DNA of 64,000 bases, taken from the IMG/VR virus record IMGVR_UViG_3300022821_000014, positions 26,968 to 90,967 of that record. One strand, written 5' to 3'. Position numbers and translations under genes: made by a program. The DNA comes from a virus. Positions within the stretch are counted from its first letter, which is position 1, and every line of letters begins with the position of its first letter. This document shows positions 1 to 64,000 of the stretch, in pieces. The notes beneath the pieces were generated by a model. The model was given only the letters and a program-made list of their open reading frames with translations, was not told the DNA's origin and searched no databases.

Positions 1-90
1 GAGTTGGGCTTTAACGTCGCTTCAATTTCACGAGCTATAAAAACAAATAAATTGTATCGTGGTTGTTACTGGTCGAAAGTGTCGAAGTAG
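1..90 (+). CDS. 3' end of a homing-endonuclease-like gene (NUMOD1/IENR1-type HTH tail), partial
   Basis: Frame 1 reads ELGFNVASISRAIKTNKLYRGCYWSKVSK*, typical of NUMOD1 C-terminal HTH tails; start is outside the window. Confidence 0.55.
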   Translation, partial: ELGFNVASISRAIKTNKLYRGCYWSKVSK

Positions 91-161
91 ACTGTTGGTT
101 CTTGGGTCTCCACAAGTTCATCCATGACTTGCTCAACCAATAGTTCGATTAGCTTTTTCAT
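66..161 (-). pseudogene. 31-aa leader-only gene stub (MKKLIELLVEQVMDELVETQEPTVYFDTFDQ)
   Basis: ATG overlaps the upstream TGA (ATGA); sequence is the shared leader motif; ends inside the convergent HEG tail. Confidence 0.55.
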
Positions 162-1276
162 CCGTATGTGTGTTTCACTTGCATCTTGGTCTGGATAGCT
201 TTAAACTTATTCAAGTCAATAAAGCGGACGTCGTAGACCTTGTCTAGACCATATTCAAATACCGTTTTGATTATGTCCCTTGAATTTGACATTTCCCTGG
301 TCCACGAATTACTGTCTATATCGATACCAAGCTTTGGCTCTTCACCCTTTGAGAGTTTGGCCTGAGCAGCCTCTGGGAAATCTGAGAGCGGCGCTTCGAC
401 TGCCACTAGTAGTCTTGAACCACGAGGAATTTTAAGAGTATCAGAGTCTACAACCCACTCCCCCTCTGTAGAATATGTGCGAACTGAATCAACGATAGCC
501 TTCTTCACGTGGGATGTCCACATGTCTAATGAGACATCCTTGAATTCCTGTCGGTGTGTTGCCTTATCAACTTCCATCTTGAGGTAGCCAGCAAATTCTT
601 TAGGAGTGTCAAGAGTAAACCCACCATCTCCATATGGCGCCAGAATTTTATACCCAGGTAAATACCCGTCTCGCATCGAGCGCCCCAAGTCTTCCAAGAC
701 TTTGTCTCCGTCTTTAATCATATTTTTGGCCAGGTGACTCCAAACGTTGTCAATAATACGGCGGTTTCCCCTTGGCGCCTCGTCTGCATTGAAAATGCGT
801 CGCAGATAAGCTAAATCATCCCGAGTCAGGTCGTACGGATCATCATAGCGTACTCGGTCAACACGGCCTTGATTATCATTCATCAGTTTCTTGGCATCCA
901 TCACTAAAACAGCGTTGCGTCCAATACCGAGCCAATGCATCAGGATTTTGCGATTGTCAGAAATGCCCGATACCCCATGGAGAACACCATCGGCGAGGTC
1001 TTCTACTTTGTCCGTAACCTTTTCGTTGATTGTTGTTACGAGCCAAAATACGTTTGGGTTGCCTGGTGTAGACTTCGCTTCATCTAAAACTTCTTTTACG
1101 CACTCACTAATGAGATTTTGCAGTTCTTGCTTTTTGTTCATTTCATGTCGACTGAGTTTTTTGAAGTGCGCTAAATTAAAACCTCTGAAGGCTTCCGTTA
1201 GTGGAGCCCGCTCAGCTTCAACAAACACCTCTCTAACACATTCGCTGATGAGGACTTGCAACTCCTGTTTCTTCAT
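158..1276 (-). CDS. Hypothetical protein with doubled N-terminal leader; paralog of 1273-2271
   Basis: 372-aa ORF; KKQELQxLISECVxEV occurs twice; shares VFWxVT, GVxGISD, WLGxxRNAVLV and YxxEGEWxV with its neighbour. Confidence 0.85.
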   Translation of the reverse strand: MKKQELQVLISECVREVFVEAERAPLTEAFRGFNLAHFKKLSRHEMNKKQELQNLISECVKEVLDEAKSTPGNPNVFWLVTTINEKVTDKVEDLADGVLHGVSGISDNRKILMHWLGIGRNAVLVMDAKKLMNDNQGRVDRVRYDDPYDLTRDDLAYLRRIFNADEAPRGNRRIIDNVWSHLAKNMIKDGDKVLEDLGRSMRDGYLPGYKILAPYGDGGFTLDTPKEFAGYLKMEVDKATHRQEFKDVSLDMWTSHVKKAIVDSVRTYSTEGEWVVDSDTLKIPRGSRLLVAVEAPLSDFPEAAQAKLSKGEEPKLGIDIDSNSWTREMSNSRDIIKTVFEYGLDKVYDVRFIDLNKFKAIQTKMQVKHTYG

Positions 1277-2271
1277 TGCTTTGATTTCCTTGTCCAGAAT
1301 TTTTTCTTGTATGCATCAAATTTCTTCATTGAGATGAACTTGAGTCGGTAGTGGTTTTCAAGCCCATACCGTTTAGCTAGCGCCATAATCTCCAGCGCTT
1401 GTTTCTCTTGTACCATCTGCGGTGTAGGCCAGCCATTTACATGCGATCTAGGGTCTGGGTCTTGAGCAAATTCCTCACGGGCCTCATCGGAAATTGTCTT
1501 GGGGTCCACGTCAACGCCAATAAACAATATGCTGTCCTTAGGGACTGACATAGCATCGTCTTTGACAAACCATTCACCTTCAGATCGGTAGGTGGCACCG
1601 ATGGCTTTGAGTGCCTTTTCCACGAGGGGCATCCAATCATCCAAAGTCAGCAACTCCGCATCCTTGACAATGTGTTTCTCATTGTCATTGGCAATCTTGA
1701 TTGTGGCTTTATGAATCCATGCTGTCAGATCTTTTAGGGTATTGATAGAAGGCTTCTCAGTTTTGTATGCCCTTCCATACCAACTTGGCGCCAAAGTGCC
1801 ATAGTCAATATTGTATAAGACTGTAGCCATAGGTTTACTGGCCTGCTCTGACTTCTTGCCCTGGGCCTTGACATAATCCATGACGGTTTGCATGAGGCCT
1901 GTCCAGTCGTAATCATTTTCTGGAGAGCGGTTGAAAAGCCTGAATAGGGCAGCCATCCCCTTTGAGACAAGGTAATGAGGATTGTCATACATCACACGAG
2001 AAACATTATTTACCTCAAGGAACTTCTTTGCTGGGATGACCAGGACGGCGTTTCGAGCTACTCCGAGCCATTGAACCACAATCTCCTTTGTATCGGAGAT
2101 TCCTTTGACCCCTACAAGCTCCCCCGTGGCCAGCTGCTCAAGGGTATCTTCAGAGTGTTCATCGACGGAAGTCACCATCCAAAAAACCTTGGGGATGTCC
2201 GCTTCGGTGTAAGAAGCTTCACGGAGTACCTTGCGGACCTCTTGTTCTATTAAATTATTTAGGGTGCTCAT
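1273..2271 (-). CDS. Hypothetical protein with N-terminal leader; paralog of 158-1276
   Basis: Likely start MSTLNNLIEQEVRKVLRE at 2271; shared motifs as above. Confidence 0.85.
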   Translation of the reverse strand: MSTLNNLIEQEVRKVLREASYTEADIPKVFWMVTSVDEHSEDTLEQLATGELVGVKGISDTKEIVVQWLGVARNAVLVIPAKKFLEVNNVSRVMYDNPHYLVSKGMAALFRLFNRSPENDYDWTGLMQTVMDYVKAQGKKSEQASKPMATVLYNIDYGTLAPSWYGRAYKTEKPSINTLKDLTAWIHKATIKIANDNEKHIVKDAELLTLDDWMPLVEKALKAIGATYRSEGEWFVKDDAMSVPKDSILFIGVDVDPKTISDEAREEFAQDPDPRSHVNGWPTPQMVQEKQALEIMALAKRYGLENHYRLKFISMKKFDAYKKKFWTRKSKQ

Positions 2272-2272
2272 G

Positions 2273-2443
2273 TTATCTGGTTCTCCCAACGCCACTGCCA
2301 AGGGGGTCTAGATGTGCATCTGCGTATGCGTACATCTCCTCGTAGGATTCAAGTTGCTGAAAGTGTCTGAAGTTAAACCCTCTAACGGATTCTGCCAGTG
2401 TCTTTCGCACTTGACTTTCAATTAATTTTTGCAAGGCGTACAT
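2273..2443 (-). pseudogene. 56-aa truncated paralog of the kinase-like gene (leader + RGFN head + start of Gly-rich loop)
   Basis: MYALQKLIESQVRKTLAESVRGFNFRHFQQLESYEEMYAYADAHLDPLGSGVGRTR* aligns with the N-terminus of 2443-3147; TGATG coupling. Confidence 0.7.
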
Positions 2444-3147
2444 CAATCCATAAACCCTTCTTCGGTAAGCCCATAATCAGCAATAACTAGGCGTCCATCT
2501 GTTGTCATACCCCAGTGGTCATAACGCTCAATATCCTCTATGCCTGCTCTAGTGGCCTCAAAAGCCTTTTCAAACAGTTCAAGGTCCAAGTTATTCAAAT
2601 CACTCAATTCAATAGGCTTGTTTATGGTAAATTTAGTGAACTCATCTTTGTAGTGGTTGTTATGGTATTCAATGCCTTGAACCAATGCCTCGTCGAATTC
2701 TATATTCTGGTAAGCAAGCATAATCACCCATTCCAGAGCTACCTCGCTAACATGCATTTTACTCATCAGGTCAGCATTGTCAGCGATTATTTTGACACCT
2801 TCAGCTATCAACCACATATAATTTTCAGAATCGAAGTCATAAATCTTAGCCAGGAAGTCTTCAGCACCACTTTTCGTATAAGCTTCTACTTCGTTTCTTG
2901 TCTGTGTGTTGCCACGTTTACTGTGAACTATCTTCAGTATTTTGCCTGAGCCTAGTCCAAATACAATTCTTGCTGCGCCCCTGCCAAGGCGTGGAAGATG
3001 GTCTAGCGCATATTGGACTCTCTCTTCGGGAGTTTCTAAGAGCTTGAAACGCTTCATGTTAAAACCTCTCCAAGACTCAGACAAAGAAACACCTCGTAGT
3101 TCTTCAACCACAAGGCTTTCTACAAGTTGTTTTAGCGTGTTTGTCAC
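2443..3147 (-). CDS. Protein-kinase-like (Ser/Thr or APH-fold) protein with N-terminal leader
   Basis: LGRGAARIVF Gly loop, ILKIV lysine, N-E helix, DIERYDHWG catalytic-loop-like segment, VIADYGL DFG-like motif. Confidence 0.7.
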   Translation of the reverse strand: MTNTLKQLVESLVVEELRGVSLSESWRGFNMKRFKLLETPEERVQYALDHLPRLGRGAARIVFGLGSGKILKIVHSKRGNTQTRNEVEAYTKSGAEDFLAKIYDFDSENYMWLIAEGVKIIADNADLMSKMHVSEVALEWVIMLAYQNIEFDEALVQGIEYHNNHYKDEFTKFTINKPIELSDLNNLDLELFEKAFEATRAGIEDIERYDHWGMTTDGRLVIADYGLTEEGFMD

Positions 3148-3155
3148 GCCTATAA

Positions 3156-4022
3156 CTATTCTAGTTCAGGCAAGGAGCATGTAATGTTTTGACACGCAGA
3201 TGAAGAAACTGGGTGGTCGGTTAAAATAGTCGGTTCACCAAGCATCACCACTGGCTGCGACACGAGTCTCTGAACCTCTGAAATAACTGTTGCAAACCCG
3301 ATATAATGTGCGTCTCTTACAAAAGAAGTTGTCACACCAACTGCTTGGCCAAAGTTATTAAACAAGGGCCCACCAGAAGCTCCTGGCGAGACGTGTGCTT
3401 GGTGAATAATTCTAGTCCTGCCGTTTGGAAACTCACGAATAGATGAGATCATCCCCTCAGTGAAAAGCCAGAACTGGCTGCTTGGCATCCCAATTTCATA
3501 GACCCTTTCACCAATCCTTGGTAAAGCAGGAGCCATAGAAAACCAATGTACTGAATCTGGTTCACCCTCTACCAGGCGCAGTAAGGCTACATCCTCGCTT
3601 GGATTAGTCTGTACCACAATTGCTCTGTGAGTTACAGGTTCAGAAATTCGGCTATAGTTTCTAATGAAATTCATGTGAACTTCGTGAGTAATAAACAAGA
3701 CTTCGCTTCCGATTGTTGGTTCCGCATCAGGTATTGGTAACCTTATGGTCAAATCAGATCCAAGTGAATAAACCTGGTATTGGGGGATTTCCACACAATG
3801 ATTTGCTGTTGCCAAAATTCTCGGTCCAACAAAAAAGGCTGTGCATTGTGGCGCCGACAAGCCGTCATCCCCTCTCTCAACAAGAGCAACCGTTGAATTC
3901 ATTGCAGCATTTACCAACTCTGCATTGTCAGCGAGCCGCTGCTCGGTAGCAGCTGCCAAAACAGTACAACCACCAACTAACAGCCCAAACAGGACTACTA
4001 ATCCAACAAGTTTTTTATGCAT
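3156..4022 (-). CDS. Trypsin-like serine protease, probable lipoprotein
   Basis: TANHC, DVALL and GASGGP triad motifs; hydrophobic N-terminus ending LLVGGC. Confidence 0.85.
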   Translation of the reverse strand: MHKKLVGLVVLFGLLVGGCTVLAAATEQRLADNAELVNAAMNSTVALVERGDDGLSAPQCTAFFVGPRILATANHCVEIPQYQVYSLGSDLTIRLPIPDAEPTIGSEVLFITHEVHMNFIRNYSRISEPVTHRAIVVQTNPSEDVALLRLVEGEPDSVHWFSMAPALPRIGERVYEIGMPSSQFWLFTEGMISSIREFPNGRTRIIHQAHVSPGASGGPLFNNFGQAVGVTTSFVRDAHYIGFATVISEVQRLVSQPVVMLGEPTILTDHPVSSSACQNITCSLPELE

Positions 4023-4860
4023 TTTCTCTTATCAACTCTCGGAAATTCCTGTCCATCTGTTCGATTTCTCGTTGTCCTTCCAGAACCCTGATCATAGTTT
4101 GGATGTAGTTGATGGGTTTTGCCTGACCTAAAACGATCCCTGAGCTTTGTGTGCCCCAACCAGCTGAGTTAACACCGATCATTCGGCCTCTCGCATCCAT
4201 CAGAGCAGAGCCCGATGAGCCTGGTCCCATGCGAACTTGGTGAAGGATGTCAATCGTATTGTTTAGGCGAATATGAACCCTAGAGATGATGCCCTCCGTT
4301 AAAATCCAAATCTGTCCAACGGGCATTCCTACTGAGTAAGCAACTTCTCCAGCTCTGAGAGGTTCATTTGTGAGATTCCTCATTTCGAGCCAGTGCTCGG
4401 CATCTGGTTCATCAGCTGTAAGTTCTAGCAACGCTACATCGTGTTCATCTGCATCATCTACTACCACTACAGTAGCGTGTGTAAGTACGGGATGGTTCTC
4501 ATCCTCGTCGTCTCTACCAACCCATTCAGAATAATGCTGATGCTCGATGAAAGAAACCGATTGTCCAACTGGCGATTGATTGCTAGATCCTGGAAGTACG
4601 ACTGTTATGCCAGGTGCCAGAGTGACTCTGTTTACGGCTGGCACACAATGCGCTGCTGTTGCCAAAAGCCTTGGGCTGACATATGTTGCAGTGCAATACG
4701 AGCCTCTAATGTTCTCGTTTTCTTCGTGAACCAGCGCTACAACTGCCTCGTAAACATTCCCCAATTCATCTGGATTACCTGGCACATGCAGGTCTGGGAG
4801 CCTGGCCCCACAACTCGTAAGGAACAACGCTCCCATTAACCAAAAAACTACTTTGTTCAT
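4015..4860 (-). CDS. Trypsin-like serine protease, probable lipoprotein (paralog)
   Basis: TAAHC, DVALL and GSSGSA; start MNKVVFWLMGALFLTSCG with lipobox. Confidence 0.85.
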   Translation of the reverse strand: MNKVVFWLMGALFLTSCGARLPDLHVPGNPDELGNVYEAVVALVHEENENIRGSYCTATYVSPRLLATAAHCVPAVNRVTLAPGITVVLPGSSNQSPVGQSVSFIEHQHYSEWVGRDDEDENHPVLTHATVVVVDDADEHDVALLELTADEPDAEHWLEMRNLTNEPLRAGEVAYSVGMPVGQIWILTEGIISRVHIRLNNTIDILHQVRMGPGSSGSALMDARGRMIGVNSAGWGTQSSGIVLGQAKPINYIQTMIRVLEGQREIEQMDRNFRELIRENA

Positions 4861-4987
4861 CTTTGCCTCTACTTTCAAAACGTGTGAGAACACGCATATG
4901 AATAAATAGAAACAAAACACCGCTTTGTTACATTATTGTTACAAATGCTTAATTGCCTAGTTATTACGGCATTCTACGTAATGAGTC

Positions 4988-7900
4988 TTACCCGCACTTT
5001 GAATGCCCACAACCTTGGCAGGTAATACAACCTTCTTGGTAAGCTAGGTCTTTTGAACTACAGTTCGGACACTTTTTGAGTGAAGGTTTAGTACCATTCT
5101 CGATGTAATGTTTGAGTACCCGCATCAGACCCTTGGCCATTGTAAACATCTCATTGTCCTTGTCAGCACCCTTTTCAATTTGTTCGGTGACATATTGGAC
5201 AGGAGCACCATGCCGAAGTGCAAGTGAAACGGTCCTAGTGAACGCACTTTCTGTGGTGTTTGCGAAAACTGATGCAAGGTCCTTGATCACAAGCTCATTT
5301 TCACCTTCACCTGTGTACAGATTGTAAGTGCCATTTTTCTTGATCACACCCCTCTTGCGACTACGTGGAAGGTGGATGTGTTCCGAGCGGCCAGCGAAAA
5401 TCTCGTAAGGTTTATCATCGTAGATCCCTACAAAGAAGTTCCACTTCTCACCACGAACCTGCATATGGTAGATGTCACAAGGGAGTTGTCCAGGGCGCTT
5501 TGGAGCATGGTGATAGGCAAATTTGTCTGATGAACGAATTTCATCCTCCGACACTAATACACCTGTACGACACTTGTCACGATACACAGTAACTCCCTTG
5601 CAGCCCGTTTCCCATCCAGCCATGTAAATGTCTTTGATTGTATCTACTGTAGTATCTTCTGGCACGTTGGTAGTGTTGCTGATTGAGTGACAAACCCACT
5701 GTTGAGCAGCGGCCTGGGCCTTTACTTTGTTTAACCAGTTAATATCGTTCGAAGTGGCGCCGTGGTAAGGACTGTCCTTTGGATCAGACTTTCCAGTTAC
5801 TTCCATCCACTTCTTAAACCAGTGATGGTAAACCGTGTATTCCTGCCACTTGTCGCCCATGTCGTCAACAAAATCAACACGGGCATCATGATCTCCTGGG
5901 TTGATCTTTCGTCGGCGCTTGTAGGACAGCATGAACGCTGGTTCAATGCCGCTGGTAGTTTGAGTAAGAACTGAAACAGAACCAGCTGGAGCTGTTGTCG
6001 TGTTTGCGATGTTCCGTCGACCGTACTTTTGCCAGGATTTTTTCATTTCTGGATCAAGGTCCATGATGCGGTTGATAAAGGGGTGATCCTTCTCAAGCTC
6101 GTAATCATACACAGGGAAGGCACCACGCTCTTCAGCAAGTTTCACGCTAGAACGGTGTGAATTTAGTGCCAGATTCTTGTATATTTCGTTGATAAGCTCA
6201 ATCGACTCTGGGGACCCGTAGACAACATTCATCGCTGCAACGGCATCACCTACCGCTGTAAGTCCAAGTCCAGTCCGTCGCCCATTTTCAGCAGTTGTTC
6301 GAATCTTGTTCCATAGATCAGCCTCCATTTTCTTTACATCAGGAGGTTCTGGATCGGCATCGATTTTCGCCAGGATTCGATCAATAGCTTCCAGCTCAAG
6401 CTCAACCAGGTCGTCCATGAGGCGCTGTGAATCCTGTACAACATTTGCAAACTCTTCCCAGTCAAATGCAGCTTCGGCTGTAAACGGGTTCTTGACGAAT
6501 GTTACAGAATTGACAAGTAGCAGTCTACACGAATCATATGGTGAGAGAGTTATTTCTCCGCAATTATGTGCAAAGGTTCCCTTGAATGACTTTGTACCAT
6601 CTTGTTGCCCTGTTATACCAGTAATGATGCCAACTGTGTGGCTGTCATCTACTGTAATATTGTACACAGAGTGTGTGCCTTCAACCTCTTCAACTAAAAC
6701 AATCTTATGGTTGTACTCAATACCTGCATCGCAAACTTCACTGTAGCTTTTAAAGCCATGCTTTATTTTTTGACCCAGCCTAAATGGGACGTTTTCTTGT
6801 TTACAGGCAGTTTCCCACTCCTTGGCCAACGGCTTTCGTCCTAGCTCGTACTGCAAGGAACTCCAAATTTTAATCTGGTCTCGCATTCGAAGCTCAGCCT
6901 TTTCTTTTGCCTTACGGTTAATGGCCTTTGTTCGCTTCGCATTTATACTCTGATCAGAATTCACGTATTCAAGTGAACATGCATGTGTACAGAAAGAAAT
7001 TTCTCTTCTGTTGTGTTCAGTTACAAATGATGTTGCACAAGTTTCGCACTCTTTCTTTACCTGAACCGTATTGTCAGAAATAAACGCCTCATAACCTTGT
7101 CTGATCATCTCTTGTAGTGTTCTAACCAAACGTGGGTCTTTGTCAGTGTGTTCATAGCCCAAAGTACTGGCGCAAAGCATAGAAAGTTCAGCAGGGCTTC
7201 GGCCTAAGACCGCATGATGCATTTTAGAGAATGTCTGTGGCAACCCTTTATTCTTGGCAAAATCTTGCCATTCCTGGTGTGAGAACCTTCGGCCAAGATC
7301 CTGAGTAAAATTCAGTGCTTCTTTATAGATTTCCTTAGATTTTTTTCCGAGGAATTTACCGTTGTTTGAACCATTGTTATCATGCGTTGCATGAAATTGC
7401 TGATGTTCACGAAAAGTCATTATCTCAAGATTATCAGGATCATTATTGGTGCCATCATAATCTTTGTGATGTACAACCAACCCTCCTTTTACCCAGCCAT
7501 TTTGTTTCTCAGCTTGGTACTTTTCGGTCCACAACTTACCTTGAGTGGCTTCAGCTATGAGTCTATGTTCGTATCTCTTTTTAGGTTCTGCCGAGCGGGT
7601 CTCAGTTTTTACTTGGTAGTATTTATTACCAGACTTATTCATGCAGACAGGAGTCTTGCTGAATGAGGGCAGGCTATCGCCAGGCACTAGATCCCTAGCA
7701 TTCTTTGTTTGACCGTCCCTGAGAATCATTTTATGATTCGGAGTGACCCTAAGGGTCGTTCCATCATCAAGCGTTATTTTTAATAGCTTCTGATTGAGGT
7801 TTGTCAGGCGAGGGTTTCTTCCTGTTTTTATTTCAACATGACCGTTTTTTGGATTTACTGAGTACAGTAGGACATCTTTACCTTCATCTGCGAGCTGTTT

Positions 7901-8833
7901 AATTGAAACAGCATCTCTACCGTCAGCCAACGCAATTAGTGTATCACTAGAAAAACATGGGTTAGTTGATACTGTTCCGAATCCTACTGATTCGTAGGCG
8001 TCTGCTGGAGAGTATTTCTTAACTGTATCCCAGAACAGAAGTCCAGGCTCAGCTGATTCATGGGCTGACTCAATAATTTCGTGCCAAAGCTCTGCTGCAT
8101 CGACCCAGGCTTCGACCTTTGGGTCTACTTTTTGAGTGATGGGCCAGCGAAGCTGAACTTCTTGACCCTTCTTGACTGCATTCATAAACTCATCCGAAAG
8201 TCGAATGGAAATGTTGGCTCCAGTCACACGCTTGCGGTCACGTTTGATGTTGATAAACGTGCGAATTTCTGGGTGGTGTACTGAGATTGAGAGCATTAGT
8301 GCACCTCGACGCCCTCCTTGTCCTACTTCACGACAGGTGTTTGAAAAACGATCCATGAAAACAGCTATACCATCCGTAGTCCTTGCTGCATTTGCCGTTA
8401 GGAGACCTTGAGGTCGGATACTTGAGATGTCAAAGCCAACACCGCCTCGGCGCTTCATCAGCTGAGCCTGTTCTTGGTCTGTCTTAAGGATACCTCCGTA
8501 AGAATCATACGGCTCCTCAATCACAAAACAGTTGGATAGAGACATAACCTGATAAGGGTTTCCGACACCAGCCATCGGCGATCCTTGGGGGATTATGTAT
8601 TTGAAATCTTTGAGGTACTGGTAAATTGCCTCTTCGGACAGCCCGTTTTTAAACTTACCTTCAATTCTTGCAAACTCGCTTGCAAGCCTCCTGTGCATAT
8701 CTTCAGGAGTTGTTTCTTCTAAACCACCTCTTGGGTTGTTTATAGCATATTTTGTAATAAAAACATTGGCTGCTAGTTCATCGTTCTTGAAATATTTTAG
8801 TGATTGCTTATGTGCTTCTTCGAATGTTGCCAT
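4988..8833 (-). CDS. nrdJ: Class II (B12-dependent) ribonucleotide reductase with intein
   Basis: SNCFV, TNP|C-GE, RRTGLG, TAPAGSVS, TTSGIEP, GCKGVTVYR; C-terminal Zn ribbon. Confidence 0.93.
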   Translation of the reverse strand: MATFEEAHKQSLKYFKNDELAANVFITKYAINNPRGGLEETTPEDMHRRLASEFARIEGKFKNGLSEEAIYQYLKDFKYIIPQGSPMAGVGNPYQVMSLSNCFVIEEPYDSYGGILKTDQEQAQLMKRRGGVGFDISSIRPQGLLTANAARTTDGIAVFMDRFSNTCREVGQGGRRGALMLSISVHHPEIRTFINIKRDRKRVTGANISIRLSDEFMNAVKKGQEVQLRWPITQKVDPKVEAWVDAAELWHEIIESAHESAEPGLLFWDTVKKYSPADAYESVGFGTVSTNPCFSSDTLIALADGRDAVSIKQLADEGKDVLLYSVNPKNGHVEIKTGRNPRLTNLNQKLLKITLDDGTTLRVTPNHKMILRDGQTKNARDLVPGDSLPSFSKTPVCMNKSGNKYYQVKTETRSAEPKKRYEHRLIAEATQGKLWTEKYQAEKQNGWVKGGLVVHHKDYDGTNNDPDNLEIMTFREHQQFHATHDNNGSNNGKFLGKKSKEIYKEALNFTQDLGRRFSHQEWQDFAKNKGLPQTFSKMHHAVLGRSPAELSMLCASTLGYEHTDKDPRLVRTLQEMIRQGYEAFISDNTVQVKKECETCATSFVTEHNRREISFCTHACSLEYVNSDQSINAKRTKAINRKAKEKAELRMRDQIKIWSSLQYELGRKPLAKEWETACKQENVPFRLGQKIKHGFKSYSEVCDAGIEYNHKIVLVEEVEGTHSVYNITVDDSHTVGIITGITGQQDGTKSFKGTFAHNCGEITLSPYDSCRLLLVNSVTFVKNPFTAEAAFDWEEFANVVQDSQRLMDDLVELELEAIDRILAKIDADPEPPDVKKMEADLWNKIRTTAENGRRTGLGLTAVGDAVAAMNVVYGSPESIELINEIYKNLALNSHRSSVKLAEERGAFPVYDYELEKDHPFINRIMDLDPEMKKSWQKYGRRNIANTTTAPAGSVSVLTQTTSGIEPAFMLSYKRRRKINPGDHDARVDFVDDMGDKWQEYTVYHHWFKKWMEVTGKSDPKDSPYHGATSNDINWLNKVKAQAAAQQWVCHSISNTTNVPEDTTVDTIKDIYMAGWETGCKGVTVYRDKCRTGVLVSEDEIRSSDKFAYHHAPKRPGQLPCDIYHMQVRGEKWNFFVGIYDDKPYEIFAGRSEHIHLPRSRKRGVIKKNGTYNLYTGEGENELVIKDLASVFANTTESAFTRTVSLALRHGAPVQYVTEQIEKGADKDNEMFTMAKGLMRVLKHYIENGTKPSLKKCPNCSSKDLAYQEGCITCQGCGHSKCG
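6563..7957 (-). mobile_element. Cis intein (465 aa) with HNH homing endonuclease in nrdJ
   Basis: Starts CFSSDT after TNP; block B VTPNHKM; HHKDYDGTNNDPDNL; VYNITVDDSH...HN followed by +1 Cys (CGEI). Confidence 0.93.
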
Positions 8834-8855
8834 TGATTATACCTGGTGTTTCAGT

Positions 8856-10253
8856 TCAGCTGCCTGACTTGTTGCTCTGTATCTCACGAAGCTTCCTTCG
8901 AATGAAGGAATGGTCGTCAGAGCCCATGTCGCTTGAGTATTCAGCAACTTCGTCATCTGTCAGGATACGAAGCTTAGACTTAGCTGTGTCAAGGTGAATT
9001 TGATATTTGATGCCATCGACGCCAGCTCGGTTCTTCGCAATGAAGATATTGCCGAAACCATTGGCCTTTTGTGCTGACTTTCTTGAAAGCCCTACAACAA
9101 AATCTGCTACGTGTGCCTGACCATAGCCTTCAGCCATGTTAGTCAGATCGACAACATCATTTTGAGCGCCTTCCTTGTTGGACTGAATTGCTGTCCAACA
9201 AGGAACATCAATTTCAGTCGCAAGCTGTCGCAACTCTTCCATGACCTTTTTTAGCTCCATGCGAAGCAAGTCATAACGCTCGGAAGACCTCATGATGCCT
9301 GCGTAATCTACAATAATGACATCGGGTCGGAAATTCTGTGTGGCAAGTTTCTCAATATGCCCACGCAAAGTCATAGCCGTAACTGAAGAAGTAGGGTAGT
9401 ACTTGATTCGTAGACGACCTAGATTCTCTGCGTTATCCTGGTAGAACTCTTGGATCGCAGCTTTGTGGTCAAAACATTCAAGACTTGGAAGGTCCAAGAT
9501 GTGTGAATCATAGCGAATGCCCATGGCACGTTCATTCAACTCAAAAGTGTAATGGACAACGTTCTTCTGCTTTAGGAGAGCTTGTGCACCGACGTGCACC
9601 AGGAAGTGAGATTTGCCGACACCAGTAGGTGCTACACAAACGCCTAGCTCACCAGCACCGAGTCCGCCGTTCAGGATCTTCCGCTGGTCCAACTCGGTAA
9701 TTCCTGTTGGAACTGTACGGCGGTAGGTTTCTGAGTAGCGGCTTTCAACGTCTTCAAAAAGATCAAGACCTGGGGAGTGGTGGTTTCCAGCGTGAATCGC
9801 TTTCTTCACTATCTCGATTACCTTGTCGTAATTTTCTGATTCAACCAGGTCAACCGACTGCATTAGTGCGTGTGTGAGCCTTCTACGTTTGCACCAGTCT
9901 AATGATTTGTCCTTTACAAGGGGAAGGTCGCCCAGATCTTCGTGCGTTTTGACCCTCTTTAGGAAAGTCTTTACCTGGTCAAGAAGTACTGCGTCATGTT
10001 TGTTTTTCAACTGCTCCTTTAGTTCAGAAATAAGCAGGTCGATTGAAGGAAACTCTTTGTACTTCTGGTAATACCCGAGGTGCGTGGCTGCTACGAGTCT
10101 GAGATGTGCTAGGGTAAAGTACTCTGTGTCGAGAACCTCGTTCATCTGAGCCGCCCATGGGCGATCTACGATGAGTGCTTGGACAATCTTCGCTTGGAAG
10201 TTCTTGTCAAATGAAAAGTGTTGTTTTGGTGGTGTTGGCATTTCTTCGGTCAT
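8856..10253 (-). CDS. dnaB: Replicative helicase (DnaB/T4 gp41-like)
   Basis: Walker A APTGVGKS, YTFEL, IIVDYAG, WTAIQSNK, KNRAG. Confidence 0.9.
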   Translation of the reverse strand: MTEEMPTPPKQHFSFDKNFQAKIVQALIVDRPWAAQMNEVLDTEYFTLAHLRLVAATHLGYYQKYKEFPSIDLLISELKEQLKNKHDAVLLDQVKTFLKRVKTHEDLGDLPLVKDKSLDWCKRRRLTHALMQSVDLVESENYDKVIEIVKKAIHAGNHHSPGLDLFEDVESRYSETYRRTVPTGITELDQRKILNGGLGAGELGVCVAPTGVGKSHFLVHVGAQALLKQKNVVHYTFELNERAMGIRYDSHILDLPSLECFDHKAAIQEFYQDNAENLGRLRIKYYPTSSVTAMTLRGHIEKLATQNFRPDVIIVDYAGIMRSSERYDLLRMELKKVMEELRQLATEIDVPCWTAIQSNKEGAQNDVVDLTNMAEGYGQAHVADFVVGLSRKSAQKANGFGNIFIAKNRAGVDGIKYQIHLDTAKSKLRILTDDEVAEYSSDMGSDDHSFIRRKLREIQSNKSGS

Positions 10254-10470
10254 TTACTGCTCCTGTTTTGGCCTTGTAGAGAAAAGTCTGCCATCCTCGA
10301 ATAGGTGTTTAAACGAGTCTGGTACGTTCGTAACCTACGAGCCTGGCAGTAGACAATTGCGGAGCATCGTAGCTTAAAGAGATCCGTCGTGGACAAAATT
10401 CCAAGGTAGACCAAAATGATTTGTTTACTATTTTGTTTGTAAAATACGCATAAAACACGTATTTATGGTT

Positions 10471-11028
10471 ATGAAAAAAGGCTACCTAAAACAGCTAATC
10501 GAAATGGCCGTTTCGGCGGTCCTAAAAGAAATTGATAATAATGATGAATCTCATCTAGTGCCAGATGAACAAGGTGAATTTCATTCATCGGATGGTGACG
10601 ATTCTAGATTTTGGGGTAATCGTGGGGCAGGTATTTTACTGGTCGCTCAAGATACGGGCAAACTTCTTCTTGTCCTCCGTAGCGGTTATGTGAATGAACC
10701 AGGTACCTGGGGCGTCCCAGGCGGGAAGATAGATGATGAGGATGAATCCCCAAGTGTTGCGGCCAATAGAGAAGCTGAGGAGGAGCTAGGATACTCGGGC
10801 CCTATAGACCTCGTCCCTGCTCATGTCTTCAAATCAGGCAAGTTTCGATTCTACAACTTCATTGGTGTCGTACCAAATGAGTTTAAACCCACACTTGACT
10901 GGGAAAATGATGATGTAGGTTGGTTTTCAATTAACGACCTTCCTTCACCACTACATTTCGGTATTCAATCACTGCTAACAAACTCCGAAAATCAAATCCT
11001 AGACGTGTTCAACTCAGTAGGTCATTAG
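10471..11028 (+). CDS. NUDIX hydrolase with N-terminal leader
   Basis: Nudix box GGKIDDEDESPSVAANREAEEELG; leader LKQLIEMAVSAVLKE. Confidence 0.88.
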   Translation: MKKGYLKQLIEMAVSAVLKEIDNNDESHLVPDEQGEFHSSDGDDSRFWGNRGAGILLVAQDTGKLLLVLRSGYVNEPGTWGVPGGKIDDEDESPSVAANREAEEELGYSGPIDLVPAHVFKSGKFRFYNFIGVVPNEFKPTLDWENDDVGWFSINDLPSPLHFGIQSLLTNSENQILDVFNSVGH

Positions 11029-12027
11029 CAGACGCATTTCGCTTGTAAACTTCTCAAAGTCAAAAGCGATTGCCATTCCTGAAGCCAATACGTCCTTGAT
11101 CAAAGCGATCTTATCCATCTTGGGCTCGTGGTTTTCAGCGATATGAGTTATCTTGGCAATCTCTTTCGCAGATAGCATTGCTGAAGACAGGTGCATGAGT
11201 TTCCAATTGCGCTTTACAATATCTTCTGATTCACGAACTTGCTTGAAGACCTTTTGCCGAGCCTTAGCCGCTACTTGCTTATCACAGAATTCCATAATCA
11301 TACCAGTGTTCAGGTCCATAGATCTATCAGCAATTTGTGGGAATCTCTTGACAACCGTCTTTAGCCCAACTCCTGCGACGCCGTGAAGGTTGTCACTGTT
11401 ATCACCGACAAGGGCACGGGCCATACAGAAATTTCGAGGTGCTATTCCATACTTTTCAAAAATTTTATCGCCATCATAAACCGTTCTTGTCGCATGATCA
11501 TAGATGGTTACACTGTCGTCTTCTAGCAGCTGATAGAAATCTTTGTCGTTCGACACAATAATTTTATCGGTTGAGTCACTTCTAAAGTGTTGCGATACTA
11601 GATAAGCAAGCACATCGTCACATTCTGTGCCACTTACAAAGACTTGACACACAGGTGTATGTTTTAATAGCTTGTATAACTGTGACAGTTGTTTAACTTT
11701 AGTTTCACCGTCTGTTACGAGTGTATCTCGCATAGAGGCAGTCCCTGCCTTGAGCTTCTTAAACTCTTTAATTTTGCCTCTATTGGCTTTGTATTCCTTG
11801 TAGATTTTACGGCGTCGGGCTGAGCCGCCGCCCGTTTCCCATACAACAAACACCTTGGACGGTGCAAAGGTGTCAATAGCGTAGTTTAAAAAACGAAGAA
11901 AGCCTACTACTCCTCCGATTGGCTCGCTTTTCGAGCTAACAGTTTGGTTGACCAAATAATGGCGGATAAACACATTTAATCCGTCTATGAACAGGTATGG
12001 CCTATTTTTTTTCTCTCTGGTACTCAC
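11014..12027 (-). CDS. 5'-3' exonuclease / flap endonuclease (PolI-N, T4 RNase H-like)
   Basis: FIDGLN, YKANR, ECDD, SNDKDFYQL, GDNSDNLHGVAGVGLKT. Confidence 0.92.
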   Translation of the reverse strand: MSTREKKNRPYLFIDGLNVFIRHYLVNQTVSSKSEPIGGVVGFLRFLNYAIDTFAPSKVFVVWETGGGSARRRKIYKEYKANRGKIKEFKKLKAGTASMRDTLVTDGETKVKQLSQLYKLLKHTPVCQVFVSGTECDDVLAYLVSQHFRSDSTDKIIVSNDKDFYQLLEDDSVTIYDHATRTVYDGDKIFEKYGIAPRNFCMARALVGDNSDNLHGVAGVGLKTVVKRFPQIADRSMDLNTGMIMEFCDKQVAAKARQKVFKQVRESEDIVKRNWKLMHLSSAMLSAKEIAKITHIAENHEPKMDKIALIKDVLASGMAIAFDFEKFTSEMRLLMTY

Positions 12028-12197
12028 GCATTTTCCTTATTTTTGATCCGCATGTTTTTGTTGCCTTATGATACACGACGCACAACGAGTGGGCATTCAA
12101 CTGTTACTGTGGTAAGCAGCACCTGGTGCCAATACATTCTAGGACGCCTTCTTTCTTGTTTAAAGACCTTTCCACACTCATGTGAAACCAGCCAAAA

Positions 12198-12455
12198 TCA
12201 GTTTGAGCATTCAACTATGAAGTTGGTTTCACCATTATTAAATCTTTCAACGTGGATAAGTTCATATTCTTGCTCATGTCTGCAAAGACAAATGTTGTTG
12301 TCACAACCGACATAACTGACATCGAGTTCTTTGCATGCCTGCTCACAAAAAAAAGCTGGCTTGAGCATATCATGAACTTTAAAACCTACAAGGAAGAAGA
12401 AAGGCAGCATCAAGATGAACCCTAGAATTAAATGCTCGAACTGGTGTCTAGTCAT
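12198..12455 (-). CDS. Small membrane protein, Cys-rich
   Basis: One hydrophobic segment; coupled to dut stop. Confidence 0.55.
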
Positions 12456-12961
12456 TTATATCCTGTGGAACCAAGTCCACCATCTCCCCGTTCTGTATCT
12501 TCAAGAGTCTCTACCGTGTGAATAGAAGGTTGCTCAACACGAGCGATTACCATTTGTGCGATGCGGTCCCCAGAAGCAATAGCAAATTCTTCTTGGCTAT
12601 GGTTAATAAGGATCACTTTTAATTCACCACGATAATCAGAATCAATTGTCCCTGGAGAGTTGAGGACGGTAATACCATATTTTGCTGCTAGGCCGCTACG
12701 TGGTCTTATTTGAGCCTCAAAGCCTTTGGGCAATGACATGGCTAGTCCTGTAGATACAATAGCAGAGCGTCCTGGAGGCAGTACTACGGCTTCTGTGGCA
12801 CTCAGATCCATTCCAGCTGCTTCTGAGGATTTATACTCGGGTATCTTTGCCCAGCGGTTAAGTCTTTTGAAACAAATAGCTATCTCTTTTCCTAGAAGAG
12901 CTTTTCTGGGCGGTTCGACCCATCGTGGGTCATCAGTCTTGTAATCTTCTTTGTACTTCAT
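12452..12961 (-). CDS. dut: Trimeric dUTPase
   Basis: [36 protein letters not shown]. Confidence 0.96.
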
Positions 12962-13422
12962 TTGTCTTGTTCCATGTCTAGAATGATAATAGGTGTATAG
13001 ATGCCTTCGTCGGTCACATAATACATTCCTCCTTCTACAATTGTCTTGTCAAAATAAACCCGAACGGTTTCCATCTCATCAACAACTGAGTCTTGAAAAT
13101 TCAATTCTCCATGTGTGTACTTACCTTTGTCTACAAGATTGTCGTATGCAAACTTTGCACGGAAGCAGAGAAGGTGTTCCAGGATCAAATGCGGTCCCCT
13201 AGAAGTTACAATAACTCCTTTGCCGCTGTTCTCACGAGAAATATTCCTAATCAATTCTGCCAAACCTTTGTTCCATTGAAATTTGTCAAAAAAGAACGGC
13301 GCTCCCGCTTTTATAGCTTCTTCTGGGGGAATTGGTTCGCTGGTGTCTTGATCAATATATACACCTGGCTTCTTCGACCAGAATTTCAATTTGCCCGACT
13401 TCTCTTTTAACTCGTACTCCAT
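12958..13422 (-). CDS. Hypothetical protein
   Basis: 154-aa ORF in operon with overlapping stop/start. Confidence 0.65.
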
Positions 13423-13438
13423 ACTACCTCTTCAACCA

Positions 13439-13846
13439 CTAGCCTATTATGACCAATTCAACATGTCCACTATCCTTAATCGACAGGAACAAACTTTCTG
13501 TTTTAAACTTGTCAATCTTATACAGTGGAATTTCTGTACCAGCTAGAATCAAGCTGCCAAAAACAACTTCGTCTGTGTTACAAGGACTAATCTCTGGTGG
13601 TCTAAAATTAATGAGAACTTCCATGATTACGCTAACCAAACTTTCAGGGTCGAGTGAGATCGCCTTGACAATTCCAAGCTCATCTTGTATTGACATTATT
13701 AGTGGCATGAGGGTATGATACCACTCGTATACACTGTACCGACCTGTACTCCCACTATTCCAGTCATCTGATAACACATCACCTGTTTTGGGGTCTACTA
13801 GCTTTCCTGGCAATCTTGACCAATATCTTCTGGTGGCGAGTTTCAC
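13439..13846 (-). CDS. Hypothetical protein
   Basis: 135-aa ORF coupled to recA-C stop. Confidence 0.6.
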   Translation of the reverse strand: MKLATRRYWSRLPGKLVDPKTGDVLSDDWNSGSTGRYSVYEWYHTLMPLIMSIQDELGIVKAISLDPESLVSVIMEVLINFRPPEISPCNTDEVVFGSLILAGTEIPLYKIDKFKTESLFLSIKDSGHVELVIIG

Positions 13847-14805
13847 TTTCCATGCGCCTTTAGTGCCTCAGCCTCTTCAACGGAATCCTTGTTTACACCC
13901 GCAAAAGTCAAATGTTCCTTTGCATCACGTTGCATGACCAATGCATCGGTATATAGTGCGTCAACGTACTCTTGGTAAGCAGGGTTGTAAAGAACCCTGT
14001 TGAAATTAGGCTTGTAGAATTTTTCCTCAACAAGAATTTCACCCGTACTCTGGTCAGTCACAGTGAATGTTTTCCAAGCAGCTGTGCCAGCGACGAGGAT
14101 CGATTTCCCGTTATGAACTACACCGTAAGCATCCTTATCTTGTTTGATAACTTCCGTACAATGTGCACGAAACAAGTCAAAAACTTCTTCATGTTCAACA
14201 ACGCCGACGCCGAAGATAATCTGGAACTCACAAGTGCGGAATGGCCGAGCTACACGGTTCTTGATCGTCTTGGCTTTCACCTTAATGCCAATGACGTTCC
14301 CTGCATTATCTTTAATTTGCTGCTGCCCAGTAGAAGAAATACGAACACGGACTGAACTTGCGTAAGGGATAGCCATCCCACCAGGTGTTGTAGTGTTGTG
14401 GTTAATAAACCCTTCAGCAATATAGTTGTGAGTGTCTTCCACTTCGCAATCAACAACTTGTATGGGGTGTTGTACTTGTTCAGCACCAATGTAGTCTTCA
14501 AGACGAATATACTCGCCATCAACAAAGATCTTATGGTCTTTGGTGCCGTGAAGAGTATTTGCTTGGTAGTGCTCGTCTGCATTTTGTTTGACGACAAACG
14601 TTTTCAGTGGCTTCCAAACTTCCTGCTTGGATTCGTGATCATATGAGAGGATTTCATATTTTTCATGTTCTATATTGTAGATTTCTGGCGTATTTAGATC
14701 TTCTATACCTATACGTTTTGCCAATTCACGAAATGTGATTTCCTCTTCCACGAACTGACGTTCATGCCTTGTTTCAAGATTGTGTTTTTTTATTTCGGTT
14801 TCCAT
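13843..14805 (-). CDS. recA: RecA C-terminal half fused to a long C-intein (IntC about 14395-14805)
   Basis: Block B GTKDHKIF, block F VVDCEVEDTHNY, block G INHN then TTTPGGMAIPYASSVRVR...KNRVARPFR; start at 14805 is inferred. Confidence 0.88.
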   Translation of the reverse strand: METEIKKHNLETRHERQFVEEEITFRELAKRIGIEDLNTPEIYNIEHEKYEILSYDHESKQEVWKPLKTFVVKQNADEHYQANTLHGTKDHKIFVDGEYIRLEDYIGAEQVQHPIQVVDCEVEDTHNYIAEGFINHNTTTPGGMAIPYASSVRVRISSTGQQQIKDNAGNVIGIKVKAKTIKNRVARPFRTCEFQIIFGVGVVEHEEVFDLFRAHCTEVIKQDKDAYGVVHNGKSILVAGTAAWKTFTVTDQSTGEILVEEKFYKPNFNRVLYNPAYQEYVDALYTDALVMQRDAKEHLTFAGVNKDSVEEAEALKAHGK

Positions 14806-15619
14806 AAGTTTCTGTCTTTCGGTGGCAAGCTTCACACAATGTTCTTCCGTTTGAGGTTCTCCAAAGAGGTTCATATCTTTTTGCCTCTTCAACAGATTTG
14901 ATATTACCTTCTTCTAAAAGCAAACAAAAAGGATAAATGTGATCTACGTGCAATTTTTCTGTTCTATCGCATCTGATGCATTTGTGCTCATCACGTTTCA
15001 GAGCACTCTGCCTCCATTTTCGATATGCGTAACTTTTCCTAATCAAACTAGCGGTTTTCGTTAAACCACTTTTCCAATTTGGATTTTTTTCTTTTCTTTT
15101 TGGGTTTGCTTTATTGTATCTTATTATCCAAGAACGCAATTTTTTCCTGTGTTCCTCGGTCGGCTGATATCTTGGACTTGGTATAGCTTTTATTGGATAA
15201 AACTGGCTAAGCTTGTCTATAATTCGTTTTGTTTTTCTTAGTTTGAGATTTAGTTTATTGGCTATGTGCCCGTAAGGTACTTCCGCCTGGCACAATGCAA
15301 TTATTTGTTCATAATCTTCTGGTGATAAATCCTGGGGCAGGTATTTGATCTGCTTTTTAGCGCACTGATCCCGAACATATCTGCGATAAACCCTATCGGA
15401 AATTCCTAGTTTAGTCTTAATCCACCTGGGCGGGACGAACCTTTTATCCCAATAACCGTGAAGTTATTTAACTTGTTCCTCCGAAAGGATAACCTTCTGA
15501 GCTTCTCCAATGTTTCTTCGCCGCTCTTTCGAAAAGACCTTTCCCGTATTCGCTGCTGCGATTTTCCGCCTTGTTTCTTTTGAGTGTGCATACCTTTTTT
15601 TGTTCTTTGCTGGTTTCAT
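14774..15619 (-). pseudogene. Free-standing NUMOD3 + HNH homing endonuclease with an in-frame TAA at 15464-15466
   Basis: HSKETRRKI NUMOD3 repeats; the same frame continues past the TAA into RDEHKCIRC...HVDHI...NGRTLCEACH. Confidence 0.78.
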
Positions 15620-15623
15620 GCAG

Positions 15624-16358
15624 CTAAACATACTTGCGAATTCGAATCCTAGTGTCTGGAGTAACGCAAGGGTCTCCAAACATGACACCGATCTTCTGAC
15701 GTTGTTGGTTAATGAGAAGGAAGAGGACATTTTGGTTACCAATAATATTGACGATTTTACGCATGCCTTTACCTAACACACGGGCTTGGAGGCCAATCGT
15801 GTTAGAGTCATAATCGCCCTCAAGCTCAGCTTTAGGAGACGAGGCGGCAATAGAATCCCACACGATTGTTACTGGAACATTCTTTTGCATAGCACGAGCC
15901 TTAAGGATCGTTGATTCAGCAATTTTGAAAATTTCTTCCGTGCACGCTGTCTGACAAAAGATGAAACGGTTACTTACGTCGATACCAATTGCACTAAGGT
16001 TATCAAGGCTAGTGGCGTTTTCCGTATCTATGTAAACAACTATTCCTCCCATCTTCTGGGTCGCCTTAGAGGCTTCGAAAGCAATGTGTGATTTGCCGCT
16101 TGATGTTGGCCCCTGAATTTCTACAATCCTACCTTCTGGAAAGCCCCCGACTGCTTGGTTTGCAATGATCGCATCAAGCTGTCGTGAGCCTGTGCTAATC
16201 CATCGTTTGATATTTGTTGGGGCGTCATCGGTAGAAAGATTGAAAGCGATATTCTCGCCGTTCTCCTTGTTCAACTGCTTAATAAGGTCAGTTGTAAAGT
16301 CATCACCCATGTCATCTGCACTGGCGGTGTCTGTTGTTGTTTTTTTCTTTTTGGCCAC
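15624..16358 (-). CDS. recA: RecA N-terminal half ending in a 14-aa N-intein (15627-15668)
   Basis: ISTGS, GRIVEIQGPTSSGKS, VWDSIAA, INQQRQKIGVMFGDP|CVTPDTRIRIRKYV*. Confidence 0.92.
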   Translation of the reverse strand: MAKKKKTTTDTASADDMGDDFTTDLIKQLNKENGENIAFNLSTDDAPTNIKRWISTGSRQLDAIIANQAVGGFPEGRIVEIQGPTSSGKSHIAFEASKATQKMGGIVVYIDTENATSLDNLSAIGIDVSNRFIFCQTACTEEIFKIAESTILKARAMQKNVPVTIVWDSIAASSPKAELEGDYDSNTIGLQARVLGKGMRKIVNIIGNQNVLFLLINQQRQKIGVMFGDPCVTPDTRIRIRKYV

Positions 16359-16416
16359 GGTACCTCTTGTCTTTAATTGTAGCTGTGCCCATTAATTGAT
16401 TAAACAGGCTTAGACG

Positions 16417-16442
16417 AAAAAAGGCCAGCGTTAGCTGGCCTT
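16417..16442 (-). terminator. Intrinsic terminator after the SSB gene
   Basis: GGCCAGC-TAAC-GCTGGCC-TTTTTT on the minus strand. Confidence 0.8.
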
Positions 16443-16465
16443 CTTCGTTTTAAAGGAGCGGGGAC

Positions 16466-17344
16466 TTAGAAAACAGTACCAACGTCATCATCCAAGTCGG
16501 CGAATGCATCTTCAATGCTCTTCACCGTGTTGGAGTGTTCCTTATCTCGATCGGCACCCTTAGAAGCATTGTGATCCTTGCCTGTGCCCAGTTCCTTGCT
16601 CTCGGTATCCTCCTCACCGTCATCTCCAGCTGTTTTAGCAAGGAAGTTCTCAACCGTTTGCTGAAGCTGCTCAGGGTTACGAACCTGACCCTTGAAGTAA
16701 GCCTCAAGGTCTGGTACGGATGCGACAAGAGCGTCGACGTCCTTTTTTCCCTTGGCGAGCCTTGTGGGCTTGCGGCGAGGAGTCAGGTTGTAGTTCTTGA
16801 CTTTCCACTTGCCGAACATCTTACCAGAGTCTTCTACGTCAAGAGTGAAATCAAATCCGTTCTCAGCATCCATCATGTCCTCATCGGCATAATCAGGGTG
16901 AGCAAGAATAGAGTAAATGTCCTTGAGGATCTTGGAGTTCAACTCCCAAATCTGAACGCCCCGATCCTCTTCTCCACGCACAACAATAGGTGCATAAAAG
17001 CGATCCTTTGGACGCAGGTTGTTCATAAGACGCCAGGTCTCACGTGTATTCTCTTTACGAAGCTCATTGATAAGGTCGAAGATTGGGTCTTCTAGCTGAT
17101 ACTGAGCGGGGGATACGAAACGGCGCTCAGAAAGCTCCTTGTTGTCGTAATAAGACACTTCCTCGAAAGGTTGACCCTGTCGATCGGTGTAGGGCATGAA
17201 ACGAATTTCATAACTGTTTTTACTGCCATCCGCAAGTAGTGAAGGCTTGAACCAGGTGAGTTTCACTCGGTCACTTTTGCCCCCGTTGCGGCCACCAGAA
17301 AGGTCAGCGATTTTTTGTTTGATTGCATCAAGATTATATGCCAT
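16466..17344 (-). CDS. Single-stranded DNA-binding protein (T4 gp32-like)
   Basis: IRFMP, DPI, R-F-APIVVRGEEDRGVQIW, GFDF; acidic tail DAFADLDDD. Confidence 0.82.
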   Translation of the reverse strand: MAYNLDAIKQKIADLSGGRNGGKSDRVKLTWFKPSLLADGSKNSYEIRFMPYTDRQGQPFEEVSYYDNKELSERRFVSPAQYQLEDPIFDLINELRKENTRETWRLMNNLRPKDRFYAPIVVRGEEDRGVQIWELNSKILKDIYSILAHPDYADEDMMDAENGFDFTLDVEDSGKMFGKWKVKNYNLTPRRKPTRLAKGKKDVDALVASVPDLEAYFKGQVRNPEQLQQTVENFLAKTAGDDGEEDTESKELGTGKDHNASKGADRDKEHSNTVKSIEDAFADLDDDVGTVF

Positions 17345-17379
17345 GTGTATTTCCTATTTGTTTCTATTGTTTGTGTTTA

Positions 17380-18186
17380 TTATTTGGTTGCGCAAACATC
17401 ATGCTTGCGTGTCATGTAGAATTTACCCATGGTTTTTGGGTAAACATACTTTTTAATTTTCGTGCTAAGATTATTCCCACTGTATTTCAACTCATAACAT
17501 TGGGCAGTCTTTATTTTGTACGGTCTTTTATTGGGAATGCCAGTATTCTCGGTTAACTGGCGTTGTAACTCTTTCAAGAAATCTTGTGAGGCAGACGCAA
17601 TTTGCAGTCCTAATGTTGGCGTAACACCTTCTCTGTTTCTAATAAACCAGCAACCATCTCCATCAATAAACCCTCTGATATAATGTGGGTAAAAAGATTC
17701 TTTCAGATTGGGCCAGGACAAATTGTGAGTTTTTTGTGGTGTCACCCCATAACAAGATAAATCAGACTTTAATCTTCTGCTGCTGACTTCAAAAGTCGAA
17801 TAAGGTCCGTACGTTCTGACCTTATTTTCTGCCTCTAATTCTTCTCTAAGGTATTCTAACAAATATGCATCTTCATTTTTCAGTGTCAATTTAATTGCAT
17901 TGCGTTTCGTTGAAACACATCCATCGGCTGCCAACAATCCTAGAAAGTAAGCTTTGGAAGGTGTGTTAATATGTGAAAAATATTTTTGATTGACCTTGTT
18001 GGACCTGGGTCCAGGTGAACGTAATTTACGGTTGTGTTTTGTCAGTAACCATCTGACCCAGGATAAACTCTTGTTGAAATATTTGGCTGTCTTAGACACA
18101 CCTTCGACAAGGTATTTTTTATACACCTCATCAGGATTATAAGCCATTCGTTGTCTGTTCCATTCCTTTCTATAAGTATGGTTCAT
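17380..18186 (-). CDS. Free-standing double-motif LAGLIDADG homing endonuclease (start uncertain)
   Basis: KAYFLGLLAADGC and YIRGFIDGDGC motifs; N-terminal HTH-like segment. Confidence 0.88.
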   Translation of the reverse strand: MNHTYRKEWNRQRMAYNPDEVYKKYLVEGVSKTAKYFNKSLSWVRWLLTKHNRKLRSPGPRSNKVNQKYFSHINTPSKAYFLGLLAADGCVSTKRNAIKLTLKNEDAYLLEYLREELEAENKVRTYGPYSTFEVSSRRLKSDLSCYGVTPQKTHNLSWPNLKESFYPHYIRGFIDGDGCWFIRNREGVTPTLGLQIASASQDFLKELQRQLTENTGIPNKRPYKIKTAQCYELKYSGNNLSTKIKKYVYPKTMGKFYMTRKHDVCATK

Positions 18187-18292
18187 TGGGTCGAAATTGA
18201 CCAATTCTAAGCGTCCGAGATGAAGATTTATCTTCAATGATTTCAAGTACTTACGCACTGCAAGCAATTTATTTTGGCCATGTTTTCGAGTG

Positions 18293-18679
18293 TTAAATTG
18301 ACGCAGAATTGAGGGAAGTTTTACTACTTATGTGCAAGTTTGTAAGTTTGAGTACCGCTTCTTTAATAGCTACATTCAGTGTGAGTTTGACTACCACCAG
18401 ACGATACTTCATGATAAGTTTTTGTGCTTCCTTCACTGTCATCACAATTTCCTCTTCCACTCAGGCCATGAGGCAACCTGTTGCTTCGCTTTTTCGCTAG
18501 CGGAAATGATATCCTTGAGATAATATACCCTGCGCCAGGCGACCCTTGACTTATATCGGGCTATCAACTTCTTACAATCAGCGGGGTTCATACATTTTTA
18601 CCATATTGCTGGCTGCCTTGACAAGTTCCCAGTATCTGGTGTAGTACGTGATCAGCTTTCTACAGTCAGTCTTAGTCAA
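18293..18679 (-). CDS. Three coupled micro-ORFs (18578-18679, 18442-18591, 18293-18442)
   Basis: MTKTDCRKLITYY..., MNPADCKKLIARY...SWPEWKRKL and MTVKEAQKLIMKY...; overlapping stops/starts; missed by the ORF track. Confidence 0.55.
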
Positions 18680-19280
18680 TAACGGAAGTCTTACCAGACG
18701 CCTGCATGCAAGCAACTCGAACGGCTGTCTGAAGAACAACGGACAACATTGGAGATTCGTACAACTCTGAGGAGTACATTTGGTTCATGTGCCCAAGACT
18801 AGAAATTGCGTGCACTTCTTCTTCTGTGAGAAGAACTCTGGAGGAGTTTAACCACCAAAGCGAACGTTGAGTTGGATGCATCTTTGGGAGATTGGTATTC
18901 AACTCGTACATCATGCCCTTGTTGCGGTGCCAGTCACTTTCCTGCTCGACATAGTGGTCTTCTTCCTGATTGCCGATTTTACCTAGGTCGTGAAAAAGGC
19001 ACGTAACAATCAAACTATCTGCTGATAACTTGGACCCGAAAACCCTGTTAAGGTCTTTCGCAAGCTTGAGTACATTCAAGCTGTACTCAACAAGCCCACC
19101 TGGGTAGGCACCGACGAATTCAAGACGTGTAGAGGCTGGCGCAGCTGCCAGCCGTTCTTTTACTTCATCACAGAGTGAAAGAAGTTCAGTTTTCACATCT
19201 TCGTTTTTAATGCGACCAACTAGGCTCATATAAAGTTCCCAATTGGATTCAAGTCTTGCGACCAATTTATCGTGGCTCAT
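18672..19280 (-). CDS. HD-domain protein (YhaM-like)
   Basis: APAS...AYPGGLVE and CLFHDLGKIG. Confidence 0.75.
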   Translation of the reverse strand: MSHDKLVARLESNWELYMSLVGRIKNEDVKTELLSLCDEVKERLAAAPASTRLEFVGAYPGGLVEYSLNVLKLAKDLNRVFGSKLSADSLIVTCLFHDLGKIGNQEEDHYVEQESDWHRNKGMMYELNTNLPKMHPTQRSLWWLNSSRVLLTEEEVHAISSLGHMNQMYSSELYESPMLSVVLQTAVRVACMQASGKTSVID

Positions 19281-19436
19281 TTTGTTTCCTCTCAACAACT
19301 ACAAGGTAGCAATGCCGATTAGACTCATAAACCAAGTTACTAAAGAATTTTTTTCCAAGAAACAGGAACGTTATCGGGGCATTCAGATAAAACTATGTCA
19401 TCAGACATGCCGCTTATCTTAAACATGTTCTATCTC

Positions 19437-20072
19437 TCAGTCTAATGAGGCGGCGAGGTATCCGACGACAAAGCCAACCGCAGCTGCACCAACTACTACA
19501 AGTCCCCACTGGAGTATTTCACCAAAATCTGTATTCCAGAATCCTCCATTGCGTTCTTCTACATAACTTTCGTGTATTTGGATGCGTCGTTCTACTTCAC
19601 GTTCTAGACCAGCAATGATTACATCGGCCTGACGTCGGTCAGAAGTTACCCTTAGTCTCAGCTGACCCACTTCAAGCCTCAAACGGTTCCAGTCAGATTC
19701 ACGTTGACGTTGCAAAGCTGCTTCTGCTCGACTGCGTGCCGCTTCTGCTTCGGCGATTAGGTAAGCTACCGCTGATGGATTTAGGAGTACTCCTGGCCAT
19801 GGCGCCACCTCACCTCTTTGCAGGTACGTCTGGCGTTCGCCTCGTAAGCCATTTGAAAGTTGTGCAGGGGGTAGTTCAACTTCCTCAAGTGGAGCAAGTG
19901 TTAAATCAAGCTCAGGCCAATCAATTGTTGCACGAACAGTATCCTCTGTAGAATCCTCTGTAACCTCCTCAGAAGCCCCAGACTCTTCTTGGGCGTATGC
20001 ACCAGAAGAATTTAGACCAAGGGTTAGGAAAACGCTAAAAGCGACTATGGTAGTTATCTTATGCATGTTCAT
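19437..20072 (-). CDS. Exported/membrane protein, possible spanin partner
   Basis: Signal peptide, coiled coil, C-terminal TM; adjacent to an i-spanin-like gene. Confidence 0.45.
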   Translation of the reverse strand: MNMHKITTIVAFSVFLTLGLNSSGAYAQEESGASEEVTEDSTEDTVRATIDWPELDLTLAPLEEVELPPAQLSNGLRGERQTYLQRGEVAPWPGVLLNPSAVAYLIAEAEAARSRAEAALQRQRESDWNRLRLEVGQLRLRVTSDRRQADVIIAGLEREVERRIQIHESYVEERNGGFWNTDFGEILQWGLVVVGAAAVGFVVGYLAASLD

Positions 20073-20482
20073 TCCGAAGGAATCCCGAAAGTGTTAGTAA
20101 CAGCCCCTGTGAGAGTTGTTGGGTCCCTATCGTGTCTGCGCACAATTTGAGTTTGCGTATTATCACGGGTGTCGTCGATTTGACCAAGAACCTCCTTGAA
20201 CTCAGTCTCAAGCCTATTCTGCTCTACTAAATACTCTTGCAGGAGCCTCGCTTGTTCAATCCGCTCTTCTTCAACAATTAGTCTCAATTCTTTGATTTGC
20301 TGCTGGTGATCCCTAGATTCCTGGTGATACTGCTCCAACAGATTTTTATATGACTTAGTTTGATCAAACTGTGAGAATGCACTAGCCGTAAGAAGGCAGA
20401 CACCAATCACAATAAGAATTGTTAACCAGTTCTTCTTGACCCAGTCCCAGACTGCGCCGAAGAACTTCTTAAGTTTTTCCAT
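20069..20482 (-). CDS. i-spanin-like protein
   Basis: N-terminal TM helix followed by a long coiled coil. Confidence 0.5.
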   Translation of the reverse strand: MEKLKKFFGAVWDWVKKNWLTILIVIGVCLLTASAFSQFDQTKSYKNLLEQYHQESRDHQQQIKELRLIVEEERIEQARLLQEYLVEQNRLETEFKEVLGQIDDTRDNTQTQIVRRHDRDPTTLTGAVTNTFGIPSE

Positions 20483-20491
20483 GAATAAACC

Positions 20492-20827
20492 CTAGTTTAA
20501 CCCGTACTTCTTCTCTTCGGAGTGTACGGTCAACTTGGGTGTGTTGTCTGTCTGTTGTTCAAATTGATCAATGGTGTACATCAATTCTTCTGCGAGTGTC
20601 GAGCAGTTTACAACTTGTTCATTTAACAGCTCGACCCTGTCAATCAAGGTTGAAACCTTCATGCTTAAATTGCTTACGAGTGTAGTCAGGTCTAGATAGT
20701 TTTTGTCGGGTTCCTCCTGAGAGATCTTTGTAAACGCCTTTTGGTGTATTGAGGCGTCCTTTTCGGAACTTCTGGCATCTTCCAAGATTGTCTCTAGGGC
20801 TTCGGTTAGTTTCGTTTTGAACGACAT
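20492..20827 (-). CDS. Hypothetical coiled-coil protein
   Basis: 111-aa ORF with GGAG RBS. Confidence 0.6.
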   Translation of the reverse strand: MSFKTKLTEALETILEDARSSEKDASIHQKAFTKISQEEPDKNYLDLTTLVSNLSMKVSTLIDRVELLNEQVVNCSTLAEELMYTIDQFEQQTDNTPKLTVHSEEKKYGLN

Positions 20828-20829
20828 GG

Positions 20830-21144
20830 CTAAACTCCATTTTTATTATTCTCCTTGAGGCGGTCCTCAATGAGCTTATATAACAACTCGGCATCATGCT
20901 GGTTAGCACGATGTCTTCCCGAGTTCGTTTGCTTATGTGTAAGTGCCTCATCCATAAATTGTGACACTCTATCGTCCCTTAAAGAAACAAGCTCAACAAC
21001 ATAAGTCAAAAATTGTTGAGGCGTAAGACCTCTCTTGAAGAGCACCTTGCGAAGCTCTTTTAAAGAATCAGAATCGAAATCAAGGACGATTTTCGTCTTT
21101 TTGATGGACACTTTAGCCTCCAACGGGGCCAGTGACACCTGCAC
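20830..21144 (-). CDS. Hypothetical protein (start uncertain)
   Basis: 104-aa ORF in operon. Confidence 0.55.
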   Translation of the reverse strand: MQVSLAPLEAKVSIKKTKIVLDFDSDSLKELRKVLFKRGLTPQQFLTYVVELVSLRDDRVSQFMDEALTHKQTNSGRHRANQHDAELLYKLIEDRLKENNKNGV

Positions 21145-21778
21145 GTGGCTCAGGGTTTTGTGGCAAGTTCTGAGAACTTACCTCATCTTCCGTTGGCCTA
21201 AGGTCGTAGCTTGTGTCAAGAATCTCCATCATTTCTTTTGCTGTTCTCTCATCGTAGTTACTCTGAACATACTTTTCAGCACGGTTCAGGATCAGTGTGT
21301 TTAGATCAATCAGTGATGGAAGGTTATTAGTAAGCCTCGCCACGCTTCTTGTAAAGTCTTGTAGGTTGATCTTAGGGGTGTTTATAACTGGTTGTTCGCC
21401 AGCACCTGCGTCTTCACCATCTGCGGCTGGGTCTTCTTCGCCTAGATCACCACCTAGATCACCACCTAGGTCACCACCCAAATCCCCTCCGAGGTCAAGG
21501 CCGCCTTCTGCGTCAGCTTCGTCGTCAACTGGTTCTTCATCTTGTTCAAGCAGGAAATCAACAAGTGAGTCAACATTTGCCGATTCGAACATTTCAGAGG
21601 TAGGAATAGCTTCACGTTCATATTGAACGAAGTACCGATCGATTGCTTGGTCCAACGAAAAAGCCTTGTCAGCCACACTTGCAAAATCCTGCATGGCTTC
21701 TGGGCGTTCTTGTGGTTGATATTCTTTTAGTAAGCTCTCAAGCAACACTTCAAGATTGTTTTTGTTTTTCTTGCGCAT
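21113..21778 (-). CDS. Acidic protein with leader-like N-terminus, possible head/core protein
   Basis: LEVLLESLLKE; LLEQ followed by a D/E/G-rich linker. Confidence 0.7.
   Translation of the reverse strand: MRKKNKNNLEVLLESLLKEYQPQERPEAMQDFASVADKAFSLDQAIDRYFVQYEREAIPTSEMFESANVDSLVDFLLEQDEEPVDDEADAEGGLDLGGDLGGDLGGDLGGDLGEEDPAADGEDAGAGEQPVINTPKINLQDFTRSVARLTNNLPSLIDLNTLILNRAEKYVQSNYDERTAKEMMEILDTSYDLRPTEDEVSSQNLPQNPEPRAGVTGPVGG
21441..21496 (-). repeat. Degenerate 12-bp tandem repeat encoding (GGDL)n
   Basis: CCTAGATCACCA-like units; protein DLGGDLGGDLGGDLG. Confidence 0.8.
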
Positions 21779-22701
21779 CAGTAACGCTCCTCTTCTGGAC
21801 GTACTGGTGAGGGTGTTTCAGGTCCTGGAGGCGTCGTTGGTGGAACGTCGACCTCCCCTGAAGTGGTCACTTGATCGATAGGCGGACTCATAGCATTGTC
21901 GAGCATTTCCTGTGGAACTGCATTATACACAGGCTTAATCATGAAAAGTGCATCCAGATCACATCTTTCAGCAAGCGCCATACGAGCTTCAACCACGTTC
22001 CAGTTGATTTCACGCATCATTGCAACTATGTAATCATTTTTGTCATTTTCGTAATCGCAAATGTAAGCATGCTCCCACATGTCCATCACGAGAACAGGTA
22101 CAGCACCTAGCGGAATGCCAATGTTGTGTGAGTCAATCACGACATTCATGTAGGTGTTTTTGTAAGGCTCGTAAACCAATACAGCCCAACCACTTTTTGC
22201 TGACCTACAAGCTGCCATAAAGTTGAACTGCCAATTCTCAAAGGTGCCAAAGTCTCTTGCAAGCCTCATATATGGCAATGCGTCCACACTGATTTCTGAT
22301 GCTCTATCAGCGACGTTGTGAAAGTAAAGTTCATGAAGCTTGATTGAATTCAAGTTATAGTTTTCGTCAACCTTCAGGGAACGATACTCAGAAGAGTTGG
22401 AATTCGCCTCATGTTTGCCAGCCCCGTCAAGCGCCGAGCTTGATTTGTTGAAAGTGTCAACGTAAGAGTTATAAAGCTGTTGGTGTACTCGTTTAGTAAC
22501 TTCCGACAATGATTCTGTGTTTAAAGTAAAGGCCTGTGGTATTGCCACTAGTGCTTCTTTGATTACTCTTTTGGCGGTCTTCACAGACTCCACTAAATTT
22601 GTGGTTGGCCTGGCCACTTCTTTTTTCGTGTATTCAGGTAGCTTTCCTGACCTCTGAAGAGAGTCACGGATAGCACCGTTGATGATTTGCTTCAAATCCA
22701 T
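21778..22701 (-). CDS. Fe/Mn superoxide dismutase with N-terminal leader and Pro-rich tail
   Basis: Metal ligands in KRVHQQ, KLHELYF and DMWEHAY; SGWAVL; INWNVV. Confidence 0.85.
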   Translation of the reverse strand: MDLKQIINGAIRDSLQRSGKLPEYTKKEVARPTTNLVESVKTAKRVIKEALVAIPQAFTLNTESLSEVTKRVHQQLYNSYVDTFNKSSSALDGAGKHEANSNSSEYRSLKVDENYNLNSIKLHELYFHNVADRASEISVDALPYMRLARDFGTFENWQFNFMAACRSAKSGWAVLVYEPYKNTYMNVVIDSHNIGIPLGAVPVLVMDMWEHAYICDYENDKNDYIVAMMREINWNVVEARMALAERCDLDALFMIKPVYNAVPQEMLDNAMSPPIDQVTTSGEVDVPPTTPPGPETPSPVRPEEERY

Positions 22702-22802
22702 GGGAATTCTTTCGTTGCGCAACACGGTTAAGTATGTGCAGCAATCCAAAAGAAAACCCTAGGAAGGCGCCTAAGCGTGGTGCCTAAGTTTTATTACAAT
22801 AC

Positions 22803-23951
22803 TCAGCTCTTCTTATTTTTCCTTGGTTTACTTTTGGTCTCCCAGGGCTCAAACTGTTTGAAGACATCCGATCGAATCACATCCAAACCATACAAGGTCA
22901 TATTACATAAAGCAGATTGGTGTGTCACCATAATGGCATCCAGGTGTCTCAAATGGTCTGGTTCTCCCTTGAGTTTGGCGATGGGTATGTTGTAATTGGC
23001 GCCACAACCTCGACGTAATCGGTAATGGTTTATTTTCTTCCTGGTTTGGTTTTCGCAGCTTCTTCGCACACTGTTGACAATGTCCGTGGGTAAGTCGACT
23101 TGAAATTTTGGTTCCCTGGTAATATAGCTGTGACTCTTTTTACACTGAAAAGCGTAGCTGGCGTGTGGACTATGAATATAGTCATTGACTTGTTTCATAA
23201 GAGTTTCTGACGTCTGTTTATTACCGTTCCAGGTTACTATATGGAATTCAAACCAGAGCGACGCCAACTTCTTTTTTAAGAACCGAACCTTGAAGTCTTG
23301 AACTGGCGTTTTTTTGGTTAGCTGCTGATGATTCCAGGAAAGGTGAGACTTTACTCCTATCGGTAAATCGACCACAATGGTCTCTGTGTTCACATAACCT
23401 AAAAATAGTGCGGAATTTCCGACGGCCGTTTTGTAAACATTGCCAACAACCAAGTCTTTGACTTTGATCGAAGCCTGGGCCTTCTTTCCTGCACGCCTGA
23501 GTATGCTTTTATAGATGCCCGAGCCTACTTGAATCGGTATGAGCTTACGATTGGCCTGCACAAAAATAAATTCACCCTTCAATGTCCTTTTATCCTTTTC
23601 GAAACCTTTGCTTCGGATAGCATTGAATAGGATGTCAGGCGTGAGTTCAACAACATGTCCAGTAGGTAAACAAGCCTGCATGTATTCGGCACTCCAACCA
23701 ACTACAGCAAGCTTTGTAGGCTTGTTCAAGTGAATATATTTTAGCTTTTCCTTAGCACGTTGCTCTACTTCCTTTTTTGAGGACGTTCCCCAGTAAACCC
23801 AGTTAAACAACTTCTCAGAAAACCTTCTTGCATCTCCCTGATGTGGGTCTGTAGTTGGTAATCTGTCCCAGTCAGCTCTTGTTGGGGTCTTCTTGCCTTT
23901 GAATGAACCATTGAATATTATATGTTTTGGGATTGTTGCTGAGTACGCCAT
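22803..23951 (-). CDS. Hypothetical basic protein
   Basis: ~380-aa ORF behind a sigma70-like promoter. Confidence 0.7.
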   Translation of the reverse strand: MAYSATIPKHIIFNGSFKGKKTPTRADWDRLPTTDPHQGDARRFSEKLFNWVYWGTSSKKEVEQRAKEKLKYIHLNKPTKLAVVGWSAEYMQACLPTGHVVELTPDILFNAIRSKGFEKDKRTLKGEFIFVQANRKLIPIQVGSGIYKSILRRAGKKAQASIKVKDLVVGNVYKTAVGNSALFLGYVNTETIVVDLPIGVKSHLSWNHQQLTKKTPVQDFKVRFLKKKLASLWFEFHIVTWNGNKQTSETLMKQVNDYIHSPHASYAFQCKKSHSYITREPKFQVDLPTDIVNSVRRSCENQTRKKINHYRLRRGCGANYNIPIAKLKGEPDHLRHLDAIMVTHQSALCNMTLYGLDVIRSDVFKQFEPWETKSKPRKNKKS

Positions 23952-23971
23952 TGTATTTCCTAACAATAAAC

Positions 23972-24000
23972 ATTGTAACAGCCGAACAAATTGAAGTAAA
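23972..24000 (-). promoter_or_regulatory. Sigma70-like promoter
   Basis: TTTACT-N17-TACAAT. Confidence 0.55.
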
Positions 24001-24012
24001 CACTATTGTAGC

Positions 24013-25530
24013 TTAGCCTACCTTTGTTTTAATCTTGAAGCTAATTTTGCCTTTGATGCCCGTAGTAAAGAAGTTCTTCCCTGAGTTAGCATAGATTTTA
24101 CCCTGGAAGTTTGGTGGGTATACCACATTAAAGTCTTTAAAGAAGGCATCGACCTTGTTCACACGACCCATTTTACTATTAACTTGGATGACAGAGCTAT
24201 GATTTAAAATTGCTCTAACAGCTGCATCAAATGAGTCTTCTCTGTTAATCTGAGCTGTTAGTCTCTTTGCAATTCCTGCGAGCAGATGAAAGAATGGGTG
24301 GTAGGTAGGTGGTGGGTCGATGATCTCCCAAGGAGTTTTGCCCCACATTTGCTTAGAAAGCTCAATGAGATTTGGTGTAGACAAGCTTGGGTGGTTTGCC
24401 TTCATTCCCTGAACAGCTTTGTCCCTACGCATCCTTCTCATGTTGACGACAACCTTCATATCCTGGTCGTCTACAATACCCATAATTTTAGCTGATTCCA
24501 AGACACCGAGGATTGCGTTGTTGTTGTTAATTGTTTGAATGATGCTGATTGGAAATCCATATTCGCTCAGGATATGCTGATAACCCTTAGGGTTCTTAGA
24601 TTGAATTTCGTTCAAAATAGAAAGAAGTGAAGTCACAGATGCTGCTGCACCTGTGCCAGCCTTAGAGCTAATTCCAACCTTCATTCCATTTGGCGCTTCC
24701 AACTCTGAATCTACAAGAGCATTGGTGGCTGACTGGAAGAAGCGAATTCTGCACTGAGCATATGAACTTTGTGGTAACAGTATCTTCTCGGAAGAAGCTC
24801 TGTCTCCTGTGGACACCCAATTGGACACGACGGATATTGGTGCAAGTATCTCGCCAAGATACTTGTTGTATGCCTTCGCATATTTGTTACCACCAGGCAA
24901 AACTGGGGACTGCCCGCCTTTTAAGGCGGCGTCTAATAGCATCTCAACGTGCTCTCCAGCTTCAGCAGGCAAGCCTCCAGATTTTACCATTAGTGCAGTG
25001 TTGGTCTTCGCAGTTGATACTACTTCTGCCACAGTACGGAGATTTTCATCCTGTATGAGGTCACTAGGCTTTAGCGCAAAACCTTCAAGGGCTGCGGCCC
25101 CCTTCTTGAGTTTCAGGCCCGTGTCTCTAGCAAACTTGGCCATCGTCCATTTGCCATATCCACCATTTTTTGTATTTTGGACATACCTGATATAACCACG
25201 GTAGGTGTTATCCTCTTTATTTAAGAGATAAATTAAGATGGCACCTTTTTTGTCAGCAGTGATTGAGTTAACTTCTATTAACTCAACATCTATTTCTTCA
25301 GTGTTCAGCTCCAGAAATGAATCGACAGCATCTGAAAGCTCTTCTGAGGAATCGAATGAATCAGATTCACCTGGGAACTTTCGGATGTTGGCAATTTCAT
25401 ATTCTGTTCCATCATTATCAACTAGCAATTGCCCAGTTTCTCTCGCAGCTACCCCACGGGCTTCGCTCAGGTATAGGCTGATTTCACTATCAATCGCTGA
25501 CTCAATTAAACGGAGAAGTTGTTTGGACAT
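24013..25530 (-). CDS. Leader-bearing protein, possible PD-(D/E)XK (restriction-endonuclease-like) fold
   Basis: Leader LLRLIESAIDSEISLYLSE; GEIL...NALVDS...VGISSKAG. Confidence 0.55.
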   Translation of the reverse strand: MSKQLLRLIESAIDSEISLYLSEARGVAARETGQLLVDNDGTEYEIANIRKFPGESDSFDSSEELSDAVDSFLELNTEEIDVELIEVNSITADKKGAILIYLLNKEDNTYRGYIRYVQNTKNGGYGKWTMAKFARDTGLKLKKGAAALEGFALKPSDLIQDENLRTVAEVVSTAKTNTALMVKSGGLPAEAGEHVEMLLDAALKGGQSPVLPGGNKYAKAYNKYLGEILAPISVVSNWVSTGDRASSEKILLPQSSYAQCRIRFFQSATNALVDSELEAPNGMKVGISSKAGTGAAASVTSLLSILNEIQSKNPKGYQHILSEYGFPISIIQTINNNNAILGVLESAKIMGIVDDQDMKVVVNMRRMRRDKAVQGMKANHPSLSTPNLIELSKQMWGKTPWEIIDPPPTYHPFFHLLAGIAKRLTAQINREDSFDAAVRAILNHSSVIQVNSKMGRVNKVDAFFKDFNVVYPPNFQGKIYANSGKNFFTTGIKGKISFKIKTKVG

Positions 25531-25542
25531 ACTATGGTGTAA

Positions 25543-27873
25543 TTAGTCATCTTTACGTTCGATCACATCCAACTTGGTAAAATGTGTTGAAAGGCCGAAA
25601 TCTGACTTTTTAAATCTAGCTAACACAAGTGTATTGCTAGGAATCACTGCATCACGCTTAGGGTTGAATCCCCAGATAAAACACCCCTGCTCTGAGCCAG
25701 ACTCTCCATAGACTTTCATTCTCAGATATGGTTTTCCATTCCTTGTTTTGGCTACTACACTTCGTTTTACAACTGCCCAATAATAACTGTTTTCACTGCG
25801 CCATTCATCAACAGACCCAATACCATTTTCTTCGAAGTAGGCCTTGATCTCCTTTGTGATGATAAGGTTGATGTTCACTGAACCTGCAAGCGTCTGACTG
25901 TGCTCGATCTTCTCATCAATCGTCCAGTCCTTAAGCCCCTGAGCCTCCTTAATAAGGTCTTCCAGGATTTCTGGTGGACGTGGTTCTTTTTTCCGTGAAC
26001 AGGCTCTTTTTAGATTATCAGCTTGGTCGACAAGCACATAATGCATTTGGCGATAGTTCTTGAACATCTTGTCTTCACCGACAAGGTCCATAGACTCAAA
26101 AGCTTCAAGCTTTATAAGAGTTGAAAGGGCTCTCTTGTTGAATTTGCTGTGCCTCCATGTCTGATCCTGATTCCATAGAAGCTCCTCAACCGTTTTGTAG
26201 GGTCGGAATTCTTGAATTTCCCTTAGTGTGGGCATGCCAACATGCTTCAGTGCCTGGAAACTTGGAATTAGCACTCCGTTTTTGACCTGATAATCTGCCT
26301 CAGACTCGTTGATGTCAGGCTTCCCAACCTTGTAACCAAGACCCTTAGCTTCACCAAGGGCGATTGAGATAGGCGCTTCTTTGCCTGTAACGTGTCCCTT
26401 ATCAGTTGCACAGTAATCGATATAACTGGCCATCCACTCATCTGGATGATAGGTGAGAAGCCAAGCACACTGATATGAAGTGATGGCATAGGCGGTAGCG
26501 TGGCTCTTATTGAACGAGTATGCTACGAACTCTTCCATCTCGTCAAAAATCTTGTAGCTGGTAATCAGCTGCGTGCCGTGTACTTCTTTGCATTTGATGG
26601 CGAAATCTTCACGCATCTGCTTTCTCTGTGCGTCAGCTGCACCCTTGTTAGATTTGTCCTTCTTTGTGAAGGATTTACGAACCATGTCGGTCTCTTCGAG
26701 AGGAACCCCAGCCATCTGATGGTAGATGAGCTGTAGTTGCTCCTGGAAAACAATTAGTCCACAGGTGACATCCAGCACCTCTTCGAGTAACTCATGTTTG
26801 TAGATGATGCTCTCAGGGTTTTTGCGGTTGTTCAAATACAACTTGTCAGCTCCGATGGCTAGAGGTCCAGGGCGGAAAATCGAAGTTGCTGTTGCGATAT
26901 CAAGGATGGTCCTTGGCTTCATCTTCTTAATGAATTTCTGTACGGGAGGCTGGACGAACTGAAAAACTCCAGCCCAGTTGCCGTTCCAATACACATGTTT
27001 GTAGACTTTGATGTCATCCATCTGATTGTTGTCTGGATGAAGGTTCGTATAGAACCAGTCCTGCACATTTCGGAATGTTGGGTATTTGGTACCCTGTTTC
27101 TTTAGAATACGTCGAATTGTGTTCTCAAATATCCTAAGCGTACCAAGCCCAAGAATATCAAACTTTAGAAGCCCGAAACCTTCAAGGTGACGAAAATTCA
27201 ATCCCTCTTGCCAAGGCGTTTGAAGAACCCCACCGCTCTTGATGAGCGGCATGTGCTTATTGGGAGTCTCCGTAATGATGACGCCGCCAGCATGTCGTGA
27301 GACGTTTCTCATTTGCTTGAACAACACCTTGATGTTGTTTTCAAGGTCAGGGAACTCAACCATAAGCTCCTGAAAAGTCTTGGACTTCTCAGCTGCCTCG
27401 TCAAATGTCAATGTCCACAGCTGTCGGTCGAAGCCTGGCTTCTTCTTCGCCTCACCCAATGCCTCACTTTCAATTTTACGTGTGTATTTATTGACCTCTT
27501 CGAATGGCACTCCATTCAAGCGACACAAGTCCTTAACCAATGAGCGCATTTGAAGTTGGTTGAAGTTAGAAATCGGGATGACGTTCTCTTCACCAAAGTG
27601 TTCAGCAATAAGCTGAACTGCTTTCTCACGGTCTGAGAAATCAGAGTCAATATCGGGAAAGCCTTTCTTGAAGCGTGTGAGGAAACGCTCAAAAAGTAGG
27701 CCATACCTGATCGGGTCTAGCTGAGTAATGTTCAGAACATAAGCAAGCAAAGACCCGCCAGCAGAATTGTGTACTCCTAATCCTTCAATGTTATATGAAT
27801 GAGATTCACTGACGGTGAGATCATGAACCTTGCCTGTGTAATGGAATAGAGTCTTTTTTGTTAGCTTTGCCAA
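25543..27873 (-). CDS. dnaE: DNA polymerase III alpha C-terminal part with a 36-aa C-intein (27766-27873)
   Basis: VHDLTVSESHSY...VHN|SAGGSLLAY; PDIDSDF, SRHAGG, KFDILGL, GVFQF, FQEQ, YSFNKSHA. Confidence 0.95.
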   Translation of the reverse strand: MAKLTKKTLFHYTGKVHDLTVSESHSYNIEGLGVHNSAGGSLLAYVLNITQLDPIRYGLLFERFLTRFKKGFPDIDSDFSDREKAVQLIAEHFGEENVIPISNFNQLQMRSLVKDLCRLNGVPFEEVNKYTRKIESEALGEAKKKPGFDRQLWTLTFDEAAEKSKTFQELMVEFPDLENNIKVLFKQMRNVSRHAGGVIITETPNKHMPLIKSGGVLQTPWQEGLNFRHLEGFGLLKFDILGLGTLRIFENTIRRILKKQGTKYPTFRNVQDWFYTNLHPDNNQMDDIKVYKHVYWNGNWAGVFQFVQPPVQKFIKKMKPRTILDIATATSIFRPGPLAIGADKLYLNNRKNPESIIYKHELLEEVLDVTCGLIVFQEQLQLIYHQMAGVPLEETDMVRKSFTKKDKSNKGAADAQRKQMREDFAIKCKEVHGTQLITSYKIFDEMEEFVAYSFNKSHATAYAITSYQCAWLLTYHPDEWMASYIDYCATDKGHVTGKEAPISIALGEAKGLGYKVGKPDINESEADYQVKNGVLIPSFQALKHVGMPTLREIQEFRPYKTVEELLWNQDQTWRHSKFNKRALSTLIKLEAFESMDLVGEDKMFKNYRQMHYVLVDQADNLKRACSRKKEPRPPEILEDLIKEAQGLKDWTIDEKIEHSQTLAGSVNINLIITKEIKAYFEENGIGSVDEWRSENSYYWAVVKRSVVAKTRNGKPYLRMKVYGESGSEQGCFIWGFNPKRDAVIPSNTLVLARFKKSDFGLSTHFTKLDVIERKDD

Positions 27874-28777
27874 TGTTATTTTCCTTGTGCCACTTTCGAG
27901 CTTCTTTAATCAGTTGTTTCGGAATGTCAGAGTCAAATACTAGTCTAGCATAAAACTCGTTGTCTTTGCACCACGCCTTCAGTGCATGGTCTTTTGCGTT
28001 GCAGCGCCATTGCAATTTTTTGTAATAGAGGCCACCACGACCTTTCACTTCAACAATTCGATTTTGATTTACAATGAAATCTGGGTAGTATCGATGTTCT
28101 TTTCCTTCAAATACATACGGAATCCCCTCTAGATCAAATCGCTTAAGCGAATAACCTTTTTCTAGTGACCAGATAATGAACGCCAATTCATAAGAACTTT
28201 GGTATGTAAGACCTTCATACATACCAGATATCGCAATAGAATTTTTGATTACATTTTCACGGTATTCTGCGCTCTTCCAAAGCCTTTTCTCAATTTGTCT
28301 ATACTTCTCTTTCATGCCAGGTTGTGCATGTCTTCTTTTCTGTGAAGCTGTTTGCCTTGCAAGAGTTTCAGGCCGATTTTGCGCTATAAGTTGGGCTTTG
28401 CTATTGTTGGCTCGCCATTCGGTATCGTAGGCAAACTGTTCTTTGTAACAACTATCACAAACTGGTTTTTGGTGTTTCCTTCTCATAAACCCAAATACGA
28501 TACAAACATAGTCCTTACCACACGGACATTGGATGTAGAGGTTGTTTTTATTGTATTTGCTGTGAAGTTTTTGATTTGCCTGAAACTCCATCCAAGAGTA
28601 CCCAAACTTAGTTTCGATGCCCGAGCGCCAGGCTCGTCGCTTCAATGAATGCCAGGTCATCTTCCACTCTGTTAACATAGGTGCTAGCATGTCCTCTGTC
28701 AGACATGGAGATTCTATGTTCTCGATTGTCTGTAGTTGTTCTGCGGTCAACTTTGGACAAATTACACGGCCACCCAT
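27821..28777 (-). CDS. Free-standing endonuclease between the dnaE halves (TnsA-N-like PD-(D/E)XK)
   Basis: YQSSYELAF...IPY...RYYPDF...VEVKG; Zn-finger-like CPC/CDSC. Confidence 0.75.
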   Translation of the reverse strand: MGGRVICPKLTAEQLQTIENIESPCLTEDMLAPMLTEWKMTWHSLKRRAWRSGIETKFGYSWMEFQANQKLHSKYNKNNLYIQCPCGKDYVCIVFGFMRRKHQKPVCDSCYKEQFAYDTEWRANNSKAQLIAQNRPETLARQTASQKRRHAQPGMKEKYRQIEKRLWKSAEYRENVIKNSIAISGMYEGLTYQSSYELAFIIWSLEKGYSLKRFDLEGIPYVFEGKEHRYYPDFIVNQNRIVEVKGRGGLYYKKLQWRCNAKDHALKAWCKDNEFYARLVFDSDIPKQLIKEARKWHKENNIGKANKKDSIPLHRQGS

Positions 28778-28820
28778 GTTCGTGAATAGTTGTGTTCAAT
28801 GGTAAAGGCCGAGGGACTGG

Positions 28821-28948
28821 TTATGAAACCAATACATGGATTAGAAACATTGGCAAAGGGCAAAAATGCAAGTTTAAACCATCTGCTTTTTGTCCCAAAA
28901 CAAACCAACCCACAAATCACGTGGTTCAAATTTCACTGCCAGCTTCAT
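28821..28948 (-). pseudogene. Small frameshifted passenger ORF inside the fractured dnaE locus
   Basis: MKLAVKFEPRDLWVGLFWDKK, then in the -1 frame ADGLNLHFCPLPMFLIHVLVS*; ATGA-coupled to the dnaE-N stop. Confidence 0.45.
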
Positions 28949-30687
28949 ACTTCAACGACAACATCTTCTTCGGTGAGGTGTTGAGCTTCGACCCAGCTTC
29001 TATTTGAAGTTAGAATCTCATGGTTCTTGGTACATCTAATCACCTTACCGTTGTCGAGTTCAAGTTCAATACATTCTTCATCGATGTCATATGTCATAGT
29101 GTTTTCCACAGATTGTTCATTACCAAATGCGTCTATTACTTTATCGCTGATGATGATATCTTGAATTTTGGCATGCAACCCATCCGCCATTTTCACACGA
29201 GACCCTGGGAGAAAGCATCCTCGGGCGTTTCCAATCAGCATGTGTTCACTTACAATCTCCATAATTTTGGAGTACGTGAGGAAATACTTTGAGAAGTTCA
29301 GATGCTTGATGACCTTCAGCTCGTGCTTGAGTCGGGCAATGTACTCCTGGTTTTCAGCAAACCCTCTGCGTTTTATACCTGCAATTGCCTGACGCTTCAG
29401 TTCCTGAAAAGCAACCTGGTCTTCGGTCGCCTCGGTCCCAACCTTATCATAGATTGTTTCCAACTCAAACTTATCTACCATGCGACTGATCGATGGTAGT
29501 TTTACAGAACGATCTGGCGTGATATCATCAATCTGGTCGTGAGCAATTGTGTGTGTTCGTTCAATAGCCTCGCACACCAGATCGTCATCATAGAAATCCC
29601 AGCCCTTGCCTTCCTTATACCTGTGGTATGATTCCCAAACCTGCTCGGCATTCTTTGGATAAAGTTCACATTTCAACTCTTCCATCTTCTGCGGGAGTTT
29701 GGAAGTATCCAAGCCTTGGCCTCTGGAAGACCACGCCATCATCTTGTAAATCTCACGCTGCTTCCAGTGGTCTGGGTGAGAGTAGTGTGCATCCACTGTT
29801 ACAACAAGCTTAGTATTTGTACGCTTACTCGCTTCAATGAGATGTTGGTTTACAAGATGCTGCGCTCCCAGGGAGTTGAACTGAAGTTCGAGATAATAAT
29901 TCTCTTCACCAAGAGCCCACTTGAAGCCATCAACAACCTTTTTCAATTCCTGTTGAATCTCATCAAAGTGCAGGTCATTGGGCTCCCAGTTCTCGAAGTT
30001 TGGGTCTTTCTGTCGGTCAAATACCTTCCGTGCGGGTACTCCACCTACACATGCCGTTAGAGCAATGATGTTACCCTTTGCGTACTTCTTGAGCATCTCC
30101 AGGTCCATCCTGGGGTAGCGATAAAAGCCATCAACGTAAGACTCAGAAACAAGCTGGTTAAGTGCTGTAAGGCCCTCACGGTTTTTTGGAAGTAAAACAA
30201 GGTGATTTCTCTGGTTCAGAGGGTCGCCATATTTATTGCCCTTCGTTTCTTCCTCGTTTTCTACTACCGTGCCCGCAACCGTATCTTCCAAATCAAGTTT
30301 TGTTGAGGCATATGCATCCCCAAGAAGCTCTAGATGTCTCTTGAGCTGGTCCTTAGCATCGACATTACCCTTCTTTACTAGCTTCTCTAGACGCTTGATT
30401 TCTCTACGGCCATCATAAATTTCCTGCCATCGTGGAAGTGAATCAATGAAGTAAGCTTCAATGCCTGGCAGTGCCTTGAAGTTCACGCCCTTCTTTACCA
30501 GTTTTTCATGGTGAAAAAACTGGTGTGAATAACCATTCATGTTGCCATGGTCTGTAAGCGCCAGGGCATCCATTCCGTTATCAATGGCATAATTGATATG
30601 ATCTTGCGGCATGCCGATTGCATCACCAATCGAAAACGTACTGTGGGAATGCAATCCCACAAACTTCTTAGGGTATTTCTTATTCAT
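28945..30687 (-). CDS. dnaE: DNA polymerase III alpha N-terminal (PHP) part with a 90-aa N-intein (28948-29217)
   Basis: LHSHSTFS, ALTDHG, HLVLL, DAHY; GNARG|CFLPGS...CTKNHEIL...VEV*. Confidence 0.95.
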   Translation of the reverse strand: MNKKYPKKFVGLHSHSTFSIGDAIGMPQDHINYAIDNGMDALALTDHGNMNGYSHQFFHHEKLVKKGVNFKALPGIEAYFIDSLPRWQEIYDGRREIKRLEKLVKKGNVDAKDQLKRHLELLGDAYASTKLDLEDTVAGTVVENEEETKGNKYGDPLNQRNHLVLLPKNREGLTALNQLVSESYVDGFYRYPRMDLEMLKKYAKGNIIALTACVGGVPARKVFDRQKDPNFENWEPNDLHFDEIQQELKKVVDGFKWALGEENYYLELQFNSLGAQHLVNQHLIEASKRTNTKLVVTVDAHYSHPDHWKQREIYKMMAWSSRGQGLDTSKLPQKMEELKCELYPKNAEQVWESYHRYKEGKGWDFYDDDLVCEAIERTHTIAHDQIDDITPDRSVKLPSISRMVDKFELETIYDKVGTEATEDQVAFQELKRQAIAGIKRRGFAENQEYIARLKHELKVIKHLNFSKYFLTYSKIMEIVSEHMLIGNARGCFLPGSRVKMADGLHAKIQDIIISDKVIDAFGNEQSVENTMTYDIDEECIELELDNGKVIRCTKNHEILTSNRSWVEAQHLTEEDVVVEV

Positions 30688-30755
30688 TAATAACTTTCAT
30701 GTGAAGGGACTGGCCACAATCCCAAATCTTATATAGGCCTTTTTTATAACCAGAG

Positions 30756-31127
30756 TTACTTCGAAACTTCATACGATGGAAGCATGGGCGCTAAAAGTAA
30801 AGATTCACTTCCTTCCGTTGCCGCCAGATACAAGTGAATAACTTGTTCGCCATATAAAAACGACCTCCCTATATAAGGGAGGTTGAATAATGTGGTGCAC
30901 CTTGTGCTAGCCAGGTACATTAGCAGGTCTCCATGCTTTAGTTTAAATTCAAAGGGGCGGTTTTTCGATTCGACGTGCAGGAACGACTCGTGTAGTACTA
31001 CTCCGTTTGCTTCACATGTTCTGAACTCGGCTTCTGATATCTCAAATTGCATCTGGGCATTATAGGTCTTGAAATCATGTTTAACACGATACAACTTGCC
31101 CTTACAGAACATAACACATTGTGACAT
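30756..31127 (-). CDS. Hypothetical protein
   Basis: 123-aa ORF. Confidence 0.55.
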   Translation of the reverse strand: MSQCVMFCKGKLYRVKHDFKTYNAQMQFEISEAEFRTCEANGVVLHESFLHVESKNRPFEFKLKHGDLLMYLASTRCTTLFNLPYIGRSFLYGEQVIHLYLAATEGSESLLLAPMLPSYEVSK

Positions 31128-31186
31128 GCCCGCATCTAGGTTTAAACCAATTTGGTAAATTTGAAAACGCCCGAGTCGGGAGATAT

Positions 31187-32095
31187 TCAGATATTTCTTG
31201 GCATTATAGCGGTAGGCCCGTTGAATAGCTCAGCTGGCCAGAGATTGCTTCGAATGGCAAACACTCGTGTACGATCGTATCTATTTCCACCATCAACTGT
31301 GTCATGCCATCTGCCATAATTGGTTGTCCCTAACGTCTTGATAAGCCTTTTAGGCCATTCAGAAGATGCATCGGGCCGTGAGGCTTGTAATCTTATTCGA
31401 CCCATACTAGGGGCATTTACGGAAAACGAGTGGTATACGTTCCAAGCTAGGTCATGCTCAGCCGAAATATTTTTCCCGAACTCGATTGCTGTCGGGTGTT
31501 CGAGACCAACTGTCTCTTTATACGCAGCAGATTCTACTCTTTGATTTCCTTTGACTAGAGACTCAATTGCCGAGTCAATCTGAACTTGGTAAGTTACCTC
31601 ATCTGCAAACAAATCGTGGAAAAGAACAGCCCACATTTCCGCCTTTTCCCACTTGGGACCTTTACGTGGAACACGTCCACCTGGAGGGGCTACCAGATCC
31701 CGAATTTCGGCGCCTGTTATTAAGCGGCCTGTTTCCCAGTGTCGGAGAGAACCATCTTGAGCAATGTACTTCTTGTCTCTTTTTAGTTCACTCCAAAGAT
31801 TATCCAGAGCTTGACATGGAGCATGAAGTTCAAACTCACGAAGCAAACGCCAAATTGAGCCTTGTTTCATTGAACGTGGATATACACCAATTTTATGTTC
31901 TAGACCAGCTGATATCCCTGCGCCGTCATAGGACTGCACTGCGCCGAACTTACCACCACCTTCAGCCATAGCTGTTAGCCAAAGCCCACGCCATATGTGA
32001 CGCTTTTTTTGCTCATCCGTAAGAACGAAATCTTTGATGCCCAAAATTTTCGCTCCCGACCAAGACCTATACTTTCTCCAGCTAACTTTTGTCAT
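31187..32095 (-). CDS. Possible lysozyme-fold peptidoglycan hydrolase
   Basis: AEGGGKFGAVQSYDGAGISAG resembles E-x8-YD-x4-S-x-G lysozyme-like motifs. Confidence 0.4.
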   Translation of the reverse strand: MTKVSWRKYRSWSGAKILGIKDFVLTDEQKKRHIWRGLWLTAMAEGGGKFGAVQSYDGAGISAGLEHKIGVYPRSMKQGSIWRLLREFELHAPCQALDNLWSELKRDKKYIAQDGSLRHWETGRLITGAEIRDLVAPPGGRVPRKGPKWEKAEMWAVLFHDLFADEVTYQVQIDSAIESLVKGNQRVESAAYKETVGLEHPTAIEFGKNISAEHDLAWNVYHSFSVNAPSMGRIRLQASRPDASSEWPKRLIKTLGTTNYGRWHDTVDGGNRYDRTRVFAIRSNLWPAELFNGPTAIMPRNI

Positions 32096-32558
32096 TTCCT
32101 AATTTTACCTTGTTGAATTGTTTCAAAATGGCTTTATTGGACATTTGGACAATGTTGACCCAACCAAACTTGTCCCCAAAACCAATATACAACATTCCAG
32201 AGTAAACTGTGTCCTTGGACTTGTAACGGATACAGACACTATTCGTATTCCAATAACTGCGTTTTGTGCTAACAACAGTGTAGCCTTTTTTTACCAAATT
32301 GGCTGCCGCTGCTTTCTTTGATGCAACACAGACCAAATTGGTCTTAGTGCCCTCTGACTCCCATAAATCCGCTTTAAGGAATATAACATAATCACCATGT
32401 TGAATTTTTGTGTGATTTCTACGCCACTCGGCCTTTTGTTCCTTGTATAGGTATCGAAAGCGCCCTTGAAAAGAGTATAGCTTACCTGGTACAAGACCAA
32501 GGTCTTCTAAATCTGTGATTCTTTTTTTTCGCTGTTTTCTCTTACGGCGGTCGGTCAT
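32082..32558 (-). CDS. Hypothetical basic protein
   Basis: 158-aa ORF. Confidence 0.6.
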   Translation of the reverse strand: MTDRRKRKQRKKRITDLEDLGLVPGKLYSFQGRFRYLYKEQKAEWRRNHTKIQHGDYVIFLKADLWESEGTKTNLVCVASKKAAAANLVKKGYTVVSTKRSYWNTNSVCIRYKSKDTVYSGMLYIGFGDKFGWVNIVQMSNKAILKQFNKVKLGNDKS

Positions 32559-32632
32559 GATAAGAGTTTGCTCTTCTTGTTGACCCTTGTACAGAGCCCT
32601 GATTTATGAGTTAGAGAGCAGGTTTTATATCG

Positions 32633-33388
32633 TCACAACGACTCCAAATATGCTGGGTTCGTTGTTGTGCCTCTTCTGTAACAATAGAAAGGCATCTTGA
32701 GAACCGATGTTCGTTGAAGTAGAAGTGTCATCTTCGTGTTAAAGTCACTATCTTCGGCTTTCTGACACCTTAGTCCCAAGTTACCTGGCATGAACTTCAT
32801 GCCATGATCCCAGAGCTGCCTGTAGAAAAGTGCTGATGCGCCATGCGTCTCGAAGCTTGGACCTACGTAGTAGTGGTTGATGCCACCCGTTTTGAATCCC
32901 GTAAAAACGTGCTGCACGACTGCGGAATGTGGCATGATGTCTGACTCGGTTGGCCCGTCTGAATCTACTAAAACTGCCTGTGCTTTATCCATTTCCTCTT
33001 GTGTCCCACAATTAGCAAAACCGCATAGTGTATGATGGCTTTTCATTTTCTGAAGGGTTTTTACCTGCCACTCCAGCCTTTGCGGACATGAAGCATCATC
33101 AGCATCTTGAGTTGTCACTAAGTCACCAGTCGCTTTGGCATCGATGCCATGGTTCAGTGCGAACCACTTTCCACGATTACTAGGGAGGAAAATTGGCTCA
33201 ACAATTCGGTCATCAAGAGTGACGAGTTTATTAATCACCTCACGTGAGTTGTCGTTGGAACAATCATCTACGATGATCACTTCAACATTTTTGTATGTCT
33301 GGTTCAAAACGGACGTGACGGCTTGTTCAATGAATTGTGCATGATTGAAATTGGCTACGATCACCGAAATTTTAGGCGTGTCAGTCAT
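32633..33388 (-). CDS. GT2 glycosyltransferase
   Basis: ISVIVANFN, SVLNQT, IIVDDCSND, QDADD, AEDSDF. Confidence 0.92.
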   Translation of the reverse strand: MTDTPKISVIVANFNHAQFIEQAVTSVLNQTYKNVEVIIVDDCSNDNSREVINKLVTLDDRIVEPIFLPSNRGKWFALNHGIDAKATGDLVTTQDADDASCPQRLEWQVKTLQKMKSHHTLCGFANCGTQEEMDKAQAVLVDSDGPTESDIMPHSAVVQHVFTGFKTGGINHYYVGPSFETHGASALFYRQLWDHGMKFMPGNLGLRCQKAEDSDFNTKMTLLLQRTSVLKMPFYCYRRGTTTNPAYLESL

Positions 33389-33407
33389 TTATCACATCCT
33401 TCCTGCT

Positions 33408-34433
33408 TTAAATGTTTTGGGCATGTTTCTTACACCATTCCAAAATAATTTTGGGTGGACGAGCTTCGAGGGTGACTGAATTGGTTCTATTACCTTGCCA
33501 TGGAGTATGGAAAATATGCCCGCCTGTTTCTGTAGCAAGTTTATCAGACAATACCCTAATCTCCTCATCAGTGACTTCGTCCAGGCTCTTGTCGGCAAAG
33601 AATGGGTTCCAATCTTCCTTTTTCTTCTCGTTGTAAAGTGTAAGCCACGAACCATTCCAGAAGTGCTTGAACTTCAAGATTTTGCTCTCTATGGAAAACC
33701 AGGAGAAGTGGTAAACGGTTGGTAGATGACCAACTATCATATTGAACCACATCTGGTATTGCTTGGCAGCGGCTTCATCAGTGACTGCGAGCTGTCGCAT
33801 TTTTTCTACATCTTGGGTCATGAAGTTTGAGGATACAATAACCTTACCCGTACTTTTGTCGATGTAATCACAGCCGTCTGTTCCACGCTGCGCATACAAA
33901 AGACCATCTTCCGTCTTGCGCAGATGTTTAGGAATGCCGTGAGTGATATTTGGCAAATTCTTGCTAAGGCGCCATTTCCAAGGGTTTACATCAACCCTTA
34001 CTTTGTCAAGACTGCCCCAATATTCAACAACTGGAAGGCACATCACTGGAGCCTTGTCTATATGTTCAGCCGCTTGTTCGATAAGATTTTCAAGCTTTGC
34101 ACGAATTCCTTCTTCGGCGATCTCATCCACATCTTGCTGCCACAAGTAGTCACCTGTGCACTTGGATCGTGCGAGAGCTTTCATCTGACCATCATATATG
34201 CCGTGGTTGGGTGCATCCCAGGGGACATCCACGTGATATACAAAGAGATGATCAAATTCGTTCATCAACTCTTCTAGTTTAGCCATTGTACCATCGTCCT
34301 TGTCTGAGGAATCTCCGACAACAACCTCGTCGCAGAAAGCAAGCATGCTTCGGATTGCTTCCTCGAAAGGGTAATTCATTTCTACACAGCACCGTGTAGT
34401 GGTGTAGCCTGAGATCTTCATATAGTTTGCCAC
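33408..34433 (-). CDS. GT-A (GT2-like) glycosyltransferase
   Basis: YPFEEAIRSML, DEVVVGDS..DGT, CTGDYLWQQDVDE. Confidence 0.8.
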   Translation of the reverse strand: MANYMKISGYTTTRCCVEMNYPFEEAIRSMLAFCDEVVVGDSSDKDDGTMAKLEELMNEFDHLFVYHVDVPWDAPNHGIYDGQMKALARSKCTGDYLWQQDVDEIAEEGIRAKLENLIEQAAEHIDKAPVMCLPVVEYWGSLDKVRVDVNPWKWRLSKNLPNITHGIPKHLRKTEDGLLYAQRGTDGCDYIDKSTGKVIVSSNFMTQDVEKMRQLAVTDEAAAKQYQMWFNMIVGHLPTVYHFSWFSIESKILKFKHFWNGSWLTLYNEKKKEDWNPFFADKSLDEVTDEEIRVLSDKLATETGGHIFHTPWQGNRTNSVTLEARPPKIILEWCKKHAQNI

Positions 34434-34517
34434 CGTTTCACATAAAGGATGCCCTAAGGAGGGCTTCCTTAGGGCAGTGTATGTTTTTCTTTGTGAGTTG
34501 TAAGTCTCAGATTATCT

Positions 34518-34754
34518 TTATTTTTTTCTCTTCATTTTATATCGGTACCTAACAGCACAAACTACTCGAAACAACAACCTCAGGAGAACTCCAATACCAA
34601 ATATACAGGAGGCGGCGAAATTGATAACGGAAAACCCTGGGGTTGCCAGGAGTGACATCGCAATGGCTAGGTTGTAAATTCCTATAACGAATAGAGGAAT
34701 CTCCCAACTCCCAAAGACATACTCATTGAGATTACTTATGTGATTTTGCGACAT
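34518..34754 (-). CDS. Small two-TM membrane protein
   Basis: Start MSQNHIS; two hydrophobic segments and a basic tail. Confidence 0.55.
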   Translation of the reverse strand: MSQNHISNLNEYVFGSWEIPLFVIGIYNLAIAMSLLATPGFSVINFAASCIFGIGVLLRLLFRVVCAVRYRYKMKRKK

Positions 34755-34755
34755 C

Positions 34756-35658
34756 CTAGGGGCAGTGAACGGTGAATTTGTACGGGCAGAACCGACAGGA
34801 CCATTTGTTTTTGACTGCTCGGCCAGAAATAATCTGATTGATGGCGTCATGCACATTTGTAAGAGCCTTCTCGACTGTCTTGGGTCCTGCCGAGATTGGC
34901 AGGAAGATAATGCGACTACCATCTTTAGCAGGCCGACGGCGAAGAAGAACGAACCCACAACGGGCGTCTTTTAGATCAATACCGTGCTTTGAACACCAGA
35001 AATACTTATAGAGGATGATCTGCATCTGCTTTTGGAACGAACGTATTTGCTCAGCACGCCAGCCCCAATTAGTTGTCTTCCAATCGAGAATCCAATAGAC
35101 ATATTCTCCAGGAACGGTTTCACCCTTGAGTCCACTGAGTCGGTTCTTCTTCCCAGCCTTCTTTTTCGGAACCTTGATTACTAGGTCGATAAAACCCTTG
35201 AAATGTTTATTAACCTGACCCTCGATTGGCTCAAATAGCTTTTCCTCAGCTGATACCAATTTCCAACCTGGAAATTCTTCATCGAGCCATTGGGGCGTTT
35301 TCTCAAGAATACCAGGCATGGCATCGATGAACTCTTGAGCTGACTCGGAATCCACTGCCTTTTCGCTAAAGAGTAATTTTCCGAGGCGTTCTTGAAACTC
35401 AGCTACACACTCTTCAAGAGGTGGAACTGTGCCCGTTAGGACATATTGCTCCATAGCACCGTGCATGACCTGGCCGAATTCGGTGTGGATGGAAGGCCCG
35501 TCCATATTCAGCTTCTTCACATGCTTCAATTTGTGCATGTGTGAACAATCCATCCAGTTGGCAATCTCCGAATAGGAGATATGCCACTTCTGCGTTGGTA
35601 GTACCGTTTTATCTTCAAAAAGAGGGAGTTGTATCTTATCTTGGTTCTTATCGGCCAT
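34756..35658 (-). CDS. PD-(D/E)XK exonuclease (RecB/Cas4-like)
   Basis: HISYS...C, FGQVMH, KGFIDL, ILDWKT, QIILY, CRFCPYK...C. Confidence 0.85.
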   Translation of the reverse strand: MADKNQDKIQLPLFEDKTVLPTQKWHISYSEIANWMDCSHMHKLKHVKKLNMDGPSIHTEFGQVMHGAMEQYVLTGTVPPLEECVAEFQERLGKLLFSEKAVDSESAQEFIDAMPGILEKTPQWLDEEFPGWKLVSAEEKLFEPIEGQVNKHFKGFIDLVIKVPKKKAGKKNRLSGLKGETVPGEYVYWILDWKTTNWGWRAEQIRSFQKQMQIILYKYFWCSKHGIDLKDARCGFVLLRRRPAKDGSRIIFLPISAGPKTVEKALTNVHDAINQIISGRAVKNKWSCRFCPYKFTVHCP

Positions 35659-36610
35659 TTCGGTATCCAATTTTGCAGTTCTCTCGGAACTCATCTAGTG
35701 TCAATGCATTTGAGTAGGAGAATGCGCTCTGTAGGCCACCCCTAATCTGCTGAACCACCTCTGCGACGTGCTGGCCGACAGGCATTGCCATTGTCTTACC
35801 TTCAGGTGTCGGCAGCTCATCTCCACTACGAATTTCTCTCATGGCGTCAGCAGATGCCATACCCCGATAAAGCCCTGGATGGGGTGCCTCGGGGCACGAG
35901 GCGAACATCCGCCCACTCATAACGAGGTGGGCCCCAAGGCCGAGGGCCTTAGCAATATCTCCAATCTCACGGACTCCGCCATCAGCGATTATTCTGATAT
36001 CTGGTCTGTTTAGTTCCTTGATACCTCGTACAACGTTTTCGATTGCTGTCACTTGGGGTACAGTAACACCCGTGACGTTCTTTGTCGTGCATGCGGCACC
36101 TGGGCCAATACCAACCTTTACAGCGTTGGCGCCCCATGCAACAAGCGCAGCGGCCCCTTCATCAGTTGCTACATTTCCTGCTACAATATAGGGTTCGTCT
36201 CCGTAGTTAGACCTAAGGTGGCCCAGGATACTTTTCATTAGGTGATGGTGCCCATGGGCGATATCAATGATGAAGTGCTTTGCACCTGCCGTATGAAGCT
36301 CGTGAAAACGTTCCCGTGCATCCCCTGCTACACCAATTGAGACAAAACAAGGTCTGCCTTGCACTTTTGTATACTCTTCTACAGCGTCACCGATTGATAG
36401 AAAGCGATGAATCGCTCCGATTCCACCAGCATCAGCCATCGCCAGTGCCATTGATCCATTCGTAACTGTATCCATATTTGCAGAAATCACTGGTACGTCA
36501 ATGATGTTTTTGTGGTGCGCTGGATCTAATACACATGCGGTATTCACCTGAGACCGTGAGGTCACAGAGGAGTATTGGGGTACGATGTATACGTCTTTGT
36601 ATTCTGTCAT
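35648..36610 (-). CDS. IMP dehydrogenase / GMP reductase family (no CBS domain)
   Basis: SANMDTVT, DIAHGH, AGNVAT, KVGIGPGAACTT, IIADGG, YRGMAS, PEGK. Confidence 0.92.
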   Translation of the reverse strand: MTEYKDVYIVPQYSSVTSRSQVNTACVLDPAHHKNIIDVPVISANMDTVTNGSMALAMADAGGIGAIHRFLSIGDAVEEYTKVQGRPCFVSIGVAGDARERFHELHTAGAKHFIIDIAHGHHHLMKSILGHLRSNYGDEPYIVAGNVATDEGAAALVAWGANAVKVGIGPGAACTTKNVTGVTVPQVTAIENVVRGIKELNRPDIRIIADGGVREIGDIAKALGLGAHLVMSGRMFASCPEAPHPGLYRGMASADAMREIRSGDELPTPEGKTMAMPVGQHVAEVVQQIRGGLQSAFSYSNALTLDEFRENCKIGYRNGR

Positions 36611-37494
36611 TTATCTAGTGTTTTCCAAAAGAATGCTGTGCGGCCTCTAAGGTGTTGTTCAGTTTCATCAACCGAACCAACGAACCATCCCTCATCCTTG
36701 TGCTGCACGTTCTCACTTAGAATACACTCTAAGCCCATAAGTTTGGACTCAATTACGACCCGTGGGCATGTGTCATGCCCTGCTGGCCTGAATACCAGGC
36801 CTTTAAACCCACTCAATTTCCGCAAGAAAGCAGCTGGAGGAAGTCCACCAACAACCTCATATTTCATGCCTTTTTCTTCACACCATTTCTTTGTTTCCTC
36901 TTCCGCCTTGATCCAAGAATATCCACCAAGAACTGCCCAGGTCTCTGTAGGACTTCGTGTCTCTCTGAGACCCGCTAACATGTCAAGCGTCTCACTTTTG
37001 AATGTGGAAGTCTGAACTATGAAATTTGTTGGCTTTGCTTGTGGGAATTTATCGATATACACCTGCATCTGTGCTTCGGACATAAAATAAACCTTTTGTG
37101 CTCGCTGGTACAGACCTCGAATAAAGATACCATTTTCCTGTGTGTGACAGTCACAATCTTTCCCTTCATTCAGTTTGTGCAGGTGCGTCGACCTATGCTT
37201 GCAGAATTTGTAGTCACATTCAATAATCGCAAAGTTGACCTTTGAGACAACCAGTTCAATTATGGCTGCCCTGGGCATCTGAGTAAAGTTCCCCAGAATC
37301 CAGTATTTGCCCTTGTTGGCCTCAACAAGTTCTGCGGTACATGAAGCGCTGTGAAGTTCGAAGACGGCGCCAGGGGCTTTTTGCAGAATAGCATCGAGGG
37401 TAAGTTCGGCTCCACCTGTGTAGTCCTTTGCAAACATGTCAGAGACGACAACGAATTCAATGTCATCTGGTATGTAAAAAACGGGTTGAATCAT
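36607..37494 (-). CDS. GT-B-like glycosyltransferase
   Basis: GGAEL N-terminal motif; DTCPRVVIESKLMG matching the E-x7-E-A-x-x-x-G region. Confidence 0.6.
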   Translation of the reverse strand: MIQPVFYIPDDIEFVVVSDMFAKDYTGGAELTLDAILQKAPGAVFELHSASCTAELVEANKGKYWILGNFTQMPRAAIIELVVSKVNFAIIECDYKFCKHRSTHLHKLNEGKDCDCHTQENGIFIRGLYQRAQKVYFMSEAQMQVYIDKFPQAKPTNFIVQTSTFKSETLDMLAGLRETRSPTETWAVLGGYSWIKAEEETKKWCEEKGMKYEVVGGLPPAAFLRKLSGFKGLVFRPAGHDTCPRVVIESKLMGLECILSENVQHKDEGWFVGSVDETEQHLRGRTAFFWKTLDK

Positions 37495-37532
37495 AGAGGT
37501 ATTGTATACCCTACTCCATTTGGTGGTTAAAC

Positions 37533-37555
37533 AAGAAAAGGGGCTTTCGCCCCTT
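37533..37555 (-). terminator. Intrinsic terminator
   Basis: AAGGGGC-GAAA-GCCCCTT-TTCTT on the minus strand. Confidence 0.8.
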
Positions 37556-37577
37556 ATTCTATTAACTTGTCTAAGAC

Positions 37578-38948
37578 TTACAGGTCGTCTACCATGTTCT
37601 TATTCTCTACACAGCCAAAGGCTTTGAAGAGCATTCTGAGGTCGGACTCACTATGGGATTCCGCATACTCAAACACTCCAGGAAGTCGCTCCTGGATTCC
37701 TACTTGGTCAGCAATCTGCTTTACCCTCGTCCCATCGTCCAGAGCTTGATGTTCATCCCAATGATCCTTAGGGCATACAACTAGGCTGTAGGTATCGTTA
37801 AGGTACCCAAAAGCAAAGTAACAGTCTGGCCATCGGACTGGAGGTAGAGACGGTTCAGAACTCTCTGTCTCAGCCTTTTTGGCCTTCTTGTTGAGACCCA
37901 TAGCTTCGATAAGCTTGTCCGAATCATCATTAGCGCTTGCAGCACTCTCAGGCTTTGGTCGGCTATCTCGGGCTTCAAAAAGGTTGTAAAAGCCTCCATT
38001 GCTCAAGAAATGGCCTGCATAATCGTCGAACCCGTCAACAATGTCAATGACATGCTCTACTTCAGTGGCAGAGATGAACGTGTAAAGACTCTTTTCGATG
38101 CTACGAAGAAACAGAGGTCCCTTTGCGGTTACCGCACCAAGGTTCGTGGTTGCGTGAACCCAAATAACTTCACCCTCTTTCAACTTCTGGACACGGAGAT
38201 AACTGAGCCTCATTCCCTTCGACAGAAATTTGGTGTCCATCTTTTCAGCAAATGCAGCCTTGAGTTCTTCTTCTGAAAGAATCTTTGGCTTCAATGGCTC
38301 TGACTCCTTTGCAGTCAAGGAAGGTACACCAAGGTCTCCAAACATATCACTTAAAGTATCTTCTTCTTCTAGAACATCCGATGCTTCTGTCTGGGTTGCA
38401 GGAGTGGCTGATGTAGCGTTGGGTGAAGTTGAATCTTCTTCCTCCTCTTCCTTCTCCTGTACTGAGATCTTCCATTCGATGTCATTCGTGATACCGAACG
38501 GTTTGTCGCCACGATAAAGAATTTCGGCGAGTCCAAGAGCAAGCGCAACAGACACATCCTGAAAAGTGATCTCCTCAATCTCCTCAGAACGCATGTTCCT
38601 ACATTCCAGATAGTCCTCATCTGGGTGAACTTCTTCTACCGTATACATGTTGGAGGTGAAACCAGCATTAGGATGTCCAGTCTGTCGGAATGTTCCCAAG
38701 CCAATCACATCTTCCTTCTTAATTGAATCAAAGAGTTCAGCAGTTTCTTCTTCATCTAGGATCAATTGACCGTCTCTCAATTGATCCAGCTGGACAGGGT
38801 CATCATTATTGAGGAAGGTCATAAGTTTGCGTCCTGCATCCAGGACCTCGTGACTACCCCTGCAAGGGTAACGTACATCATTTGGATGTCGCTTCCGCTC
38901 TGTAACAATCACATGCTCTGTGACCTTCATAGTAGACTTTTCACTCAT
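37578..38948 (-). CDS. Hypothetical acidic protein
   Basis: 456-aa ORF with AGGTGA RBS. Confidence 0.75.
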   Translation of the reverse strand: MSEKSTMKVTEHVIVTERKRHPNDVRYPCRGSHEVLDAGRKLMTFLNNDDPVQLDQLRDGQLILDEEETAELFDSIKKEDVIGLGTFRQTGHPNAGFTSNMYTVEEVHPDEDYLECRNMRSEEIEEITFQDVSVALALGLAEILYRGDKPFGITNDIEWKISVQEKEEEEEDSTSPNATSATPATQTEASDVLEEEDTLSDMFGDLGVPSLTAKESEPLKPKILSEEELKAAFAEKMDTKFLSKGMRLSYLRVQKLKEGEVIWVHATTNLGAVTAKGPLFLRSIEKSLYTFISATEVEHVIDIVDGFDDYAGHFLSNGGFYNLFEARDSRPKPESAASANDDSDKLIEAMGLNKKAKKAETESSEPSLPPVRWPDCYFAFGYLNDTYSLVVCPKDHWDEHQALDDGTRVKQIADQVGIQERLPGVFEYAESHSESDLRMLFKAFGCVENKNMVDDL

Positions 38949-39097
38949 TTATTCACCTATACCTGTTGGAACTCACTAAGATCAAGTGTAAGTACACTTG
39001 AAGAATTGTTTCAGAGCTTCTTGTTGGGTCTCTCATGATTACCATTACAAATTCCCAACTTCTCAGAAGTCTCGCAGAGAGGTAATCACCTGTTTGT

Positions 39098-39126
39098 AGT
39101 ATAATGGAAGGTACCTTAGGTTTAAA
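39098..39126 (-). promoter_or_regulatory. Sigma70-like promoter
   Basis: (GG)TTTAAA-N17-TATACT. Confidence 0.5.
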
Positions 39127-39199
39127 CCAAATTACCTACAAAACCCTCTCAGACTCTCCCAATTGATAGTAATTGAGTGTTAAATTAGTCTTCTATATA

Positions 39200-39460
39200 G
39201 AGGATCTTCTAATTGACGAAGATTGATTTGATACATTCAGGTTTCTGAGATGGAATCGAAGATACTTGAATCTGTTGAATCGATGATCGATCAATGATGA
39301 TCCGAGTTTACATTATGATCAGAAACTTGTGTAACTCAGAGTTATGTAAGTAATTGAAACTAGATCACTTTTCGGGTTTGACTAACTTAAAGCTTCTTAA
39401 GTCCGATTTGGAACTGGAGGAGATCATGAGGGAATTTTGATCACCTTCCTGATCAAGCTA
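39200..39460. other. GATC-dense non-coding region (candidate pac site or origin)
   Basis: GATC at 39203, 39285, 39289, 39299, 39317, 39363, 39422, 39439 and 39451. Confidence 0.45.
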
Positions 39461-39480
39461 GCAATAAGAAAGTTTCAGAC

Positions 39481-39741
39481 TTACTTGGTCCCGATAATGG
39501 TAACCTGAGTAGCACCAGATGGCGGACTACCTTCACTAAACACGTAGACACCTCCAGAGACTCCACGGAACACCAACACAGTTGGGGAACCACCTTCTAT
39601 CACCTGGATTATGTTTGAACTCGTTAGTTGAATGAAATTAGTTCCATTATAACCAGTTCGACCTCGTAATGAGTCATAACCTATTATTTGGGATGAAGTA
39701 ATAGTCCCACTATGGGGAATGCTTGCTGCGTAGTTTGGCAT
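39481..39741 (-). CDS. Small beta-rich protein, probably virion structural
   Basis: G/S/T-rich 86 aa; follows 39749-40753. Confidence 0.55.
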   Translation of the reverse strand: MPNYAASIPHSGTITSSQIIGYDSLRGRTGYNGTNFIQLTSSNIIQVIEGGSPTVLVFRGVSGGVYVFSEGSPPSGATQVTIIGTK

Positions 39742-39748
39742 TTGAACC

Positions 39749-40753
39749 TTATACTAGAGGGTTTGTACCATCCCAGGGAAAAGCAAAATCACCAAGTCGA
39801 ATGAAATCTTTAGACGATGATGTAGCGATAGAATAGGTGGAACCATTAGAGCGAACTGGTCCAGCTGGTGATTTTAACAATGAACTTGCGCCCTTGTATC
39901 CGCCAGGGCCACTAGGGTTCGCAGTAGCAGGCCTGAACCAGAATACTGGGAGAAGATCGTCGTTTCCAGTTATATGGTTTGTTCTTCCTTTATCATCTGC
40001 AAATTCCTGTTGCGAAGCTAAAAAGAATCCATACGCCATTGCTGCGACTCCTCCATAAACTTCACTTGGTGTATTTTTTGCGAACCAAGCTGCTGGAGTT
40101 AAAATAATTGAGGAAGTGATGGCGTGGGTGACCGTGTTCGACGCAGTTAATCCATCTAATACACTACTTCCATCAGCACAATAATTTACATAGGGGTCAA
40201 CATCTCCTGGATCAAAAGTGCCGCTAACCATTCCATCAGATATCCAACACACATCAATGTTGGCGCCGCCTGGTTCAACTTGTACAAAATACCACGAGTA
40301 AGGGGGATCTTGGTCAGCCGCAACGTGGAGCGTATATGATCCATCAGTGTCAAAATAGAAAGTTTCAAAAGAAAAGTTTGGAAGTTCTGTCCCGATAAGT
40401 CTGACTTGATCCAAAGCATCTGGTAACGTAGTTGCATTAGCACTTCCTGTAAAACTTGCGCTGTAGGAATATTTGGCACGCCAACTCAATGAGTTGGTGC
40501 CTCTCTGAAAAGCATATTCACGGCGGACGCCTCCGTGCGAACCTGTTGCACCCAAAGGCTGTTTAACAACAAACCAAGCATTACTATTTGCCAGATCGGA
40601 CGCAGCCGTAAGGACATCACCCGAAGAGAAAGTTGTCGCATCTGATGAAGAGACAACAACCCAACCTGCTTGAACAAGCGTATCTTTCAGAATCCAGACA
40701 GCGTCATTACCTGTCGCTGGTGACAGAGAGGCAGAGAAGAAATAGTTGGTCAT
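39749..40753 (-). CDS. Probable virion/tail structural protein
   Basis: S/T/G/A-rich; LKDTLVQAGWVVVSSSDAT; TATTTA motif 5 nt upstream. Confidence 0.55.
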   Translation of the reverse strand: MTNYFFSASLSPATGNDAVWILKDTLVQAGWVVVSSSDATTFSSGDVLTAASDLANSNAWFVVKQPLGATGSHGGVRREYAFQRGTNSLSWRAKYSYSASFTGSANATTLPDALDQVRLIGTELPNFSFETFYFDTDGSYTLHVAADQDPPYSWYFVQVEPGGANIDVCWISDGMVSGTFDPGDVDPYVNYCADGSSVLDGLTASNTVTHAITSSIILTPAAWFAKNTPSEVYGGVAAMAYGFFLASQQEFADDKGRTNHITGNDDLLPVFWFRPATANPSGPGGYKGASSLLKSPAGPVRSNGSTYSIATSSSKDFIRLGDFAFPWDGTNPLV

Positions 40754-40890
40754 GCAACTAAATATGTTGAACTAAAATTAACAACCTGCATGTTTGAATT
40801 GTTCCTGCTTGGTCAGCAAATTCCTTCTGATAGTTGAATGAGACTGGCCAATTCTGGGTATAGAGTTAAAATAACAAAGGTAACATTTGC

Positions 40891-42591
40891 CTAGTCCCAC
40901 ACCCATTTAAACTGCTTCCAAAAACTATCGTTGTAGTTATGTGTACCGCTTGCTGCCTTAGAGTTCATGGCTCTATTTCGGTCTAGGAAGTCGGTAAGGC
41001 TACCATCTGTCATAATGGGTGGAGCAGCATGTTGGTTTGCTGAATCTGGGGCATCTACCGCATTGAACACTTGAGTGTTTACAGACATGCCAGCGATCAT
41101 TGCTTTAGCGATTTCGTCAGAGCTGTAGGCTGAGGCCCCGCCTGCTTCGAACAGAGAATTACCAATGGCGAGTGACATAACAAGGTCATCATTGTAGCCC
41201 TTCTGAGCCGATAATTTGTTATTCTTCTTCCAGACGAATGTTTGAAGTTCTGCATGGAACCTCTCTGAGTAGATGCTGAGCCGCTTGTTCCTAAGGACAT
41301 CTTCTAATCGAGCTAGAATCTCTTGTTTGCTTTTTTCAGTGGTCTCAAAACCAGGGATCTCATTAGCCAACTCTATGGTTGAGTAAGCCATGTAGATGTT
41401 TTTTTGAAGCTTTGGGTAAAAAAGGTTAGGATAATTCATCTCTTTTAACTTCAAGCATGCAGGAAGTCCTACTGAGTTGCGCTCTGGGCAAACCATTGCC
41501 ATATTGTATCTCAAGCCGGCCGTGACCAACATTTCACCAAACTTATCGGGAGGCATTTTACCTTTGTACTCGGCTACAACCTCATCGGCCACTGTGTCAA
41601 TTACGTGGAAAGCAGAGAAGTCGGCACCGTCTCCTCGGGCTACGTCTGCGGAAATGACGTATTTGTGTTCGGGTTTAGGATGCTCCCAGATCCACATATC
41701 TTTTCGTATTGTCCAGTCAGGCCCCCAAAAGGCTATTGGCTTCTTGATAACCTGATGAATCATGTCCATCACGTCAACATTCAGGAATGTGTCACCAGAT
41801 GCAGCAAACGAACACAAAAGCTCTTGTGCAACTCCTCGTTCACCCTTAGCTTCGATTAACTGACGTCGTTCCTTTTCGTACCATTCCTGATCACGTTCTG
41901 GGTGAACTGTCCATGGAAGTTCGATTGGCACAAAGTCATTTCCGCCTTCTTGTGCGGATTTCCACATTTTATGGAAAAAGGAACCAACACCTGAAGGTGT
42001 AGAGATTAGGATGGCAGAACCACCAGTGGACAAAGTAGGCCAAAGGGCAAGCCACAGGTCTTCAATTCCTTCAACGTGAGCGGCCTCATCGACTACCAAA
42101 AGAGAAAGTGCTGCACCACGGAAAGCATCCTGAGAGGTTGCAGAAGCCTCGATACGGGATCCATTGGAGAACTCAAGGTGTGACTTGGAATCTCCAGTAA
42201 CTGCTGGCATGACAAGCCAATCGGGCAAGGACATATACATGTCTCTTACTTTTCGAATGAAGAGCTGTGCGGTTTTTAGCTTAGTAGCGATGACACCGAG
42301 GAACTTTTGCTTACGGAATATACCCATCCACAGGCAGTACGCAGCAGAGACTGTAGAAAGACCCAACTGACGTGACTTGTTGACGATGGCGAATCTGTTT
42401 TGCTGAAAAATCTCCAAACACTCGTCCTGGAACGGGAAGGTGTCAAACTTAATCACCCCCTTCATTGGATGGGAGATTTTTACGTAGTTGTTGATAAAGT
42501 AGCGAGCGTCGGTGCCGCATTTAAGCACCTCTTCCATTTGTATTTTTTTGGGAGGTGCTTTGCTTTTCCTGGATTTTTTTATGCGGGCCAT
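40891..42591 (-). CDS. terL: Terminase large subunit (T4 gp17-like)
   Basis: KSRQLGLST, LLVVDEAAH, ISTPSG, ADVARGDGADFS, DDLVMS. Confidence 0.95.
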   Translation of the reverse strand: MARIKKSRKSKAPPKKIQMEEVLKCGTDARYFINNYVKISHPMKGVIKFDTFPFQDECLEIFQQNRFAIVNKSRQLGLSTVSAAYCLWMGIFRKQKFLGVIATKLKTAQLFIRKVRDMYMSLPDWLVMPAVTGDSKSHLEFSNGSRIEASATSQDAFRGAALSLLVVDEAAHVEGIEDLWLALWPTLSTGGSAILISTPSGVGSFFHKMWKSAQEGGNDFVPIELPWTVHPERDQEWYEKERRQLIEAKGERGVAQELLCSFAASGDTFLNVDVMDMIHQVIKKPIAFWGPDWTIRKDMWIWEHPKPEHKYVISADVARGDGADFSAFHVIDTVADEVVAEYKGKMPPDKFGEMLVTAGLRYNMAMVCPERNSVGLPACLKLKEMNYPNLFYPKLQKNIYMAYSTIELANEIPGFETTEKSKQEILARLEDVLRNKRLSIYSERFHAELQTFVWKKNNKLSAQKGYNDDLVMSLAIGNSLFEAGGASAYSSDEIAKAMIAGMSVNTQVFNAVDAPDSANQHAAPPIMTDGSLTDFLDRNRAMNSKAASGTHNYNDSFWKQFKWVWD

Positions 42592-42597
42592 TTTAAC

Positions 42598-42996
42598 TTA
42601 CTTCACACGGACAAGCGCATTAACCCTATAAAATGCTCTACTGAGAGCTGAATATTGTGAAATGTGAATGAACTCGGTTGACTCCTCAAACGTGCCGTCA
42701 TCCATTTCAAGTTTCAGTTTCTCATCAAAACGAGCTTCATAGTCCGCAGAAGCACGTTCAATAGCTCCTCTGATCATGGCTAGAGCTTCATTACGATGAA
42801 CTCTCTGAAGTTCACGCATCATTTGGTCAGAACGATAGGTGACTGTCATGATGCATCGAGCCCTGATTAGCCCACTGTCGATTGGGTCAAGTCGGACATT
42901 CATACCAGCGACATGTTGGTGACCAGGGCCATCAGAACCAAACGAACCGTTTAGTACCTGTGAAATTCGGAGGAGTTTATTGTAATCAGTTTCCAT
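42598..42996 (-). CDS. Hypothetical protein upstream of terL
   Basis: 132-aa ORF; TACTTA motif at 43022-43027. Confidence 0.7.
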   Translation of the reverse strand: METDYNKLLRISQVLNGSFGSDGPGHQHVAGMNVRLDPIDSGLIRARCIMTVTYRSDQMMRELQRVHRNEALAMIRGAIERASADYEARFDEKLKLEMDDGTFEESTEFIHISQYSALSRAFYRVNALVRVK

Positions 42997-43048
42997 AGCG
43001 CCTTTTCCTAAAAACTACAGTTAAGTAGCAAGCCTGCACCAAAATCAC

Positions 43049-43360
43049 TTATTTGAAGGTTAGGCTTGGCCTCTCAAGCAAGGAACGAAGTGCTATATAT
43101 TGAGCCCATTCTTCCGAGGATTTATTGGGACCTTCAGGCCAGGAAACTCCTGGTGAGCCTGTCCATCTTTCTTTACATTTATGGCAAACACCATTTGTTC
43201 TATATGCTAGGCCATCGTCTGAAGTTCGCATAGGGTGTTCACAACAGGAGCAAAAGAGTGGTATAATCCCGCTAAGATCCTTAGGAGCTACCACAACAAT
43301 TTGACCGTCCGCTACCAACTTCATTTTGCGGCTTGAGCCGCTTTCTATCCAATCATTCAT
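43049..43360 (-). CDS. Hypothetical Zn-finger protein
   Basis: PLFCSCC...GVCHKC. Confidence 0.6.
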   Translation of the reverse strand: MNDWIESGSSRKMKLVADGQIVVVAPKDLSGIIPLFCSCCEHPMRTSDDGLAYRTNGVCHKCKERWTGSPGVSWPEGPNKSSEEWAQYIALRSLLERPSLTFK

Positions 43361-43395
43361 ATTGTTGATTCTAAGGGTGATATTTACGGTTGTCC

Positions 43396-44940
43396 ATGAA
43401 TAATCCAAAACTTACAATATTGATTGAGCGAATTGTTGACGAAGTCCTCAAAGAGGACCGAGCTGACATTTCTGCTGACTATGTTGCTTCTATAAAAAGC
43501 AAAGACCCAGAGCTGTATAATGACCTTATGCAGCATGCTGAGTTTGTCATCCAAGCTACGAAAAACAAGTATAAACCATCTGATAAACTTGTTACCATAC
43601 ATCGTCTGTTGAATTCGGATCCAAACCTTGACCCGAGATCTTCAGGAGATACACATGGTGTCCGCCTTTTTATCGACTACCTCGCACGTGAGGAAGGTAA
43701 GGATTCAGAGGACTCCAGAGAGTTTGCTGGCAAAGCTAAGCGATGGTATCAATCTACGATTGATGCTTTGCTCAAAAAAGTCTTCCAGGAATCAACTACT
43801 GAAAAGAAGCGTAAAGTGCTAAGTGAAGCAGTTAGAAAGCCTTTCAACATGGACCTGCCTAGGGATCTACTAACCTTGGCAGATATCTTCACCCTAAACA
43901 GCTTTCAGCTAGTTGTTGTGGGTGGAGCGGTTCGTGATGCTCTATTGGGTAAGGAACCAAAGGACTACGACGTTGCAACAAACGCACAGCCCGACGAGGT
44001 GTTGTCTATGTTGGCAGGGCACCCACAGTTCAAGACACTGGAAATCGGCAAATCCTTTGGTGTTATTAACGTAATCACTCCCGAAGGGAATGAATACGAA
44101 GTAGCTACCTATCGAAATGATATTGGAAGTGGACGTCGGCCTGATGCAGTTGAATTTACTACAATTGAGAACGACGTAAAGAGACGAGACCTTACAATCA
44201 ATGCACTCTTCTTTGACATTGCTGAGCAAGAGATCATCGATTATGTCGGCGGCATCAAAGATTTGGAGGCTGGGCGCATCCGAGCGGTTGGCGACGCCAA
44301 AGAAAGATTTGATGAGGACCCGCTTCGTATCCTACGTGCAATTAGGTTCTCAGCACGAATGGGTGCAGGGCTTGATGACAATACTGAAGAAGCTATCCGC
44401 AACGACAACACACTAAGAGGTGTCTCACCTGAGAGGGTTCGTGACGAGTTCCTCAAGTCAATCAAGACTGCCAGGTCAGTTCCAGCCCTGATGAGGCTTT
44501 ACGACAGTTTTGATCTCTGGGGACAAATCCTTCCAGGATTGAAAATCAACACGTGGTATCAAGAGACAAAAAACATTCCAGTGCTGCTTTCTTTACTTCT
44601 CCGTGAGAATCCTCCCAAGAGCCTGGGCAAAAAGATGAACAAGTTGAAATACAGTGTCGTTGAAACTCGTCAAATTATGTTTTTAACGATGTTCCAGGGT
44701 TTGACACCAGAAAACGCATATCAAATGAAGAAGCTGTGGAAATCAACCAGATTGACAGACCAGGATCTCGAAGAGTTCGCTAGGCTGAGTAACCACCCTA
44801 AAATGCAGCTTGTAAAGGCATTCAACCAGTACACACCTACGGTGGACGGGCAAGAACTGTTGGCACAGGGCTTCAAGGGTCGTGAGCTTGGACAGGAAAT
44901 TGAACGCAGAGAGATGGATCTGTTCAAAAGGCTTATCTAA
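43396..44940 (+). CDS. cca: CCA-adding tRNA nucleotidyltransferase (class II) with a ~140-aa N-terminal extension
   Basis: VGGAVRD, KDYDVAT, EVATYR, RRDLTINA, DEDPLRILRAIRF, SPERV. Confidence 0.92.
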   Translation: MNNPKLTILIERIVDEVLKEDRADISADYVASIKSKDPELYNDLMQHAEFVIQATKNKYKPSDKLVTIHRLLNSDPNLDPRSSGDTHGVRLFIDYLAREEGKDSEDSREFAGKAKRWYQSTIDALLKKVFQESTTEKKRKVLSEAVRKPFNMDLPRDLLTLADIFTLNSFQLVVVGGAVRDALLGKEPKDYDVATNAQPDEVLSMLAGHPQFKTLEIGKSFGVINVITPEGNEYEVATYRNDIGSGRRPDAVEFTTIENDVKRRDLTINALFFDIAEQEIIDYVGGIKDLEAGRIRAVGDAKERFDEDPLRILRAIRFSARMGAGLDDNTEEAIRNDNTLRGVSPERVRDEFLKSIKTARSVPALMRLYDSFDLWGQILPGLKINTWYQETKNIPVLLSLLLRENPPKSLGKKMNKLKYSVVETRQIMFLTMFQGLTPENAYQMKKLWKSTRLTDQDLEEFARLSNHPKMQLVKAFNQYTPTVDGQELLAQGFKGRELGQEIERREMDLFKRLI

Positions 44941-45158
44941 TGTTTGAAAACAACGAAACGGATGAGTCAGGTATAGGCGAAAAAATCGGTGCTAGAAAGA
45001 AGCTGATGTATTCAGCGAGGATTGCTCACCGTGAAGGCTTCGACCCAACGACTTGGAGGAATCATCCAGAAATTCAAAAAGTTTGTTCACGACATGGCCT
45101 CGACCCTGATATACTAAATCACATAGTCGCCTGGGTTTGGACTTTTGGACGACGGTAA
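44940..45158 (+). CDS. Hypothetical protein
   Basis: 72 aa, coupled to cca stop. Confidence 0.5.
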   Translation: MFENNETDESGIGEKIGARKKLMYSARIAHREGFDPTTWRNHPEIQKVCSRHGLDPDILNHIVAWVWTFGRR

Positions 45159-45174
45159 CCTAGTTAGAAAACTC

Positions 45175-45264
45175 GGAGGGTAATGCGGCATGGGTGCTGT
45201 CACTGCCTCGAAAGCAGAGGGCTCGTCAGAGATGGCGAGTGGGGTTCAACTCCTCTGCCCTCCT
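45175..45264 (+). tRNA. tRNA-Ser(CGA)
   Basis: GGAGGGT/GCCCTCC acceptor; CTGC-CTCGAAA-GCAG; long variable arm; TTCAACT. Confidence 0.85.
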
Positions 45265-45441
45265 TTTGGCAACAGAAACAAGATGGTTTCTAGGTCAATC
45301 AAACAACAACTTTGGCAGCAACAACTGCCTTTTGCTCGAAACGTACTATGACACAACTACAATCATTTCTTAAACATATCAATTCAGTACGCCACAACAG
45401 CGGCGTATCCGACATATGCAATTTGATTGGAGAATGCAACG

Positions 45442-46293
45442 ATGAGAGACGATTTCAAAAAAGTCCTGTGCGAGGAGCCACGTCGGCTCCGTAGGGGAGC
45501 CAAGGCACTCAACAAGCTGCCTGGCTACAAAAAGAAGGCCCAGAAAAACCGACGTGGGGACTACGGCGAGTGGAATTTCCCTAAAAAAGAATCAATGCGA
45601 GCCCGTGGTGGTTGGCATCGTGGCACCAAAGTTTTTGGTGAACACTTGGGTCCGCTCGTCCGCTTCCTTAGAAGCTCGGTGGGTCGTAAATGGGACGATG
45701 TTTATTCAGAGATTGCCAAAGTTTGCCCTAATAATAGTGCGGTGAGTGGTCATATTTACGAACACCTCTGGGGATATGTTGAAACTAAACCCGCCTTCGA
45801 GGACGGCAGGCCTTATGATTCTGCTTACGGATACAGCGGTATCCGCCATTATATTGTAGACCGTGGTCAAGATAATACCTTTTACGTTGACAAGGAAGGT
45901 CTCCTTTGCCGAGCACCGCTTTTGAAGCGTGTAAAGAACAAGGTACAGAACACAATACACAAGGCCAGTGGTAAGATTTATATCAAAGTAGAAGGCGTTT
46001 GGCACGAGGGGCTTTTTCGTCGCATTCCTAAAAAACAACCCAGGACTGTTGAATTTGAAGGGTACAATTACTATACATATAAGTTTGAGGTCATTGACCG
46101 ACCTGATTTCGACGATATTTTTGTCGGAATGGGCAGTTGGTGTTGGGGTCGCCTGGCCGAAAGAACCGAGAGAAAAATGCGCCTATGCTACAAAGTATAC
46201 GGCAAAAAGGTCCACTGCTACGACAAGGTAAAGCTGAGCCCTAAAGAACTCAAAAAACTCGGGCTTGTGAACAAAGAAGCTACTAAGACCTGA
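45442..46293 (+). CDS. Hypothetical basic protein
   Basis: Start MRDDFKKVLCEEPR after a GGAGA RBS. Confidence 0.75.
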   Translation: MRDDFKKVLCEEPRRLRRGAKALNKLPGYKKKAQKNRRGDYGEWNFPKKESMRARGGWHRGTKVFGEHLGPLVRFLRSSVGRKWDDVYSEIAKVCPNNSAVSGHIYEHLWGYVETKPAFEDGRPYDSAYGYSGIRHYIVDRGQDNTFYVDKEGLLCRAPLLKRVKNKVQNTIHKASGKIYIKVEGVWHEGLFRRIPKKQPRTVEFEGYNYYTYKFEVIDRPDFDDIFVGMGSWCWGRLAERTERKMRLCYKVYGKKVHCYDKVKLSPKELKKLGLVNKEATKT

Positions 46294-46351
46294 TTTAGTA
46301 TACGTGTTTAAATTGTCATTGAAGTGTGCTCTAGTTTAGAGAAGGTGTTGT

Positions 46352-46645
46352 GTGAACCATAAAAACAAGCTAGTTTCCTTTACTTTGGTATTGGGGTTGA
46401 TGATGAGCGGGTGCATTTCTAGTGCAGACACAGCTCGTACTACTGTAGAGCCGCAGACATCGGAAATGGCTGAACGGGTGTATGCGACCGAGGAATCGGA
46501 GTCGGCTGCTGAACGAAGTACTCCAGAGGAACCCTCACGAGAGACAACGACATCGGCCCGCAGAGAACCCTTGATTATTAGTGTTGTTACTGCTGGAGTT
46601 GTTATGTTCCTAACAGGGGCCATCATTACCGCAGGAGCCAATTAA
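46352..46645 (+). CDS. Small lipoprotein/membrane protein
   Basis: LMMSGC lipobox and C-terminal TM. Confidence 0.55.
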   Translation: MNHKNKLVSFTLVLGLMMSGCISSADTARTTVEPQTSEMAERVYATEESESAAERSTPEEPSRETTTSARREPLIISVVTAGVVMFLTGAIITAGAN

Positions 46646-46682
46646 AAAACATTTAGGGAATACATAGTAGTATACTTGACTA

Positions 46683-46877
46683 ATGACTGTATCTAGGAAA
46701 AATAAGTGTCAGACATGCGAAACTGTTCTCGTCCTGGACGAAAAGTATGATGCATATATGTGTTTGACTTGTAATGAGTGGGCCGAAGGTGCCTGCCCAG
46801 ATGAAGCTTGTGAGTTCTGTTCAGATAGGCCAAAAGCTCCACAAAAGATAGTAAGAGAGAGAAAAAAATGTCACTAA
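46683..46877 (+). CDS. Small Cys-rich (Zn-binding) protein
   Basis: CxxC...YDAYMCxxCNEWxExxCxDxxCxFC..RP. Confidence 0.65.
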   Translation: MTVSRKNKCQTCETVLVLDEKYDAYMCLTCNEWAEGACPDEACEFCSDRPKAPQKIVRERKKCH

Positions 46878-46964
46878 TATTTGAAATCCATTCTGCTGAA
46901 GGCAGCGATTTAAATAAGCTTGCACAAATCAGCTTGTTGGATTGGCTTTGACCTTTCTCTTCCA

Positions 46965-47102
46965 TCAATAGTTACAAGCCTTGCAAGTCATGCGCTGGGC
47001 TTGTTTGATGCCAGTGCGCCCACAATAAATTCCATTGCGGAAAGTTTCTTCACTGAAACATTTCGAACACGGAATTTGTTTTTGCCTGGTTGTAAGTTCC
47101 AT
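46965..47102 (-). CDS. 45-aa InsA-like Zn-ribbon ORF
   Basis: CSKC..S....RNG......G...QRMTCKAC; AGGGAG RBS. Confidence 0.4.
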   Translation of the reverse strand: MELTTRQKQIPCSKCFSEETFRNGIYCGRTGIKQAQRMTCKACNY

Positions 47103-47179
47103 TTCAATCTCCCTTAGCTGGATAGTTTGTGGTCATAGCAAACATAGATTATCTACAACAAAATAAACAGGAGAATGAA

Positions 47180-47863
47180 ATGAAAGAGAAATTGATAGTA
47201 GAGCTTCGAGCAGCCGAGGGTGGTAATGACTCGAAGGATTTGATTAGGGTTCAGTTTGGTATTTATTTGAAGGCGTGTAAATATCAAAAATTTGAGGCAG
47301 AGATTATCAGGACTGATGACGCCATCATTATCTTTTCGGTGAGAGGTAAGGGGGCCTGGGGCTTTTTTAAGGGAGAGGCTGGCGGTTTGCGCTGGCAACG
47401 AGTTCCTCCAAGTGAAAAACGGGGGCGTGTACAGACAAGTACCATTACGGTAGCTGTGCTCCCTGAGCCAAAGCGCCATGAGATTCACATTGACCCAAAG
47501 GACTTGAATGAAAAATTCACCTTTGGTTCTGGCGCAGGCGGACAACACCGTAATAAAAATGCGACTGCGGTGCAACTTACTCATATTCCTTCAGGGCTCT
47601 CTGTCCGTGCCGAAAGCGAAAAGAGCCAAAAGCAGAACAGGGAGAATGCTCTTGCTTTACTAAGAGCCAAGCTCCTAGAGCGGAAGAAAAACAAAGCAAA
47701 TGAAGCTCGGTTCAGGATGAGACAGGAACAAGTGGGGTCTGGTATGCGAGGTGACAAAGTTCGTACTATTAGAGTTCGGCACAATCAAGTTATAGACCAT
47801 GAATCGGGCAAGCAGATCACGTATAAGGATTACTCACGTGGTAAGCTCTGGGGTTTAAAATAA
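47180..47863 (+). CDS. Class I peptide release factor, RF1-like, lacking domain 1
   Basis: ELRAAEGG, EAGGLRWQRVPPSEKRGRVQTS, GAGGQHRNK, SQKQNRE, RGDKVRT. Confidence 0.9.
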   Translation: MKEKLIVELRAAEGGNDSKDLIRVQFGIYLKACKYQKFEAEIIRTDDAIIIFSVRGKGAWGFFKGEAGGLRWQRVPPSEKRGRVQTSTITVAVLPEPKRHEIHIDPKDLNEKFTFGSGAGGQHRNKNATAVQLTHIPSGLSVRAESEKSQKQNRENALALLRAKLLERKKNKANEARFRMRQEQVGSGMRGDKVRTIRVRHNQVIDHESGKQITYKDYSRGKLWGLK

Positions 47864-47898
47864 TTCTATAGTGTGAGACACTACAATCATGAGGGAAG

Positions 47899-48933
47899 AT
47901 GCCATATCGTAAACCAGCAGTACAAACGAGAGATGCTGTGAAGATAACTTACGAACTAACAAATAATGAGGCTAAAAAAGCTATCATGAATTTTTTGATT
48001 GAAAATGGTAAGATACCTGGCGAGGTTGCTGGTAAAAATGTTTATATCGCAACTAGCAGCCATTTGACAAAAGGCGGTGGGACATACAACACTTGCAAGG
48101 TTGTAATTGAACAAGAAACTTTTTAGGTTTTAAAGGATATTTATCTATTTGGTGGAAGATGAATCAGGATGATGTTTTTGGGTATCCGTCGATACCAACC
48201 AGTTGCCAGCTGAATAGCATAGTCAATCGTCGGGTTCGTGTGATGATATCCAAACCATTAGCCTATTCAAGCAAGTTTGTTTTGCAATTCTCGGGAGAGG
48301 CAGGGGTGATTATTGCTCACACACCCTGTATGCCTGGCATAACTGAACTACTAGCCACTTGGTATTTTACACCTGATAGTGGTATTGGCCTAGTGATACC
48401 GATAGATCCGATGGACGTAGTTTTCATCTGATGGATAACAATAATGATGAAGTTCCTAAAGCCTGAGATGATGTACAAAGTGGGTATTGTGGGTGCCTGT
48501 GCCGACGCTATTTTTGCCTTAGGAACATGGGTCATCGGCCTCCCTCCTGCCTTTTCAGAAATTTTCATTGTCGCTGGTTTGTGCTTCCTTTTCAGCGCAG
48601 TGGCAAACTGGTCGATAGTGAAAATCCAAAATAAGAAATAGGTAACATACTGATTATATGAAGTTGCGAACCTATAAGGTACACATGCGCAAAGCTTGCT
48701 TGTTCTATACAAATAAGCTCTACGAAAAACATTTGGGACGACCACTTACACCAGCAGTTTGTGAGTTAATTCTACAAGACCTGACCGCTCTTCAAAACCA
48801 AATGAAGCAAAAGGAAAGTAACACAGTTTGGCAGGTTCCTGTTGGCCTGATGTTTGATTTTGAACAAAGCCAATTTGAAGTTGTGGTTTCTGATGAAGAA
48901 AATGTTCTTTATCTTGATTTCGACCAGCCATAA
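47899..48933 (+). CDS. Four small hypothetical ORFs (47899-48126, 48159-48431, 48444-48641 membrane, 48658-48933)
   Basis: Tandem plus-strand ORFs with plausible starts. Confidence 0.55.
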
Positions 48934-48994
48934 GAACAGGGTATAAAATTGATTTCAGGTGCGTTAGGTTAAATTGACGCATTCTGGAGAACAA

Positions 48995-49750
48995 ATGAAT
49001 AAAAATAAGACAATTACAACAGTGACCATCTTCCTATTCCTAGGCGTGGTCCTTTTGTTTATTGGTGCCCTACTTCCCCATGTAGAGGCACAACAATTCT
49101 ATGACCCAACTTACACCCCTGATATAAATGCACAAGGTTCACCAAGATCTGCATTGGACAATCAGAGAGTGCTCTTGATTGGAGACTCTCACGTAGCAGG
49201 GCCACCAGGCGTAGCGCTCGGCAATCACCTTACAGCCGCTGGTGCGACATATTATGCTCGTGCAGGCCAGGTTGGTTGGGGTGTTACGAACTGGTATTTG
49301 CATCGACGTGAAGCGAACAACCTAATTCAGCGGCACCACCCTACACTTCTTATCCTTATACTTGGAGGCAATGATTGGAGCCGTGTTGGTAATGAAGATT
49401 ATCGCAACACAGTACACGATTTCTGGAGGGAGGTTCACAATAGTACCCACAGGAGTGCACCTGAAGACTCAATGGTTTCCACTTGCTGGATTGAACCCCC
49501 TAACATTCTAGGTCGTCGAGCCGCCGAACTTCAGCCACGCAGAGATGAGGTTGCAGAAGTAATTCGCTCTGTAGTTTTCTTTAATCACTTCGTCAGGTCA
49601 AGCGACCTAACAAATACTAGAACGGGTCGAGCCCGAGATGGGATACACTTTACGCCGAGCGGCGCAAACGACTGGATACGACAGACTATTCCCCGCCTTG
49701 AGGCATGTGTCGAAAGACAACACCCAAACATTAGGCAGTTAAGTGAATAG
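48995..49750 (+). CDS. Exported SGNH/GDSL hydrolase
   Basis: Signal/TM; LIGDSH, LGGND, DGIHFT. Confidence 0.85.
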   Translation: MNKNKTITTVTIFLFLGVVLLFIGALLPHVEAQQFYDPTYTPDINAQGSPRSALDNQRVLLIGDSHVAGPPGVALGNHLTAAGATYYARAGQVGWGVTNWYLHRREANNLIQRHHPTLLILILGGNDWSRVGNEDYRNTVHDFWREVHNSTHRSAPEDSMVSTCWIEPPNILGRRAAELQPRRDEVAEVIRSVVFFNHFVRSSDLTNTRTGRARDGIHFTPSGANDWIRQTIPRLEACVERQHPNIRQLSE

Positions 49751-50567
49751 GTTTTTGGTTGTATGCGTTCTACTAATAATGACGTCTATTCCGTTGGTTT
49801 CACAGGCTCAGACCTCTGAAGAAGTAGGGCAGGAAGTAATTGAGCCTAACCTAGCTCCATTCCCAGGTGAGTCTCAAGGCGATCGAGCCCTGATGACCCA
49901 CGTTATCTTGAATAGGCTGACAATCTGGGTCCGACCCAGGGATGGCAGTAGAGTCTATATACCTGGGTGTCGCTCTTTGCGATTTGGTTGTGAGGTACAG
50001 GTTGCAGAATTTGTGAAGTATATTTGGGATGAGTCTGAAAGACAAAACTTCAACCCCTGGTTGGTAGCTGGCATAGCCTGGCATGAATCAAGGTTTAACC
50101 CATTCGCCCAGTCTTCTCAGCACGCTTACGGGATACTGCAAATACTTCAAAGGTCTGCCTGGTCGGAGGGCCTACCCTTTGTTAGACAAAGGTGGTTCAG
50201 GGAGAACACATGTAGAAGAGAGCTTGGCTCATGCCAGCAACCCGTAGTTGAAAGATCTATATACTGGCTTCGACGTTCTATTGCACAGTGCGGCTCTATT
50301 CAAAGAGGTCTAAGGATGTATAACTCTGGCCAGTGTACTGGCACATTGAGGTATGCAAGAATTGTGTACAGGTACAGGGACCTTATAGTAGCTGAGGCAG
50401 AGTCCATCAGACAAAACGGCTACATCGATCCCGTGCACCCGAATGAGGGCCCTGTTTATTTCGCTGATGATGATTGTGCTGAACCCACTTTGGAGGAATA
50501 CCTTTGTGAAAGGGGTCAGGCTCCTTGCGATACAGAAGGTGTCCGTAGCAACTGCGTTGGTGAATAG
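49743..50567 (+). CDS. Exported lytic transglycosylase (SLT domain)
   Basis: Signal peptide; IAWHESRFNP, AYGILQI, MYNSG. Confidence 0.8.
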   Translation: MNRFLVVCVLLIMTSIPLVSQAQTSEEVGQEVIEPNLAPFPGESQGDRALMTHVILNRLTIWVRPRDGSRVYIPGCRSLRFGCEVQVAEFVKYIWDESERQNFNPWLVAGIAWHESRFNPFAQSSQHAYGILQILQRSAWSEGLPFVRQRWFRENTCRRELGSCQQPVVERSIYWLRRSIAQCGSIQRGLRMYNSGQCTGTLRYARIVYRYRDLIVAEAESIRQNGYIDPVHPNEGPVYFADDDCAEPTLEEYLCERGQAPCDTEGVRSNCVGE

Positions 50568-50568
50568 C

Positions 50569-51228
50569 ATGAAATACATTTCCATCATCCTTACGGTTTT
50601 CTTGACTTTTACATCTAGTGCCTTTGCACAGGTTGTTGATGGAGATGACCCATATGGCTGGAACGAACGCTACAAGGCTAAACAGGTGGTTTTGAACAAT
50701 CTGTCATATGGCAACGGCAGGTATGCGAGGGCATGTCGTGAGGATATAACCCCAATGGGCTGTGAGAGAAGAGTCAGTTCACTCGTCGACTCCATCTTTA
50801 CCTCTTCCTTGAGGCACGAGGTGGATCCCTGGGTAATGATAGCACTTGCTTTTGAGACAACCCATTTCAACCCATTCTACATAGGGAACGATGGATTCAC
50901 AGGTATTATGGGCGTTCCACTTGAGCATACTTTCCGTAGACATGAGCCATTTTTCACCAATGCTGCCTACCGTGAAAGTTGTAGGGCAGAATTAGATGCT
51001 TGTCAAGTCGAGTCCATTGAACACAGTATTGCTCGTGTAGCAGAAACCATGAGAGTTCATGAGATATCACCTTCATTAGCGTTGCAGAGGTATTCTGGGA
51101 TGGAACTCCAAAGCTCAAGAGCTGTCTTCTCCAGGCATGTCTTGAGGAGGGCTCGTAGTTTTCGTTCTGAGGCTCTGGATATCGACGATTTTGATATTTG
51201 CCAAGCTCATCCAATGATTTGTGACTAA
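50569..51228 (+). CDS. Exported SLT-like paralog, probably catalytically degenerate
   Basis: Signal peptide; VDPWVMIALAFETTHFNP, GIMGV, RYSG. Confidence 0.65.
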   Translation: MKYISIILTVFLTFTSSAFAQVVDGDDPYGWNERYKAKQVVLNNLSYGNGRYARACREDITPMGCERRVSSLVDSIFTSSLRHEVDPWVMIALAFETTHFNPFYIGNDGFTGIMGVPLEHTFRRHEPFFTNAAYRESCRAELDACQVESIEHSIARVAETMRVHEISPSLALQRYSGMELQSSRAVFSRHVLRRARSFRSEALDIDDFDICQAHPMICD

Positions 51229-51295
51229 TAAACCAGTTCTGGGTTACTGTCTGTCGTTTCCTTTTTTGCCTGATACTTATGGCCAGAGGTAGAAC

Positions 51296-51580
51296 ATGGG
51301 TTGGATCAAAAATTCTAAAGGAGAGCCAAGTGCATCACTAACAATGTCACTTGTTGCTTTCATCGCAGTAACCACCTGGCTTATAACTTGGTTGGTAGCT
51401 ACACCTTTTGGTGCCCCTGTACCCACATTTGAGGCAGCCACCGCCATGGCGTACCTTTCCCCGATACTGGCACTCTACTTTGGTAGGCGTTGGACATCCG
51501 ATAACGGGGAAGTGACAGCCGAAGGTGTTGGCGAGCAGCACATAAACAGCAATTCGAGCGTCGACGAGACGAAAAGCTAG
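51296..51580 (+). CDS. Holin-like two-TM protein
   Basis: Two TM helices ending LYFGRRW, with a hydrophilic tail. Confidence 0.55.
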   Translation: MGWIKNSKGEPSASLTMSLVAFIAVTTWLITWLVATPFGAPVPTFEAATAMAYLSPILALYFGRRWTSDNGEVTAEGVGEQHINSNSSVDETKS

Positions 51581-51606
51581 CAAAAACGACGATTTCTGAA
51601 ATAGGG

Positions 51607-51635
51607 TTCACATACTACCCAACATCTGGTATAAT
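51607..51635 (+). promoter_or_regulatory. Sigma70-like promoter
   Basis: (GG)TTCACA-N17-TATAAT. Confidence 0.65.
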
Positions 51636-51670
51636 GAAGACCAGGCCTAAGGGAATAAGGATTAATAAAT

Positions 51671-52567
51671 ATGAGCAATAAGAAGATTGTCAAAAAGGGT
51701 GTCACTCAACTACAGGATCGTATTCGCACGATTGTAAAGGAAGAGGTTCGTTCAGCTCTCCGTGAAGAGAATGTCAGTGTTTGGTTCACGAAGTTGGGTG
51801 GCAAGCAATCGGCCTTTGCAGGTTGGCTGATGCGACAGTACTTCAACCCTGATAAGCACTCAGGCAAGGTTTGGTATGATGACTCCGTGACGAAGGACAA
51901 TGTCCTCGAATACGTAACCAAGATGGCAGCGAGCGGAGTTTTCCCACAGACCCCAAAGTCTCTCTATAGCCTGTTTAAGCTCAAGGGACAGCTTCAGACG
52001 TCTATGGGACAGCTGGACAAGTCTGGCGAGCTGGATGCAATGTCTGATTACCTTGACGATGAAGAGGATGAGGATGAAAAGGCTACCTACCAGACTGGCG
52101 AGGTATCTCTCAAGGACATCGGTAAGGAACTTGGAGGAATCACACCCACCATGGTCAACAAGCTTGCTGCGAGCGGGATGGACAAGTTTCGCTCGTTGAC
52201 TCAAGGACAAGCACTTGACAATGTTGACGGTGCCGCTCTGGAAGAGTTTTTGAAGAAGATTCAAGATGCCCGAGCAGACGCAGCAGACGAGTTTGTTCAG
52301 AGGCTTGCAGATGCAACAACCATTGGTGAATTCATCAAGAGCCTCCAGAAGGGCCAAATTCTTTCGCCCACTGATCTCAAGCTGGTCACCAAGAATGAGC
52401 TGGAAGGCCTCCGTATGCTCCAGAAGCGTGACCCAGAAGTGGCCAAGCAGATGCTCATGCAGGACATTCAGGACGACAACAACCTTTTTAAGTCATACCA
52501 GGCTATGGTTTCCAAGAAGGTCTTCCCAGGGAAGAAGCGTGGTCGTCCGAAAAAGATCAAGAACTAG
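51671..52567 (+). CDS. Leader-bearing protein with a sigma-region-4-like HTH and a C-terminal AT-hook
   Basis: IRTIVKEEVRSALRE; SLKDIGKELGGITPTMVNKLAASGMDKFR; KKRGRPKK. Confidence 0.65.
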   Translation: MSNKKIVKKGVTQLQDRIRTIVKEEVRSALREENVSVWFTKLGGKQSAFAGWLMRQYFNPDKHSGKVWYDDSVTKDNVLEYVTKMAASGVFPQTPKSLYSLFKLKGQLQTSMGQLDKSGELDAMSDYLDDEEDEDEKATYQTGEVSLKDIGKELGGITPTMVNKLAASGMDKFRSLTQGQALDNVDGAALEEFLKKIQDARADAADEFVQRLADATTIGEFIKSLQKGQILSPTDLKLVTKNELEGLRMLQKRDPEVAKQMLMQDIQDDNNLFKSYQAMVSKKVFPGKKRGRPKKIKN

Positions 52568-52568
52568 T

Positions 52569-53385
52569 ATGACAAGTGGTATATCCAATTTATTGGAGCA
52601 GCAAGGGTGGCTATGTAATGCCACCCTTCAACGCTTTAAGACGTTTATTTTCCCACCAGAAATCCAAATTTCGGTTTTTGCTTCACAGCTTTTAAAGCTT
52701 GATTTTTCTAGGCAAATCCATATGCAGGTGACACCAAAGCAGATTGATCACGCTGTTGAGGTTTATTTGAGCTACGAAGCCTATCAAAAGGAAGCGGCTG
52801 AAGAATTGCTTCTTGCAATTGAAAATGCATACAACGAAGTCAAGAACCCTGATAGCTAAGTGTATGACAGAAAATAAACATGAACGAGATGGTGAGTCAT
52901 TCATCGTTAGTGATGGGGTAAATTTAGATGAACTTGACTTGGAAAACATGGTCAGGAATGAAGTCACTGTACCTGAGATTCTCCAAACGCAATATGCCAG
53001 AGCGCCCTCCATTGAGTCCATCCCAGGGATGATCCCTAAGATCCACCAAACTCAGGAGCGGATTTGGTTGGAAATCACTTTGGACATTGATGGAACTGTA
53101 AACACTTTTCCAGGGTATGTCGAAAAACAGAAGACTACGCCTTATGTTAAATCATGGCAGCTGAGGATGGATCGAGAAAGTGCAGCGCACCTAATGATGG
53201 TAATAGCGGACTCCAACCAACATTCGGACCGAAGTGCGCTTTGCGTACAACTTAAATGGTGTTATGGTGAAAGTGAAAGGGTCATGAAGTTAGACCCACC
53301 TTCAGATATTCAGATGTTCGATGCCGAGGATATTTCTGACTCCGATTTATTTGTGAAAGTGAACTTTGAAATCTCTAAATCTTGA
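52569..53385 (+). CDS. Two hypothetical proteins (52569-52859, 52864-53385)
   Basis: Consecutive ORFs with closely spaced starts. Confidence 0.6.
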
Positions 53386-53426
53386 AATGCATGAATGAGA
53401 CATAATTACGGAGGAAGGAATCGGCC

Positions 53427-53963
53427 ATGACCAAGAAGAACAAGCCAAATAAAAACCTCCGTAAGGAATTCGAGCTACATAAGGAGCGTCGTTCACGTCA
53501 CTTAAAGAACCTCATAGAAGAGTCTATTATCAACGTTCTGGCCGAACAGGATGCAGCAGCAGCCCAGCAAGCTGCAATGACGGCCGAAACCCCACCCCCA
53601 GTAGCTACCCCTGAGAACCAAGCTCAAGGTGCTCAAGACAACATGGTCAAAGAGCAATACACGGTGGATGGCATGATTGACGAGTTAAATGCTATTCGAG
53701 GAGGCAGGTCCTTTTCCGATCCTGAGGTCTACGGCAAACTTGTGACCTTCTTCAAAACCCTAGGTGAAGAGCAAAAAAACACTTTAGATACTTTGCTAAC
53801 GCAGATCGCTGAGCTTATCACAGGAGTTGATGATGCACCAGCACCGCAACAAGACCAGAGCGCAGGTGCTCAACCGCCAAATCCTGGAGGTGCTCCGCAA
53901 CAGAACGCACCAATGCCTGGGGCACAACAAGCAGCAGGCGCCGCCGGCGTCGGAGTAGCCTAG
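53427..53963 (+). CDS. Leader-bearing Q/A/P-rich protein, possible head protein
   Basis: LKNLIEESIINVLAE; TAATTA and GGAGG upstream. Confidence 0.7.
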   Translation: MTKKNKPNKNLRKEFELHKERRSRHLKNLIEESIINVLAEQDAAAAQQAAMTAETPPPVATPENQAQGAQDNMVKEQYTVDGMIDELNAIRGGRSFSDPEVYGKLVTFFKTLGEEQKNTLDTLLTQIAELITGVDDAPAPQQDQSAGAQPPNPGGAPQQNAPMPGAQQAAGAAGVGVA

Positions 53964-53965
53964 TA

Positions 53966-54328
53966 ATGGATAAGTTGAGGGCATGGCTGACTAACCCTAA
54001 AGTGTTGTTGGTCATAGCCGTTCTTCTTGTTATTTTGAACTTTATTGACGGTGGCTTTTCTTTCTGGGCAATCTATGTTGCTCAGATTGCTTACGAGGCA
54101 AACCCTATCATGGCAGCTCTTATGGCTGTTTCGCCGTATGTCTTTCTCGTCTTCAAGGTAATAGTCCCGACAATTGCGTCATATGTTCTCTACAAGTATC
54201 GGGAACAACCAATTAGAGGTGTAAAAGTTGCCACCTGGATTCTCTGGGCTAGTTTTTTTCTGTATGTAGGATTGATGGTTCATTTCGGGTTTCTTTTACA
54301 GACAGCTATGAATGCTGGCTTTCTATAG
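53966..54328 (+). CDS. Membrane protein (DUF5658-like)
   Basis: LNFIDG, EANPIM, FKV; three or four TM helices. Confidence 0.6.
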   Translation: MDKLRAWLTNPKVLLVIAVLLVILNFIDGGFSFWAIYVAQIAYEANPIMAALMAVSPYVFLVFKVIVPTIASYVLYKYREQPIRGVKVATWILWASFFLYVGLMVHFGFLLQTAMNAGFL

Positions 54329-54415
54329 AATTTTTCTATTTGGGTTCACACTTCCTACCTAAGGTAGTACAGTATTGTTGTCTTCGATGACGAGGACGAC
54401 GAAACATTCTAAAGA

Positions 54416-54712
54416 ATGACCGATTTACGAAGAAAAGTTGAACTGCGACGATTCCGCTTGAGACGGAATGAAGATGAGTCTGGTGTTTCTGGCACTGGCT
54501 ACGTAGCTGAAGGTGTCAAGTTTACAGATGGGCAGTGCGTCATAAAGTGGTCCACAGATACCAGCAGTATTGGCATTTATCATTCCTGGGTAGAAATGAT
54601 GGCGATTCATGGGCACGGCGGTAAAACCGAGATTGAATGGGTTGATGCAGAATCCCTCGGTGGCAGTGGAGCAGCGGAAAATCCCTCTAAACCTACTAAA
54701 AAGAAAAAGTAG
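54416..54712 (+). CDS. Conserved hypothetical phage protein
   Basis: FRLRRNEDESGVSGTGYVAEGVKFTDG...IHGHGGKT. Confidence 0.7.
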   Translation: MTDLRRKVELRRFRLRRNEDESGVSGTGYVAEGVKFTDGQCVIKWSTDTSSIGIYHSWVEMMAIHGHGGKTEIEWVDAESLGGSGAAENPSKPTKKKK

Positions 54713-54720
54713 AAAACTGG

Positions 54721-54864
54721 TTCACAAACACACACCGAAGTAGTACAATGATTCTTAGGTTGACAAGCAAGACAAAACGTCAAACAAACGACCGAGAGAA
54801 AAATCACACACAAAGTAGATAAATCGGTTTACAATCCTACTTAGAAGTAGTACAATGATTCTTA
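54721..54864 (+). promoter_or_regulatory. Tandem sigma70 promoters P1/P2 of the tRNA operon
   Basis: TTCACA-N17-TACAAT (54721-54749) and TTTACA-N17-TACAAT (54828-54856); 21-bp identity GAAGTAGTACAATGATTCTTA. Confidence 0.75.
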
Positions 54865-54917
54865 CGCTCAACGAAGCAACTTCCTGAGCGCTGCATAGCA
54901 GCCACGCTGCAACACTT

Positions 54918-54991
54918 GACTCTGTCCTACTAATCAGTATGATGGTCACCCTAACCAGGTGAATTTGTGGGTTCAAATCCCCGTAGAGTCA
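54918..54991 (+). tRNA. Atypical/degenerate tRNA with AAC anticodon
   Basis: GACTCTG/TAGAGTC; TCACC-CTAACCA-GGTGA; weak D and T stems. Confidence 0.5.
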
Positions 54992-55050
54992 CTACAAATC
55001 TTCGGATTTGGATTTCTTCTATACTGCTCCACGAGAGTATAGATTCATTA

Positions 55051-55069
55051 GTTCGTTGAAAACTGAATA
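55051..55069 (+). promoter_or_regulatory. boxA-like antitermination element
   Basis: GTTCGTTGAAAACTGAATA; the 14-nt core TTGAAAACTGAATA recurs at 62901-62914. Confidence 0.55.
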
Positions 55070-55175
55070 CGTCTTACAGTTCATCTGCACTGTTACCAGA
55101 AAGCAGATGATGTAAAGACGAGCTACGTTAGTAACCATGGTTTATTCTGTGGAGGAAGCGTAGCCGTCTAAACTT

Positions 55176-55246
55176 GCAGCATTGGTGTAGTGGAAACATC
55201 TTTGGCTTCCAACCAAAGGTCACGAGTTCGAACCTCGTATGCTGCT
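55176..55246 (+). tRNA. tRNA-Gly(TCC)
   Basis: TTTGG-CTTCCAA-CCAAA; full cloverleaf. Confidence 0.92.
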
Positions 55247-55320
55247 TTTTTCTCAGGCCCTCCCGAGGTAACTTTCGGGTCCTGCGTGAACAAGAGATTG
55301 GTTGTCTTTTCTGGGAAAAT

Positions 55321-55393
55321 GGGATGTTAGCATCAAGGAGATGCAACGGGTTCCTCGACCCTATCGAGGCAGGTTCAATTCCTGTGCATCCCA
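55321..55393 (+). tRNA. Atypical tRNA, Lys-like body with an 8-nt anticodon loop
   Basis: Body resembles 57288-57359; GGG-TTCCTCGA-CCC. Confidence 0.5.
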
Positions 55394-55409
55394 CTTACAA
55401 ATGACTAAC

Positions 55410-55482
55410 TTGGAAGGTGGATGAAGTTCACTGCTAGTTTCATCACTGTGGGGTGAGGACAGTGAGTCGCAACTCTCCCCAA
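55410..55482 (+). ncRNA. Four-way-junction RNA with potential kissing loops
   Basis: GATGAAG/TTTCATC, ACTGT/ACAGT, GAGT/ACTC; loops TTCACT and GGTGAG are complementary. Confidence 0.4.
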
Positions 55483-55485
55483 TTT

Positions 55486-55559
55486 GGGTTCTTAGTGTAA
55501 CTGGATTAGCACTCCAGATTTGTTAATCAACAGTCTGGGTTCAAATCCCAGGGAACCCA
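55486..55559 (+). pseudogene. tRNA with disrupted anticodon arm
   Basis: Good acceptor, D and T arms; CCAGA-TTTGTTAA-TCAAC is mostly unpaired. Confidence 0.55.
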
Positions 55560-55612
55560 CTGGAGCGAAAGCCCGTGCACGAAGGCTTGACAGTCGGAGA
55601 GACGACATTTCT

Positions 55613-55683
55613 AGGTCACTGGTGTAATGTAGCATGACGATCTCCAAAATCGTTCGGTCTGAGTTCAAGTCTTAGGTGGCCTG
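55613..55683 (+). tRNA. tRNA-Trp(CCA)
   Basis: ACGAT-CTCCAAA-ATCGT. Confidence 0.9.
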
Positions 55684-55745
55684 TAAATCCTAGAACTGAA
55701 GGTTCCTGCCCTGGGCAGCGAAAGCTGGTTGGTAGCCTTCAAAAT

Positions 55746-55818
55746 GTCTTCGACGCCGACAGGAACGGCAGCTCGCCTTCTAAGCGAGTTTTTGAGGGTT
55801 CGAGTCCTTCCGAAGACG
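55746..55818 (+). tRNA. tRNA-Arg(TCT)
   Basis: CTCGC-CTTCTAA-GCGAG. Confidence 0.88.
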
Positions 55819-55864
55819 CTGAGAGTGTAAGACTGCCGATTATGGCAGCCCCTGCACTCGATTA

Positions 55865-55937
55865 GGGGCATTGGTCCAGTGGTTGAGGACGCTAGGCTGT
55901 CTACTTAGAAGCACGGGTTCGATTCCCGTATGCCCCG
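55865..55937 (+). tRNA. tRNA-Asp(GTC)
   Basis: CTAGG-CTGTCTA-CTTAG. Confidence 0.88.
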
Positions 55938-56037
55938 CTAGTTTCCGTTCAGGAAACAATAAATGAGCCGTGTAGCCTGAGGGCCTAGGAGAGTCGCTAT
56001 CTCTTAGAAGTTCGAACCCCATAGGGCAGCGGCATAT

Positions 56038-56111
56038 AGGATCGTAGCATAACTGGTAGTGCGCCTCCCTGTCACGGAGCGAGTGTGCGAGTTCAAATCT
56101 CGTCGGTCCTG
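56038..56111 (+). tRNA. tRNA-Asp(GTC)
   Basis: CTCC-CTGTCAC-GGAG. Confidence 0.88.
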
Positions 56112-56256
56112 TCAAGTTCTATTTCTAGAAATATGTGTATAACCTCGATAAGTGAGGGAACTGTTTTTTCTATCCTCCTACTTAGAAGAGTAACGGCAAA
56201 TGTTTCTACCGAAAAAGTTGTTTTGCCGTGCTATTTACTGTCAAGGGTAAAAGGTT

Positions 56257-56547
56257 ATGACAAGAATCACACTTAGAACATTGAGAGCCATGATCCGTGA
56301 AGCGGTTCGTGAAGAAATGAAGAACGGCCTAAACGAGGCAGGCTTCATGGGCGCCGGCGGTAAAATGCAAGGCGCTCAACGGGGTGGAGTAGGTAGTCGT
56401 CAGGCACTTTCCAAAACTGGTGGAATGACAGGTTATTCCTCCATGAATTTGGATGAGTTGGTTGCAGCGATGAAATCAGCCTCCGAGGCAGATAAACCAC
56501 ACATCAAAAAGGCTATCACAGCTCAGCTCAAGGCAGCTGGCTGGTGA
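56257..56547 (+). CDS. Small leader-bearing protein
   Basis: MTRITLRTLRAMIREAVREEMKNGLNE; TATTTA upstream. Confidence 0.75.
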   Translation: MTRITLRTLRAMIREAVREEMKNGLNEAGFMGAGGKMQGAQRGGVGSRQALSKTGGMTGYSSMNLDELVAAMKSASEADKPHIKKAITAQLKAAGW

Positions 56548-56667
56548 GCAAATAGCTGGTATTACCAGCTTTTAGAGAAAAAAACTCTAAATAGGTTCAA
56601 AAGACCTGATTATAGTGTTATACTCTTAGGTAGGAAGTCAAACAGACCTTTTACCTAAGAGTACGAC

Positions 56668-56886
56668 ATGGAATACCAGAACTTTTCGATCAATACTGCT
56701 GAAGATCTTGTCAAGGGATTTGCCATTGGCATCCGAGACAAGGTCATTGACCTCACTGAGGTTCGAGATATCGTATTGGCGAGTACGGATGATGAGCGAC
56801 TTACCCAAGTTGTTCTTGAGAAGGTCCAGCTGGAGTTGGAGTGCATGGAGCACTTTGCTCTCAGGGTAGCTGCTACGGCAGCCTGA
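56668..56886 (+). CDS. Hypothetical protein
   Basis: 72-aa ORF. Confidence 0.55.
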   Translation: MEYQNFSINTAEDLVKGFAIGIRDKVIDLTEVRDIVLASTDDERLTQVVLEKVQLELECMEHFALRVAATAA

Positions 56887-56942
56887 AAAAAAGCTGTTCA
56901 CAATCATTTATGTCTGTCCTAAACTACTTAGGTAGACAACAT

Positions 56943-57014
56943 GGGGCCTTAGTGCTAACGGGAACACACCTGCTTTGCACGCAGGAATTAAGGGTTCGAT
57001 TCCCTTAGGCTCCA
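56943..57014 (+). tRNA. tRNA-Ala(TGC)
   Basis: CCTGC-TTTGCAC-GCAGG; G3:U70. Confidence 0.92.
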
Positions 57015-57206
57015 TTATGAACTGCATAACCAACTGTAGTCAAGGAACGTCACTGTAGATTCAAGACGTGACTGCTCGGAGAGTCGAGCAAAACTTCGGT
57101 GGTGTCAGGCTTCAAGATACTCCACCTAAAACAGACTGGTAGTGAAGTAGGTACGTTCCACCACAAGGGGCAGACAAGTGGTAGGAAATGAAGACCTGCC
57201 CGTTCT

Positions 57207-57279
57207 CGGTCGTTGGTGTCAGCGGCAGCACACTGGGCTCTTAACCCACGAAGCAGAGGTTCGAATCCTCTACGACCGA
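57207..57279 (+). tRNA. tRNA-Lys(CTT)
   Basis: TGGG-CTCTTAA-CCCA. Confidence 0.9.
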
Positions 57280-57287
57280 CTAAACTT

Positions 57288-57359
57288 GGGACGTTAGCAT
57301 CAAGGCGATGCACTGGCCTTTTAAGCCATCTGAGCTGGGTTCGATTCCCAGGCGCCCCA
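57288..57359 (+). tRNA. tRNA-Lys(TTT)
   Basis: TGGC-CTTTTAA-GCCA. Confidence 0.88.
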
Positions 57360-57361
57360 CT

Positions 57362-57823
57362 ATGAAAAAGTGTTCTTCTTGCAAAGTATCCAAAACGAGA
57401 AATGAGTTCAATAAAAACTCTTCTAAGTGTGATAACCTTCAAAGCATGTGCCGTGCTTGCAATAAGAAAACTGCTAAAAATTATTATGCTAAAAACAAGT
57501 CGCATCACCGATTAGTCTGTAGCCAGATTAAAAAAAGGCGCATCAGAGAAAATCAAAATAAACTTTTCGAGGTGCTACGCAGAAGTGAGTGTGTTGATTG
57601 CGCTGAAAGAGATCCGTTGGTATTAGAATTTGACCATGTCCAAAAAAAGGACCACGGAATATCAGAGTTGCTTTGTGGTGGGTATAGCTGGCACCGAATT
57701 TTTGCTGAAATGAAAAAATGTGAAATACGCTGTGCAAACTGCCACAACAAGAAAACACACCAAGCAAATAATTCGTATCGTTGGAGGCTTTTAGTTGAAC
57801 TAAAATCTTGTACGTCTCACTAA
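57362..57823 (+). CDS. HNH endonuclease
   Basis: CSSC...CRAC; CVDC...LEFDH...KCEIRCANCH. Confidence 0.85.
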   Translation: MKKCSSCKVSKTRNEFNKNSSKCDNLQSMCRACNKKTAKNYYAKNKSHHRLVCSQIKKRRIRENQNKLFEVLRRSECVDCAERDPLVLEFDHVQKKDHGISELLCGGYSWHRIFAEMKKCEIRCANCHNKKTHQANNSYRWRLLVELKSCTSH

Positions 57824-57834
57824 ACGAGGTTCAC

Positions 57835-58080
57835 ATGTTGATTCAAGTATGGAAAGATAGTAATGGACTAGGTGTTATGCCGAAGCCAAATGCTGATGCG
57901 CTCTGGGAGAGCGGTCACATGTGTATCAACGCAGTCCTCGTTCGTGAATATGAAGCAAAAACCTGGTACGAAGCGATGTGTAAGCATCATGAGTTTCAAG
58001 GTTGGGGCGAGTACAATCCTCCTCGGCTAATGAATGGTGACATCGACCCTGTGGTTTTACAGCCACTAGATGATGTGTGA
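57835..58080 (+). CDS. Hypothetical protein
   Basis: GAGGT RBS; 81 aa. Confidence 0.55.
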   Translation: MLIQVWKDSNGLGVMPKPNADALWESGHMCINAVLVREYEAKTWYEAMCKHHEFQGWGEYNPPRLMNGDIDPVVLQPLDDV

Positions 58081-58268
58081 TAATAATGTCCTATAGTAGA
58101 CTGGTTTAGCCATCTCGATCAATCGATGATAAATTATGAACATAGTTCGGATGAGTACGACTAACAAGGGTTGCAAGTTCATTGCTTGCCTGGGGGCCTC
58201 CAAACGCCTCTGGTAGTTTAATGAAAACACTTGTAAATTTTCTTCTTACTCCAGCAGAGTAAGAATAT

Positions 58269-58342
58269 GGCGCAGTCTTCTAATGGCTTAGGAACCTTGG
58301 CTTTCATCCAAGACAATGTGGGTTCGAGTCCCATCTGCGTCA
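58269..58342 (+). tRNA. tRNA-Glu(TTC)
   Basis: CTTGG-CTTTCAT-CCAAG. Confidence 0.9.
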
Positions 58343-58348
58343 CTCAAT

Positions 58349-58423
58349 GGTCCTGTCGTCTACTATGGTTTAGGACACCAACCTCTCAAGTTGGAGAACC
58401 GAGTTCGAACCTCGGTGGGATCA
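58349..58423 (+). tRNA. tRNA-Glu(CTC)
   Basis: CCAAC-CTCTCAA-GTTGG. Confidence 0.9.
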
Positions 58424-58485
58424 TTCGAATAGGTTCTAGTTTCAGCGACTAAATTAAAATAGCACGCCAGCTATGCCTAAAACAT

Positions 58486-58571
58486 GGCCGAGTGGGGGAA
58501 TTGGCAGACCCGCAGGATTAAGGATCCTGTTCCCATAAAAAGGAGTGCAGGTTCGATGCCTGTCTCGGCTA
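58486..58571 (+). tRNA. tRNA-Leu(AAG)
   Basis: CAGGA-TTAAGGA-TCCTG; long variable arm. Confidence 0.85.
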
Positions 58572-58746
58572 CTATTTTGGTGCGAGCTTCAAGAAAGTCC
58601 CTACGAGTACTGAAGCCCTGGTTTAGGGAGCAGCAGTTATGTCACTTGCCAAATCCGTGAGTGGAGAATGACGGCATCAACAATTTCAAGAGGTTCTCCC
58701 GAGTCAGTGGGGATTAAAGCGGAGATTCGGCGAACGCCTCTTATTT

Positions 58747-58829
58747 GCTCGAATGGTGGAATGGCAGACACACACGCCTGAGTAGCGTGACCACGAAAGT
58801 GGGTAAGAGTTCGAATCTCTCTTCGAGTA
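58747..58829 (+). tRNA. tRNA-Leu(GAG)
   Basis: CACGC-CTGAGTA-GCGTG; long variable arm. Confidence 0.88.
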
Positions 58830-58832
58830 CTA

Positions 58833-58910
58833 AAAGAGAAGATGGTTCGCAGGGTGACGGCGACTAATAATCGCTGGTGAAACGACGCCGTACATCTTGA
58901 AAATCTCTTT
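58833..58910 (+). ncRNA. AGAUGGUUCG-family structured RNA, copy A
   Basis: AAGAGA/TCTCTT and AGATG/CATCT stems; internal CGGCGA-CTAATAA-TCGCTG. Confidence 0.6.
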
Positions 58911-58919
58911 CTTTGATAT

Positions 58920-58961
58920 CGTGGGTTGGAAAAGTAGCAATTCGCTAGGCTCATAACCTAG
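58920..58961 (+). pseudogene. tRNA-Met(CAT) 5' part, truncated after the anticodon arm
   Basis: CTAGG-CTCATAA-CCTAG; no T arm follows. Confidence 0.75.
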
Positions 58962-59062
58962 GGATACTCAAAACAAAAACTTTAGATAGAACTTTCCCAA
59001 ATTGGAAAGATTTCTATTTCCCGATGGGGGCAATGGCGCAATGGCGTGCCAGCGGACTGTAA
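58959..59062 (+). repeat. 104-bp exact direct repeat, copy 1 (HNH 3' end + tRNA-Tyr 5' half)
   Basis: Identical to 59603-59706. Confidence 0.9.
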
Positions 59063-59106
59063 AATGTTACACAGACATTTGAAGTTCGGTTACTCATACT
59101 AAAAGT

Positions 59107-59706
59107 ATGAAGTGTTTGGAGTGTTCAAACCCTTTGGAAACAAAGGATGCAAAGAAGTTTTGTTCCCGTTCTTGTTCGGCAACGTTCAATAACAGGAATC
59201 GAGTTCTGACTTCTAAAACCAAGTCTAAGATCAGGGTCGGCGTTCTTGGTTTCCATGCTGAACTTCCAAGAAGTCAGTACGATTATGTGTGTGACAAATG
59301 TTTGGCTGCATTCACTTCGTATGTTTATATGAGGAAAAGTCGATCGGTTAGATGCAAATCTTGCAAAAGGGTGGTGAAGAGAGCAACTAAGGATGCACGG
59401 TCGATTTTGGAGTTATCAAAACGAACAATAACCAAGTTGCTTAAAAGAGCTAACTTTGGTTGCGTTATGTGTGGCTGGGATCGCACGACGTTGGACATCC
59501 ATCACATTTTGCATAGAAGTAAAGGTGGAACCGATGCACACCAAAACTTGATAGCATTATGTCCGAATTGCCATCGTTTGGCACATGAGGGCAAATATGA
59601 CTTAGGGATACTCAAAACAAAAACTTTAGATAGAACTTTCCCAAATTGGAAAGATTTCTATTTCCCGATGGGGGCAATGGCGCAATGGCGTGCCAGCGGA
59701 CTGTAA
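59107..59706 (+). CDS. HNH endonuclease; stop codon lies in the tRNA-Tyr anticodon loop
   Basis: KFCSRSC; CVMCGW...DIHHI...GGTDAHQNLIALCPNCH. Confidence 0.9.
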   Translation: MKCLECSNPLETKDAKKFCSRSCSATFNNRNRVLTSKTKSKIRVGVLGFHAELPRSQYDYVCDKCLAAFTSYVYMRKSRSVRCKSCKRVVKRATKDARSILELSKRTITKLLKRANFGCVMCGWDRTTLDIHHILHRSKGGTDAHQNLIALCPNCHRLAHEGKYDLGILKTKTLDRTFPNWKDFYFPMGAMAQWRASGL

Positions 59707-59750
59707 CTCCGTGGCCTTCGGGCGGGTAGGTTCGATTCCTACTGTCCCCA
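59670..59750 (+). tRNA. tRNA-Tyr(GTA)
   Basis: GCGGA-CTGTAAC-TCCGT; variable arm with TTCG loop. Confidence 0.9.
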
Positions 59751-59852
59751 CTTAGAAGAGAACAGATATACATAAGTCAAGTAGTCTGTGCTAGAGCGGT
59801 ACTTGTAAATGTTAGTAGCCCGCCATCTTCGCATAATCTATCTCTGTTGAAG

Positions 59853-59939
59853 CGTATTACATCTCCAGTCACAATATTGGGGTGTAGGAAGTGGGGCTCG
59901 TAAGTGACTACGAGGAAGCAGTGCCCAATCGCTGCTACG
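59853..59939 (+). ncRNA. Four-way-junction RNA with potential kissing loops
   Basis: TACATCTC/GGGGTGTA (loop GTCAC), CTCGTA/TACGAG (loop AGTGAC), GCAGTG/CGCTGC. Confidence 0.45.
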
Positions 59940-59954
59940 GTTTAACAGGATTTT

Positions 59955-59986
59955 GGGGTCTTAGCTCACCTGGGAGAGCGTCTGTC
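59955..59986 (+). pseudogene. tRNA 5' half (Ala-like)
   Basis: GGGGTCT-TA-GCTC-ACCTGGGA-GAGC-G-TCTGTC; pairs with the 3' half of 60523-60594. Confidence 0.7.
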
Positions 59987-60001
59987 GACATACTTATCGG
60001 T

Positions 60002-60532
60002 ATGGACAACAAACTACTTGAACAGTATGTGCAGGCTAAGCTGAGTACATATGACATAGCTGCTGCGACTGGCAAAAGCCAATCAACAGTTAGATACTGG
60101 CTCAAGAAATACGGATTGAAAACCAGTCCATATAAGACCAAAAGGCAATGCCTGGTCTGTGAAAAGGTTTGCGCAACCACAAGGGCAAAATACTGCTCGA
60201 ATGGTTGCCAGAACGAAGCTCAGTACAACAAGTACATCCTGGAATGGAAACTTGGAAACGTCTCTGGAAACATGAGTAGCGGAAGAAATCTGAAGCTAAG
60301 CAATCATGTTCGTCGATTCATCCGAGAAAAACACGGAGAACACTGTTCAATATGTGGGTGGAATGAGCGTCACAAAATCACTGGTAAGGTACCAACAAAC
60401 GTTGACCATGTTGACGGAAATCCGTACAATACTAGTGAAGACAACTTGAGAGTGTTGTGTCCAAATCATCACTCACTAACAGAAACTTACGGAGCTTTGA
60501 ATAAAGGCAACGGTAGAAAAATGGGGCTTTAA
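60002..60532 (+). CDS. HNH endonuclease with N-terminal HTH; overlaps the downstream tRNA
   Basis: STYDIAAATGKSQSTVRYWLKKYG; YCSNGCQ; CSICGW...VDHVDGN...NLRVLCPNHH. Confidence 0.9.
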   Translation: MDNKLLEQYVQAKLSTYDIAAATGKSQSTVRYWLKKYGLKTSPYKTKRQCLVCEKVCATTRAKYCSNGCQNEAQYNKYILEWKLGNVSGNMSSGRNLKLSNHVRRFIREKHGEHCSICGWNERHKITGKVPTNVDHVDGNPYNTSEDNLRVLCPNHHSLTETYGALNKGNGRKMGL

Positions 60533-60594
60533 CTCAGCGGGAGAGTGTTACGCTGTCAGACAAAAGGTGAAGGGTTCAAGTCCCTTAGGCTCCA
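60523..60594 (+). pseudogene. Chimeric tRNA (Ala body, GTC loop, broken anticodon stem)
   Basis: G3:U70; TTACG/ACAAA barely pairs. Confidence 0.6.
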
Positions 60595-60596
60595 CT

Positions 60597-60663
60597 AAGA
60601 GAAGATGGTTCGCCGCCAATGGCCTGTGAAACGGCCGAATGGTTATGGTCTTGAAAATCTCTT
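60597..60663 (+). ncRNA. AGAUGGUUCG-family structured RNA, copy B
   Basis: AAGAGAAGATGGTTCGC...GTCTTGAAAATCTCTT. Confidence 0.6.
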
Positions 60664-60667
60664 TCAT

Positions 60668-61031
60668 GGGTTCATGGTCTAATAGATTTGACACCACTCC
60701 TTCAGCCTACCTAGGATAAAGCTGTAGTGAAGTGTTTAAACGGCAAGACACACGCTTGCCGGCGTGTAATGCAGGTTCGAGTCCTGTTGAATCTACTAAC
60801 TGTTCTGACGCTGGCAACGTAAATGCTGAAGCTGGGTTAGCTACCAGTGGATAAGGGCCCTTGAATGGGTAAGCTATATAATCCATCAATAGTAAGTAAC
60901 TTATAGTTTAACTGGAAAAACGCCCATACGGGAGATGAGGGTTCGAGCCCCTCTGAGCCAAAACTAATGAGATTTCGGTGTACAACGAATCAGGATTTAT
61001 GGTAGAGGTTTGAGTCCTCCGCAGAACGCCA
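60668..61031 (+). pseudogene. Cluster of decayed tRNA remnants
   Basis: 5' stub at 60668; GCC-like remnant with T arm at ~60724-60795; D+T arms with CCC-ATAC-GGG mini-arm at ~60900-60960; T-arm remnant ending CCA at ~61031. Confidence 0.5.
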
Positions 61032-61036
61032 ATTTT

Positions 61037-61085
61037 CGAGAATAGATGGTTCGCAGGTCATGAACTTGCCGTACGTCTTTTCTCG
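61037..61085 (+). ncRNA. AGAUGGUUCG-family structured RNA, copy C
   Basis: CGAGAA/TTCTCG, AGATG/CGTCT, GCAGGT/ACTTGC. Confidence 0.6.
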
Positions 61086-61088
61086 TTT

Positions 61089-61124
61089 GCCGCCTAAGCT
61101 AATCTGGTGAAAGCGCCGAGTTGA
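61089..61124 (+). pseudogene. tRNA-Phe-like 5' half broken in the anticodon
   Basis: GCCGCCT-AA-GCT-AATCTGGTGAA-AGC-G-CCGAG-TTGA. Confidence 0.7.
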
Positions 61125-61156
61125 TTAGGCAGCATAAACTATTGTAGCCATACTAA

Positions 61157-61390
61157 CAATATGGAACTGCACGGTCTACGCACTTGAAAAATAGATTATT
61201 ACAAGCTAAGGTGATTGAGAATCAATGCCATGCTTGTGCACAAATACCCACGTGGAAGGGCAAGAAATTAGTTATGGCCTTGGACCATATTAATGGTGTG
61301 AGAAACGACAATAGACTTGCAAATTTGAGGTTACTTTGCCCGAACTGCAATTCACAACAGCCTACATTTTGTAGGGCAAACGGAGCCTGA
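61157..61390 (+). pseudogene. N-terminally truncated HNH endonuclease; overlaps tRNA-Phe
   Basis: CHAC...W...LDHINGVRNDNRLANLRLLCPNCN. Confidence 0.75.
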
Positions 61391-61454
61391 GCAAGTGAGG
61401 TCATTGCGCTGGTCTGAAAAACCAGAGAACTCGGATCGATACCGAGAGGTTCCA
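61382..61454 (+). tRNA. tRNA-Phe(GAA)
   Basis: CTGGT-CTGAAAA-ACCAG; T loop ATCGATA. Confidence 0.85.
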
Positions 61455-61500
61455 CTAAGTGCCTCGGAGAGTCAGGAACAAAACCTGAAGGCGGCACTAA

Positions 61501-61572
61501 GAGTAGATGGTTCGTTTTACGTCAACCGCCTCCCTAAAAGGGGATAAGGAACGATTTAGCTGTACGTCTCTC
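61501..61572 (+). ncRNA. AGAUGGUUCG-family structured RNA, copy D
   Basis: GAGTAGATGGTTCG...CTGTACGTCTCTC. Confidence 0.55.
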
Positions 61573-61576
61573 AATT

Positions 61577-61606
61577 TCTAGCCTAGCCAAGTGGCAAGGT
61601 GTTCAC
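61577..61606 (+). pseudogene. tRNA-Asn-like 5' stub
   Basis: TCTAGCC-TA-GCC-AAGTGGCAA-GGT, similar to the 5' end of 62194-62265. Confidence 0.65.
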
Positions 61607-61635
61607 TTATAGTTTGTTTGTGATAGGATACTATC

Positions 61636-62187
61636 GTGTCACACGCATCAGAAAAGGTAAAACTTTGGCGTCAACAAACCAAAAAACGGATAGTAAAAGC
61701 TTTTGGAGGTTCATGTGGTATATGTGGATATAGTCGTTGTAACGACTCTTTAGCGCTTCACCATATCAACCCAGAAGAAAAAGACTTTTCCTTAGGGGCT
61801 ATCAGAGCTAATGCTTGTTCATGGGCGAAGATAGTTGTTGAACTTAGAAAGTGCATATTGGTGTGTCATAATTGCCATTCAGAAATTCATGCAGGCCTGG
61901 CGCATGTGTCGAAAGACATCACAAGGTTTGATGAGAGTTTCGCTGAATATCGGAAACCTAAACCGAAGTTTAGCGGCGTTTTTTGTCACTGTGGTCAAGA
62001 ATTGACTTTTGAACAAAAGAAGTACTGTTCGAATGTTTGTTATGGACTAAAAAACAGAAAAATTGACTGGGATGCATTTGATCTATCAGCGTTGTACGCC
62101 AAATATCCTGTTACACAAATAGCAGATATACTTGGCGTCAGTGACCAGGCTGTGCATAAAAGGCTGAAAAAATTAGGTTTGAAATAA
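61636..62187 (+). CDS. HNH endonuclease with C-terminal HTH
   Basis: GGSCGICGY...LALHHINP...KCILVCHNCH; IADILGVSDQAVHKRLKK. Confidence 0.9.
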   Translation: MSHASEKVKLWRQQTKKRIVKAFGGSCGICGYSRCNDSLALHHINPEEKDFSLGAIRANACSWAKIVVELRKCILVCHNCHSEIHAGLAHVSKDITRFDESFAEYRKPKPKFSGVFCHCGQELTFEQKKYCSNVCYGLKNRKIDWDAFDLSALYAKYPVTQIADILGVSDQAVHKRLKKLGLK

Positions 62188-62193
62188 CAATAT

Positions 62194-62265
62194 TCTGGGG
62201 TGGCCAAGTGGTAAGGCGATCGGCTGTTAACCGATAGAGCGTGGGTTCGACCCCCACCCCCAGAG
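62194..62265 (+). tRNA. tRNA-Asn(GTT)
   Basis: ATCGG-CTGTTAA-CCGAT. Confidence 0.93.
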
Positions 62266-62354
62266 CTAACTGATTACCGTTCTAAACCCTCAAACTTTAT
62301 TATTTGAGGACTTGTCGGTTGGTTTTATATCTTAGCAGATACAAAATGCTATTT

Positions 62355-62425
62355 TCGGGGTTCGTCTAATGGCAGGACCGTGGTTTCTGGTACCACTAAT
62401 GGGAGTTCAAATCTCTCACCCCGAG
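62355..62425 (+). tRNA. tRNA-Gln(CTG)
   Basis: GTGGT-TTCTGGT-ACCAC. Confidence 0.88.
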
Positions 62426-62431
62426 TAATTT

Positions 62432-62513
62432 GGAAGGTACGGTGCATGGTGCACAACCAGTCTTGAAAACTGGCGCATGTGAAAGCATGGTGGTTCGACT
62501 CCTCTACCTTCCG
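62432..62513 (+). tRNA. tRNA-Ser(TGA)
   Basis: CCAGT-CTTGAAA-ACTGG; long variable arm. Confidence 0.85.
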
Positions 62514-62531
62514 CTCAGTAAAGTGAAATAT

Positions 62532-62603
62532 TCGGGAGTAGTTCAATGGTAGAGCGCTTGACTTTGAATCAAGTGGTTGTGAGTTCGAGTCTCACCTCCC
62601 GAT
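62532..62603 (+). tRNA. tRNA-Gln(TTG)
   Basis: CTTGA-CTTTGAA-TCAAG. Confidence 0.92.
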
Positions 62604-62606
62604 TTT

Positions 62607-62695
62607 GGAAGATAAACCTAGAGGGTTCTGGGGCTAGTTTGCTAAACTAAGTGGTCAAGAAATTGACTGGGGATCAAGACCTCTATCTTCCGCCA
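62607..62695 (+). tRNA. tRNA-Ser(GCT), CCA encoded
   Basis: TAGT-TTGCTAA-ACTA; long variable arm; T loop ATCAAGA. Confidence 0.82.
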
Positions 62696-62701
62696 ACTCA
62701 T

Positions 62702-62775
62702 TCCCGAGTGTTCTAATGGTTTATGATGCTGACCTCTGAAGTCATGCGATGTTGGTTCAAATCCAGCCTTGGGAG
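62702..62775 (+). tRNA. tRNA-Gln(CTG)
   Basis: TGAC-CTCTGAA-GTCA. Confidence 0.85.
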
Positions 62776-62924
62776 CTAAATGGTCAAATAGCTGGTTTTC
62801 TAAAATGGCAAATCCCCATTATTGGGTTTACACTACCAGCTGATTGTGTTTCTATTAGAGAATAGAGAAACGGGTCGCAAAGACCTAGCTACTCTAGACC
62901 TTGAAAACTGAATAAGAATACCAC

Positions 62925-62998
62925 GCTTCATAAGCATTGTTGGTTCGATGCACTCGCCTTGTAAGCGAGAGAGAACGGTTCGAGTCCGTTATGAAGCT
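62925..62998 (+). tRNA. tRNA-Thr(TGT)
   Basis: CTCGC-CTTGTAA-GCGAG. Confidence 0.92.
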
Positions 62999-63001
62999 CT
63001 C

Positions 63002-63069
63002 GAATAGGCTGTGCTTGTCTGGTCACCTAAGGCTGTTTCACAGCCCCACTATCAGTGGAACCAGAGTAT
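63002..63069 (+). ncRNA. Pseudoknotted inter-tRNA RNA, copy 1
   Basis: GCTGTG/CACAGC crosses CTGGT/ACCAG; hairpin CCACT/AGTGG; core GGTCACCTAAGG. Confidence 0.65.
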
Positions 63070-63140
63070 GCTCGCATAGTTCAATGGAAGAATATTCGGC
63101 TTCGAACCGAACGATCAAGGTTCAAATCCTTGTGTGAGTG
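63070..63140 (+). tRNA. tRNA-Arg(TCG)
   Basis: TTCGG-CTTCGAA-CCGAA. Confidence 0.9.
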
Positions 63141-63143
63141 CTA

Positions 63144-63214
63144 GAATAGCGACCGACAGTGTTTGGTCACCTAAGGGTGTTTCGGTCCCATCTTGAAAGA
63201 TGAAACCAAGGTAT
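63144..63214 (+). ncRNA. Pseudoknotted inter-tRNA RNA, copy 2
   Basis: GACCGA/TCGGTC crosses TTGGT/ACCAA; hairpin CATCT/AGATG; core GGTCACCTAAGG. Confidence 0.65.
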
Positions 63215-63288
63215 GCTCTGTTAGTGAAATTGGATTATCACGCTACCCTACGAAGGTTGTATTTCAGGTTCGAATCCTGGACAGAGTG
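63215..63288 (+). tRNA. tRNA-Arg(ACG)
   Basis: ACC-CTACGAA-GGT. Confidence 0.88.
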
Positions 63289-63295
63289 CTGAAAT

Positions 63296-63366
63296 GCGTT
63301 ATTAGTTTAGTGGTAAAATTCCTGCTTGCCATGCAGGGGTCCCGAGTTCGACCCTCGGATAACGCT
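63296..63366 (+). tRNA. tRNA-Gly(GCC)
   Basis: CCTGC-TTGCCAT-GCAGG. Confidence 0.92.
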
Positions 63367-63370
63367 CTTA

Positions 63371-63442
63371 GACGGGGACAGTTGGTAACACTGGCAGCGA
63401 ATTGCAACCTCGCTTTATAGAGTTCGATTCTCTACTCCGTCT
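63371..63442 (+). tRNA. tRNA-Cys(GCA)
   Basis: GCGAA-TTGCAAC-CTCGC; GACGGGG/CTCCGTC. Confidence 0.8.
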
Positions 63443-63453
63443 CTCAAAAAAAT

Positions 63454-63488
63454 GCTTCCTTAGTATAGTGGTTCATTACACAAGCTGG
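63454..63488 (+). pseudogene. tRNA 5' stub (Thr-like)
   Basis: GCTTCCT-TA-GTAT-AGTGGTTCA-TTAC-A-CAAGC, then the cloverleaf breaks. Confidence 0.6.
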
Positions 63489-63511
63489 CTGAAAGTTGTC
63501 ATATTTTCGAT

Positions 63512-64000
63512 ATGAAGCTAAGCAAAAGCGAAGCAGGTAGACTTGGCGCTGCTAAGTCCAGACTGATTACAGCGGCGAACTATCAGAAAAGATTGGAAAT
63601 TTATAGGGGCAGCCCTAAGCTTTGCGAAGGGTGTTCAAAGCCTATTGAATATGTCAAACGACAAAACAAGTTTTGCAATCATTCGTGTGCTGCTAAATAC
63701 ACCAACGTCCAAAGGGCTGGGTACAAAGCCAGTGCCATCAACAAAAATTTACAATGCTTCAACTGCAAGAAGAAGACTTCTTCAAATAGAAACAAGTATT
63801 GCAGTCATAGGTGCCAACAGAGCTTCCAACACAAGGCCTGGGTTCAAAGGTGGTTGGCTGGCCAGGAAGATGGCATAGTCTCCTCGGGAATGAGCACTTC
63901 GGCATCCATCAAAAGATGGCTAGTTGAAAGTTACGGTGAAAAATGTGTGTTGTGTGGATGGGATGAGGCAAACCCTCACTCAGGTCGAAGGCCTCTCAAT
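63512..64000 (+). CDS. HNH endonuclease, partial (runs off the window; not in the ORF track)
   Basis: MKLSKSEAGRLGA...CEGC...KFCNHSC...CFNC...KYCSHRCQ...IKRWL...KCVLCGWDE; similar to 60002-60532. Confidence 0.85.
   Translation, partial: MKLSKSEAGRLGAAKSRLITAANYQKRLEIYRGSPKLCEGCSKPIEYVKRQNKFCNHSCAAKYTNVQRAGYKASAINKNLQCFNCKKKTSSNRNKYCSHRCQQSFQHKAWVQRWLAGQEDGIVSSGMSTSASIKRWLVESYGEKCVLCGWDEANPHSGRRPLN

Follow-up and report, generated by a model that had tools for sequence, protein, structure and literature searches.

This locus raises the question of whether two similar spacers in a phage tRNA array encode an RNA of their own, and what such an RNA might do among the tRNAs. The two spacers (S1 and S2) were pointed out in a first-pass annotation, which proposed an undescribed structured RNA, perhaps a new self-cleaving or processing element. 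Our analyses show that S1 and S2 are a real, undescribed, and orphan structured RNA. By sequence comparison, the two copies are paralogues of about 65 nt each.

The source is an uncultured salt-lake giant phage, and its DNA is present in many salt-lake metagenome runs. The window, i.e. the whole stretch of DNA analysed, comprises the last 64 kb of a 90,967-bp IMG/VR record. The record was estimated by CheckV to be ~20% complete; the phage genome is therefore several hundred kb long. The gene content of the window includes a terminase, DnaB, a CCA-adding enzyme, and a release-factor-like protein. The gene of the CCA-adding enzyme lies upstream of the tRNA array, and provides the context for tRNAs that lack an encoded CCA. 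The release factor gene (47129-47863) sits between the CCA enzyme and the tRNA array; it encodes a shortened class-I peptide release factor of 244 aa with PCRF and RF-1 domains. Two other genes carry inteins. The DNA polymerase III alpha subunit is encoded in two genes (25543-30687), the first of which ends in an intein/Hint fragment (split intein); the ribonucleotide reductase large subunit (4988-8833) contains an intein bearing an HNH domain.

The tRNA array extends from 55 kb to the contig end. It contains at least 25 tRNA genes, all on the + strand, with HNH endonuclease genes interspersed, and the inter-tRNA distance is mostly 4 to 17 nt. Most of the array tRNAs have (A/U)AU, or at least U, upstream of +1. 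The tRNA 3' ends between 57280 and 63367 are also uniform: nearly all lack CCA, with the first C alone encoded, and read N73-C-U, often N73-C-U-A-A. This array-wide N73-C-U trailer rule may be a processing signal. The features needed for the following analysis are listed below.

43390..44940, + strand: CCA-adding enzyme gene; Pfam PolyA_pol head domain (1.1e-34) plus RNA-binding domain
58425..58485, + strand: S3, a 61-nt spacer after tRNA-Glu(CUC)
62925..62998, + strand: tRNA-Thr(UGU), called by ARAGORN; Rfam tRNA score 54.4 bits; no encoded CCA; discriminator T62998
62999-63001, + strand: trailer C-U-C after tRNA-Thr(UGU)
63002..63065, + strand: element copy S1, 64 nt
S1, unpaired segments: 5' motif GAAUAG 63002-07; J1/2 CUUG 63014-17; UUU 63036-38; C63045; J4/2 A63059
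S1, P1: 63008-13/63039-44; possible seventh pair G63007-C63045
S1, P2: 63018-23/63060-65
S1, P3: 63024-27/63032-35, mismatch C63026.C63033; loop UAAG 63028-31
S1, P4: 63046-50/63054-58
63066..63069, + strand: GUAU leader of tRNA-Arg(UCG), with U at -1
63070..63140, + strand: tRNA-Arg(UCG), called by ARAGORN; Rfam score 65.6 bits; no encoded CCA; discriminator G63140
63141-63143, + strand: trailer C-U-A after tRNA-Arg(UCG)
63144..63210, + strand: element copy S2, 67 nt
S2, unpaired segments: GAAUAG 63144-49; C63150; J1/2 CAGUG 63157-61; UU 63180-81; C63188; J4/2 AA 63203-04
S2, P1: 63151-56/63182-87
S2, P2: 63162-67/63205-10, wobble U63162.G63210
S2, P3: 63168-71/63176-79; loop UAAG 63172-75
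S2, P4: 63189-93/63198-202
63211-14, + strand: GUAU leader, followed by tRNA-Arg(ACG) at 63215-63288, + strand, called by ARAGORN and Rfam

Both spacers were annotated as starting 3 nt after a tRNA discriminator and ending with GTAT right before a tRNA-Arg. These positions are right: GAATAG begins 3 nt past each discriminator (at 63002 and 63144), and GTAT abuts G+1 of the tRNA-Arg. As borders of the element, however, they need correction, as the CT on the 5' side and the TAT on the 3' side belong to the array generally. Since CU and UAU are near-universal at the array tRNAs, the element proper was delimited as 63002-63065 and 63144-63210. Each copy follows a CCA-less tRNA, precedes a tRNA-Arg, and lies on the same strand as the tRNAs. 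The GUAU leader at 63066-63069 is the expected context for RNase P, which would cleave there. No sigma-70-like promoter or terminator was found within 62194-63440, and co-transcription with the tRNAs therefore fits.

Several other features of the array were observed around the element. Two sequences resemble tRNAs by eye, a Ser(GCU)-like one with a long extra arm and an encoded CCA (62605-62697) and a Cys(GCA)-like one (63371-63441); ARAGORN and the Rfam tRNA model (E up to 1) call neither of the two. The last stretch of the contig (63447-64000) starts with a tRNA 5' stub (GCUUCCUUAGUAUAGUGG...), followed directly by an ORF that is rich in CxxC motifs and runs off the contig end. This ORF has no Pfam match, and the arrangement resembles a further nuclease cassette within a tRNA gene. 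Behind tRNAs or tRNA stubs there is also a second repeated element, at 58831-58915, 60596-60665, 61037-61095, and 61497-61580. It begins with CUAAGAG(A/U)AGAUGGUUCG (GAGAAUAGAUGGUUCG in one copy), two copies end with CAUCUUGAAAAUCUCUUUC, which is able to pair back to the start, and it appears to be tied to the HNH cassettes. The 148-nt spacer between tRNA-Gln(CUG) and tRNA-Thr (62777-62924) contains several hairpins, including UUUCUAUU/AAUAGAGAAA around GAAUAG, and may be another structured RNA. The nearest relative, a 461-kb phage, has a 150-nt spacer of different sequence at the same place (locus L200, 12532-12681).

Comparison of the two copies confirmed the sequence blocks that had been reported for them, i.e. 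GAATAG, TGGTCACCTAAGG, TGTTTC, and AACCA. The 13-mer TGGTCACCTAAGG has exactly two occurrences in the 64 kb. Common to S1 and S2 is a 20-nt block, UGGUCACCUAAGG-N-UGUUUC, which is identical except for N, together with GAAUAG and AACCA. Base pairs were tabulated by script from both copies, and the two paralogues of this one phage supply all of the structural and covariation evidence. The table contains 21 pairs in four helices; between S1 and S2, 8 of the 21 pairs are changed on both sides yet still paired, and only one is broken. The first-pass annotation had described three covarying stems, and compensating changes were indeed found in all three (P1, P2, and P4). In P1, pairing is kept although five of the six pairs are altered on both sides. 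The P4 helix has 5 pairs, two of them with double changes. The P2 stem covaries as claimed: one pair is doubly changed, and a U-A pair has become U.G. It is one pair longer than previously written (6 pairs). The added helix P3 (CACC/G-N-UG, loop UAAG) has 4 pairs without variation and one C.C mismatch in S1.

P1 interleaves with P2, forming a true pseudoknot. The strand order P1-P2-P3-P1'-P4-P2', which the first-pass annotation had recognized as that of HDV-like ribozymes, was found in the same layout in S1 and S2. P1' passes into P4 through one C, and P2 continues directly into P3. The predicted fold is a compact nested double pseudoknot in which P1 stacks with P4, and P2 with P3. When the variable segments were shuffled (100,000 trials), P1 and P4 occurred together in 0.04% (S1) and 0.2% (S2) of the trials. 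The nested minimum-energy fold of S1 differs from that of S2, and the knot is therefore the only fold common to both. The single wobble pair of P2 (U.G) would be a C.A mismatch on the opposite strand; because it fits the + strand only, the RNA lies on the tRNA strand. A covariance model built from S1 alone (R1) recovered S2 at an E-value of 6e-9, although it misregisters P1 of S2. RNAalifold misses the knot on the MAFFT alignment, because MAFFT misaligns P1 and P4. For these two reasons, the pair table was made by script.

The 5' motif shows two complementarities to the invariant core. UAG(G) is complementary to (C)CUA of the P3 loop, and GAAUA(G) is complementary to (C)UGUUU; the latter pairing excludes P1 and P3. 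Both partners are invariant in each case, so these pairings have no covariation. The P2-P3 arm with its UAAG loop is conserved, as are the UUUC that comes after it and the GAAUAG at the 5' side; P1 and P4 vary freely by compensation. The flanking tRNA-Arg genes are very different from each other. S1 and S2 are thus probably old paralogues, their P1 helices differing at five of six pairs. The variable P1 set against the near-identical 20-nt block indicates probable selection on a specific surface, and not recent copying.

Homologues of the element were searched in several collections. In the IMG/VR viral contigs, exact-core patterns gave coding or chance matches alone, and the looser pattern GAATAG-N(14-26)-CCTAAGGNNNTTT gave no match. 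No match to the core pattern was found in the JGI metagenome contigs or in the GTDB genome contigs. Searching INPHARED phages by blastn returned one tRNA-Thr match and no element at E up to 1e-5, and only chance matches of 18-24 nt at E up to 10. The R1 model found nothing beyond S2 in the rest of the window and the phage's own record, and had no match in 14 whole phage records with related CCA enzymes or in loci L177-L219. A loose HDV descriptor and a descriptor of the P1/P2/P4 topology gave matches at background level (~4 per 9 kb, the same in shuffles), and such descriptors cannot detect analogues with a different core. Contigs from four salt-lake DNA runs cover the element; these are identical to the window and contain no natural variants.

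The nearest relative found is a 461-kb phage (IMGVR_UViG_3300005974_000004), with 73% identity in the CCA enzyme and a clearly syntenic array. Its orthologous Thr-to-Arg interval, at the place of S1-Arg(UCG)-S2, has no S-like element. This interval, from tRNA-Thr(CGU) to tRNA-Arg(ACG) (L200 12759-13377), contains a tRNA-like sequence with a long insertion, a tRNA-Arg(UCG) 5' stub, and an HNH-type ORF. The stub is identical to the start of the relative's own tRNA-Arg(UCG), of which an intact copy lies at 18666-18738. Further homologues with covariation, whose absence the first-pass annotation had named as counting against its reading, were found neither in IMG/VR, JGI metagenomes, GTDB, and INPHARED nor in the relative's syntenic array, and this weakens that reading. 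The element appears to be an orphan among the collections searched. Since it is absent from the nearest relative and from all of these collections, its function is either dispensable or very young.

One further spacer of the array shares part of the sequence. S3 opens with the 9-mer UCGAAUAGG, the same as in S1, and GUUUCA follows 6 nt later; the remainder is unlike S1 and S2, and R1 does not match it. S3 may be a decayed or cut-down relative, or may share a trailer motif alone. The occurrence of UCGAAUAGG in a spacer without the knot suggests that the 5' motif might be able to act by itself, as a trailer signal.

The closest structural likeness of the element is to the theta ribozymes, minimal HDV-like ribozymes located beside phage tRNAs (Kienbeck et al. 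2024, PMC10879173; Rfam RF00094 and related families). Both have the nested double pseudoknot and both of the coaxial stacks (family description in PMC10879173), a short P3 with a conserved loop, and a size of ~65 nt. Like theta, the element is placed downstream of CCA-less phage tRNAs on the same strand, in a phage with a CCA-adding enzyme. However, the key residue is different. A catalytic C at the first position of J4/2 is essential in HDV-like ribozymes; its change to U abolishes cleavage, and motifs with A, G, or U at this position behave as false positives (PMC10879173). In the element, J4/2 consists of A63059 in S1 and A63203-A63204 in S2, or of GGA and GAA if P4 is shortened. It never has a C, and the earlier remark that the catalytic C is missing from this linker holds in every register.

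The base of P1 is also different. In HDV and CPEB3, the first base of P1, where cleavage takes place, is a G, and the helix is closed by a G.U wobble; P1 of the element starts with G but pairs it with C (G63008-C63044, or G63007-C63045, in S1; G63151-C63187 in S2). P3 and P1' are separated by two to three U's that have no counterpart in HDV. An invariant GAAUAG precedes P1, a region in which HDV-like ribozymes have no sequence requirement. In tRNA-associated theta ribozymes, the cleavage site (the first P1 base) lies within +/-5 nt of the tRNA 3' end (PMC10879173), whereas P1 of the element begins 10 nt (S1) or 11 nt (S2) past the discriminator. The Rfam HDV-type models gave no match even at E up to 10. 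In both copies, the CC that follows P1' could pair with the GG in the loop CUAAGG as a possible two-pair P1.1, which shows no covariation; the same CC could extend P4 instead, and this alternative has one compensated pair. A register with P1.1 and a J4/2 of 3 nt can be drawn (4 nt if P2 is 5 bp, as in HDV). By its predicted structure, the element is a variant of the HDV-like fold without the catalytic feature that defines the family. The missing catalytic C, the G-C closing pair, the U spacer, the distance of P1, and the conserved 5' motif are the reasons for not filing it as an HDV-like ribozyme. Nor are S1 and S2 decaying HDV-like ribozymes, because both diverged copies lack the C yet are under purifying selection.

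What the element does may be explained in several ways. A new self-cleaving ribozyme, using the HDV-like double-pseudoknot scaffold with a different active site, is a possible but somewhat doubtful candidate. Cleavage within or beside the 5' GAAUAG, or where P1 begins, would separate the knot from the CCA-less tRNA upstream of it. The chemistry might be performed by G63057 (S1) or G63202 (S2), which occupies the place of HDV C75 in the alternative register, or by an acid-base group from outside the RNA. The more specific proposal is unlikely, namely that a self-cleaving class which has the HDV scaffold but not the catalytic cytosine is represented here for the first time, by S1 and S2, and that its general acid-base group is a J4/2 guanine or a bound small-molecule cofactor. 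The matching strand order and stacks, the theta-like location directly 3' of CCA-less tRNAs in a phage with a CCA-adding enzyme, the complementarity of the invariant 5' tail to invariant core bases, and the purifying selection on two copies without the C are all consistent with a ribozyme. Moreover, all five HDV helices are obtained if the CC after P1 pairs with the loop GG like P1.1. The compact size, short junctions, and invariant junction bases, together with the site 3' of CCA-less tRNAs, also look like those of a small self-cleaving ribozyme. Against this stand the loss of activity on replacement of the catalytic C and the false-positive behaviour of A, G, or U motifs in the HDV-like family (PMC10879173), as well as the absence of a G.U pair from the base of P1. 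If P1 were the site of cleavage, a trailer of 9 to 10 nt with a cyclic phosphate would remain, and most other CCA-less tRNAs of the array, several of them followed by long spacers, have no such element. The extra pairings show no covariation, and that of GAAUAG excludes P1 and P3.

A spacer or processing platform that acts purely in cis, with no role once excised, seems quite unlikely. The knot would prevent neighbouring tRNAs from misfolding together, and would hold GAAUAG and the GUAU leader single-stranded, so that endonucleases can reach them, or stall exonucleases. The position of both copies between a CCA-less tRNA and a tRNA-Arg fits such a platform, as do the S1 9-mer after tRNA-Glu(CUC) in a knot-less spacer and the ring of about 17 nt that, judging from the pair list, the knot would close around the P1 strand. 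However, an insulator needs no 20-nt core that is invariant but for one position; most array tRNAs stand 4 to 17 nt apart without such a module, and the relative's array works without the element. It is very improbable that S1 and S2 are a functionless relic, either of a decayed tRNA gene or of an HNH-cassette rearrangement. In favour of a relic, tRNA 5' stubs and genes for HNH endonucleases abound in the region, the orthologous place in the relative is occupied by an HNH gene and a stub of tRNA-Arg(UCG), and the spacers have the size of tRNAs. Nevertheless, S1 and S2 score in the same range as shuffled sequences when aligned to the array tRNAs, neither copy is called by ARAGORN or the Rfam tRNA model, and a relic would not preserve eight compensated pairs and a near-invariant core. 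The explanation that we prefer, tentatively, is a small RNA that RNase P and the machinery for tRNA 3' ends would excise from the tRNA precursor, and that would present its invariant P2-P3 arm to a partner. This excised RNA is favoured because the fold covaries, the surface is conserved, there is no internal promoter or terminator, and the borders are those of the array in general; the CCA enzyme of the phage, the lack of a match to any known family, and the precedent of T4 RNAs C and D point in the same direction.

In the preferred explanation, S1 and S2 would be a lineage-specific small non-coding RNA embedded in the phage tRNA operon. The precursor would be cut after the upstream discriminator by the host machinery for the 3' ends of CCA-less tRNAs, by RNase Z or an RNase E-type cut; GAAUAG presumably resembles an RNase E site. 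RNase P would cut at UAU|G of the downstream tRNA-Arg. The product would be a knotted, exonuclease-resistant RNA of about 65 to 70 nt. The invariant arm might then be a recognition surface for a protein or RNA partner, e.g. as a decoy or cofactor, and the variable helices might be scaffold only. CCA-less upstream tRNAs need a cut at or near N73 before CCA addition by the phage or host enzyme, and RNase P is expected to cut at the 5' ends of the tRNA-Arg; a knotted RNA of about 65 to 70 nt would therefore be released. Biogenesis by tRNA-processing cuts is close to forced, whatever the function may be.

Small knotted RNAs beside phage tRNAs are an emerging hidden layer of phage biology; the HDV-like theta ribozymes were described only in 2024. 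The present element keeps the whole HDV-like architecture under purifying selection, minus the residue that makes the fold catalytic. If it is a ribozyme, the fold would be catalytic by another chemistry, which would make a new class and test the coupling between fold and mechanism; members of such a class would separate CCA-less phage tRNAs from the knot, and a version that depends on a cofactor would be a ribozyme-switch controlling tRNA maturation. If the element is non-catalytic, an HDV-like fold has been recruited for another job in tRNA operons. The value of the element is limited by its known occurrence as two copies in one uncultured phage.

The element was also compared with other known families. 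The first-pass annotation had regarded the RNA as undescribed, and this is borne out by Rfam 15, which at gathering scores gives only tRNA matches in the searched sequence and at E up to 10 gives nothing relevant over the spacers. A tRNA origin was rejected, since neither copy is called as a tRNA by ARAGORN or Rfam RF00005, and since their best scores in local alignments against the 26 array tRNAs stay inside the shuffle range. Likenesses seen by eye to a CRISPR repeat, a type III antitoxin, the 16S rRNA 3' end, and the T-box UGGN/NCCA pairing were dropped, because each rests on 4 to 6 bases.

Pistol ribozymes, like the element, are small knotted RNAs found in phages. Some motifs of the element, AAUAG and a CCUAAG beside a hairpin followed by the P2 closing strand, look similar to those of one pistol sequence. 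The knot in pistol (Rfam RF02679; Harris et al. 2015) joins the P1 hairpin loop to the P2/P3 junction, and a strictly 2-nt P3-P2 junction carries the cleavage site (PMC4604425). By contrast, the element has no 5' hairpin, its knot is P1 crossing P2, and the junction measures 2 nt in S2 but 1 nt in S1. Pistol membership was rejected on the basis of the different knot and junction length, and of the lack of an RF02679 match at E up to 10. The hatchet ribozyme has four stems and no knot; its P1 is a hairpin beginning at the cleavage site, and conserved bases are located in L2 and between P1 and P2 (PMC6561176). Hatchet was also rejected, since P1 of the element is a long-range helix crossing P2 and no RF02678 match was found at E up to 10.

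Finally, the tRNA cluster of phage T4 contains two stable non-tRNA small RNAs, C and D (species 1 and 2). These are co-transcribed with the tRNAs and released by tRNA-processing enzymes; they are about 120 to 140 nt long and partly tRNA-like. In these general properties, the element is similar to RNAs C and D as a non-tRNA RNA inside a phage tRNA cluster, and differs from them in its size of about 65 nt, its double pseudoknot, and its two copies.
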